A stretch of DNA of 64,000 nt from Amoebidium appalachense (Eukaryota > Protista > Ichthyosporea), in contig CAVNZM010000001.1 in assembly GCA_963693365.1 (NCBI GenBank), positions 14,618,418 through 14,682,417 of the forward strand. Reading direction: 5' to 3'. The notes under the pieces were generated by a model that saw only the letters and a program-made list of their open reading frames with translations, searched no databases and had not been told where the DNA came from. Position 1 is the first letter of the stretch; each line of letters opens with the position of its first letter. The position numbers were made by a program, and so were the translations under genes. This document shows positions 1-64,000 of the stretch, piece after piece.

Positions 1-252
1 GCTGGGTTGGGTGTGCTTTTGTGCATGCGTGCCTGCCTGTGCATGCATCCTGTATGGGGTGTGTATGTGCACGCACACTGCTAATTAATTTATAAAGGAT
101 ATTTAAAGGGCCTCTGACGGTGTGTGTGTGGGGGGGGGGGGGGGGGGGGGGTAAAGGAAAGGGCAGGGAGGGGGGGTTGAAGGGGGGGGGGGGGGGGGAG
201 GTGGGTAGGAGGAGGGGGGGGGGAGGGGGGAGCAATATGTCCGGTGATAAAG

Positions 253-302
253 GTACTGCACGGCAAAATGAACATTGAGCACAAGTGGTACTACTCTGTA
301 CC

Positions 303-366
<64 letters not shown>

Positions 367-572
367 TCGTGCGGTGTTTGGGTTGGGTTGGGAGGAAGGA
401 AGAGGAAGGGGATGGGGGGGGGGGGGGGGGGGGGCTTGGTGTGTGCCTGCACGACCAGTCGACCCCATTACTCGTGTGCTGACATTTATCTGCTGCAGCC
501 AGTGAAGAGTTGGCAGCTGCCAAGCCACCGGGTTCACCTGCCCCTGAACGTGTCCCCGTGCATCACTCGGAG
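253..572 (+). CDS. Probable additional upstream exons of the PSD gene (~253-306 and ~500-572)
   Basis: Non-repetitive islands bounded by AG/GT that read VLHGKMNIEHK.. and EELAAAKPPGSPAPERVPVHHSE, ending in phase 0 before exon 901. Exact junctions are ambiguous. Confidence 0.45.
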
Positions 573-611
573 GTGCTTCCACCCCCCCTCCCCCCTCCCC
601 TGTGTCTCCCT

Positions 612-643
<32 letters not shown>

Positions 644-900
644 CCCCCCCAAACACACACACACACACACTCACTCACACACACACACACACCACCCCAT
701 TTACAATTACTAACGTTATTGTTGGTACTGGTAAGGCTAGAGACAACGTTGATTCACCCGGGGTTGATACTGGCACCAGTTTTTACTTGTTTCTGAAGCA
801 TTTTATATGTTGACCTGTTTTGCTTTTTTTTTAGTGTTGTCACACGTGTGGAATAATGGCGATCTTGTGCAGCTGACATGTAGCCAATGGGATTGCACAG

Positions 901-1153
901 ATGGAAGGCTCGGGTCCTGTGATTGGCCAGCTGCACGTAACTGTGGACTATGCTCCGCGCCACACTGTGGAGAAGTGGTTCTTTAAACGTCTTCTGGACG
1001 AGGTACGTGCACGTGCACACACGTGCACATCAGTCATGCATCACACACACATACATACATACACACAGAGAGAGAGAGAGGGAGAGGGAGGGAGAGAGAG
1101 AGAGAGAGAGAGTCACACACGCACACGCACACGCATACAGACACACACACACA

Positions 1154-1205
<52 letters not shown>

Positions 1206-1247
1206 CACACACATACACATGCCCTCGGACGCATGCACACACACACA

Positions 1248-1285
<38 letters not shown>

Positions 1286-1320
1286 TACATATACACACAT
1301 ACACATGCCTTCGGACGCAT

Positions 1321-1407
<87 letters not shown>

Positions 1408-1446
1408 TACATACATACACACAAATACACATGCCTTCGGACGCAT

Positions 1447-1520
<74 letters not shown>

Positions 1521-2169
1521 CCAAACGCCTACGGATGCACGGATGCGCACTCTCACTCGCACCCACTCTCACCCGCACCCACTCTACATACGCGCCCAAA
1601 CACATATTGGGTGATGGCGAGTGAAAGGTGTGTATGCACCCGTACATGCACATACACACATACAAACGTGTGCACACGCACACAAGGCACACACAAATGT
1701 GCACATACACAGGCACATACATCGCATACACCTACGCCCATGTTTACACGTATGTGCATGCACGCAAAAGATCGCTTGATAGTGGACCTGTTGCCTTAGC
1801 GCACACATGCATTTTCCCACTTTTTTTCATTCCTGTCATCAGTTTTGGCCTTTATGCTGAGGAACAGGCATCTGTAAAATGCACAGAAAGAGAAGAAAAG
1901 AAGGACAATCATTTATACAAGAGGTATCCAGAAAATTGTGCTGATTAAAACACTTGCATACTTCATCTCTCACACACGCGATTAACTGCGATGTATGTTG
2001 TTGGGCATGCATGCACTCACAGGTACACGAACACAAACACACACACACTACGATTTTCATACGTCCACACATGCGTGCATGTACATCTGCCTGCGTGCGT
2101 GCACCACAGACACACATCACATACGCAACACGCGCACGCACATCTACACACACGTGTGTGCGCGCACAC

Positions 2170-2258
<89 letters not shown>

Positions 2259-2539
2259 CGACACCAACAATGACGGTACGCTCGAACCTGCCGAAATGAA
2301 AGCTGCATTTGAGGCTATCGACTACCCCATGAGCATGCAGGATGTCGAAAATCTTTTCAAGGTGTGTGTGTGGGGGGGGGGGGGGGGGTCTGTTTGCGTG
2401 TGCGTGGGGGGGAGGGTTCTGTTTGTGTCTGTGTGGGGGGGCGGGGGTCTGTTTGTGTGTGTGGAGGGGAGTCTGTTTGTGTGTGTGTGTGTGGGTGTGT
2501 GGGTGTGGGTGTGGGTGTTCTATGTGTGTCTGTGTGTGC

Positions 2540-2601
<62 letters not shown>

Positions 2602-2626
2602 AACGCTGGGGTGTTGGTGTGTGTGT

Positions 2627-2657
<31 letters not shown>

Positions 2658-2876
2658 CGGATCTGTCGTCTGATGTATGAGGGTGTGTGGATGTATTGGT
2701 GTACGTGTGAATGTGTGGGTATGTATGGGTAGGTGGTGTGTGTGTGTGCTTGTCAATGTATTCACCAGATATATATATGCATGCACGTACATCCGCTTGC
2801 TTATTTCCATGAGACACACGCCTCACAAGCACCTGCACGCTCACACACACGCTCACACATCACACACACACACGCA

Positions 2877-2969
<93 letters not shown>

Positions 2970-3014
2970 TGCCCGTGCACACACGCACACGCACACAGAA
3001 AAACACATGCCCGT

Positions 3015-3112
<98 letters not shown>

Positions 3113-3236
3113 CGCATGGACCTGAATGGAGATGGAGTGTTGGAGGAGCAAGAACTAGTTCAGTACCTCTGCTCTGCCGAGTTTCAGTCCCGGCCCCTCA
3201 GCTACACCCTACTGGCTTTCCTTGCCAATGGTATTA

Positions 3237-3277
<41 letters not shown>

Positions 3278-3692
3278 CCTCGCCCCCTCCCTCCCTCCTT
3301 TCGTGGGTTTAGGGAGGATGCACATTAGGCTTTTTTTTATTTGTTTTTTTTTTGTTTTTTTTTTTATTGGTTGTTACTCTTTGCCTTTAGCTTTTGTTGC
3401 TTTTTTCACCCTGTGAAGCCCCCCCCCCCCCCCCCCCCCCACCAAAAAAAATAAAAATAAAATAAAATAATAATCTCAACCCTTCCCCCGGCACATCCAC
3501 ACATTTACAAATGTCATCTTTGGCTCCTCGTCTCACCAAATATCTATAACTCTCCGTATCATAATATTGTCTCAAGCGAGCCTATTCATGGGTTCGTCCT
3601 ATTGTGTGCTCATATAGACCAAGCCCGCTCACCACTCAATGAATCACTCGATTGTTCACTCACTCATCCTCCCATTTTTTTCCCTGACACAT

Positions 3693-3758
<66 letters not shown>

Positions 3759-4142
3759 GCGGCCGCACACTCACACACACTCTCATTCGTTCTCACACGC
3801 GCTCATGCACACACACCTACCTGCACACACACACGTACCTACCTGCACACACGAACACATACTCGCACCCATACACGTACATACACGTACACTTCCGCAC
3901 ACATGCACACCTGCCTTTACACATATAGGCAAGCTTGGATTAGATTCGTTGATCAACGACACATACTCCACCGTGGACAGCTTCAGGTCTGCCGAGGGCA
4001 ACCAGGTTTTGAGTGTGACAGACGGTACTACCCCCTCCCCCCCCCTCCCCCCCCCCCCTAAAAAAAATTGCCACTAATATTCCTACTCTTTTTAAAATCT
4101 ATAAAAAAATATGCCATCATACCAGGTACATTTGCACTGATT

Positions 4143-4188
<46 letters not shown>

Positions 4189-4912
4189 CGAGAAAGGGAG
4201 GGGACAGGGGTGTGTGAAAGTGGGGGGGAGGGGGGAGGGGGGTTGCTCTTGTGTGCCAGTATGCCATCTAACGGCCATGTTTCCTGCGTGTTGCTGCAGG
4301 AGAAAAGCAGATGATCGGCAAGTTGATGATCTATGACCGTGTGACGGGGCTGATTGTGGAGGAGTTTATTCCAAAGTACATTAAGATAGGTGCGTACACA
4401 GCCCAGTGTGTGTGGGTGTGGTGGTGGGGGGGATGTATGTGTGTATGGGTGGGTCAGTGGGTGTGTAGGGAAAGCGGGGGGAGGGGGGGAGGGGGGGGGG
4501 GGGGGTAGTGACTGGGTGGACGAGTTGGTGGGTGGGAGGGGAAAGGGGGGGGCAGGGGGGAAGGAGGGTGACTAAGTGGATGGGTGGGTTGGTGGGTGGT
4601 GGGTGTGCTGTGTCTCTGGGTAGTTGTGTACTTGGGGCTCTTTCTCAACAACCGTGTGATAGCATGTGATATGGCCATATTCCGATAGGGCCAAATGGTG
4701 ATCACGCCGGGACGGGTCAGGGAATCGGATAAACTGAAACCCAATGATCTGGTTGGGCCCGAGAATCCCTTTAAAAACTTCGAGCCGTTTGATTGGGACC
4801 GAGATTCCCTCTTAATTTTTTGGGTTATCACTAGTTTGCCAGATGAGTGTAACGAATTTTAGCCCTCCCCTTCCTCACCACAATCTGATGGATTATTACC
4901 CCTTCCCCATCA

Positions 4913-4945
<33 letters not shown>

Positions 4946-5515
4946 TTCTCCCTACAGCTCTCAACCTCATGTACGATGTTTCCATCGTGAAGGGCATCAC
5001 CACCTTCCGTGGTATGAACAGAGTGCTTCGATCCATGTCCCAAAAGGAGGTAAACGGGGAATCAATCTAAACCTCCCCCCCCTTTCCACCGAAAACCCGA
5101 ACGAGAGCCCTCCAAAACTACCCTTCTGTATACGTGCTCACCCACCTTACCCCACCCAACCCCACCTATCCACCTACCCATCCATCCACCCACCGCCATC
5201 GCCACCCTTGCCACTTCCATAACCACCAAGAAAGAAAAAGAGAAAAGGAAAAAAAGGGGGGGGGGGGGGGGGGGGAGGGGGGGGGGGAGGAGGGATTGCT
5301 GTCCACTAAAATGTGTTTGTTGTGTCTGTTCCGCCGGCAACTCAGGTGTGTGTGTGTGCGTGTGCGTGTGCGTGTGCGTGTGCGTGTGCGTGTGTGTGTG
5401 CGTGTGCGTGCACGTGTGTGTGTGTGTGTGTGTATATGTGTGTGGGTGTGTGGGTGTGTGGGTGTGTGTGCGCGCGCGCGTGGGCGTGGGCGTGTGCGTG
5501 TGCGTGTACGTGCGT

Positions 5516-5546
<31 letters not shown>

Positions 5547-6093
5547 GGGGGGGGGGGATCTATGCTAATGTCCATGGGGTGCAGGGAGCCAAGATGGACA
5601 ACCCAGCGTCCAAGAAGAAGATTCCAGACTTCATTGCCACCCATAACGTACATACCCCCCCCCCCCCCCTCCCCCCCCCCCCCCCCCCAGCCCACCCCTG
5701 GGCAAAAATAATAGTAGTATTAATCACAAGAAAGCACCTCTTCCTCAGTTCCCTTTCCCGGTCTACTTCTGAGTTAGAATGCATGCTATCACCTCCCTCC
5801 CTCCCCCTCCCTTCCCCCCATCCCCTCCCCCTCCCCTCCCCTCCCCTCCCCCTCCCCCCCTCCCCCCCTCCCCCCCCCCCCCCCCCCCCCCCCCCCACCA
5901 CCACCACCACCACCACCACCACCGCCGCCGCCGCCGCCGCCCTCCAGCGCCCTTCCTCGTGCAAAAACGTTTTCCCGACGCCTGGCCGATCCAACTACCC
6001 AGCACACTTACTGACCTACCGGTTTCCCTGCCTACACAACCATTTAGGACTTTCCCCGTCGCCTCTTCCACTCACCGGGCTCCTAATACCCTT

Positions 6094-6124
<31 letters not shown>

Positions 6125-6415
6125 CCCCCCTCCTCCCCCTCCTGCATAGAGTTGTCCGTCGTAGACATTGACAAAGTATTCTGTAACACATTCTTACCTG
6201 CCGTCCCTTACCCCTTCTCCTCCCCCCCCCCCATCCCCCCTTTACCTTTCAAAAACTAAAAAAAAAAAAAAAAAAACAAGCTGAACATGGCGGAGGTACT
6301 GGACCCATTGGAGGCCTTCCCCCACTTCAACGCCTTCTTCTACCGCAAGCTCAAGCCTGATGCCCGCCCAATCACGGCACTGGTCAGTGTTTCCCCTTCC
6401 CCCGCCCCCCCCCCC

Positions 6416-6454
<39 letters not shown>

Positions 6455-6510
6455 CTCCCTCCTTTTTTTCCCCCCTTTCTTCTTCTGCCCCCTCCCCCCC
6501 CCCCCCCCCC

Positions 6511-6549
<39 letters not shown>

Positions 6550-7958
6550 CGCAGGGGGGGGGGGGGGGGGGGGGGGGAGGGGCAGCAAAAGAATGCTTTG
6601 TGGCGAAGTTGGGCTTTGTGAGGTTGTGTGTGATACTGTGCATGTGTGGAGGCAGGTGGCCGCTGGTGATGGTGATGTGGGGAGGGGGAAGGTGATAGAT
6701 GAGGGAAGGGAGTTTGGAGAGAGAGAGACAGGAGGGGATGCTCGTTTTTCGTGGGGAACATAAATGGAGAACTGTAGTTTCCCTCTAATGATGCCTAGTT
6801 ATGTTCAAAAAAGGTTTCTTCAGGAAATTCGGGTCGGGTCAGATCCGAAAGAGACATACCTTTTCTGATTGGCGAGATGCGCATCTAAGAGCATTTTGGT
6901 CTGCCCCGGAAGGTCCCAAAAATCGGCCTAAAAGAAACCTCCTTTAAGTTTTTGCTCATGGAAAGGGTGCGGGTTACAGGATGACCCAACGGTGGTGGTC
7001 TCGCCTGCTGACTGCCGTATGACCGTGTTCCCAACAATCATGGACGGTGGGTGCAAGCGGTGTGCGGATGTGCGCACGTGCCTGCACGTGCACGCACGTG
7101 TGTCATTAAACATGTGTGGGTGATGGGCAGAGAAACACGTACGGGCGTGTGCATTGCATGATGTTCGTTAAAATGCGTGGGTGGTAGAGCAGGGAGACGC
7201 ATGCAGGTGTGCATGCACATTCCTGAGTACAAGCGCAACATGCACACAAAACACAGGTGTTCTCGAGCGCACATGCAAACAGAAAATACATCTCTATTGC
7301 TTCTCTTCGTCTTCTCACCCCTCGGCTGCCGTTTTCCACACTGAGCACCAGAGAGTGAAGAAGGTCTGAAAGAAGAAAAAGGGGAGAGGGGGAAGGGCGG
7401 GGGGGGGGGGGGGGGGGGGGAGGATAGTTGGTAAAGCCTGACAATATATGGGCACAGCCACGACGTTGTGGATTAAGGGGTCAGAGTTCACTATCGACGG
7501 TTTGCTTGGGCCCAGGGCTGCAGAGCTGGCCCCCCAGGTATATCTCCCTGTGTGGGTATCTCGGCAGGAAAATATCTACTCTTTTCAGATATTACAAGGG
7601 AGTCTGATACTCGGGACGGTTTGTATTTTTTTATTTTTTTTTTATTTGTTTGTTTTGTTGGGGGGGGGGGGGGAGGGGGAAGGGGGGAAGGGGGGAGGAG
7701 CAGTCGGGCGTGCAAAGGGAAGAGTTTGTCGGCCATTGGTGTTAATGTGTTGCTTTGTTGTTTCCTTTGGCTTCGCGGTTATTTTGATCCGCTTCTTTTT
7801 TGTGTTTGTGTGCGTTCTCTCCAAGGGGGAAACTGAAGGAAGGCCCCATTCTTGTCCGTTCCATTTTTTAGGGGGATTCATCAATAAGCTTGGCCAATCA
7901 CACACATCTGCACACCCAGGTCTCTCCACGCATGCTCTTCCCCCCCCCCCCCCCCCCA

Positions 7959-7989
<31 letters not shown>

Positions 7990-8125
7990 ACCCCTCTTCT
8001 CAACGCTACGCTGGTATTGTTGTGTGTGCTGACACCGGTCTCTCCCTCAGTTCTATGGCGGGTCTCTCTGCATTGCCCGGCTTGCCCCACAGGACTACCA
8101 CAGATGGCACAGCCCGGTACGCCAT

Positions 8126-8214
<89 letters not shown>

Positions 8215-8718
8215 ACACACACGGCCCGTGGGGCATTGCGGCTGCCTAGCTTAGGCTCAATATTGTGTACAACACTCTCAAACCCCCCTTCCCCCCCCTC
8301 CCCCCATTTCCCCACCCACACGTATTCAGACTGATGCTAGTAATAGTGAGTAGGAGGAGGAGGATAGGAGAGTAAAGCAAGTAGAGGTCAATTAAGCACA
8401 GACATGCACACGTAGGATCCCCCCCCCCCCCCCCCCCCCCCCCTTCCCCCCCCCAAAAAACCCCCACCCACCCCTTCCCCCTCCGACGTTTCCACCCACA
8501 CTGACACTCACTCTTTCTCTCTTTCTCTTTCCCCTCCCCCCCCCCCCCCCCCGTCCAAACAATAAACGGATGAGCTCTACAATATGTTGTAGTTTGCATG
8601 CCCTTTGGCTCCTGGGCACACATGCAGGCACACGACATGCATACACTGCTTTCTTCCAGACTTACTTTATCACTACACACACAACACACATGCGCGGGCA
8701 CGCACGCACGCACGCGCG

Positions 8719-8811
<93 letters not shown>

Positions 8812-9170
8812 AACGGGCACTCTGGGTCTTCGTACACCGATTTCCGGAGAGCTCTACACGGTCAATCCCGTTGCAGTCCGCCAGCCCCTTAACGTCTACA
8901 CAGAAAACAAGAGGTTGCCCTCACAACCATTTCCTCTGTTGCTGGATCACTATTCATGCTTGTGGACACTGTACTAGCATGTGTGCATGTGTAAACTTCT
9001 TAGGCATACATGTTGATGCGCGTACAAACATGCGCCCACGCGCACACACATACACACAGAGAGATAAAGAGATCTGGGCTCAGCACACGGTGGTTACACG
9101 CACCCACGTCCATCAGGGAACCTGGAACACACCTGAAACACAAATACACGCGCGTGTACGCGTGTTGTAT

Positions 9171-9212
<42 letters not shown>

Positions 9213-9351
9213 GCACGCACGCACGCACGCACGCACACATGCACATGCACATGCAAACATACACACACATACATACAGCCCCAATACCCCCATCTCACCT
9301 GGCAGCTCAGCATGTGAAACTTATCCCTGTCACAAAAAAGTGCACTCTTGA

Positions 9352-9394
<43 letters not shown>

Positions 9395-9817
9395 CCCCCC
9401 CCCCTCCCCTCTCCCCTCCGCCCCTCCTTCTTTCCCGTTACTTTTTCTTCTTTTCTTTCTTGTGCCCTTTTAGGTTTTTATCCTTTTTTTTTTTTTTGGG
9501 ACATGCCTGGGTGAGCAGGGAGGTGTGTGAGATCCACACGGATGTGTTTGGTCTGGTGGTGATGATTGCTGTGGGGGCCACCATGGTTGCCATCATCCTT
9601 TCTTTATTATCCAATTAATTTTTTAACATATTTTAACTTACTTTTTAAAAATGGCTGGGTGAGCAGGGAGGTGTGTGAGATCCACACGGATGCGTTTGGT
9701 CTGGTGGTAATGATTGCCGTGGGGGCCACCATGGTCGGGTCCATCGTCATCACCGCAAAGGACGGAACAAAGGTGTGTGTGTGTGTGTGCGCGCGCGCAC
9801 GCGCGCGCGTGTGTGCG

Positions 9818-9849
<32 letters not shown>

Positions 9850-10147
9850 CATGTGTGTGCCCGGGTGCACGTACGCGCGTGTGTGTGAACGTGTGCTTTA
9901 GGGCTGTTGCTCTTAGCTTTCTTTGTTTCTTCACTGCACGTCTGAATGGAGTATTCGCCGGAAAATTCCTTTTTCCCTTCTTCCATCTTCTTGTTGTTTT
10001 TCCTTTTTTCCCCACTGCCCCCCCCCCCCCCCCCCCTTCTCCTTCCGAACCCATCTTTCTACCATCCCACCTCGCCCACCGATCACCCATGCTCCCCCCT
10101 CCCCCCCACAAAACACACACACACTCACACACACACTCACACACACA

Positions 10148-10182
<35 letters not shown>

Positions 10183-10718
10183 TGACCCACCTTTCCCCCG
10201 TTTCCTTTTTTTCTCTCCAGGTTATAGTGCTTTAATGCTAATTATATTTTCTGGTGTGCAACAGATCACCAAGGGCGACGAGCATGGGTACTTTGCCTTT
10301 GGAGGTTCGACTATCTTGCTCCTCTTCCGCCCTGGCACCGTTCAGGTAGCTGTGCCTATATTTCCCCCCCCCCCCCCCAGCTTTCTCGCCACACACCCGC
10401 ACATATACCGTGGCGTTCACTCCTCTCACATACTCTTCATCATCACTAAAAAGATCAACACTCCCTAGTCCCCCACTCTATCCCGATCCTCCCCCCCCCC
10501 CCCCCTCCCCCCCCCTACCAGCCCCTACACCTCTCCCCTTGGGCCCTCCCTGAGGATGGGCTCTGCTTATGACGCATACTGTGCGCATGGCTGATTTTGC
10601 ATACTTGAATGTTTGCCTTTGCATGTGTCCTGCACCATGCTTCTCATCGTGTATGCGTACTTCGTACCGTGTTCCGCATTCAACCCCCCCCCCCCCCCCC
10701 CTCCCCCTCTCTCTCCCT

Positions 10719-10758
<40 letters not shown>

Positions 10759-11395
10759 GTCTGTCTGTCTGTCTGGCTGGCTGGCTGTCTCCCTCTCTCT
10801 CTCCCTTTCGTTCTCTCCCTCTCTCTCTCTCTCTCTCCCTCTTCCCCTCTCTCCCTCCTCCTCCCCCCCCCCTCTCTCCCCCCGCTCCTTTTCCCAAACA
10901 ATTTCCCCGCCGTTCTTCTTTCTCAGCCGGCTAGGTTTTGGGTTGCCTGGTAAGTTTGGAAATGGAGCTCTCGTCTCTGATCTGTCCACCACACGGTTTT
11001 TTTTTGTTTTTGTTTTTTTTATTTTATTCTTCTCCTCTCTCTCTCTCTCTCTCTCTCTCCCCCCCCCCCCCCCCCCCCCTTTCCCCCCTCCCTCCCTCCC
11101 CCTCCCTTCGCCCTTCGCCCTTCGCCCTTCCCCGGCCTACTCCCCCCCCCCCCCCCCCCCCCCCCTTCCCCTCCTACCTTCTTCCCCCCCCCTTCTCCCC
11201 CCCCCCCCCCCCCCCCCCCCCTTCCCCCTCCTCCTTCCCCTCCCATTTTCTCTGCACACTCAACAGGTCTTGACCAGCTCTGCACATCGTTAGTCACAAT
11301 CTTCTCTCATATATGAGAGAATGATCGTATTGGTACGATTTGTCTTATATCTGACGATTCTGCAGCATCCCTAAGACCCCCCTCCCCCTCCCCTC

Positions 11396-11441
<46 letters not shown>

Positions 11442-12376
11442 TTTTCTCTCTCTCCGTCTTTTTTTTTTTTTTTTTTTTTTTGGGCGCCTGTTGTTTTGCT
11501 TGTCATTTGTTGTTCTGGTTGATTACCTGTAATCTTCGCTTATTTATGTGTGTGTGTGTATGTATGTATGTTGTGCGGGGTTGCACACACTGGTGTCTAC
11601 TTTTCTTCCTACTGTTTTTCTCTCCACACACTTCATCTGTCCACTTCTGCATACCCCCTCTCATAGCTATAGACACACTTTACACATTGCGTTACGCGCA
11701 CGCATGCACACACCGCTCTGTTGGCGACAGCTCCCTTGGAACCCATGCGGCATGTTACCCGCCGGCGTAACATAACTCGGACTATCCATTTGGCTTTTTT
11801 CAAGCCCAAAGCAATGGGTGATACCATATTTCCGGCTGACATCCGGGGGCAAAGCTTTCCGTTCGAAGACGTTAAAGTTCCGCCCTAGTAAGCGTGTTAC
11901 TACCCTGCGGCGTGGGTCAAATCTCATATTTTCCCCTCTGATTGCGAATTCTGCGGCCTTCGGGACTTAATTCTTTTCAGCTGGTGTAGTATGTTAGCCA
12001 GGGAAGTATCGACTTAGGTGGCGACGGGGGAGCTTTCTAGAAGCCCCGTCTCCTGAGTTCCTATCTATTTTCTTCTTGCTTCTGCTTACTGCTGCAACTT
12101 TAACCCCCGGCCTTTCCCACTGCCCTTGCCTGCATAAGCAACCCTGCTCGTCTCTGATCAAGACAGGTGACCTACCCATGTTCAAGTGAAACAGTATCTG
12201 AGTTGGGTTTCGTTAACGAGGTGAATAGGTCGAAACTCGGATACTGTGGATGACGTGGGCCCCCCCTGAGGATGGGCTCTGCTTATTATGCATCCTCTTT
12301 ATGTATGGCTTGCATTCTGCATCGTGTTATCTGTTTGTTCTTGTGTACTTCGTACTTTTTGACGCATTCAAACCCC

Positions 12377-12429
<53 letters not shown>

Positions 12430-12915
12430 ACCACCACCACCACCACCACCCTCGCCCCAACCCAACCCCATCCGCCGCCACCCCTACCCCACCCCCATCT
12501 CCACCCCCACCCACGCCCCTTGTGCTGCCGCCCCACATACATGCACACACACCCTGGCAGCCACACACACATACACACACGTGCACGCACCCGCGCTCAC
12601 ATACCCACACACACATACACACACGCACACATTGCCAAAGCTGCATGCTTTTATGGCTGTGCTGATGTGAAAAGGGTTTTTGGCCCGAACATCTCACGTG
12701 CATATGGTACTATATCTGTGCACTGAAGGATATCTCCCGCCATTGTGAGTCATTACTAAAACCTCTCTTCCAATGTTTCTCAAACGTCCGGACATACACA
12801 AACTCGCGCGCATTCCATGTGCACATCCGCGCACGCACCCATACACATGAGCACACACGCACACATGGACATACAAGCACACACAAGCCCCCCTCCCCAA
12901 TCCCCTTTGCCCACC

Positions 12916-13003
<88 letters not shown>

Positions 13004-13013
13004 CACACACAGG

Positions 13014-13069
<56 letters not shown>

Positions 13070-13162
13070 GACGCCGACCTTGTAGAAAACAGCCGCAAGC
13101 CCCTTGAGACATTGGTCAAGGTGGGAATGAAGATTGGCCAGGCTACGCGCAGGCATGCCTGA
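901..13162 (+). CDS. PSD2: Phosphatidylserine decarboxylase proenzyme, type II (C2/EF-hand-containing), spliced; 5' end upstream or uncertain
   Basis: GT-AG exons with consistent phases: 901-1002, 2257-2361 (EF-hand [13 protein letters not shown]), 3113-3230 (EF-hand [13 protein letters not shown]), 3929-4024, 4300-4389 ([19 protein letters not shown]), 4958-5049, 5585-5647, 6281-6382 ([17 protein letters not shown]), 6980-7046 (VVSPADCR), 7458-7537 (LWIKGSEFT), 8051-8116 ([13 protein letters not shown]), 8810-8913 ([16 protein letters not shown]), 9667-9772 (VGATMVGSI), 10265-10345 (GYFAFGGST autocleavage motif), 13067-13162 ([19 protein letters not shown]). Motifs match yeast Psd2 and plant PSD2/3-type enzymes. 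Confidence 0.93.
1040..3110. repeat. Representative intronic (CA)n/(TG)n and poly-G/C microsatellite blocks (pervasive in 1-16.5 kb and 43-64 kb)
   Basis: Directly visible; source of most of the spurious HT/CV/P/G-rich ORFs. Confidence 0.95.
9519..9585 (+). other. Partial tandem duplicate of PSD exon 9667-9772 (pseudo-exon or alternative exon)
   Basis: Same acceptor context (ctgggtgagcag) and 67 nt matching 9667-9733 with 3 substitutions; followed by gttgcc. Confidence 0.85.
10378..12372 (+). mobile_element. 5'-truncated, rearranged copy of the Penelope-like element in the last PSD intron
   Basis: Starts in a C-run with the last ~29 codons of the PLE ORF ([28 protein letters not shown]). 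Blocks match the reverse complement of 50820-48309. Ends CATTCAAA followed by a C-run. Confidence 0.92.
12132..12286 (+). ncRNA. Candidate structured RNA 'module 1', variant A (PLE 3' end)
   Basis: Stems ATAAGCA/TGCTTAT, CCCATG/CGTGGG, CAGTATCTGAGTT/AACTCGGATACTG and pseudoknot GACCTA/TAGGTC. Compensatory changes versus variant B at 49699-49859. Confidence 0.6.
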
Positions 13163-13541
13163 GTGTGTCCTATATATGGTAGCTGCCAAACATGGAAGGG
13201 TAGCTGCCAAATATGATATCGGTCAAGATGCCACCAACCATGTTTACAGTAGGGACAGTGGTTCTGTATGTAGTGGCATCACACGCACCGTATTGCATCG
13301 CATGTGTTGGGTCATGCAGCATATTTTTTCATTGTTTGTATTCCCCTCCCCCCCCCCCCCCCCCCCCCCCCTTTTTTTTAGTTCAGCCGCATCCCCCCCC
13401 CCCCCTATTTTCTACAGTGTTCATGTGTGGGGTGATGCCTTAATATACTGGCAGTTATTTTTAGTGGGGATTTGGCTGGATCGCCCCACGTTTTACTTCT
13501 CTGTTTTCCTCTCTCATTTTTTTCCTCCTCCTCTATAAGGT

Positions 13542-13572
<31 letters not shown>

Positions 13573-14111
13573 TGTGTTTGATGTGTTTCCCGTGTGAAGG
13601 GGAGGGTTTTGGGGAGGAAGGGGGTATTTGACGTTCATTTTCTCCCTGATATGTAAGGTGTGCATACTGGGGTGGTAACCTTGTTTGTACAAAATCCACT
13701 AGCTATATAGCACATAGTTGCCAGTATGAGTGTACATGTAGCAATATCTCATGATAGGTTTTGTACGTTTTACGTACGTTCTTGCCTCATTTCTTTCGGT
13801 TCGACGCTTTCTTGTTCTGTATTAGACGAACCCATGCACCAAGAAATGAACTTTACTTCCACTTTAGTTTTTAATACAGGCTGCTGCTGCGTTTTAGATT
13901 ATACCTAAGCCACAGCTGGCAAAAAAGGTGCAATATAAGGACCCTGGTATGTATATGAGAAGGTGTGTGTATGCGTACATTAAATAAACATGATCGATAG
14001 GTTGCCAGTTTCGTCTTATTGCCCTGGTGTCAGCCTCGCACCCACCACACACCCACACACCCATCCACACACGCTACACAAAGGCACGCGCACACGCGCA
14101 GATGCGCGCTG

Positions 14112-14167
<56 letters not shown>

Positions 14168-14523
14168 ACCCATATGCCATACATGCATGGACACGCACGC
14201 TGCACACGCGCTCGCGCGTGCACACACACACACACACAGAGCCACAGTTAACTGAGACACACGGTATACCACTTTACACCATAGACTGTGGCCATTCCTG
14301 GAGCAGTGTTTGCAAGATTCATGGTGTAGTTGTTCGATGAAAGGAATCAGCAAAAATTTAAAAGGCAATGTCGCTAGAGACAGTGACGTTGCACCCCTAC
14401 ACCCCAGTGTAGCCCGGGGCAAACGCGAAACTAGTGCTATTTCAATCAATCGCTAGCCACATGATCACTGAGCCGGGCACCGAGCAAAAATGTCGCCAAA
14501 GTGCGGAAGAGAGCTGGGCCGGG

Positions 14524-14578
<55 letters not shown>

Positions 14579-15239
14579 AATAATATGGCATCGACTTTTT
14601 TTAAAAATAAAAAAAAAGATCAGGTTTCGACCATGGCAATGAGTATGCAAGAATTACTGGACCACAATGATGAAGACAGTTATCAAACATCCAACGAATT
14701 CTGGCTGCAGTAGGAATAACCGGCATATGGTCGCTGTTTCCACAGTTACCCCTCTGTGGTTGTCGCGGTGGTGGTGGTGGTGGTGGCTGGGTCACCGTGG
14801 ATGGGTGGGTGCCGGTTGGTTGGTTTAGTGGGGGCGGGGCACCGGGGGGGAGGGGGGGGAGGGGGGGGGGAGGAGGATGAGGGGGGGGGATGGGGGCGGG
14901 GAGACGGGGGGGGGGGGGGGGGGGGAGGGGAGGGAAAGATTTGGGAGGGTTGGCTGGGTGAGGGGGGGGAGGGGGCCCGGGGGGAATACATTTCAAGATG
15001 ATAATCTGGTGCCCAAATAAGATTGAATGTAAGTTTCCTCCGCCGGTGCCAATACTTTCTGTTCACTCTCCAACAGTTTAGCTGGCAGCTGGCAGCAGAA
15101 TTGCATTTGCTTGACGTTGTGTACAGACAGACAGGCTCTTAGTCCATGGTCTTGAATATCCAGAGGCCTATACGAAACTAAATAAATGGGTATCGCCTTG
15201 GGACCCCGAGGGGAGGGGAAGACAGGGGGAGGGGGGGGA

Positions 15240-15278
<39 letters not shown>

Positions 15279-15788
15279 TCCGGAGGAGGAGGTGGGGTGT
15301 GGGGGTATTACGTATCCACCCGGCCAGCTAGACCGCTGCCGAGACACATATATACGTACATCGTGGCATGTGCAGGGTGCCAGTATTAAGTGCGCGTCAC
15401 GCTGGAAACACTGGGAGGCCCTGGGATGAATGTTATGTAATCATTAGACCTCGGCATATTATATGACACAGTGGGTGCAGCTCGGTAGCTGAGCGAGGCT
15501 CTTGCAACGCTGTCGCTCACTCCCCTGCTTTCTGTCTCTTCCTCTTACTTTCTTGAGCAATACAGCTCCCGGGCTAGGGACCTCGTATCCTCCCCCCCCC
15601 CCCCCCCCCCCCCCCCTCCAACCCCCCAACCCCTCTCCCCCCTCCTCCCCCCAACCCCTCTCCCCCCTCTCTTCCCCGGCAACAAACAGCCCTTCGAGCA
15701 CATTTCCTCAGGAAGGCTTTCTTAGCACGAGCCCTCAAACTGGCACCTAGCCAATAGCCGTCATTAAATGTCAACACTGCCTGTATGA

Positions 15789-15882
15789 CTACAATAATTA
15801 TTGTAGTAGTCAACATGTATGACTACAATAATTATTGTAGACTACAATAATTATTGTAGTTGTCTACAATAATTATTGCAGT
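15789..15882. repeat. Cluster of four copies of the 18-bp palindrome CTACAATAATTATTGTAG
   Basis: Directly visible; the fourth copy has one mismatch. Confidence 0.85.
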
Positions 15883-16226
15883 CAGCGTATGGTTCGACCT
15901 GTACTATACACAAGTAGGTCCAAAGTAGGTTCCAGAGCAAAATTTAAGGGACCTTAATCCCCCATTAAAAGTTAATGGTTGGAGGCCCTCCCAACATGTC
16001 TGCCGGCAGCTTTAGTCTCCATATGTTTCCCAATCCAAGTGATAATATTAATGAGCTGTGGCCTAGATGGAGCAGAAAGATGTAAGGCCGCAGTGGTGTC
16101 AGTGAGCTGGGCCGGACCCAGGCCACAGCGGCTGCAGAAGGCGGGGGGGGGGGGGGGGGGGGGAACCAATAACTGTGTGTGTAACGTCCTGAAAGATGCT
16201 CATGTGCTTTCCGACCATGGTTTTTG

Positions 16227-16263
<37 letters not shown>

Positions 16264-16296
16264 CGGTGGTACGTGTGTTGCTGTTTCAGAAATCGA

Positions 16297-16357
<61 letters not shown>

Positions 16358-17202
16358 AGGGCGGGATGTGTTGTAAACTTTGCAGCAAAGACTTCGAACT
16401 GATGTTCCTAAGGGTTTTCGGGCGGATTTGGACGGGGGGATTTGTAGAGGGTGTGTGTGTGTGTGTGTGTGGAGAGAAAGAGAGAGGGCTGGGGGATTAT
16501 TACAACAGGCAAACATGATACAAGTCACTGTCGCTTCATTTTACTCAAAAATTTCACTTCATTTGACTCTCGTAACGAACACACTATGCTCGATCGAATC
16601 GGATTATACACACTGTCAGGCAAGCCGGGGGGCAACCAGCTGCACGATATCATATGCATAAACCAAAACGCTCATGTGGGCACATGATTAGGGACCAATG
16701 ACATAGCTATCTCCGTAACCGACCAATGGAAACAAGGGGGCAACTTGATCCAATTGGCTGAAAACAGAGTTTGGCTAGTGAGCGGCGCCCAATAATAAAT
16801 CGACTGCTGTGTGGTGAACCCTGTCGGTACAAGGGGGCAACTTGTAGTTTGGAGGTACACACACACATCAACCGTAACATTACGTTCTAATGTGAGATTA
16901 ACATATTAACATTACTTGCTCTTGACTAATACTAGTTTTTGATAAACCGAATCTTAAACTTAACTATACAGCTTGCCTCGAAAGGAAAGGCTTGTACATT
17001 GAGGCAGTAAAACACACTTCAAATTACAATCTACGGTTTGCGGAATCAGCACCATGCTGTTCCTGGTCGTCACTAAAAGGCCGAGGGGCGTAAACCCTTA
17101 TTCGTACAGTGCCCGTCTCGGCATCATTGGGCAAGTATATTCTCACCCGGACTCCGGTCTGCTTATGCGCGTCGAAAAAACCTAAGCGCATTCTCAATAA
17201 AA

Positions 17203-20200
17203 CTATCCGACACGGCAGGGGGGGGTTCCTTCCGGCGTTGTTGTGTCCGTCTTCTCTTTGTTGGTTTCCTTCTCGTCCTCCTTGGTTTCCTTCTCTTCCT
17301 TCTCTTCCTCCGACTCGGACGAAGACGATGAAGAGTTGCCCGGGTCCGACGAACCCGTATGGTATTCGTTGTCGGACTCGGAGCCGCCACTGTGTGCGTC
17401 GTGGTAGAGGGACATGTCGGATGCCCGGCCGGCCCCGGACCGAAGTGCGCCTGCTCCGGCCGAAGACGAAGGTTCCGGTGCAAGGCTCGATGGGCCGGCC
17501 TTGGATGTGGCCCTCTTGCGCTTGTTCTTCTCCTTCTTTGCCGGGGAGCTTGTGGCTACAGCGGCACCGGCCGCGGCTATTCCTGCTCCGGCTATCACGG
17601 CACCAACAACTGGGGCTGCAGTGCTCGAACCGTCATGTTCCTGGTCTTTGGGTGCTGGAGCCGACACGTCGACGTCTTGCGCCGAGACGAAAGAAGTAGC
17701 GCTTTCGGTCGAGGGATGCGCCGTCAGCCCCTCCTTAGCCTTTGCCTGGGAGATGACAGCGCGGGCCTTCTCCTCCAGCTTGGCCACGTGTCCGTCGTCG
17801 ACCGGCAGTGGTGGCTGCGGTGCGCCGCCCTCCGACACGCGCTTCTTGTCTGCCGAGCCCGCGACAAGCACAGCCTTCAGTTTTGCCTCGAGCTCTTTCT
17901 TCTTACCCTCGTCCGTTTCGGTAAGGCTGGTGGCACTGACGGATGCAGCGAGCCTCTCGGCTTCTTCAACCGCCACCGTGTCTTTGTCCTTGACTACAGA
18001 CACGGCAGCGGCAATGCCTGCAGCCTTGAGAAGTTCTGCTTCCAAGTCATCATCATCTAGGTCCACAGCCGGTGACTTGGCAGGTGCTGATGCAGTTGAC
18101 GGTGCTGATCTTGGTGCGGGTGAGGGAGAAACCGGGGGCGTCTTGGGCTTGGTGGTTGTCGGCGGAGGGGCAAACAGGGACGAGAGCAGCTTCCACCCCG
18201 ACGGCATCTCGTCGCTCTCATTCACGTGGGGTTTGGGAGTGCCAGGGACTGTCACCGACGGTGTCGACGTGCCTGTGCCCATGAGCACTGCTGTGGCTAC
18301 CTTGGGGTCCACCGTGCTGCCCGGCCCGCCAATCTGACCAACAGATTTCTTGGCTGACAGAGTTGCATCGCCAGTGCAGGGTTTGGAAAAAGCTTCTCCT
18401 GTGTCTGATAGGTCGGAGATGTCGGCTGGGTCAGCCGACGACTCTGTCAGTGGCCTAGATTCCTTGGCGACAACGGCCGCATAGCCCAAAGGTGCCTTGC
18501 CGGTGCTTGCACGCTTCCCAACGGCAGACACCTCGTCTTTGGCATCTCTCACAGCCGCATCGATCAGCGCTCCAGGGTCTGAATCAGCAACCCCTACGGG
18601 TCCAGCTGAACCGTGGCCAGTTGGCTTGCCGCCAAGACTGGCCCCAACCCCAACAGCCGTTGCACCAGCAATACCGGCAGCAGCAAGCTTCAGGTCGTCG
18701 CCAGACACAGACGGCAGGCTGACATCCCCATTGATGTCGCCCGAAGGCAGCTTGGCATCAAGGTCAACGTCACCCTTGCCGCCAGCAGCTTTGATACCCA
18801 GGTCGGCAGCCAGGGCCCCACCTAGCCCGGCAGCAGCAAACTTCAGGCCGTCAGCGCTGCCATCAGCGCTGGGCAGCTTGACGTCGCCAGACACACTGGG
18901 CAGGTCGACGTCGCCAGACAGGCCGGGAAGCTTGGCATCCCCAGACAGAGAGGGGAGATTGACGTCACCATCCACACCGGGCAGTTTGACATCCCCGGAT
19001 AGAGACGGTAGCTTGGCATCACCATCTACACCGGGCAGTTTCACATCGCCAGACAGGCCGAGAAGCTTGGCATCCCCAGACAGAGAGGGGAGCTTGACGT
19101 CAGCGACCACACCGGGCAGCTTGACGCCCCCGGACAGAGACGGTAGCTTGGCATCACCATCTACACCGGGCAGTTTGACGTCGCCAGACAGGCCGGGAAG
19201 CTTGGCATTCCCAGACAGAGAGGGGAGCTTGACGTCACCCTCCACACCGGACAGTTTGACGTCCCCGGACAGAGACGGTAGCTTGGCATCACCATCTACC
19301 CCGGGCAGTTTGACGTCGCCAGACAGAGACGGTAGCTTGGCATCTCCAGACAAAGACGGCAGCTTGACGTCACCAGACACGGACGGCAGGCTGACATCCC
19401 CCTTGATGTTGCCCGAAGGCAGCTTGGCATCCAGGTCTACGTCACCCTTGCCGCCAGCAGCTTTGATGCCCAGGCCGGCAGCCAGGGCCCCTCCTAGCCC
19501 GGCAGTAGCAAGCTTCAGGCCGTCACCGCTGCCCTCAGCACTGGGCAGCTTGACATCGCCGGACACACTGGGCAGGTCGACGTCACCAGACAGGCCGGGA
19601 AGCTTGGCATCCCCAGACAGAGAGGGGAGCTTGACGTCACCATCCACAACGGGCAGCTTGACGTCCCCGGACAGAGACGGTAGCTTCGGATCACCTTCTA
19701 CACTGGGCAGTTTGACGTCGCCAGACAGGCCGGGAAGCTGGGCATCCCCAGACAGACAGGGGAGCTTGACGTCACCCTCCACAACGGGCAGTTTGACGTC
19801 GCCAGACAGAGACGGTAGCTTGGCATCTCCAGACAAAGACGGCAGCTTGACGTCACCAGACACGGACGGCAGGCTGACATCCCCCTTGATTTTGCCCGAA
19901 GGCAGCTTGGCATCCAGGTCTATGTCACCCTTGCCGCCAGCAGCTTTGATGCCCAGGCCGGCAGCCAGGGCCCCGCTAAGCCCGGCAGCAGCAAGCTTCA
20001 GGCCGTCACCGCCCTCAGCACTGGGCAGCTTGACATCGCCAGCCACACTGGGCAGGTCGACGTCACCAGACAGGGGGGGAAGCTTGGCATCCCCAGACAG
20101 AGAGGGCAGTTTGACGTCACCATCCACACCGGGCAGTTTGACGTCCCCGGACAGAGACGGTAGCTTGGCATCACCATCTACACCGGGCAGTTTGACGTCG

Positions 20201-23200
20201 CCAGACAGGCCGGGAAGCTTGGCATCCCCAGACAGAGAGGGGAGCTTGACGTCACCATCCACACCGGGCAGTTTGATGTCCCCAGACAGAGACGGTAGCT
20301 TGGCATCACCATCTACACCGGGCAGTTTGATGTCGCCAGACAGGCCGGGAAGCTTGACATCCCGAGACAGAGAGGGGAGCTTGACGTCACCATCCACACC
20401 GGGCAGTTTGACGTCGCCAGACAGAGACGGTAGCTTGGCATCTCCAGACAAAGACGGCAGTTTGACGTCACCAGACAGGCCGGGAAGCTTGGCATCCCCA
20501 GACAGAGAGGGGAGCTTGACGTCACCATCCACACCGGGCAGTTTGACGTCCCCGGACAGAGACGGTAGCTTGGCAGCTCCGTCTACACCGGGCAGCTTGA
20601 CGTCACCCGACACGGACGGCAGGCTGACATCCCCCTTGATGTTGCCCGAAGGCAGCTTGGCATCCAGGTCTACGTCACCCTTGCCGCCAGCAGCTTTGAT
20701 GCCAAGGCCGGCAGCCAGGGCCCCGCCTAGCCCGGCAGCAGCAAGCTTCAGGCCGTCACCGCTGCCATCAGCACTGGGCAGCTTGACATTGCCAGACACA
20801 CTGGGCAGGTCGACGTCACCAGACAGGCCGGGAAGCTTGGCATCCCCAGACAGAGAGGGCAGTTTGACGTCACCATCCACACCAGGCAGTTCGACGTCCC
20901 CGGACAGAGACGGTAGCTTGGCATCACCATCTACACCGGGCAGTTTGACGTCGCCAGACAGGCCGGGAAGCTTGGCATCCCCAGACAGAGAGGGGAGCTT
21001 GACGTCATCATCCACACCGGGCAGTTTGACGTCGCCAAACAGAGACGGTAGCTTGGCATCTCCAGACAAAGACGGCAGTTTGACGTCATCAAACAGGCCG
21101 GGAAGCTTGGCATCCCCAGACAGAGAGGGGAGCTTGACGTCACCATCCACGCCGGGCAGTTTGACGTCCCCGGACAGAGACGGTATCTTGGCAGCACCGT
21201 CTACACCGGGCAGTTTGACGTCACCAGACAGGCGGGGAAGCTTGGCATCCCCAGAAAGAGAGGGGAGCTTGACGTCACCGTCTACACCGGGCAGTTTGAC
21301 GTCGCCAGACAGGCCGGGAAGCTTGGTGTCCCCAGACAGAGAGGGGAGCTTGACGTCACCATCCCCACCGGGCAGTTTGACGTCCCCGGACAGAGACGGT
21401 AGCTTGGCATCACCATCTACACCAGGCAGTTTGACGTCGCCAGACAGAGACGGTAGCTTGGCATTCCCAGACAAAGACGGCAGCTTGACGTCACCAGACA
21501 CGGAAGGCAGGCTGACACCCCCCTTGATGTTGCCGGAAGGCAGCTTGGCATCCAGGTCTACGTCACCCTTGCCGCCAGCTGTTTTGATGCCAAGGCCGGC
21601 AGCCAGGGCCCCGCCTAGCCCGGCAGCAGCAAGCTTCAGGCCGTCACCGCTGCCCTCAGCACTGGGCAGCTTGACATTGCCAGACACACTGGGCAGGTCG
21701 ACGTCACCAGACAGGCCGGGAAGCTTGGCATCCCCAGACAGAGAGGGCAGTTTGACGTCACCATCCACACCGGGCAGTTTGACGTCCCCGGACAGAGACG
21801 GTGGCTTGGCATCACCATCTACACCGGGCAGTTTGACGTCGCCAGACAGGCCGGCAAGCTTGGCATCCCCAGACAGAGAGGGGAGCTTGACGTCACCATC
21901 TACACCGGGCAGTTTGACGTCGCCAGACAGGCCGGGAAGCTTGGCATCCCCAGACAGAGAGGGGAGCTTGACGTCACCATCCACACCGGGCAGTTTGACG
22001 TCGCCAGACAGAGACGGTAGCTTGGCATCTCCAGACAAAGACGGCAGCTTGACGTCACCAGACACGGAAGGCAGGCTGACACCCCCCTTGATGTTGCCCG
22101 AAGGCAGCTTGGCATCCAGGTCTACGACACCCTTGCCGCCAGCAGCTTTGATGCCAAGGCCGGCAGCCAGGGCCCCGCCTAGCCCGGCAGCAGCAAGCTT
22201 CAGGCCGTCACCGCTGCCATCAGCACTGGGCAGCTTGACATTGCCAGACACACTGGGCAGGTCGACGTCACCAGACAGGCCGGGAAGCTTGGCATCCCCA
22301 GACAGAGACGGTAGCTTGGCATCACCATCTACACCGGGCAGTTTGACGTCGCCAGACAGGCCGGGAAGCTTGGCATCCCCAGACAGAGAGGGGAGCTTGA
22401 CGTCACCATCCACACCAGGCAGTTTGACGTCGCCAGACAGAGACGGTAGCTTGGCATCTCCAGACAACGACGGCAGTTTGACGTCATCAGACAGGCCGGG
22501 AAGCTTGGCATCCCCAGACAGAGAGGGGAGCTTGACGTCACCATCCACACCGGGCAGTTTGACGTCGCCACACAGAGACGGTAGCTTGGCATCTCCAGAC
22601 AAAGACGGCAGTTTGACGTCACCAGACAGGCCGGGAAGCTTGGCATCCCCAGACAGAGAGGGGAGCTTGACGTCACCATCCACACCGGGCAGTTTGACGT
22701 CCCCGGACAGAGATGGTATCTTGGCAGCACCGTCTACACCGGGCAGTTTGACGTCTCCAGACAGGCCGGCAAGCTTGGCATCCCCAGAAAGAGAGGGGAG
22801 CTTGACGTCACCGTCTACACCGGGCAGTTTGACGTCGCCAGACAGGCCGGGAAGCTTGGCATCCCCAGACAGAGAGGGGAGCTTGACGTCACCATCCACA
22901 CCGGGCAGTTTGACGTCCCCGGACAGAGACGGTAGCTTGGCATCACCATCTACACCAGGCAGTTTGACGTCGCCAGACAGAGACGATAGCTTGGCATCTC
23001 CAGACAAAGACGGGAGCTTGACGTCACCAGACACGGACGGCAGGCTGACATCCCCCTTGATGTTGCCCGAAGGCAGCTTGGCATCCAGGTTTACGTCACC
23101 CTTGCCGCCAGCAGCTTTGATGCCAAGGCCGGCAGCCAGGGCCCCGCCTAGCCCGGCAGCAGCAAGCTTCAGGCCGTCACCGCTGCCATCAGCACTGGGC

Positions 23201-26200
23201 AGGTTGACATTGCCAGACACACTGGGCAGGTCGACGTCACCAGACAGGCCGGGAAGCTTGGCATCCCCAGACAGAGAGGGCAGTTTGACGTCACCATCCA
23301 CACCGGGCAGTTTGACGTCCCCGGACAGAGAAGGTAGCTTGGCATCACCATCTACACCGGGCAGTTTGACGTCGCCAGACAGGCCGGGAAGCTTGGCATC
23401 CCCAGACAGAGAGGGGAGCTTGACGTCACCATCCACACCGGGCAGTTTGACGTCGCCAGACAGAGACGGTAGCTTGGCATCTCCAGACAAAGACGGGAGC
23501 TTGACGTCACCAGACACGGACGGCAGGCTGACATCCCCCTTGATGTTGCCCGAAGGCAGCTTGGCATCCAGGTTTACGTCACCGTTGCCGCCAGCAGCTT
23601 TGATGCCAAGGCCGGCAGCCAGGGCCCCGCCTAGCCCGGCAGCAGCAAGCTTCAGGCCGTCACCGCTGCCATCAGCACTGGGCAGCTTGACATTGCCAGA
23701 CACACTGGGCAGGTCGACGTCACCAGACAGGGCGGGAAGCTTGGCATCCCCAGACAGAGAGGGCAGTTTGACGTCACCATCCACACCGGGCAGTTTGACG
23801 TCCCCGGACAGAGACGGCAGCTTGGCATCACCATCTACACCGGGCAGTTTGACGTCGCCAGACAGGCCGGGAAGCTTGGCATCCCCAGACAGAGAGGGGA
23901 GCTTGACGTCACCATCCACACCGGGCAGTTTGACGTCGCCAGACAGAGACGGTAGCTTGGCATCTCCAGACAAAGACGGCAGTTTGACGTCACCAGACAG
24001 GCCGGGAAGCTTGGCATCCCCAGACAGAGAGGGGAGCTTGCCGTCACCATCCACACCGGGCAGTTTGACGTCCCCGGACAGAGACGGTATCTTGGCAGCA
24101 CCGTCTACACCGGGCAGTTTGACGTCGCCAGACAGGCCGGGAAGCTTGGCATCCCCAGACAGAGAGGGGAGCTTGACGTCACCATCCACACCGGGCAGTT
24201 TGACGTCCCCGGACAGAGACGGTAGCTTGGCATCACCATCTACACCAGGCAGTTTGACGTCGCCAGACAGAGACGGTAGCTTGGCATCTCCAGACAAAGA
24301 CGGGAGCTTGACGTCACCAGACACGGACGGCAGGCTGACATCCCCCTTGATGTTGCCCGAAGGCAGCTTGGCATCCAGGTTTACGTCACCCTTGCCGCCA
24401 GCAGCTTTGATGCCAAGGCCGGCAGCCAGGGCCCCGCCTAGCCCGGCAGCAGCAAGCTTCAGGCCGTCACCGCTGCCATCAGCACTGGGCAGCTTGACAT
24501 TGCCAGACACACTGGGCAGGTCGACTTCACCAGACAGGCCGGGAAGCTTGGCATCCCCAGACAGAGAGGGCAGTTTGACGTCACCATCCACACCGGGCAG
24601 TTTGACGTCCCCGGACAGAGACGGTAGCTTGGCATCACCATCTACACCGGGCAGTTTGACGTTGCCAGACAGGCCGGGAAGCTTGGCATCCCCAGACAGA
24701 GAGGGGAGCTTGACGTCACCATCCACACCGGGCAGTTTGACGTCGCCAGACAGAGACGGTAGCTTTGCATCTCCAGACAAAGACGGTGGTTTGACGTTAC
24801 TAGACAGGCCGGGAAGCTTGGCATCCCCAGACAGAGAGGGGAGCTTGACGTCACCATCCACACCGGGCAGTTTGACGTCCCCGGACAGAGACGGTATCTT
24901 GGCAGCACCGTCTACACCGGGCAGTTTGACGTCGCCAGACAGGCCGGGAAGCTTGGCATCCCCAGAAAGAGAGGGGAGCTTGACGTCACCGTCTACGGAC
25001 GGCAGGCTGACATCCCCCTTGATGTTGCCCGAAGGCAGCTTGGCATCCAGGTCTACGTCACCCTTGCCGCCAGCAGCTTTGATGCCAAGGCCGGCAGCCA
25101 GGGCCCCGCCTAGCCCGGCAGCAGCAAGCTTCAGGCCGTCACCGCTGCCATCAGCACTGGGCAGCTTGACATTGCCAGACACACTGGGCAGGTCGACGTC
25201 ACCAGACAGGCCGGGAAGCTTGGCATCCCCAGACAGAGAGGGCAGTTTGACGTCACCATCCACACCGGGCAGTTTGACGTCCCCGGACAGAGACGGTAGC
25301 TTGGCATCACCATCTACACCGGGCAGTTTGACGTCGCCAGACAGGCCGGGAAGCTTGGCATCCCCAGACAGAGAGGGGAGCTTGACGTCACCATCCACAC
25401 CGGGCAGTTTGATGTCGCCAGACAGAGACGGTAGCTTGGCATCTCCAGACAAAGACGGCAGTTTGACGTCACCAGACAGGCCGGGAAGCTTGGCATCCCC
25501 AGACAGAGAGGGGAGCTTGACGTCACCATCCACACCGGGCAGTTTGACGTCCCCGGACAGAGACGGTATCTTGGCAGCACCGTCTACACCGGGCAGTTTG
25601 ACGTCGCCAGACAGGCCGGGAAGCTTGGCATCCCCAGAAAGAGAGGGGAGCTTGACGTCACCGTCTACACCGGGCAGTTTGACGTCGCCAGACAGGCCGG
25701 GAAGCTTGGTGTCCCCAGACAGAGAGGGGAGCTTGACGTTACCATCCACACCGGGCAGTTTGACGTCCCCGGACAGAGACGGTAGCTTGGCATCACCATC
25801 TACACCAAGCAGTTTGACGTCGCCAGACAGAGACGGTAGCTTGGCATCTCCAGACAAAGACGGCAGCTTGACGTCACCAGACACGGAAGGCAGGCTGACA
25901 CCCCCCTTGATGTTGCCCGAAGGCAGCTTGGCATCCAGGTCTACGTCACCCTTGCCGCCAGCAGCTTTGATGCCAAGGCCGGCAGCCAGGGCCCCGCCTA
26001 GCCCGGCAGCAGCAAGCTTCAGGCCGTCACCGCTGCCCTCAGCACTGGGCAGCTTGACATTGCCAGACACACTGGGCAGGTCGACGTCACCAGACAGGCC
26101 GGGAAGCTTGGCATCCCCAGACAGAGAGGGCAGTTTGACGTCACCATCCACACCGGGCAGTTTGATGTCCCCTGACAGAGACGGTAGCTTGGCATCACCA

Positions 26201-29200
26201 TCTACACCGGGCAGTTTGACGTCGCCAGACAGGCCGGGAAGCTTGGCATCCCCAGACAGAGAGGGGAGCTTGACGTTACCATCCACACCGGGCAGTTTGA
26301 CGTCCCCGGACAGAGACGGTAGCTTGGCATCACCATCTACACCAAGCAGTTTGACGTCGCCAGACAGAGACGGTAGCTTGGCATCTCCAGACAAAGACGG
26401 CAGCTTGACGTCACCAGACACGGAAGGCAGGCTGACACCCCCCTTGATGTTGCCCGAAGGCAGCTTGGCATCCAGGTCTACGTCACCCTTGCCGCCAGCA
26501 GCTTTGATGCCAAGGCCGGCAGCCAGGGCCCCGCCTAGCCCGGCAGCAGCAAGCTTCAGGCCGTCACCGCTGCCCTCAGCACTGGGCAGCTTGACATTGC
26601 CAGACACACTGGGCAGGTCGACGTCACCAGACAGGCCGGGAAGCTTGGCATCCCCAGACAGAGAGGGCAGTTTGACGTCACCATCCACACCGGGCAGTTT
26701 GATGTCCCCGGACAGAGACGGTAGCTTGGCATCACCATCTACACCGGGCAGTTTGACGTCGCCAGACAGGCCGGGAAGCTTGGCATCCCCAGACAGAGAG
26801 GGGAGCTTGACGTCACCATCCACACCGGGCAGTTTGACGTCGCCAGACAGAGACGGTAGCTTGGCATCTCCAGACAAAGACGGCAGTTTGACGTCACCAG
26901 ACAGGCCGGGAAGCTTGGCATCCCCAGACAGAGAGGGGAGCTTGCCGTCACCATCCACACCGGGCAGTTTAACGTCCCCGGACAGAGACGGTATCTTGGC
27001 AGCACCGTCTACACCGGGCAGTTTGACGTCGCCAGACAGGCCGGGAAGCTTGGCATCCCCAGACAGAGAGGGGAGCTTGACGTCACCATCCACACCGGGC
27101 AGTTTGACGTCCCCGGACAGAGACGGTAGCTTGGCATCACCATCTACACCAGGCAGTTTGACGTCGCCAGACAGAGACGGTAGCTTGGCATCTCCAGACA
27201 AAGACGGGAGCTTGACGTCACCAGACACGGACGGCAGGCTGACATCCCCCTTGATGTTGCCCGAAGGCAGCTTGGCATCCAGGTTTACGTCACCCTTGCC
27301 GCCAGCAGCTTTGATGCCAAGGCCGGCAGCCAGGGCCCCGCCGAGCCCGGCAGCAGCAAGCTTCAGGCCGTCACCGCTGCCATCAGCACTGGGCAGCTTG
27401 ACATTGCCAGACACACTGGGCAGGTCGACGTCACCAGACAGGGCGGGAAGCTTGGGATCCCCAGACAGAGAGGGCAGTTTGACGTCACCATCCACACCGG
27501 GCAGTTTGACGTCCCCGGACAGAGACGGTAGCTTGGCATCACCATCTACACCAGGCAGTTTGACGTCGCCAGACAAGCCGGGAAGCTTGGCATCCCCAGA
27601 CAGAGAGGGGAGCTTGACGTCACCATCCACACCGGGCAGTTTGACGTCGCCAGACAGAGACGGTAGCTTGGCATCTCCAGACAAAGACGGCAGTTTGACG
27701 TCACCAGACAGGCCGGGAAGCTTGGCATCCCCAGACAGAGAGGGGAGCTTGACGTCACCATCCACACCGGGCAGGTTGAAGTCGCCAGACAGAGACGGTA
27801 GCTTGGCATCTCCAGACAAAGACGGCAGCTTGACGTCACCAGACACGGAAGGCAGGCTGACACCCCCCTTGATGTTGCCCGAAGGCAGCTTGGCATCCAG
27901 GTCTACGTCACCCTTGCCGCCAGCAGCTTTGATGCCAAGGCCGGCAGCCAGGGCCCCGCCTAGCCCGGCAGCAGCAAGCTTCAGGCCGTCACCGCTGCCC
28001 TCAGCACTGGGCAGCTTGACATTGCCAGACACACTGGGCAGGTCGACGTCACCAGACAGGCCGGGAAGCTTGGCATCCCCAGACAGAGAGGGCAGTTTGA
28101 CGTCACCATCCACACCGGGCAGTTTGATGTCCCCTGACAGAGACGGTAGCTTGGCATCACCATCTACACCGGGCAGTTTGACGTCGCCAGACAGGCCGGG
28201 AAGCTTGGCATCCCCAGACAGAGAGGGGAGCTTGACGTTACCATCCACACCGGGCAGTTTGACGTCCCCGGACAGAGACGGTAGCTTGGCATCACCATCT
28301 ACACCAAGCAGTTTGACGTCGCCAGACAGAGACGGTAGCTTGGCATCTCCAGGCAAAGACGGCAGCTTGACGTCACCAGACACGGAAGGCAGGCTGACAC
28401 CCCCCTTGATGTTGCCCGAAGGCAGCTTGGCATCCAGGTCTATGTCACCCTTGCCGCCAGCAGCTTTGATGCCAAGGCCGGCAGCCAGGGCCCCGCCTAG
28501 CCCGGCAGCAGCAAGCTTCAGGCCGTCACCGCTGCCCTCAGCACTGGGCAGCTTGACATTGCCAGACACACTGGGCAGGTCGACGTCACCAGACAGGCCG
28601 GGAAGTTTGGCATCCCCAGACAGAGAGGGCAGTTTGACGTCACCATCCACACCGGGCAGTTTGATGTCCCCGGACAGAGACGGTAGCTTGGCATCACCAT
28701 CTACACCGGGCAGTTTGACGTCGCCGGACAGGCCGGGAAGCTTGGCATCCCCAGACAGAGAGGGGAGCTTGACGTCACCATCCACACCGGGCAGTTTGAC
28801 GTCGCCAGACAGAGACGGTAGCTTGGCATCTCCAGACAAAGACGGCAGTTTGACGTCACCAGACAGGCCGGGAAGCTTGGCATCCCCAGACAGAGAGGGG
28901 AGCTTGCCGTCACCATCCACACCGGGCAGTTTAACGTCCCCGGACAGAGACGGTATCTTGGCAGCACCGTCTACACCGGGCAGTTTGACGTCGCCAGACA
29001 GGCCGGAAAGATTGGCATCCCCAGACAGAGAGGGGAGCTTGACGTCACCATCCACACCGGGCAGTTTGACGTCCCCGGACAGAGACGGTAGCTTGGCATC
29101 ACCATCTACACCAGGCAGTTTGACGTCGCCAGACAGAGACGGTAGCTTGGCATCTCCAGACAAAGACGGGAGCTTGACGTCACCAGACACGGACGGCAGG

Positions 29201-32200
29201 CTGACATCCCCCTTGATATTGCCCGAAGGCAGCTTGGCATCCAGGTTTACGTCACCCTTGCCGCCAGCAGCTTTGATGCCAAGGCCGGCAGCCAGGGCCC
29301 CGCCGAGCCCGGCAGCAGCAAGCTTCAGGCCGTCACCGCTGCCATCAGCACTGGGCAGCTTGACATTGCCAGACACACTGGGCAGGTCGACGTCACCAGA
29401 CAGGGCGGGAAGCTTGGCATCCCCAGACAGAGAGGGCAGTTTGACGTCACCATCCACACCGGGCAGTTTGACGTCCCCGGACAGAGACGGTAGCTTGGCA
29501 TCACCATCTACACCGGGCAGTTTGACGTCGCCAGACAAGCCGGGAAGCTTGGCATCCCCAGACAGAGAGGGGAGCTTGACGTCACCATCCACACCGGGCA
29601 GTTTGACGTCGCCAGACAGAGACGGTAGCTTGGCATCTCCAGACAAAGACGGCAGTTTGACGTCACCAGACAGGCCGGGAAGCTTGGCATCCCCAGACAG
29701 AGAGGGGAGCTTGACGTCACCATCCACACCGGGCAGGTTGAAGTCGCCAGACAGAGACGGTAGCTTGGCATCTCCAGACAAAGACGGCAGCTTGACGTCA
29801 CCAGACACGGAAGGCAGGCTGACACCCCCCTTGATGTTGCCCGAAGGCAGCTTGGCATCCAGGTCTACGTCACCCTTGCCGCCAGCAGCTTTGATGCCAA
29901 GGCCGGCAGCCAGGGCCCCGCCTAGCCCGGCAGCAGCAAGCTTCAGGCCGTCACCGCTGCCCTCAGCACTGGGCAGCTTGACATTGCCAGACACACTGGG
30001 CAGGTCGACGTCACCAGACAGGCCGGGAAGCTTGGCATCCCCAGACAGAGAGGGCAGTTTGACGTCACCATCCACACCGGGCAGTTTGATGTCCCCGGAC
30101 AGAGACGGTAGCTTGGCATCACCATCTACACCGGGCAGTTTGACGTCGCCAGACAGGCCGGGAAGCTTGGCATCCCCAAACAGAGAGGGGAGCTTGACGT
30201 CACCATCCACACCGGGCAGTTTGACGTCGCCAGACAGAGACGGTAGCTTGGCATCTCCAGACAAAGACGGCAGTTTGACGTCACCAGACAGGCCGGGAAG
30301 CTTGGCATCCCCAGACACAGAGGGGAGCTTGCCGTCACCATCCACACCGGGCAGTTTAACGTCCCCGGACAGAGACGGTATCTTGGCAGCACCGTCTACA
30401 CCGGGCAGTTTGACGTCGCCAGACAGGCCGGGAAGCTTGGCATCCCCAGACAGAGAGGGGAGCTTGACGTCACCATCCACACCGGGCAGTTTGACGTCCC
30501 CGGACAGAGACGGTAGCTTGGCATCACCATCTACACCAGGCAGTTTGACGTCGCCAGACAGAGACGGTAGCTTGGCATCTCCAGACAAAGACGGGAGCTT
30601 GACGTCACCAGACACGGACGGCAGGCTGACATCCCCCTTGATGTTGCCCGAAGGCAGCTTGGCATCCAGGTCTACGTCACCCTTGCCGCCAGCAGCTTTG
30701 ATGCCAAGGCCGGCAGCCAGGGCCCCGCCTAGCCCGGCAGCAGCAAGCTTCAGGCCGTCACCGCTGCCCTCAGCACTGGGCAGCTTGACATTGCCAGACA
30801 CACTGGGCAGGTCGACGTCACCAGACAGGCCGGGAAGCTTGGCATCCCCAGACAGAGAGGGCAGTTTGACGTCACCATCCACACCGGGCAGTTTGACGTC
30901 CCCGGACAGAGACGGTAGCTTGGCATCACCATCTACACCGGGCAGTTTGACGTCGCCAGACAGGCCGGGAAGCTTGGCATCCCCAGACAGAGAGGGGAGC
31001 TTGACGTCACCATCCACACCGGGCAGTTTGACGTCGCCAGACAGAGACGGTAGCTTGGCATCTCCAGACAAAGACGGCAGTTTGACGTCACCAGACAGGC
31101 CGGGAAGCTTGGCATCCCCAGACAGAGAGGGAGCTTGACGTCACCATCCACACCGGGCAGGTTGAAGTCGCCAGACAGAGACGGTAGTTTGGCATCTCCA
31201 GACAAAGACGGCAGTTTGACGTCACCAGACAGGCCGGGAAGTTTGGCATCCCCAGACAGAGAGGGGAGCTTGCCGTCACCATCCACACCGGGCAGTTTGA
31301 CGTCCCCGGACAGAGACGGTATCTTGGCAGCACCGTCTACACCGGGCAGTTTGACGTCGCCAGACAGGCCGGGAAGCTTGGCATCCCCAGAAAGAGAGGG
31401 GAGCTTGACGTCACCGTCTACACCGGGCAGTTTGACGTCGCCAGACAGGCCGGGAAGCTTGGCATCCCCAGACAGAGAGGGGAGCTTGACGTCACCATCC
31501 ACACCGGGCAGTTTGACGTCCCCAGACAGAGACGGTAGCTTGGCATCACCATCTACACCAGGCAGTTTGACGTCGCCAGACAGAGACGGTAGCTTGGCAT
31601 CTCCAGACAAAGACGGCAGCTTGACGTCACCAGACACGGAAGGCAGGCTGACATCCCCCTTGATGTTGCCCGAAGGCAGCTTGACATCCAGGTCTACGTC
31701 ACCCTTGCTGCCAGCAGCTTTGATGCCAAGGCCGGCAGCCAGGGCCCCGCCTAGCCCGGCAGCAGCAAGCTTCAGGCCGTCACCGCTGCCCTCAGCACTG
31801 GGCAGCTTGACATTGCCAGACACACTGGGCAGGTCGACGTCACCAGACAGGCCGGGAAGCTTGGCATCCCCAGACAGAGAGGGCAGTTTGACGTCACCAT
31901 CCACACCGGGCAGTTTGATGTCCCCGGATAGAGACGGTAGCTTGGCATCACCATCTACACCGGGCAGTTTGACGTCGCCAGACAGGCCGGGAAGCTTGGC
32001 ATCCCCAGACAGAGAGGGGAGCTTGACGTCAACATCCACACCGGGCAGTTTGACGTCGCCAGACAGAGACGGTAGCTTGGCATCTCCAGACAAAGACGGC
32101 AGTTTGACGTCACCAGACAGGCCGGGAAGCTTGGCATCCCCAGACAGAGAGGGGAGCTTGACGTCACCATCCACACCGGGCAGGTTGAAGTCGCCAGACA

Positions 32201-35200
32201 GAGACGGTAGTTTGGCATCTCCAGACAAAGACGGCAGTTTGACGTCACCAGACAGGCCGGGAAGTTTGGCATCCCCAGACAGAGAGGGGAGCTTGACGTC
32301 ACCATCCACACCGGGCAGTTTGACGTCCCCGGACAGAGACGGTATCTTGGCAGCACCGTCTACACCGGGCAGTTTGACGTCGCCAGACAGGCCGGGAAGC
32401 TTGGCATCCCCAGAAAGAGAGGGGAGCTTGACGTCACCGTCTACACCGGGCAGTTTGACGTCGCCAGACAGGCCGGGAAGCTTGGCATCCCCAGACAGAG
32501 AGGGGAGCTTGACGTCACCATCCACACCGGGCAGTTTGACGTCCCCAGACAGAGACGGTAGCTTGGCATCACCATCTACACCAGGCAGTTTGACGTCGCC
32601 AGACAGAGACGGTAGCTTGGCATCTCCAGACAAAGACGGCAGCTTGACGTCACCAGACACGGAAGGCAGGCTGACATCCCCCTTGATGTTGCCCGAAGGC
32701 AGCTTGACATCCAGGTCTACGTCACCCTTGCCGCCAGCAGCTTTGATGCCAAGGCCGGCAGCCAGGGCCCCGCCTAGCCCGGCAGCAGCAAGCTTCAGGC
32801 CGTCACCGCTGCCATCAGCACTGGGCAGCTTGACATTGCCAGACACACTGGGCAGGTCGACGTCACCAGACAGGCCGGGAAGCTTGGCATCCCCAGACAG
32901 AGAGGGCAGTTTGAAGTCACCATCTACACCGGGCAGTTTGACGTCCCCGGACAGAGACGGTAGCTTGGCATCACCATCTACACCGGGCAGTTTGACGTCG
33001 CCAGACAGGCCGGGAAGCTTGGCATCCCCAGACAGAGAGGGGAGCTTGACGTCACCATCCACACCGGGCAGTTTGACGTCGCCAGACAGAGACGGTAGCT
33101 TGGCATCTCCAGACAAAGACGGCAGTTTGACGTCACCAGACAGGCTGGGAAGCTTGGCATCCCCAGACAGAGAGGGGAGCTTGCCGCCACCATCCACACC
33201 GGGCAGTTTGACGTCCCCGGACAAAGACGGTATCTTGGCAGCACCGTCTACACCGGGCAGTTTGACGTCGCCAGACAGGCCGGGAAGCTTGGCATCTCCA
33301 GAAAGAGAGGGGAGCTTGACGTCACCGTCTACACCGGGCAGTTTGACGTCGCCAGACAGGCCGGGAAGCTTGGCATCCCCAGACAGAGAGGGGAGCTTGA
33401 CGTCACCATCCACACCGGGCAGTCTGACGTCCCCGGACAGAGACGGTAGCTTGGCATCACCATCTACACCAGGCAGTTTGACGTCGCCAGACAGAGACGG
33501 TAGCTTGGCATCTCCAGACAAAGACGGCAGCTTGACGTCACCAGACACGGAAGGCAGGCTGACACCCCCCTTGATGTTGCCCGAAGGCAGCTTGGCATCC
33601 AGGTCTACGTCACCCTTGCCGCCAGCAGCTTTGATGCCAAGGCCGGCAGCCAGGGCCCCGCCTAGCCCGGCAGCAGCAAGCTTCAGGCCGTCACCGCTGC
33701 CCTCAGCACTGGGCACCTTGACATTGCCTGACACAGTGGGCAGGTCGACGTCACCAGACAGGCCGGGAAGCTTGGCATCCCCAGACAGAGAGGGCAGTTT
33801 GACGTCACCATCCACACCGGGAAGTTTGACGTCCCCGGACAGAGACGGTAGCTTGGCATCACCATCTACACCGGGCAGTTTGACGTCGCCAGACAGGCCG
33901 GGAAGCTTGGCATCCCCAGACAGAGAGGGGAGCTTGACGTCACCATCCACACCGGGCAGTTTGACGTCCCCGGACAGAGACGGTATCTTGGCAGCACCGT
34001 CTACACCGGGCAGTTTGACGTCGCCAGACAGGCCGGGAAGCTTGGCATCCCCAGAAAGAGAGGGGAGCTTGACGTCACCGTCTACACCGGGCAGTTTGAC
34101 GTCGCCAGACAGGCCGGGAAGCTTGGCATCCCCAGACAGAGAGGGGAGCTTGACGTCACCATCCACACCGGGCAGTTTGACGTCCCCGGACAGAGACGGT
34201 AGCTTGGCATCACCATCTACACCAGGCAGTTTGACGTCGCCAGACAGAGACGGTAGCTTGGCATCTCCAGACAAAGACTGCAGCTTGACGTCACCAGACA
34301 CGGAAGGCAGGCTGACACCCCCCTTGATGTTGCCCGAAGGCAGCTTGGCATCCAGGTCTACGTCACCCTTGCCGCCAGCAGCTTTGATGCCAAGGCCGGC
34401 AGCCAGGGCCCCGCCTAGCCCGGCAGCAGCAAGCTTCAGGCCGTCACCGCTGCCCTCAGCACTGGGCAGCTTGACATTGCCAGACACACTGGGCAGGTCG
34501 ACGTCACCAGACAGGCCGGGAAGCTTGGCATCCCCAGACAGAGAGGGCAGTTTGACGTCACCATCCACACCGGGCAGTTTGACGTCGCCAGACAGAGACG
34601 GTAGCTTGGCATCTCCAGACAAAAACGGCAGTTTGACGTCACCAGACAGGCCGGGAAGCTTGGCATCCCCAGACAGAGAGGGGACCTTGCCGTCACCATC
34701 CACACCGGGCAGTTTGACGTCCCCGGACAGAGACGGTAGCTTGGCATCACCATCTACACCAGGCAGTCTGACGTCGCCAGACAGAGACGGTAGCTTGGCA
34801 TCTCCAGACAAAGACGGCAGCTTGACGTCACCAGACACGGAAGGCCGGCTGACACCCCCCTTGATGTTGCCCGAAGGCAGCTTGGCATCCAGGTCTACGT
34901 CACCCTTGCCGCCAGCAGCTTTGATGCCAAGGCCGGCAGCCAGGGCCCCGCCTAGCCCGGCAGCAGCAAGCTTCAGGCCGTCACCGCTGCCCTCAGCACT
35001 GGGCAGCTTGACATTGCCAGACACACTGGGCAGGTCGACGTCACCAGACAGGCCGGGAAGCTTGGCATCCCCAGACAGAGAGGGCAGTTTGACGTCACCA
35101 TCCACACCGGGAAGTTTGACGTCCCCGGACAGAGACGGTAGCTTGGCATCACCATCTACACCGGGCAGTTTGACGTCGCCAGACAGGCCGGGAAGCTTGG

Positions 35201-38200
35201 CATCCCCAGACAGAGAGGGGAGCTTGACGTCACCATCCACACCGGGCAGTTTGACGTCGCCAGACAGAGACGGTAGCTTGGCATCTCCAGACAAAGACGG
35301 CAGTTTGACGTCACCAGACAGGCCGGGAAGCTTGGCATCCCCAGACAGAGAGGGGAGCTTGACGTCACCATCCACACCGGGCAGTTTGACGTCCCCGGAC
35401 AGAGACGGTATCTTGGCAGTACCGTCTACACCGGGCAGTTTGACGTTGCCAGACAGGCCGGGAAGCTTGGCATCCCCAGAAAGAGAGGGGAGCTTGACGT
35501 CACCGTCTACACCGGGCAGTTTGACGTCGCCAGACAGGCCGGGAAGCTTGGCGTCCCCAGACAGAGAGGGGAGCTTGACGTCACCATCCACACCGGGCAG
35601 TTTGACGTCCCCGGACAGAGACGGTAGCTTGGCATCACCATCTACACCAGGCAGTTTGACGTCGCCAGACAGAGACGGTAGCTTGGCATCTCCAGACAAA
35701 GACGGCAGCTTGACGTCACCAGACACGGAAGGCAGGCTGACACCCCCCTTGATGTTGCCCGAAGGCAGCTTGGCATCCAGGTCTACGTCACCCTTGCCGC
35801 CAGCAGCTTTGATGCCAAGGCCGGCAGCCAGGGCCCCGCCTAGCCCGGCAGCAGCAAGCTTCAGGCCGTCACCGCTGCCCTCAGCACTGGGCAGCTTGAC
35901 ATTGCCAGACACACTGGGCAGGTCGACGTCACCAGACAGGCCGGGAAGCTTGGCATCCCCAGACAGAGAGGGCAGTTTGACGTCACCATCCACACCGGGC
36001 AGTTTGACGTCGCCAGACAGAGACGGTAGCTTGGCATCTCCAGACAAAAACGGCAGTTTGACGTCACCAGACAGGCCGGGAAGCTTGGCATCCCCAGACA
36101 GAGAGGGGACCTTGCCGTCACCATCCACACCGGGCAGTTTGACGTCCCCGGACAGAGACGGTAGCTTGGCATCACCATCTACACCAGGCAGTCTGACGTC
36201 GCCAGACAGAGACGGTAGCTTGGCATCTCCAGACAAAGACGGCAGCTTGACGTCACCAGACACGGAAGGCAGGCTGACACCCCCCTTGATGTTGCCCGAA
36301 GGCAGCTTGGCATCCAGGTCTACGTCACCCTTGCCGCCAGCAGCTTTGATGCCAAGGCCGGCAGCCAGGGCCCCGCCTAGCCCGGCAGCAGCAAGCTTCA
36401 GGCCGTCGCCGCTGCCCTCAGCACTGGGCAGCTTGACATTGCCAGACACACTGGGCAGGTCGACGTCACCAGACAGGCCGGGAAGCTTGGCATCCCCAGA
36501 CAGAGAGGGCAGTTTGACGTCACCATCCACACCGGGCAGTTTGACGTCCCCGGACAGAGACGGTAGCTTGGCATCACCATCTACACCGGGCAGTTTGACG
36601 TCGCCAGACAGGCCGGGAAGCTTGGCATCCCCAGACAGAGAGGGGAGCTTGACGTCACCGTCTACACCGGGCAGTTTGACGTCGCCAGACAGGCCGGGAA
36701 GCTTGGCATCCCCAGACAGAGAGGGGAGCTTCAGGTCACGATCCACACCGGGCAGTTTGACGTCCCCGGACAGAGACGGTAGCTTGGCATCTCCAGACAA
36801 AGACGGCAGCTTGACGTCACCAGACACGGAAGGCAGGCTGACACCCCCCTTGATGTTGCCCGAAGGCAGCTTGGCATCCAGGTCTACGTCACCCTTGCCG
36901 CCAGCAGCTTTGATGCCAAGGCCGGCAGCCAGGGCACCGCCTAGCCCGGCAGCAGCAAGCTTCAGGCCGTCACCGCTGCCCTCAGCACTGGGAAGCTTGA
37001 CATTGCCAGACACACTGGGCAGGTCGACGTCACCAGACAGGCCGGGAAGCTTGGCATCCCCAGACAGAGAGGGCAGTTTGACGTCACCATCCACACCGGG
37101 CAGTTTGCCGTCCCCGGACAGAGACGGTAGCTTGGCATCACCATCTACACCGGGCAGTTTGACGTTGCCAGACAGGCCGGGAAGCTTGGCATCCCCAGAC
37201 AGAGAGGGGAGCTTGACGTCACCATCCACACCGGGCAGTTTGACGTCGCCAGACAGAGACGGTAGCTTGGCATCTCCAGACAAAGACGGCAGTTTGACGT
37301 CACCAGACAAGCCGGGAAGCTTGGCATCCCCAGACAGAGAGGGGAGCTTGCCGTCACCATCCACACCGGGCAGTTTGACGTCCCCGGACAGAGACGGTAT
37401 CTTGGCAGTACCGTCTACACCGGGCAGTTTGACGTCGCCAGACAGGCCGGGAAGCTTGGCATCCCCAGAAAGAGAGGGGAGCTTGAAGTCACTGTCTACA
37501 CCGGGGAGGTTGACGTCGCCAGACAGGCCGGGAAGCTTGGCATCCCCAGACAGAGAGGGCAGTTTGACGTCACCATCCACACCGGGCAGTTTGACGTCCC
37601 CGGACAGAGACGGTAGCTTGGCATCACCATCTACACCGGGCAGTTTGACGTCGCCAGACAAGCCGGGAAGCTTGGCATCCCCAGACAGAGAGGGGAGCTT
37701 GACGTCACCATCCACACCGGGCAGTTTGACGTCGCCAGACAGAGACGGTAGCTTGGCATCTCCAGACAAAGACGGCAGTTTGACGTCACCAGACAGGCCG
37801 GGAAGCTTGGCATCCCCAGACAGAGAGGGGAGCTTGACGTCACCATCCACAACGGGCAGGTTGAAGTCGCCAGACAGAGACGGTAGTTTGGCATCTCCAG
37901 ACAAAGACGGCAGTTTGACGTCACCAGACAGGCCGGGAAGCTTGGCATCCCCAGACAGAGAGGGGAGCTTGCCGTCACCATCCACACCGGGCAGTTTGAC
38001 GTCCCCGGACAGAGACGGTATCTTGGCAGCACCGTCTACACCGGGCAGTTTGACGTCGCCAGACAGGCCGGGAAGCTTGGCATCCCCAGACAGAGAGGGG
38101 AGCTTGACGTCACCATCCACACCGGGAAGCTTGGCATCCCCAGACAGAGAGGGGAGCTTGACGTCACCATCCACACCGGGCAGTTTGACGTCCCCGGACA

Positions 38201-41200
38201 GAGACGGTAGCTTGGCATCACCATCTACACCAGGCAGTTTGACGTCGCCAGACAGAGACGGTAGCTTGGCGTCTCCAGACAAAGACGGGAGCTTGACGTC
38301 ACCAGACACGGACGGCAGGCTGACATCCCCCTTGATGTTGCCCGAAGGCAGCTTGGCATCCAGGTCTACGTCACCCTTGCCGCCAGCAGCTTTGATGCCA
38401 AGGCCGGCAGCCAGGGCCCCGCCTAGCCCGGCAGCAGCAAGCTTCAGGCCGTCACCGCTGCCCTCAGCACTGGGCAGCTTGACATTGCCAGACACACTGG
38501 GCAGGTCGACGTCACCAGACAGGCCGGGAAGCTTGGCATCCCCAGACAGAGAGGGCAGTTTGACGTCACCATCCACACCGGGCAGTTTGACGTCCCCGGA
38601 CAGAGACGGTAGCTTGGCATCACCATCTACACCGGGCAGTTTGACGTCGCCAGACAGGCCGGGAAGCTTGGCATCCCCAGACAGAGAGGGGAGCTTGACG
38701 TCACCATCCACACCGGGCAGTTTGACGTCGCCAGACAGAGACGGTAGCTTGGCATCTCCAGACAAAGACGGCAGTTTGACGTCACCAGACAGGCCGGGAA
38801 GCTTGGCATCCCCAGACAGAGAGGGGAGCTTGACGTCACCATCCACACCGGGCAGGTTGAAGTCGCCAGACAGAGACGGTAGTTTGGCATCTCCAGACAA
38901 AGACGGCAGTTTGACGTCACCAGACAGGCCGGGAAGCTTGGCATCCCCAGACAGAGAGGGGAGCTTGCCGTCACCATCCACACCGGGCAGTTTGACGTCC
39001 CCGGACAGAGACGGTATCTTGGCAGTACCGTCTACACCGGGCAGTTTGACGTCGCCAGACAGGCCGGGAAGCTTGGCATCCCCAGAAAGAGAGGGGAGCT
39101 TGAAGTCACTGTCTACACCGGGCAGTTTGACGTCGCCAGACAGGCCGGGAAGCTTGGCATCCCCAGACAGAGAGGGGAGCTTGACGTCACCATCCACACC
39201 GGGCAGTTTGACGTCCCCGGACAGAGACGGTAGCTTGGCATCACCATCTACACCAGGCAGTTTGACGTCGCCAGACAGAGACGGTAGCTTGGCATCTCCA
39301 GACAAAGACGGGAGCTTGACGTCACCAGACACGGACGGCAGGCTGACATCCCCCTTTATGTTGCCCGAAGGCAGCTTGGCATCCAGGTCTACGTCACCCT
39401 TGCCGCCAGCAGCTTTGATGCCAAGGCCGGCAGCCAGGGCCCCGCCTAGCCCGGCAGCAGCAAGCTTCAGGCCGTCACCGCTGCCCTCAGCACTGGGCAG
39501 CTTGACATTGCCAGACACACTGGGCAGGTCGACGTCACCAGACAGGCCGGGAAGCTTGGCATCCCCAGACAGAGAGGGCAGTTTGACGTCACCATCCACA
39601 CCGGGCAGTTTGACGTCGCCAGACAGAGACGGTAGCTTGGCATTACCATCTACACCGGGCAGTTTGACGTCGCCAGACAGGCCGGGAAGCTTGGCATCCC
39701 CAGACAGAGAGGGGAGCTTGACGTCACCATCCACACCGGGCAGTTTGACGTCGCCAGACAGAGACGGTAGCTTGGCATCTCCAGACAAAGACGGCAGTTT
39801 GACGTCACCAGACAGGCCGGGAAGCTTGGCATCCCCAGACAGAGAGGGGAGCTTGACGTCACCATCCACACCGGGCAGGTTGAAGTCGCCAGACAGAGAC
39901 GGTAGTTTGGCATCTCCAGACAAAGACGGCAGTTTGACGTCACCAGACAGGCCGGGAAGCTTGGCATCCCCAGACAGAGAGGGGAGCTTGCCGTCACCAT
40001 CCACACCGGGCAGTTTGACGTCCCCGGACAGAGACGGTATCTTGGCAGTACCGTCTACACCGGGCAGTTTGACGTCGCCAGACAGGCCGGGAAGCTTGGC
40101 ATCCCCAGAAAGAGAGGGGAGCTTGAAGTCACTGTCTACACCGGGGAGTTTGACGTCGCCAGACAGGCCGGGAAGCTTGGCATCCCCAGACAGAGAGGGG
40201 AGCTTGACGTCACCATCCACACCGGGCAGTTTGACGTCCCCGGACAGAGACGGTAGCTTGGCATCACCATCTACACCAGGCAGTTTGACGTCGCCAGACA
40301 GAGACGGTAGCTTGGCATCTCCAGACAAAGACGGGAGCTTGACGTCACCAGACACGGACGGCAGGCTGACATCCCCCTTTATGTTGCCCGAAGGCAGCTT
40401 GGCATCCAGGTCTACGTCACCCTTGCCGCCAGCAGCTTTGATGCCAAGGCCGGCAGCCAGGGCCCCGCCTAGCCCGGCAGCAGCAAGCTTCAGGCCGTCA
40501 CCGCTGCCCTCAGCACTGGGCAGCTTGACATTGCCAGACACACTGGGCAGGTCGACGTCACCAGACAGGCCGGGAAGCTTGGCATCCCCAGACAGAGAGG
40601 GCAGTTTGACGTCACCATCCACACCGGGCAGTTTGACGTCGCCAGACAGAGACGGTAGCTTGGCATTACCATCTACACCGGGCAGTTTGACGTCGCCAGA
40701 CAGGCCGGGAAGCTTGGCATCCCCAGACAGAGAGGGGAGCTTGACGTCACCATCCACACCGGGCAGTTTGACGTCGCCAGACAGAGACGGTAGCTTGGCA
40801 TCTCCAGACAAAGACGGCAGTTTGACGTCACCAGACAGGCCGGGAAGCTTGGCATCCCCAGAAAGAGAGGGGAGCTTGACGTCACTGTCTACACCGGGCA
40901 GTTTGACGTCGCCAGACAGGCCGGGAAGCTTGGCATCCCCAGACAGAGAGGGGAGCTTGACGTCACCATCCACACCGGGCAGTTTGACGTCCCCGGACAG
41001 AGACGGTAGCTTGGCAGCTCCATCTACACCAGGCAGTTTGACGTCGCCAGACAGAGACGGTAGCTTGGCATCTCCAGACGAAGACGGCAGCTTGACGTTA
41101 CCAGACACGGACGGCAGGCTGACACCCCCCTTGATGTTGCCCGAAGGCAGCTTGGCATCCAGGTCTACATCACCCTTGCCGCCAGCAGCTTTGATGCCAA

Positions 41201-42689
41201 CGCCGGCAGCCAGGGCCCCGCCTAGCCCGGCAGCAGCAAGCTTCAGGCCGTCACCGCTGCCCTCAGCACTGGGCAGCTTGACATTGCCAGACACACTGGG
41301 CAGGTCGACGTCACCAGACAGGCCGGGAAGCTTGGCATCCCCAGACAGAGAGGGCAGCTTGACGTCACCATCCACACCGGGCAGTTTGACGTCCCCGGAC
41401 AGAGACGGTAGCTTGGCATCACCATCTACACCGGGCAATTTGACGTTGCCAGACAGGACGGGAAGCTTGGCATCTCCAGACAGAGAGGGGAGCTTGACGT
41501 CACCATCCACACCGGGCAGTTTGACGTCCCCGGACAGAGACGGTAGCTTGGCATCACCATCTACACCGGGCAGTTTCACATCGCCAGACAGAGAATGTAG
41601 CTTGGCATCTCCAGACAAAGACGGGAGCTTGACGTCACCAGACACGGACGGCAGGCTGACATCCCCCTTGATGTTGCCGGAAGGCAGCTTGGGATCCAGG
41701 TCTACGCCACCCTTGCCGCCAGCAGCTTTGATGCCAACGCCGGCAGCCAGGGCCCCGCCTAGCCCGGCAGCAGCAAGCTTCAGGCCGTCATCGCTGCCCT
41801 CAGCACTGGGCAGCTTGACTTTGCCAGACAGGGCGGGAAGCTTGGTGTCCCCAGACAGAGAGGGCAGCTTCACGTCACCATCCACACCAGGCAGGTTGAC
41901 GTCCCCGGACAGAGACGGTAGCTTGGCATCACCATCTACACTGGGCAGTTTGACGTCGCCAGACACAGGCAGGCTGACATCCCCCTTGATGTCGCCCGAA
42001 GGCAGCTTGGCATCCAGATCAAGGCCACCCTCTCCACCAGCAGCTTTGATGCCCAGGCCTGCAGCGAGGGCCCCGCCTAGGCCGGGAGCTGCAAGTTTGG
42101 GACCTTTTGCGCCGAGGCTACCACTAGCACCCTCTGGTGCCTCTATGGTGGCTTTTGGTGACGTGCCAACTGCTGCAAATGGTTTAAGCTTGATGTCGCC
42201 TGGAGTTGGTAGTTGGATTTTTCCGGCTGTTGCATCGAAGTCAATGTTAAGCTTCGGATCGAAGGCCCCTTGATGCTTTGTTGACCCTTCTGGTAATGAT
42301 GGTCCACTGACATCGATTTGAGCACGATTTACACCGATTGCCACGGGCTCGTTTGGCCCGCCTGGCAATACGGCAATTTTGGCTGGGTCAACATCAATTC
42401 TCCCGGTACTGATTTTGATGTCTGATGGCTCTGGCCCCTCATGAGACAACTTTGCATCACCACCAGTTACATTCACTCCAGCCGCGAGCTCAGGCCCCTT
42501 TGAGTCACGACGAGATTTGTCTTTATCGGCCGCCAACTTGGCTGCGCCGGCACTGACAGCAAGTGTTGCCCCCACTGCTGCCGCTGCCGCCGTCGCGCCC
42601 GTTGTTGGCTCTGGTGCTGCCCCGCCTACTGCCCCTGCAGAAACACCAACACTGGCTGGCCGTACGGTGCCTGCAACAGCCCCCTGCAT
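17203..42689 (-). CDS. Giant (~8,490 aa) AHNAK-like Gly/Ser/Asp/Leu/Pro/Lys tandem-repeat protein; one frameshift at ~31130
   Basis: ORFs 30933-42764 and 17203-31071 encode the same repeats and join if one base is restored at 31129-31131. Unique ~200-aa N-terminal and ~490-aa C-terminal regions. Start is ATG 42689 or splice acceptor CAG|GGG at 42683. Confidence 0.85.
18680..42100 (-). repeat. Coding minisatellite: 27-nt units (GD[VA]KLP[SG][LV][SD]) punctuated by ~31 copies of an Ala/Gly-rich linker
   Basis: Linker GSGDGLKLAAAGLGGALAAGLGIKAAGGKGDVDLDAKLPSGNIKG recurs with spacings such as 537, 618, 807, 888 and 1023 nt, which differ by multiples of 27. Confidence 0.95.
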
Positions 42690-44091
42690 TGATTGTGGTA
42701 TCAGTGAGTGAAACTTTGGCTGGTGTGTGACTGTACGCGTGCGTGTACGGATGTATGTGTGCACCTATGTTGGGATATGTGTGTTCATGTGCAGCAGCTA
42801 TTGCATGTGCGCATGTGCGTGTGCGTATGTGTTATGTGTTCTTTGGGGGGAGGGGAGGGGAGGGGAGAGGGGGGGTTGTAGGAGTACTTAGATCGTGGTT
42901 GTGACTTGTGCTTAAGCATATGTATTCTTGTGCCTCTGTGAATGCTATCTTTTGGTGCCTCTGTGAAAGCTTTGTTTTGTGTGCATTCATGTTCTAAGCG
43001 GGGCCCTTATTTGTGGATGCTGGTGAGGAGTGTTGTAGCTGGAAACAAAACTGGTGAGGATGCATGAGTGAGGTGTGTGCAAGGCGTCTGTGTGTGTCCC
43101 TCTCTCTCTTTGTGTACGTGTGTGTTACATTGTTTTGTGTGTGCATGACATGGTGCGTCTGTGCGTGTGTGTGTGTGTGTTTGTGCACGTGCATGCCTGT
43201 GCGCACGTGTGTGTTTGAGTGCATGATGAACGTACGTTAAGTATACATGAAAGCAGGTGTGATGAACGTACGTTAAGTATACATGACAATGCACGGGCAG
43301 GAGTGAGCAGGTGTGATGAAACGTACGTTAAGTATACATTAATATGCACGGGCGTGTACATGATCATTGAACATGCACGGGCAGGTGTGAACGTATATGT
43401 GGAAGTGCATCCGCAGATATTAGCTATGTCGGGACGGTGTATGCTACCCATACAACGCAGAGTGAGTTTGTGCTATGGCGGTGATGCGGATTGGGGATTG
43501 TATTGCATTAGGTAACAAAGGGACAGGATGCCGTATGGCATGTATCCCTCCCATGCATGAGCATACGTCATCATGGTGGCTGCAGTTACACGAAGAGGGT
43601 TTATAAGTTAATCTTTACAAGGAGATATGTGCAGGTTTGGATGGTGTATGGAAATTTTGGCGCTATTGCTGAAAAATGCGCAACGTGTGCGACCATCTCT
43701 GTAAAGGCAAGGGATTCTGATCTAACCAAACAGCTTCAGACATGGCAAATGGTTTGTAAGCTTGGCCTAGGACAGCCCACCGGCATGCACAACGAATCTT
43801 TTGACTGATCGTTTACTTAACCATCACAGTGCTGACAAGAGAGCGAAAAGAAGAAAGGGAGGAAGCAGGGTACCATCGGGGGGGGGGGGGGGGGGGAGGG
43901 GGGGAGAGGGGAGGAGGTTCATGTCTGTTTGGGAGGGTGTGTTAGTGTGTTGGTGGTGGTGGTGGTGGTGGTGGTGTGTGTGTGTGTGTGTGTGTGTGTG
44001 CATGTGTGTGTGTGGAGGGGAAGGGGGAAGGGGTTGCGTGTATGCTCACAAAGGGGGGGAAGGGGGCGAGGGTGCGTGTGTGCGTGTGTGT

Positions 44092-44129
<38 letters not shown>

Positions 44130-44929
44130 AGGTAAATCAATCGTGCAGGTAGAAAGAAAAGGCATTGATCAAGAAACCAAACAAAAACCAAAACAATCGT
44201 AACCTAGAAACAGATTAAAAACACAACACAAAAACCAAAGACATTGAGCATGCAGAAGACACCACCAGGGACCACCGCGCGGGGCGGGGGGGGGGGGGGG
44301 GGGGGGGGGGGGGATGTTACCGATTGGGGTGCCGCTTGTGGTACACCACCTGATGGCCCCGTGGTGTTTACAATGTGGTACAGATACATCGTGACTAGCG
44401 GTAGGCCCCCTGCATGGAAAATCACGGCGTATGTCAGCACCAATCATTCGTATTGAGGTGTGTGGAAAAAAAAAATACCACGTCATAAGAGACGAAGAAG
44501 AAAGAAGGTTCCGCTTTATTAAAGACAGCTGGGCCACCATTATCTTGAAACATGTAAAATCTCAATTTTACGCTGAGATTTTACACTAGGCAATCGATTA
44601 CCCAAGTTTTGCCCCAAGCCCTGTGTCTGTAGCCACTTATGATCTAGTAAGATGGTACGACCTATCGACGTGACGTAAACTTGACTTGTCTATCTGTGCT
44701 TCCTCCCACCTAGCCCATCCACCCTCCCCCGTACTTTCCAATCTGCTTAAAAGGCACCACCACCTTTCAAACAGTTGGTAAGAGATTTGATAGAGTCGGA
44801 GGATCACAAGGAGAAAAGGGGTTGCAATATGCAGAAGGCCAACAAGAGAACCCATGCATAAGACCAAAGGGGTTGAGGAGGCATGCACACACCCGCACCC
44901 AAATACGACAACCAACACCAACACACTCA

Positions 44930-44963
<34 letters not shown>

Positions 44964-45267
44964 GGAGGTAGATAGTGTGTACAAATGTGTGTAGGATGGT
45001 GTGTGTGTTTGCCTGAGGTTAAGTATGGAAGACGGTGTGTGTGCACGCAGTACGTGCAGTGGGTGGTGTCTGGTGTGCACGGAATGCAATGTTGTGCCGG
45101 TGTGATGCTCAATGGTGGGGACTGGAGTAAAGAGGAAGGGGATTGTCGTGCACTTTAGGGTGTTCTAGAAGGAATACACACATTGATGCATGGCATTGCG
45201 TAAACACACAGTCTAAGCAAACACAATCCATTTATCTCCCCCCCCCCCCCCCCCTTTCCCCCCCCCT

Positions 45268-45319
<52 letters not shown>

Positions 45320-46406
45320 GCCGTTTCCTCCCCGACCCCTGTTCATACACACGGAGACTGTGCACACTGGCAAGCACATGCGGGCACGCATGCACATACA
45401 ACACAAACACAAACACACACGTGCAAATACACACACACACCGAGGGAAATCCACGTACCGATATCCGCGTAGCAGTGTTTGTGCACAAACCTCCAGTGAC
45501 CCGTTTGCTCCAACTCGGCCTTTATCCTCTGCCGATACTGCATGGTGGACAATATCGTCATACACTTGCATCATGCCTCCCCCCCCCCCCCCTTCCCCCC
45601 CCCCCCAAAAAAGGAACACACACATATACACACCCAATTCCCACCGGCCACACACCCCCTTCCACCGTCCTTTAGTATTTAGGGGGTTTCCCCTTCATTC
45701 CCCCCCCCCCCCCCCCCCTGCTCTACCCTCCCTGCCCGGTCCCCCCCCTTCCCCTCCCCCCCGCCTTTCCCACCCGTTCCCACATTCTCATCACCATGTT
45801 TCTCCTCCCTCTGTCCCTCTCTACCTTCTCATTTGTGTCCAACTTCAACGTACCCCCCCCCCCCCCCCCCCGGCCACCGCCCTTCACCCATGTCTTGTGA
45901 ATCCTCCCCCCCCCCCCCCCCCCGAAGCATATACTACAGTGTATGTGTGCCCCCCTCTTGGCACGTGTGTGCGCTGGATGTGTATGGTATGTTCTAATGT
46001 GCTTCAACATGTTGTTCACCTCCCTTCCTTCCAAGATTTCCCTTTGAGCAGCACATGCTAACCCGAACTCAATGCAATTTTTACCCCCTTCGCCCCGCTG
46101 CGCTTCCTCTCTTCACCCCGTTTCTCTCTTCTCATGTCATGCAAAAAAAAAAAAACAACCCCCTCCCCCCTTTCCCGCCAAAATACACGCTCCACCATTC
46201 TACAACATTTGAAGCGGTGTGGTGTCAGGTACACACAACGGCCACATACAAACCAAATACCTGCACACCTGAAAATTTTCCATACACAAACAATATTCCA
46301 ACACACTCAAGCACACACCTGATATGCTTACACATACACACACACACACATACACACACGTCCCATGCATTCGCCGACACAACAACACGACACCACACAT
46401 ACGTAC

Positions 46407-47412
46407 CCTCGTGAGGTTGATAACATAATCCTTCGTCAGGTTCAACTCTGGCAGATGGATTTCGGCACTGAATGTGGTGTCGGTGGAGGCTGTGGATGGT
46501 GGGGAGAGATTGAGAGGGGGGTTGTGGTGGTGGTTGGTGGGGCAGGGGGGGGGGGGGGGGGGGGGGGTTAGAATGAATCGCAGAGTGGAAAACCAGGAAT
46601 TCATGACGAAAAACACAATGCAGAGATTGCAGAGCACACATATAGAGGATGCATCATAAGCGGTACATCATAAGCGGTGCCTCCGGAGCGAAGAGGTGTG
46701 TGTGTGTGTGTGTGGGGGGGGGGGGGGGGTTTTGAATGCGTCAAAAAGTACGAAGTACACAAGAACAAACGGATAACACGATGCAGAATGCAAGCCATAC
46801 ATAAAGAGTATGCATAATAAGCAGAGCCCATCCTCAGGGGGGGCCCACGTCATCCACAGTACCCGAGTTTCGACCTATTCCCCTCGTTAACGAAACCCAA
46901 CTCAGATACTGTTTCACTTGAACATGAGTAGGTCACCCGTCTTGATCAGAGACGAGCAGGGTTGCTTATGCAGGCAAGGGCAGTGGGAAAGGCCGGGGGT
47001 TAAAGTTGCAGCAGTAAGCAGAAGCAAGAAAAATATAGATAGGAACTCAGGAGACGGGGCTTCTAGGAAGCTCCCCCGTCGATACCTAAGTCGATACTTC
47101 CCTGGCTAACATACTACACCAGCTGAAAAGAATTAAGTCCCGAAGGCCACAGAATTCGTAATCAGAGGGGAAAATATGAGATTTGACCCACGCCGCAGGG
47201 TAGTAACACGCTTACTAGGGCGGAACTTTATCGTCTTCGAACGGAAAGCTATGCCCCCGGATGTCAGCCGGAAATATGGTATCACCCATTGCTTTGGGCT
47301 TGAAAAAAGCCAAACCGATAGTCCGAGTTATGTTACGCCGGCGGGTAACATGCCGCATGGGTTCCAAGGGAGCTGTCGGGGGGACTTTAGAATGTGGAGC
47401 ACGGGGAAGAAG

Positions 47413-47443
<31 letters not shown>

Positions 47444-47517
47444 GGGGGGGGGGAGGAGGAGGAGTGGAGGGAAGGTGTGGCCGCAAGGTTTGAGTGAGGG
47501 AGCATGCACGTAAGCAG

Positions 47518-47571
<54 letters not shown>

Positions 47572-47832
47572 ACACACACCTAAAAGCATGGGCACTGTTA
47601 ACGATGGAGACAGTGGAGACACAAATGAATGCATACAATTCTGTGATGTATGCACAGAATAATTCTGTGAATAATTCTGTGATGTATGCATATGATTTAT
47701 ACACGTGTTGTGCCATGCGGGCAGAATAGGAAAGCTTGATCTACATGCACATCCGGGTGTTAGAATATGTTTAACTGTGTACCTGTGAGGAACAGAGGAA
47801 CAGGGTGTGTGTGTCGCGCGTGTGTGTGCTCT

Positions 47833-47865
<33 letters not shown>

Positions 47866-47985
47866 GAATCGTACATTTTGAGCATAACAGTAGATAGGGG
47901 ACGTGAGATATCTCTTGGTAATAGATGGAATTGGTGAAAAAGTGGGAGAACTGGAGGGGTGGGGGGCTGAAAAACACTTCAGGAC

Positions 47986-48028
<43 letters not shown>

Positions 48029-49109
48029 CTGTTGTGATCGAGCCTTAATATGGCAAAAGAGTATCACGGAGTTTGATCGAAGAGGCCTTGTTGCAGAGCT
48101 CGGCGCATTGTACATGCAGGTCTAGGAAGTATGCACGGGAAGTGGGAAAACCAAGGCAAAATGACGACAAAGATAGAACGAAAATAAAGAGTTGCCCATT
48201 GAAATGGGCAGGTATAACATACTTGAGAGGAGAGAAGTGGCGTACTGGGTTATGAGGCGGGATGGAAAGAGCGCCTGAATGGGCCCCGGGGGGGGGGGGG
48301 GGGGGGGGTTTGAATGCGTCAAAAAGTACGAAGTACACAAGAACAAACGGATAACACGATGCAGAATGCAAGCCATACATAAAGAGTATGCATAATAAGC
48401 AGAGCCCATCCTCAGGGGGGGCCCACGTCATCCACAGTACCCGAGTTTCGACCTATTCCCCTCGTTAACGAAACCCAACTCAGATACTGTTTCACTTGAA
48501 CATGAGTAGGTCACCCGTCTTGATCAGAGACGAGCAGGGTTGCTTATGCAGGCAAGGGCAGTGGGAAAGGCCGGGGGTTAAAGTTGCAGCAGTAAGCAGA
48601 AGCAAGAAAAATATAGATAGGAACTCAGGAGACGGGGCTTCTAGGAAGCTCCCCCGTCGATACCTAAGTCGATACTTCCCTGGCTAACATACTACACCAG
48701 CTGAAAAGAATTAAGTCCCGAAGGCCACAGAATTCGTAATCAGAGGGGAAAATATGAGATTTGACCCACGCCGCAGGGTAGTAACACGCTTACTAGGGCG
48801 GAACTTTATCGTCTTCGAACGGAAAGCTATGCCCCCGGATGTCAGCCGGAAATATGGTATCACCCATTGCTTTGGGCTTGAAAAAAGCCAAACCGATAGT
48901 CCGAGTTATGTTACGCCGGCGGGTAACATGCCGCATGGGTTCCAAGGGAGCTGTCGCCAACAGAGCGGTGTGTGCATGCGTGCGCGTAACGCAATGTGTG
49001 AAGTGTGTCTATAGCTATGAAAGGGGGTATGCAGAAGTGGACAGATGAAGTGTGTGGAGAGAAAAACAGTAAGAAGAAAAGTAGACACCGGTATGTGCAA
49101 CCCCGCACA

Positions 49110-49144
<35 letters not shown>

Positions 49145-49205
49145 AATAAGCGAAGATTACAGGTAATCAACCAGAACAACAAATGACAAGCAAAACAACA
49201 GGCGC

Positions 49206-49243
<38 letters not shown>

Positions 49244-49248
49244 AGGAA

Positions 49249-49345
<97 letters not shown>

Positions 49346-50193
49346 GGAGAGAGGGAGAGAGAGAGAGAGAGAAGGTGGGGGGGGGGGGGGGGGGGAGGGG
49401 AGGGGAGGGGGAGGGGGGTCTTAGGGATGCTGCAGAATCGTCAGATATTAGACAAATCGTACCAATACGATCATTCTCTCATATATGTGAGAAGATTGTG
49501 ACTAACGATGTGCAGATCTGGTTAAGACCTGTTGGGTGTGCAGAGAAAATGGGAGGGGAAGGAGGAGGGAAAGGGGGAGGGGGTTTTGAATGCGGAACAC
49601 AGTACGAAGTACGCATACACGATGAGAAGCATGGTGCAGGACACATGCAAAGGCAAACATTCAAGTATGCAGCATCAGCCATGCGCACAGTATGCGTCAT
49701 AAGCAGAGCCCATCCTCAGGGAGGGCCCAAGTCATCAATTGCGTCTGAGTTTCGACCCCTTAGCCCGCGTATATACGACGCTCCAACTCAGACAGCAGCA
49801 TCAACTGAACTTGGGTGGGTCAACCCGTCTTGATCAAAGACGAGCAGGGTTGCTTATGCAAGCAAGGTGAGCAAAACGGTGAAGATGTATGTGCAAACTA
49901 ATGCAGTGCGGAAAGGGGGAGGGGGGGGGGGGAAGTAAGAGAGGGGAGGGAATGTTAGAGTGTCAGTAGTCTCAGGGGACCCTGCAGAGTCGTTAGATGT
50001 CAGACAAAAACGCACCAACGACCAAGTTCTCCGAGGGGAGAAATGCGTAAAACGTTCTGCAGAGTGGGTTAGAGACCTGCTGATGAGAAGAGTGTATACA
50101 GGGTTTGGCCAGGGGGGGGGGGGGGGGGGGGGGGAAGGGGGGGAAAAAGAAGGTAGGAGGGGAAGGGGGGGGGGGGGGAGGAGAAGGGGAAAG

Positions 50194-50236
<43 letters not shown>

Positions 50237-50281
50237 GGGGGGGGGGGGGGGGGAGGGGAAGGGAGGGGAGGGAGGGAGGGG

Positions 50282-50319
<38 letters not shown>

Positions 50320-53300
50320 CTGTGGTGGACAGATCAGAGACGAGACCTCCATTTCAAAACTTACCAGGCAACCCAAAAAACCTAGCCGGCTGAGAAAGAA
50401 GAACGGCGGGGGAATTGTTTGGGAAAAGGAGCGGGGGGAGAGAGAGAGGGGGGGGGGGGGGGGGGGGGGAGGGGGGGAAGGGGGGGGGGAGAGGGGGAGA
50501 GAGGGGGAGAGGGAGAGAGAGAGAGAGGGAGGGAGAGAACGAGAGAGAACGAAAGAGAGCGAGAGAGGGAGACAGAGAGAGAGAGAGGGAGGGAGAGAGA
50601 GGGAGAGGGAGAGAGAGAGGGAGAGAGAGAGGGAGGGGGGGGAGGGGGGGGGGGGGGGGGGGGAGGTGTAGGGGGCTGGTAGGGGGGGAGGGGGGGGGGG
50701 GGGGGGGGGAACCGGGATAGAGTGGGGGACTAGGGAGTGTTGATCTTTTTAGTGATGATGGAGAGTATGTGAGAGGAGTGAACGCCACGGTATATGTGCG
50801 GGTGTGTGGCGAGAAAGCTGTGCATTTTGTGGTGCAAGAGTCTAAACGAGTAGCCTTTGTTAAGCAATGTTTTAGCAAGTCGTGCAGTGCATGTGGTGAA
50901 TGCAGCAAGTGTGGAGCATTTGCGCTGGTAGCTATGCATTTGACTTGTCATGATGCCGTATTTTGCAGTGCGGGAGATGAATGAGTCGTGATGTGGGAAA
51001 CGAACGATGTCTAGTGTATTGAACGTGGGTGTGTCGAGCTTGTTGTAGATGGTTGTGTGAATGCCGTGATTAGTGCAGGTGATATGCAAGTCGAGGTAGG
51101 GGACAGAGGGGGAGGAACCGGCAGGGTTGAGTTGAAGGCTGGTCTTGGGATATAGACCGAAATCACAATCTTCTAAATAGAGGTGGGAGAGAATGCGAGG
51201 ATTATGAAGGGAGATCAAATCATCTATGTAGCGGCGAGTAAACTGAAAATCTACCAAGACATCAATGCGTTCGTGTGCAATAAGCTTGCGAACAAAATCC
51301 AACTCATAAGTAAAGAGATAGAAATTAGCCAAGAAAACAGCACAGTTTGTACCCATGGGGATACCAATGTCCTGTTTGTAGAGGGTATCGCCAAACACAA
51401 CATATATGTTATCTACGAGGAAACATAGAAAATCCACAAGCTGTGCCTTAGAGAGATGTAGAGAGTGTTCTTTAGGCTCAAAGGAATCATCCTGGGAATC
51501 ATCATCTACACGATCCACCCAGGACAACGTGGAGCCGGTTTTCTTAATAAACATGTGTGGTTTGCGAGCGTCCGTGCATTTTTTGACAAATATTGCGTCA
51601 ATCAGTGTAGTGAGGCGAGCTTTCAAATCATGCAAGTCAATCTTGGTGTAGAGTGTGGAAAAATCAAACACAGACACGGGCGTATTTTCGTGTTGGCGTG
51701 TGGTACGGTTAAGGGCGTTGATTGTGTGTGTGAGTGCGGTGCTATCCGTGAGAATCCAAGAGCTAGTGTTGTGTGGCAGGTGGGGTTTGACAACATCACA
51801 CCACATACGTTCGACATCAGGGGAGACGAACTTAAACACACTAGTGAGAAGGCGGGAGAGAGGTTCAAGTGATGTGGCAGAGGAGTTGGCAATGAAACGG
51901 AAGGTGGGTGGTGTTTTGTGCATTTTAACTATGGCCTGAAATGTGGGCAAGCGTGCAGTGCGACGTCCTGGTGTGCCTTTTATGTCATGTGTTTTGAGAA
52001 ATGCAAGGTGTTGTGCAACAATGTCTTTTGGTGCAGTGTTGCAGACGGTGTATGTTGCGGCAGGTGCATGCAGTTCGGCTGTAATGCTGCTAACGTAGTG
52101 TTTTTTGCAGACGATCACGAACGTGTTGCTAGCTTTATCCATTGTGGTGACTACGAAACGTTTTTGGAAGCGACGCAGTAGAAGCACAGAAGCTTGTGGT
52201 ACGGTGTGTGTGTTGGGTGCGTGTTGTGCATATGGCAGGAAGGGGCGACACTTAGTAAAGACGGCGGCTGCCCACGGATTCAAAGAGGGATAAGCTGCCA
52301 TACCAAGATCGTACATCTTGTTACAGAAACTTTGCAACGCCTGTGTCAATAAATTGCTACAGGTGGTGTCCTCCGTCTGCTCGACCTGCATTCGGAACTT
52401 GGTTCCAAAATGCATGAGCGATGCAAAGTCTGCGGGCAGGCCGGGAATGTCTAAGCGCGATGTAAGCACGTGTCCGTGTTGTGGGTGTACGTATGGCGCA
52501 TAGTGCGGGTCGTTGCAAGGGCAGGGTTGTGCATGGATGTTTGCTATGGTGTCCTGCGGGAGTCGTGCGGTGTGTTTGCAGTTGATAGTGGTGTAGCCCA
52601 GGGTAGACACATATTTCCACACAGCAGAGATACGGAATTTACGCATTTCAAGCGGCAGGAGAGCATGTATTTCTTTGTCTTTGATGATGCGTTGCAAAGG
52701 GATTCTATCGAGCCCGGAGTTATGAAACACAGACACCAACATCACATGAGGTTGCGACATGTCAACACGTTCAAGTTCAAAACGACTACGTAATTCACGT
52801 TTGAGGCACGCAGCAATCTGTGAAAGGCGAGGTTGAGCAATGCCGGTGGGGAAAGCAAGGAGGTGCTCCTTCATCCTAACGATGTTGGAGGTGTTAAAGC
52901 GGTGTAGATATGCAGAGGAAAAGATACCACGAGACATAAGACTATCGATGTGCAGTAGGCGGCGTGTGAAGCAGCGCGAAAGAAACATGCGTGAGGGGTG
53001 TATAGGAGGCAGGTTGAGTGCAGGTGCAGGTGCAGGTGCAGGAGAGGGTGGAGGGGGTGTAGGAGGGGGTGTGTTGTGGAGAGCAAGCCGTGCACGCATA
53101 TACAGCATGGGGTTGTGCACACGTGTAAAACGATTGCGCGATTGGCGGTGGCTTCGGTATTGCGAATTATAGCCGGTAGTAGGTACGTGTGCTTGCAGTA
53201 TGTGAGTCCAGAAACGTTCCCTAGCGAGACGCTGCGTTTTATCAGTGTCAGCGTTTGTGCGTGGAAGCTGTTCGATTGGAAACATAATGAAGCTCTCGTG

Positions 53301-54644
53301 CCCGGACTTAGCCATATCCCAGTAGAGTGGACGGTTGTGCTCTTTGTGCTTGAAAAGAGCCCATTTTCTACTGTTTTGCGAATGCCGCTGGAATCTTTCA
53401 AAAGCGGATTTGCTAGTTTCACCAACGTAGCACCTGCCAATCGTTTTGTGAAACACAACATAGATGACGTTGGTGTCGTGAATAGGATGTAGTGCATGCT
53501 TGGTGAGGGAGTGTTTGAGTTGCAGACGCCAGAGACGTTTAAGCATGGGGTGAGTGTGATTCAGGACGGTGTTTGTGTAGGGACCTGCAAGTTGTTGCCA
53601 TGAGATGGTGCGAGGGGCGTTGGTGTAAGCATGTGAGGTGTTGTGTGCATTGTAGAAAGCAGACACGTGTTTGCGGCTAAGTTGGCGAGAGTGGCGTTGT
53701 GTGGAAAACGTTTCCCTTGGTGGAGCCACACCTCCACCGAAGGGGCCAGATCCGAGAACGGTTGGAGCCAATCGAGCGCATTTGCCAACACCATATCGAG
53801 CGCTCTCTCCCCCCCAAAGGGGAAAGCGATATAGATATATGGGGGGGGGGGGGGGGGGGAGGGGGGGGGAGGGGGGAGAGGGGGATGGGACAAGAGCAAA
53901 GGGAGGGGAATTGTTTACAACGGGTTATAGAGAACGAAATACACATTCATACAACATCATGCAGAGCACAAGCCACATAAAGAGTATGCATAAAAAGCAG
54001 AGTCCGCCCTCTCGAGGGAGGGAGGGGGGGGGGGGAGAGGGGTGGAAGGGGATGGGGGTGGGTGTGTGTGTGTGTGTGTGTTGGAGGAGGGGGGGGGGGG
54101 GGGGGGGGGGGGGGATGTTACCAGGCACGGTGTACCGGTAGATGAGCACATAGGGCTCCTCTCTAGCCTCCAGGTCGCCTACGGGCTCGAAACTGATGGT
54201 GGGGGTGTCTGAACTCCGCCGCCGGGCAGTTTTCACCATCGACCTCAGCTTCTGCCCACTGAAGAAAATGCAGGATGGGTGGTTAGACTTAAAGCACTCA
54301 AACCATGTTTGGGTGTTGTTCTTAGAGTCTATAGATTGTGTCACCAGAACCGTTGCTGCACAAAAAAGAGGGAGGGAAAGGAAACATACGTGGTAGGAAA
54401 TGGTGAACGGGTAAAGGAGGTAGGATGCGCTAGGGCGGGACAAGATAGATACAACGGAGTGTAGGGCAAGATACGATAACTACAAGAGAGAGGTGCAGAG
54501 GTGAAAGGCAAGATATGATGGCCTATAACACTTTTTTGGCCATCAGGGCAAGATAGCTACAACAGAGGCACAGTTCAATGGCTCCTCTATCTCCTTTGTC
54601 TTTACACAATACAACCAATGAGCTTATCTGAAACTCTGTCTCGT

Positions 54645-54683
<39 letters not shown>

Positions 54684-57531
54684 CCTCTCCCCCCCTCCCC
54701 CGCGCACTGAATCAGCCATCATTCCGGCTCCTCCATTCATCCTTCCCTACATACACAGAGCCAAATTCCACTTTGTGCCAAATTTCGCTTTCGCAAATTC
54801 CACTTTGAGCCAAATTTCGCTTTCGTTTTTTTTAATTAAGGTCTATGCCGGGGTTTCTCGATTATGTCGTAATTTATAATAAATGTGATGTCATTGATGA
54901 TGTCACGAATTTTAAATGACGTCACCGGATCACGGACAGTGTGGACTGGATATGGGCACCACTGGATATGGGCACATCTGGATATGGGCACCTCTGGCGG
55001 TCGACCCGCCCGATCGGGTCGAGTCGGGCCGGGCTTTGACCCGACCCTGATATTCGGGTCAGATTCGGGTCAACCAATCGGATGCGTGCATTTTACTTTT
55101 GGCGCGCTCCCAACTTGGCGCGCTGGCTCTGCCGGCCCATTCTGTAACGTGTACGTTCCGGTTCGTCTTCACTTCTCGTTTCGTATCACTGTGTTTGGTG
55201 CTCTTTTCAAGTTTTCACTGGAGCCAAAAGTTTTTTTTCAAGTTTTCACTGGAGTCAAAAGTTTTTAAGTAACTGTAACACGGGATACGTATGTATACAC
55301 CTTTCACCACCTACTTCTTTTACTTCTTACCTTTTTACCTCTTTATCCTTATTCCTCCTCATTCTCCTCCTGGTTCTCACTGGTGCAGCAGTTAGAATGG
55401 CGTACTTTAAAGCGTCTAATATCAGGTATGAAAAAGCCCAGGAAAAAGCGTTTAAAAAGCGCATGCAAGGGGCTTCCAAAAAGGGTCTCAAGAAGAGCAA
55501 GTCAATAAAGCGCCTTTCTCTGGAAGATAGGCTCGATATCATTAAGCGTGTTCGGGCGGGGCAGTCGCATTCGAAAGTGGGTGAAGCGTATGGTGACAGT
55601 GCGCTTGCGCAAGTTGGCCCCCTAAACCACAGATCGATTAGATCTCCCTAAACCCAAAAGTGCCCGTCCGACCTGGTGCCCATATCCAGTCCACACCGTA
55701 CATTGTGGCTCACCAGCCTATGCTCATGAGGCCCTTGCAAAAATATCCCGAATATCTTTTGATATTCAGGGGGCAATTCGATATATGATATATCTCGTGT
55801 TATTCAGAGATTAGGCAGGATATATCGAATGATATTCAGGGGACGGACCAAAAAATGACTTATCATATAAATCTTTCAGGGCATGATATATCACGGCTTT
55901 ATAAACGGGATATATCCCTTGTTTTCAGTGTAAAAATATGTGATAAACTCAACAAAAAGTTACAGAAAACTCGTAATTCACACTTCCTGCACTACCAAAT
56001 CCTGCCTTTTAGCCTAAAAAGGGCCTAAAAGCGACCAGATTGCTTCGGATTGCTCTTAAATTAACGACCTTGGGATATATGCTCTCTGAATGGATCTCAC
56101 AAAAATAGCGGATATCGAAACAAAATTTCGTTTATTTCCTTATTTGGGTTAAAATCAAGATATTTTTCGCGATATTCAGGGCAAAATATCGGGATATTTC
56201 GATTTGATATTCAGGTCAACGTCGAGATATTTATTTGATATATCCCGTGATGTTCAGGGGCCTTCAAGATATTTTCAAATGATATTCAGGGGCTTGCCGG
56301 GATACTTTTGTGATATTCATGGCAACATTCGATATTTTCGTGATATATCCTGAATGATATTCAGGGCAAAAATCGGGATATTTTTGCAAAGGCCTACAGC
56401 CGAAGCCGATAAAACTGCGAGCACTGATTGGTAATTGCCATATATGAAATGTTCGTTTTAGGAAAGTCCGGACATGGATAAAAAATTACGTCACGATCGA
56501 GAAAGGAGAAAGGCCGACATAGTCGGTAAGTTGGTTTTCTGTGTTCTTCCTCTACTCCGTTTCTCTCCCTCCCTCCCTCTTCCTCCCTTTCTTCACCCCC
56601 CCCCCCCCCCCCCCCCAAAACTCTACAATCGAACCAGCTACTTCCATCGAACCACATTAAACATGCAAGTGCAAAGATTACTTTATGCCCACACACGGAT
56701 GCAATTTACCTTTTTTTCCCCTCACCCTTCTCTCCGCCACCTTTCTAGCACTCTTCTCACTCTAACCATTGCTTCCCTTTCTTTAGACTACCTCCTGCCC
56801 AGAGTGTTTTAAACTTTACTTTGCTCCCCCGCTTCTTCTCCCTTAACCATCACTTTCTTCCATCCCTTTCTCCTCATAGCAAGGGTCAGGCTATAGAATC
56901 CAAGATTTAATGAACAAGGCATGCAATGTAAGCACTACACATACAAGATGCAGCAAAATAAGGGCCATTCCTCCACTCTCGGGGGGTGGGGTGGGGTGGG
57001 GTGGCGGGGGGGGGGGGGGGGGGGGGGGGGCACTACGGGTCACAACAGCAGGACAAGAAACAGGACGCAGGACGCAGGACACATGCAAAAGCAAAGTTTC
57101 CAGTAAATGCAACACCAGCAACGCAGTACGTGCGGTTTAGCAGAACCCATCCTTGGGGGGGAGCCAAGAGAGAGGGCGAGAGAAGGGCTAAGGGGGAAGG
57201 AGGGAGAGAGAGGTGGAGTCCTTGTTTCAAGTTGCCCCCGTTGGACGGGGGGGGGGGGGGGGTACAGTGGCAAGGAAAGAAGTGCAAAGTACACAGGCAT
57301 GACCGGGGGAGCGGAGGGGGGAGGGGGAGGGCGCACAGAGAGAGGGGTGGGGGGGTACCTGAGTTCGGTGAAGCCCTTGACGGAGCTGTTCACTTTGACG
57401 TATATCGTCTGCTCCACGGGGGTGCCCTCCTTCAAGACGGCCCTCTCCGGTGACGTCACCAGAGATATCTTGCCTCCGCCTGGCGGAAACGCGTATTCGA
57501 TGGGCTCCATGCCCGGTCCCGCAATCACCAT
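46407..57531 (-). CDS. Exons of an unidentified protein, possibly the N-terminus of the giant repeat gene
   Basis: Phase-compatible GT-AG exons 57531-57359 (MVIAGPGMEPIEYAFPPGGGKISLV..KGFTELS), 54258-54136 (GQKLRSMVKTARRR..EEPYVLIYR) and 46467-46407 (AEIHLPELNLTKDYVINLTR). Weaker candidates lie at ~48117-48066, ~47781-47704, ~45537-45491 and ~44409-44350. Confidence 0.6.
46568..46696 (-). mobile_element. Diverged short PLE 3' tail
   Basis: Minus strand reads ..CGCTTATGATGCATCCTCTATATGTGTGCTCTGCA..CATTCTAA then a C-run, resembling the tail at 12280-12372. Confidence 0.6.
46730..47377 (-). mobile_element. 5'-truncated PLE copy (modules 3 and 1A plus tail)
   Basis: Essentially identical to 48309-48955; flanked by G-runs on the + strand on both sides. 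Confidence 0.92.
48620..48955 (-). ncRNA. Candidate structured RNA 'module 3' (~335 nt)
   Basis: Many nested stems: AGCTCCC/GGGAGCT, ACCCATGC/GCGTGGGT, ATGTTAC/GTAACAT, CTCGGA/TCCGGG, GGGC/GCCC, AGTAA/TTACT. Copies at 11726-12060 and 47042-47377. Confidence 0.45.
49417..49534 (-). ncRNA. Candidate structured RNA 'module 2', variant 2'
   Basis: GGTCTT/AAGACC, CTGCA/TGCAG, ATCGTTAG/CTGACGAT and TTCTC/GAGAA stems. Copy at 11261-11378; paralog at 49968-50083. Confidence 0.55.
49699..49859 (-). ncRNA. Candidate structured RNA 'module 1', variant B
   Basis: Same architecture as 1A with CCCAAG/CTTGGG, GTCTGAGTT/AACTCAGAC and pseudoknot GACCC/GGGTC. Confidence 0.6.
49968..50083 (-). ncRNA. Candidate structured RNA 'module 2'
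   Basis: GGTCTC/GAGACT, CTGCAGA/TCTGCAG, CGTT/AACG and TTCTCC/GGAGAA stems; diverged paralog of 49417-49534. Confidence 0.55.
50730..53771 (-). CDS. PLE polyprotein: GIY-YIG endonuclease followed by reverse transcriptase
   Basis: NVIY..CYVGET..RFQRH..ERFW..GYN (GIY-YIG); CPC..HGHVLT; MDKASN, KMHK..FRFI, FDFSTLYT, GIPMGTNCAVFLAN, RYIDD, YLDL (PLE-type RT). No stops in 1013 codons. The track start is TTG; the first in-frame ATG is at 53546 (938 aa). Confidence 0.95.
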   Translation of the reverse strand: MAPTVLGSGPFGGGVAPPRETFSTQRHSRQLSRKHVSAFYNAHNTSHAYTNAPRTISWQQLAGPYTNTVLNHTHPMLKRLWRLQLKHSLTKHALHPIHDTNVIYVVFHKTIGRCYVGETSKSAFERFQRHSQNSRKWALFKHKEHNRPLYWDMAKSGHESFIMFPIEQLPRTNADTDKTQRLARERFWTHILQAHVPTTGYNSQYRSHRQSRNRFTRVHNPMLYMRARLALHNTPPPTPPPPSPAPAPAPALNLPPIHPSRMFLSRCFTRRLLHIDSLMSRGIFSSAYLHRFNTSNIVRMKEHLLAFPTGIAQPRLSQIAACLKRELRSRFELERVDMSQPHVMLVSVFHNSGLDRIPLQRIIKDKEIHALLPLEMRKFRISAVWKYVSTLGYTTINCKHTARLPQDTIANIHAQPCPCNDPHYAPYVHPQHGHVLTSRLDIPGLPADFASLMHFGTKFRMQVEQTEDTTCSNLLTQALQSFCNKMYDLGMAAYPSLNPWAAAVFTKCRPFLPYAQHAPNTHTVPQASVLLLRRFQKRFVVTTMDKASNTFVIVCKKHYVSSITAELHAPAATYTVCNTAPKDIVAQHLAFLKTHDIKGTPGRRTARLPTFQAIVKMHKTPPTFRFIANSSATSLEPLSRLLTSVFKFVSPDVERMWCDVVKPHLPHNTSSWILTDSTALTHTINALNRTTRQHENTPVSVFDFSTLYTKIDLHDLKARLTTLIDAIFVKKCTDARKPHMFIKKTGSTLSWVDRVDDDSQDDSFEPKEHSLHLSKAQLVDFLCFLVDNIYVVFGDTLYKQDIGIPMGTNCAVFLANFYLFTYELDFVRKLIAHERIDVLVDFQFTRRYIDDLISLHNPRILSHLYLEDCDFGLYPKTSLQLNPAGSSPSVPYLDLHITCTNHGIHTTIYNKLDTPTFNTLDIVRFPHHDSFISRTAKYGIMTSQMHSYQRKCSTLAAFTTCTARLAKTLLNKGYSFRLLHHKMHSFLATHPHIYRGVHSSHILSIITKKINTP
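54937..55698 (+). mobile_element. Internally deleted pogo/Tigger-like DNA transposon
   Basis: 25-bp TIRs C[A/G]GTGTGGACTGGATATGGGCACCA, TA on the right flank, three CTGGATATGGGCAC repeats at the left end, and a truncated HTH ORF. Confidence 0.8.
55397..55651 (+). pseudogene. Truncated transposase N-terminus (CENP-B/psq-type HTH)
   Basis: KRLSLEDRLDIIKRVRAGQSHSKVGEAYG resembles the pogo/Tigger first HTH; the ORF runs into the right end with no DDE domain. Confidence 0.7.
55729..56395. mobile_element. AT-rich MITE-like element
   Basis: 23-bp TIRs AGGCC[C/T]TTGCAAAAATATCCCGA and multiple internal GATATTCAGG(G) repeats near both ends; non-coding; no clear TSD. Confidence 0.75.
57030..57168 (-). 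mobile_element. Diverged B-type PLE 3' tail
   Basis: CTTGGCTCCC..AGGATGGGTTCTGCT..TTGCTTTTGCATGTGTCCTGC aligns with 10538-10683 and 49584-49731; ends in a C-run. Confidence 0.7.
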
Positions 57532-60500
57532 CTGTCGATCCGAGTAATCATGTGTCAGCATGCGTTAGCCATGTCCTTGTGTAATGGCTTGGGGAAAGAA
57601 AGAGGGGAACGGTTATGAGTGCTTTCGTGGGGAGGGAGAAGAGAGAACTTGTTGATATCTTTCCCTCCCCAGGAAAGATATTAACAAGGACCGAGACCAT
57701 CCGTGCTGCACGTGCAAAGGAGGAGGAAACGGTCTGCCCTGGAGAACTCAGGGGAAGATGGGAGCAAGGAAGAGGGAGAAAGGTCGGGGCCACACAAATT
57801 TGCGGGGGGGGGGGGGGGGGGGGAGGGAGGGAGGAAGGGAGGAATGGGTGGGGGTTGGGGTGATGTTGGTTGGGAGGGTTGGGGGGGGGGGGGGGAGGGG
57901 GGAAACAGAAGTATTGGTGGGAAGAACTGACAGGGGCAGCAAGGAGGAGGGGAAGGATAGAGGGTTGGCTTATCGTATAATATACAGTACGAAACACGAA
58001 GACTCAAACGAAGAAAGAGCCTGACAGGGAAAGGAACACATGAAAGGGAGAGCAACACAAGTGGAGCCAAGGTTATCAGTAAGGTAGTCTGCGGTACGGC
58101 GCACATCGAGTGATGCTAGTCTGTCAGTGTGGCATATCGACAACATCTGGGCCAGGGATGAACGTGTGCTCTGAGATCCACTTAACGTGTGGGACCCAGG
58201 ACTATTGCCCCCGAAAAAAAATACTCTCCTGAAAAGAGAGATAATACGGCTCGCATGACTTCCCCTTAAGATTTACTGTCGCAAAGCTGCCGCAAAATGA
58301 CTGCTGCAGACGTTTCTAGAAAAAGCTGCCTGCATCTTGCGGCAAAGTATGGCCTGATCAGTGAGAGTGCGTGTCATAAGTGTGGTAGGAGGAGGCGGAA
58401 CTTCTTTGTAGCATAGAGTGGATTTGGTGCTAAATGGGGTTTTTGCGCAAATGAATATAGAAAGAGGGGCCGTTGATGTGAGATGTATCGCTTTAAGCTA
58501 ATGGCGCTGAAAACAGCGATTGTACCGCAACTGAAAGGAACGCTTTCTGGCCATGATGTTGGTGAATGGAATCGTGAGACTTGGTGTCACAAACTCAAAC
58601 AATTGCAAAGGACCCGGCAAGGGACCCCGCAGCAGTGGCTAGTCAACTACTCAGAGTCACACTTCCACATCTCCCACCCTATTCCTGGGCTACACTTACA
58701 CACATCCAAAAGCATACCTTTGTCAAATGTATGCGAGGGTCATGCCTCTCGTAGGACATCTTTGACTGATATTGCCCCATGATGCCGGCTTGTAGTGGCC
58801 CAATAAGGGCAGCCGCGGGGAACTACTAAACCTGTGCTAACAGAAAAAAACTGAAACAATTAGAACACAAGACAACTACTTGTGTTTTTTTTGAACAACA
58901 GGGGAAAAAACGAAAAGGGCGCCCCTCCCTTTCCGATTTGTGCTCTCCGAAATCCTCGTATCGAGTTTATTTGAACGCGGCTTGCCACGACATTACCCGT
59001 CATAGCCGTGCGTGATATTTAACGAATCTAAACTCTCATATAGTCTGTTCCGCGGTGTTCCGACTGAACTTCCGAGTCCGACTGACACCGACCAAGTTGG
59101 CCCAGTGTAACCCAGCTCTGCTACTGTCGAATTGAATCCGTGCCATAGTGGTCTATTAAATATATAAATTATATTGTATATATTTTGAATTCGGGCAATA
59201 TTTCTATAACTATGCTTTCTTTTGCTGGTATTGTTGCACGCTAGCTCTAAGCGTAGATATGAGCTCGAGGACATAAATTGTAAGATTGAAGTTCGTTCAC
59301 TGAATGCGCCTATCGGAAATGATGACTAATGTTCTTGATTTCAGCATCCAAATAACCAATAGGAGCTGTCCAAACCGATTGTATATCACAAAGGCCAATA
59401 GGAATCCACCAAGATGACACCAATAGGATTGCCCGAGCGGTGCACCATTCTGATTGGAGGAATATTACAAGCGATGTAAAACGCAAAGGCAGCGGACCAC
59501 GACGGTAGCCAGCCAACCTACTGTACGCAAAATGGTACGGTCCTCTATCGATCAGACCATAAAAAAGACATAAATATGGGTAAACGCTTTCACAGAAGCC
59601 TTGTATTCGTAGCATCAAACATAATATCGCTCACTGTCTTCAACATTCTCTAATGGACACATTCGGAGATGACGCCATGCACAGATAAGCCACCAAGTTG
59701 CTAGAAGCATGCTTCCCCCCCAGATCTAGAAGCATGCAAAATATCCCTGATTCACTGAACCATATATAGGTGATCGTAGGAATTTCCCTTTTTCGTATAT
59801 ATGTATGAACAGGGTGTGATATTATTTGTTTTAGCTAGTCAAGGCAACTTTCACGTCAACCTGGATGGCCCTAATAGAGCCAACACCGGTGTACTTTCTT
59901 ATATCCTTGGCCCTCTTTTAGGGCCAAATTTCCAAAAAAAAAAAATTGATGGACCTAACCTCAAAAAGTTAGGGGCTATTATCGGACTTTCAACTTTCAA
60001 GGAAAATTCATTTTCTGGCCCAGCAGGCTACCCACACGCCAGCCTGCTTCACGGTTTTGTGGCAGCCGCCAACCACCCACGTTCCACTTGAAGACTTGCG
60101 CACACACGCAGACACGTTCCACTTGAAGACTTGCGCACAGACGCAAACCCAAGACTCTCGGCGCTGGCAGTGGGTGTGCACAATGCATAGTCCCGGTGGC
60201 CGTGGTCCTTTATCTCTTCATATAAAGTTTTCAGTTTCCCCGCCACACACCTATCTTGAACGATGTATTTGTGCGTGTGCAAGGTTGACAAGCAGCAGCA
60301 CCCAAGCTCTAGAGCGATATCAGGCCATGGCCAGATGGCCTGAAATGTCACAAGACCATGTCCGTGTGAGTCACCTAGCAAAACCCTCATACACGACAGA
60401 CTGGCCCTTACGTGTTTTGAGTATAAAGCGTGATGCCCCGTGCCTATCAAGGTGGCACAGTTTCCGATGTTTGCTTTCAGCATAATCAGTGTTGTTCGGA

Positions 60501-61043
60501 TCGACTACCGTAGTACGTGAACATGATTTGCACACGTGTCCAAATGTGCATTTGCGTGCTAGAGGATTCATGGATCTTGAAAGGTCTGGAAGTCCATTTC
60601 ATTCTGCACCGAAAATGTCGCCTTCACAGCAACAAGTCAGCATCTTTTCAGATTAGTGCACCTATCCCGCTCGTTATTTGCAGGACTTCGCTTTTGGTAC
60701 CCTCCTATACCCACACAAAAAAAACGTAGAGAGCTAAGTGATGATACCTCTCATCGAATTGGGTGAGCTTTTAAATGTCGCCTTCACAGTCAACGAATTT
60801 CAATGCATCAGTGGCTATCCAACGGCCAACAGCCCAACAGTTCTGCATCTAGTAGCAATCATATGCAGCATCAGCAGCATCGATGACAGTGTCTAGATCT
60901 CGGTGCGTCATAATTATTGACAGACATAATTAGGGCTTTGCTCCTCGTTAATCATCAGACCATTATCTCCTGGCAGGTATGGGTTATGCTGACGGTTTCC
61001 GTCAGGACATAATATTTTTGACGACTAAGGGGCGGAGAAGAGG

Positions 61044-61090
<47 letters not shown>

Positions 61091-61821
61091 AAAGGGGGGA
61101 TCCTGGACCCCATTTCGACGCCTAGCACCGGTTTGGACGTTTTGAACGTTTTGATCGACATCCAGCATGGTGGAAGCATAGCACAATGTTATGTTTGGCT
61201 TATTCGTCACCAGACTGAAAGAACGATGCACACAAATACCTTTGAACATTGGGTGGGGTGGGGTGGTGGTGGTGGTCATGGTGGTGGTGGGGGGGAATGG
61301 TTGTGGCAAAGGGAAATATCCTGAACACAAATAACAAACCATCCAATATGCTTATTGTTACCGCTTATTTCGTTGGCTGCAGGCTTAAAACGGCACCTAC
61401 CAGCAGTTAGTCTTGGCAGAATGCAGGGTGGTGTGTGTAGTATGGCTGCAATCAACCACATGGCACCACCCCTGTAAATAGAAGCAAGAGTTTCTGTGTG
61501 CATGTGTGTTTCTTGGTGTGTATAAGTGTGTCTGTCACGGTGGTATCAAGTGTATGTATATGGTGGGTTTTCTCTCCCTCTCGTTTTTTCACGCCACAGA
61601 CAGGCGGAGGGGCTACCGTATACGTGCTAGTACTACTAGTAAACCAAGATTCAGTCCTTCGTCCTTTGGTCCCTACCTCGCTGATTCTTGAAAAAAATTG
61701 TCTCTTCGGACACCAACTCTCATAATCCAACAGATACACACATGCAGTGGTGATGCACCAAGGAGCCGCCAAGAGTCCACATGAAGCCCATTCTATCAAA
61801 TCAAAATCCACCTGCTTTTCG

Positions 61822-61890
61822 TCACTCGGCCGTCTCCTTACTCCTCACCTGCAGGCAAAAGCCATCAGAACACAGTCCTATTTACCCAAA

Positions 61891-61927
<37 letters not shown>

Positions 61928-62010
61928 CCCTCCACCCCCTCACCCACCCATTCACACAAGCCCCAACACCAACACCACCACCACCACAATCTAGTTCCCC
62001 TTCCCCCCCC

Positions 62011-62048
<38 letters not shown>

Positions 62049-62873
62049 ATGGCCACCCACCCACCCCACCCCACCCCACCCCACCTGGGAGGGTCCCTCC
62101 AAATATTGGTTTGTTGCCCAGCCTTGTCTGATGATTTAACCTGAGTGAAAAAAGCACTTTGTACATGTGGTTTCCTAATGAAGTAGTGTGGGGTCCGTGG
62201 TTGTTTATTAATTCTGAGTGCGTGTACGTGTGTGTGTGTGTGTGAGTGTGTGCGTGCACCCGGGTGCATGCGTGTTTGTGTATTTGCCATTGCACGACAA
62301 GAAGCAGGAGCCCAGAAAGCAAAGGAGGGAGAGGGGAGGGGGGGGTTTACCTTGTGCCTTAGCTCCTCGGTTTTCAGCTTGTGATACTGCACGCCCCAGT
62401 GGTTAGTGTCTACTCGTAGAATAAACCACTAAGCCCCCCCCCCCCCCCCTCCCCCCCCCCCTCCCCCCCCCTCCCCTCCCCCCATCCGTTCCGCTTCCCC
62501 CTCCCAGCCCACGGGTTAGCTTAAGGTCCCTCACTCAGCCGAGTCACAGAAACCAGAAAAAACACTTACAAAGCTAAGTGACAAACAGAACAACGATCTC
62601 AGAACTATGGGTAATTTCCGTCTGGGGGAACCAAAAAAAAAAAAAAAGTGTCGATGGGTATCTGGCTCTCGTGTGGGCACGGAACATGGCCAAATGCTTG
62701 CGGACAAGGACGAGGTGGGGATTGGGGTGCGGTGGAATGGATGTTGTAAAAAAAAACCCCGGGTAGGTGGGTGGATTAGGGGTGAAACAGGCAGGATGGG
62801 GTAATGTGGGTGGATGGTATGTGTGTGGAAGTGGAAGGGGTTGGGGTGGATGGCTTGGGTGGGCTGTGGTGGT

Positions 62874-62906
<33 letters not shown>

Positions 62907-63207
62907 GTTGTTAGGTGCGAAGCTTTTTTATAGCATCATAGAGTTTCGCAGGAAAAAATGATTTGTGGATGTCGAAAGACTTCATGATAAAACCTTTCTT
63001 CCACACCCGGGAACAGAAGGGAAAAAAATGGTGTAAACGGAACCACCAACACAAAGAACGAAGCGAGTACACACACGCACGTGCACACACCTCCGAAGAC
63101 GTCTCCCTGCGCATGGCCTCTCTGATCATCATCGTGGCATAGGACGACGGAGGAAGAGTGAAGTTCATCACAAGTGCACGGTACTCCCCGTCTGTATGTA
63201 CGTGTGT

Positions 63208-63255
<48 letters not shown>

Positions 63256-63372
63256 GGGTAGTAAGAAAGGGTGTGAAATACATAAAGAGTATGGATTGTG
63301 TGAAGAGTGAGTATGCAATAGGCAGAGAGAGATCGTGTGTGTGTGTGGGGGGGGGGGGGGGGGGGGGGGGGT

Positions 63373-63446
<74 letters not shown>

Positions 63447-63787
63447 GGTATTGGTGGTGGTGGTGGAGGGGAAGGAGGGTTGGGGGGGGGGGGGGGGGGG
63501 GGGGGGGGGCTGGCGAGTGTGACAACAACTGCCACATCAGCGGGGCGGAGGACCTTCGGGCAGGAGTGGGAGAGGGGAAGTGGGTATGTGGGTGAGTGTG
63601 TGTGTGGGGGGGGGGGGGGGGGGGGGGTTGGCAACTTCTTCTTTGGGGAGTGAGTAATGGGGGGAAGGGGGTGGCCGGGGAGAAGAGGATGAGCTTAAAA
63701 AGGCAATTGAATGAGCCGACATGCAGGGAGAGGGCCTGGACGTGAGGCAGGGCAGGCACGGGGCAAGGCGGGACCCGCGGGGGGGAA

Positions 63788-63837
<50 letters not shown>

Positions 63838-63938
63838 CTTGCTGACCTTCAGGGAGTGTAGGTGGAGGGTTGCCCTTTGCCTTTTCCAAGTCCGACTGCA
63901 CGAGTGTCTGCTCGTTGTTGCTGTAGTGAAACTGCTTC
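61822..63938 (-). CDS. PUS7: TruD-family pseudouridine synthase, 3' exons (gene continues beyond window)
   Basis: Phase-compatible exons 63938-63847 (KQFHYSNNEQTLVQSDLEKAKGNPPPTLPE), 63191-63091 (GEYRALVMNFTLPPSSYATMMIREAMRRETS, the PUS7 C-terminal motif), 62386-62351 and 61848-61822 (stop). Confidence 0.85.
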
Positions 63939-64000
63939 CTGCGTGATCATATGGACGGTGGGTTGTCAATTGGCGTGTTTGTGTACGTGTACGTGTACGT

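Follow-up and report, generated by a model that had tools for sequence, protein, structure and literature searches.

The window, a 64,000-nucleotide stretch of Amoebidium appalachense DNA, carries a Chlamys-type Penelope-like retroelement together with copies of a structured RNA motif that fall into two sequence families, A and B. The features of the element and its motif copies are as follows.

50730-53924, minus strand: stop-to-stop open reading frame (ORF) of 1064 aa with N-terminal GIY-YIG, CxC, DKA, and reverse transcriptase (RT), of a Chlamys-type Penelope-like element
49699-49859, minus strand: family B copy, whole motif, 161 nt, a predicted split-core, noncircularly permuted hammerhead
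48395-48549, minus strand: family A copy, probably the 3' (putative) ribozyme belonging to the RT element itself, U17 at 48477
46817-46971, minus strand: family A copy, U17 at 46899
12132-12286, plus strand: family A copy, U17 at 12204
10538-10696, plus strand: truncated family B copy, reduced to the 3' portion of the motif plus the tail
49584-50111, minus strand: 528-bp family B piece (upstream module, motif, and 3' tail), absent from the related copy at 10684-11454

Residues 153-205 of the ORF match the Pfam GIY-YIG model (E = 4e-4) at 21.1 bits, just below the 22.6 cut-off, and the CPC and DKA motifs are present. Residues 440-960 have 215 homologues, and a 938-aa protein (source, eukprot) is identical to the ORF across the searched region. 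None of the Naiad CX2-5CxxC linker, CCHH finger, or GIY-YIG cysteine pair was found in the 1064-aa ORF, unlike four related loci (L018, L021, L026, and L062) in which the cysteine motif is present. In a 64-row, midpoint-rooted tree containing no named reference, the window element was placed outside the clade with the Naiad-motif loci. The combination of GIY-YIG, CPC, DKA, and RT with poly-C insertions and without Naiad zinc-finger motifs fits Chlamys elements as they are described in the available text of PMC8557442. Among contigs from public DNA runs, 5,711 lay over the B stretch (run X7) and 10,497 over the A stretch (run X2); thousands of contigs over both motifs reflect high-copy repeats, although the counts are not copy numbers.

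The coordinates of the four motif copies given in the original prediction, which was made from the letters of the window, were all borne out. Copy B is nested: the 528-bp insert is missing from the related copy at 10.4-12.4 kb, its site is a poly-C tract in the 3' untranslated region of a family A element, and it is likely 5' truncated. Families B and A share ~81% identity over 179 nt, and the motif ends ~103 to 114 nt before the element 3' end, in line with the position near that end first proposed. Two minus-strand fragments, 57074-57168 and 53953-54011, are additional 3' ends from this element group, truncated and diverged, and each begins inside the 3' part of the motif.

A second structured module, ~150 nt long, lies upstream of the putative ribozyme (49935-50115 and 49405-49580 on the minus strand, 11216-11395 on the plus strand). 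Its helices are kept in both families despite diverging sequence, and a comparison with Rfam gave no match. A CUGACGA in this module was considered as a core and rejected, because by eye it appears to form one strand of a helix and to have no GAAA partner.

Several window features are unrelated to the motif. At 17203-42764 on the minus strand, a pair of neighboring, very long ORFs (stop to stop, 4645 and 3943 aa) is built from repeats of 9 aa (27 bp) among which a longer spacer recurs periodically, and the opposite strand is also open for ~4000 codons. On the plus strand at ~1900-10400, short exons are separated by (CA)n-rich introns; these exons resemble, judging from motifs, what we take to be an EF-hand phosphatidylserine decarboxylase, and a retroelement fragment starts at 10378, directly after one of them. 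At 54700-56200, a distinct repeat-like stretch that contains short direct repeats as well as an ORF of 167 aa (55148-55651) is possibly the end of another mobile element.

A hammerhead core in noncircular order

The segments of copy B are listed below in the 5'-to-3' order of the minus strand, with core nucleotides named by hammerhead numbering.

49851-49857, minus strand: 5' strand of closing helix P1, pairing with 49699-49705 (seven invariant pairs, probability 0.75 to 1.0)
49847-49849, minus strand: 5' strand of helix IV (CCC), pairing with the GGG after A9 at 49709-49711
49824-49844, minus strand: hairpin V, with a palindromic tip UGAUCA at 49831-49836
49817-49821, minus strand: 5' strand of stem II from G10.1 (49821), the strand first assigned to a pseudoknot
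49806-49815, minus strand: 5' strand of tie helix T, pairing with 49726-49734
49800-49805, minus strand: bulged strand of a kink-turn consensus with its partner at 49735-49737, a sequence pattern only
49786-49799, minus strand: 5' strand of stem III, ending in U16.1 (49786)
49785, minus strand: U17 of a GUU triplet, with cleavage predicted 3' of it by analogy with the hammerhead core
49781-49784, minus strand: 5' strand of stem I (GGAG), pairing with CUCC at 49720-49723
49765-49779, minus strand: variable hairpin VI, joining the stem I 5' strand to the stem II 3' strand
49750-49758, minus strand: 3' strand of stem II to C11.1 (49754), then G12 A13 A14 A15.1 (49753-49750)
49738-49749, minus strand: 3' strand of stem III
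49713-49719, minus strand: core C3 U4 G5 A6 G7 G8 A9

All 15 hammerhead core positions are present in both window families, in the four copies (on the minus strand for B). The original prediction had judged that the motif does not fit the hammerhead consensus; this judgment did not hold, as the full core is found in the motif. The hammerhead blocks S, G, and C correspond to UCUGAGUU-GG, GGUC-GAAA-CUC, and CC-CUGAGGA and stand in a noncircular order. Along the chain, the strands run II-5', T-5', III-5', cut site, I-5', II-3', GAAA, III-3', T-3', I-3', CUGAGGA. The strand that begins with G10.1 thus lies upstream of the cut site instead of after A9, and the G10.1-C11.1 pair is formed. The pseudoknot described at the outset is stem II, which contains this pair; its change from GACCUA/UAGGUC to GACCC/GGGUC is present between the families and turns a U-A pair into C-G. 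Stem I, which is GGAG/CUCC in B and GGG/CCC in A, and the kink-turn consensus had not been recognized in the prediction.

Stem III comprises 13 pairs, of which two are changed on both sides and four on one side; 8 to 12 pairs are contiguous, and U16.1 (49786) pairs with A15.1 (49750). The U-A/U-G variation among copies noted earlier for the long stem is present. Stem I is short, with four pairs in B and three in A (its third pair is A-U in B and G-C in A), which counts against a hammerhead reading, and the cleavage triplet is GUU, a less favored triplet than GUC. Between stem III and helix T, the kink-turn consensus consists of a 3-nt bulge, G.A, and A.G in both families; the bulge letters differ, and 3b,3n is U.U in B and A.G in A. 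Helix IV has three pairs that are invariant within the window and a pair probability of ~0.3, and in our model it is predicted to close the opening between A9 and G10.1. The center of hairpin VI is palindromic in both families, and the replacement of the inner hairpin sequence between families was found as described. Likewise, the four conserved blocks are all present in the copies. For one stem, the description holds in one A copy only: the CCCAUG strand occurs in the copy at 12132, while the other two A copies read CUCAUG.

Structural tests within the window

A hammerhead descriptor applied in six block orders to both window strands gave seven matches. Four of these were the four motif copies, all in the order S-G-C and with the longest stems among the seven. 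The summed paired length (17 in B, 21 in A) was reached by 0 of 20,000 shuffles of either motif. Covariation was assessed at 48 named pairs, excluding the third pair of stem I, which MAFFT had misaligned. Across the three distinct rows, a shallow alignment, 97.9% of cells pair and four pairs are changed on both sides; the score was matched by 7 of 500 shuffles, and partners slid out of register pair in 29 to 40% of cells. Folding z scores were similar on the two strands (-2.46 minus, -2.77 plus), so that energy alone does not choose between them; the minus strand was chosen from the hammerhead core, the G-U pairs, and the orientation of the ORF. We conclude that the structured RNA at 49699-49859 is real, and the proposal of a conserved structured RNA with a pseudoknot at the 3' end of a Penelope-like element is supported.

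Among the 64 Rfam matches listed at E ≤ 1, none lay over any motif copy; the only matches were of the low-complexity, microRNA type. Assignment to hammerhead type I, II, or III was rejected, since the four copies are S-G-C rather than circular in order (CGS, GSC, or SCG) and have no Rfam match. The Rfam models for HDV-like, twister, pistol, and hatchet ribozymes gave no match, which is weak evidence against permuted forms. A SECIS element was rejected because the 1064-aa ORF is open under the standard code and the Rfam SECIS model was unmatched; this reading, a telomerase-like pseudoknot, and a new class were all dropped after stem I was found. In viral contigs, 34 pattern matches included no relative. 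The genomic copies continue through the predicted cut, and none of the window's three truncated copies begins at it.

The same wiring in Naiad loci

Related elements were taken as the best 80 of 524 confirmed stretches. An nhmmer search of these 80 loci with the window motif returned nothing below an E value of 5; as no sequence is shared with the motif, relatives were found through structure. Of the 80 loci, 75 were used for their 3' regions, after 5 with under 100 nt downstream of the RT match were dropped. A descriptor in which stem II takes its 5' strand from upstream gave 13 sense and 0 antisense matches in these 75 regions (shuffle mean, 0.19; maximum, 2). The sense matches comprised five L018-family loci, seven L003-family loci, and L050; the L050 match and matches inside the L006 and L012 ORFs were taken as chance. 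The descriptor was matched in two further loci as well: in L062 at a site past the 1700-nt limit, and in L065 at a site upstream of its ORF.

The same wiring is found in seven Naiad loci from three lineages. The CX2-5CxxC Naiad motif is present in L018, L021, L026, and L062, and L027, L046, and L065 group with them. In the five loci of the L018 family, stem II is 100% paired and five of six pairs change on both sides, with only G10.1-C11.1 fixed, a covariation score reached by 0 of 500 shuffles. In the window and in this family, stem II forms 5 to 6 pairs with the upstream strand and shows covariation. The seven Naiad loci, whose helices are otherwise rewritten, retain all 15 core positions, and their stem I has 5 to 7 pairs (that of L027 is out of register in the L018-family alignment). 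L062 and L065, from other Naiad branches, carry helices IV, II, T, III, and I in the same order. A helix at or just after A9 that pairs with the motif 5' end occurs in the window, the L018 family, L062, and L065. In the L018 family, this helix IV is GGG/CCC in the opposite orientation in all five loci, and its fourth pair fails in three of five Naiad rows. The hinge in this family is a plain bulge of 8 to 10 nt where the window has the kink-turn consensus.

The L003 family, sister to the window element in the tree (support, 0.82), also takes stem II from upstream, but with U10.1-A11.1 and different outer helices, and with less certainty we regard it as a related form. On this Chlamys side, we observed a second S-G-C wiring (L003:5645-5840, L006, L010, L013, L029, L035, and L049) in which CUGAUGA lies in the loop of its own hairpin with a long closing helix; in L004, the cleavage-site block is absent. 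A tandem 3' segment at L020:1500-1906 holds CUGACGA in a hairpin loop, for which the descriptor found no GAAA partner.

The motif is not shown to be universal in the clade. The descriptor was unmatched in 62 of the 75 related 3' regions, many of them short, and two published Chlamys consensi from PMC8557442, with complete or nearly complete entries, showed no such core order when inspected by eye.

Variants in public runs and palindromic loops

In public runs, only C3 and U4 of the 15 core positions of family A were listed as variable, at ≤1.4%. At the fifth stem II pair of family A, the two letters had variant depths of 1433 and 1419 (run X15), 17,384 and 12,095 (X7), and 49,570 and 26,541 (X2), which, with each letter counted separately, is consistent with U-A to C-G variants. 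The adjacent loop V variants A26G and U27C were seen at depths of 3,120 and 3,185 (X7) and 13,107 and 12,882 (X2) and were absent in runs X15 and X14; together, they would swap one loop V palindrome for another. In the L018 family, the loop V tips of all five loci hold palindromes of 6 to 12 nt, each different, with single-locus shuffle P values of 0.20, 0.0016, 0.16, 0.04, and 0.04. Because hairpin tips are biased toward inverted repeats and the loci are related, possible dimerization of the RNA through the palindromic loop tips is a lead only.

Alternative readings of the motif

We consider it probable that the motif is a complete, noncircular hammerhead core at a Chlamys-type 3' end that likely self-cleaves after U17 (49785), with the chain predicted to be open between A9 and G10.1. 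Support for this architecture is good; by analogy with known hammerheads, catalysis is likely. Three other readings were weighed against this one.

The best-surviving of the three, which we nevertheless find unlikely, is a hammerhead-derived scaffold that cuts too slowly or not at all and is kept as a signal for RT binding, packaging, or initiation. A core opened from inside, a short stem I, a GUU triplet, and genomic copies that cross the predicted cut site would all suit such a scaffold. So would results with the Poseidon element of Anolis, whose hammerhead cut only with protein and was dispensable for insertion in vitro, insertion being unaffected by hammerhead mutants (available text of PMC11167929). 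Set against this, both window families and the seven Naiad loci, whose helices are otherwise rewritten, preserve the full set of 15 core positions, a pattern expected of catalysis and unlike that of a generic protein-binding fold. RT binding is possible as a second role of the RNA.

Somewhat less probable again is that an ordinary type SGC hammerhead is the active form, in which the U after A9 is bulged, GGGCUC serves as stem II, and the upstream strand is inhibitory, as in a switch. Penelope hammerheads typically bulge a nucleotide at the 9/10.1 link (PMC4209133). A contiguous stem II with the bulged U and one G.G mismatch could form in the window, reaching -5.6 kcal/mol in B. It is, however, 2.9 to 5 kcal/mol weaker than the duplex with the upstream strand (-8.5 versus -5.6 kcal/mol in B, -7.3 versus -2.3 kcal/mol in A). 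The strand after A9 offers no stem II pairs directly and two after a 1-nt bulge, followed by the G.G mismatch at the third pair. A strict type SGC, with a stem II strand within 1 to 2 nt of CUGAnGA, was rejected on these grounds, the upstream partner being the stronger. Furthermore, the strand after A9 is invariant whereas the upstream strand covaries, and the ordinary arrangement is unavailable in the seven Naiad loci, where the strand after A9 offers 0 to 1 stem II pairs (0 in the L018-family loci).

A new ribozyme class or a noncatalytic pseudoknot with incidental hammerhead-like words, for which the lack of an Rfam match and the presence of extra helices and a kink-turn consensus foreign to the classic fold might speak, is very improbable given that three helices abut the core words according to hammerhead numbering in four lineages and that 0 of 20,000 shuffles match. 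The suggestion of a candidate new ribozyme thus survives as to a likely ribozyme and fails as to a new class, because hammerhead blocks S, G, and C are present; a hammerhead ribozyme in an unusual wiring is the most likely identity of the motif.

Discussion

Eckert et al. (2023) treat the hammerhead as three unbreakable blocks that can be arranged in six permutations (available text of PMC10085705). Their type SGC hammerheads, including HRIMA-1, cleave in vitro at 0.007 to 0.19 per min and contain a helix that ties stems I and II; the examples given in that text are all metatranscriptomic, with none from the genome of a known organism. The window motif resembles type SGC in its order S, G, C, in the link from the stem I 5' strand to the stem II 3' strand, and in a helix that joins the other ends of stems I and II, helix T being the counterpart of the interaction helix; both have a pseudoknotted core with all conserved nucleotides. 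It differs in its location in a eukaryotic retrotransposon and in the fate of block C, which in type SGC is taken as unbreakable, with CUGAnGA followed by stem II within 1 to 2 nt. In the window, G10.1 instead lies ~35 nt upstream of the cut site, and both ends of the chain are located beyond A9, within helices IV and P1. The window motif differs further in the kink-turn consensus that joins stem III to the tie helix.

The wiring would correspond to a circular permutation of type SGC in which the SGC ends are joined and a new opening is made within block C. A9 would be kept next to G10.1 by helix IV together with P1 and hairpin V. In favor of the split-core reading, natural hammerheads tolerate a single extra nucleotide at the 9/10.1 link (PMC3705267, PMC4209133). 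The kink-turn would bend helix T back from stem III toward the far ends of stems I and II, a bend that may replace the usual loop I-loop II contact. The consensus agrees with the standard kink-turn (Huang and Lilley 2016, PMC5061560) in its 3-nt bulge, G.A, and A.G, as a pattern match only; at 3b,3n, family A shares the A.G of Kt-7, and B has U.U. By analogy with other Penelope hammerheads, cleavage could trim tandem or read-through transcripts to element-length RNA, and it may require a protein, either the element's own or an L7Ae-family kink-turn binder.

Like the Penelope hammerheads of PMC11167929, as its available text describes them, the window motif sits in an element terminal repeat, has a U after A9, and contains palindromes, which in those elements are tied to dimers. 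Those hammerheads are circular type I with a minimal stem III, whereas in the window motif the order is noncircular, stem III is long, and the palindromes sit at the tips of peripheral hairpins. In the pseudoknot-containing (PK) hammerhead (Zhan et al. 2024), the helix II region is rebuilt and the core chemistry is kept. A single short stem beneath its pseudoknot loop contains both A9.G12 and G10.1-C11.1, its connectivity resembles that of pistol, and an opening between A9 and G10.1 like that of the window is not described in the available text (PMC11300833). Our literature search, which covered running text mainly outside subscription papers, found no description of the split-core wiring.

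The window element belongs to the same clade as the Naiad and Chlamys elements of Craig et al. (2021), who reported Naiads and most Chlamys to be without a canonical hammerhead (PMC8557442). Their supplement contains 10 "HHR_core" and 8 "HHR_half_core" occurrences, core words that fit no descriptor, and the available text gives no fold for either. Three window motifs of 11 to 12 letters were not found in the supplement text, in which line breaks can hide matches. As a broader and more speculative proposal, which taken as a whole we regard as less likely than not, the motif would be a seventh natural hammerhead wiring beyond the six accepted permutations, its core opened at A9/G10.1 and rebuilt with extra helices and a kink-turn hinge; it would be the ancestral 3' ribozyme of the whole Naiad/Chlamys clade, protein-switched at the kink-turn, and coupled to dimerization by its self-complementary loops.

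If the split-core reading is correct, it would account for Naiad and most Chlamys elements "lacking" canonical hammerheads yet showing stray core words, the motif, predicted to be self-cutting, having been missed by standard searches. The hinge, whether kink-turn or bulge, would suggest how stem III ties to the stem I/II helix, a puzzle in PMC10085705, where, according to the available text, a long distance separates stem III from the interaction helix in the crystal structure although in some cases the two are joined directly. The motif would also break the assumption beneath the six-permutation hammerhead scheme and would place a noncircular ribozyme in eukaryotic genomes, in Naiad and Chlamys retrotransposons whose copies number in the tens of thousands in some of them.
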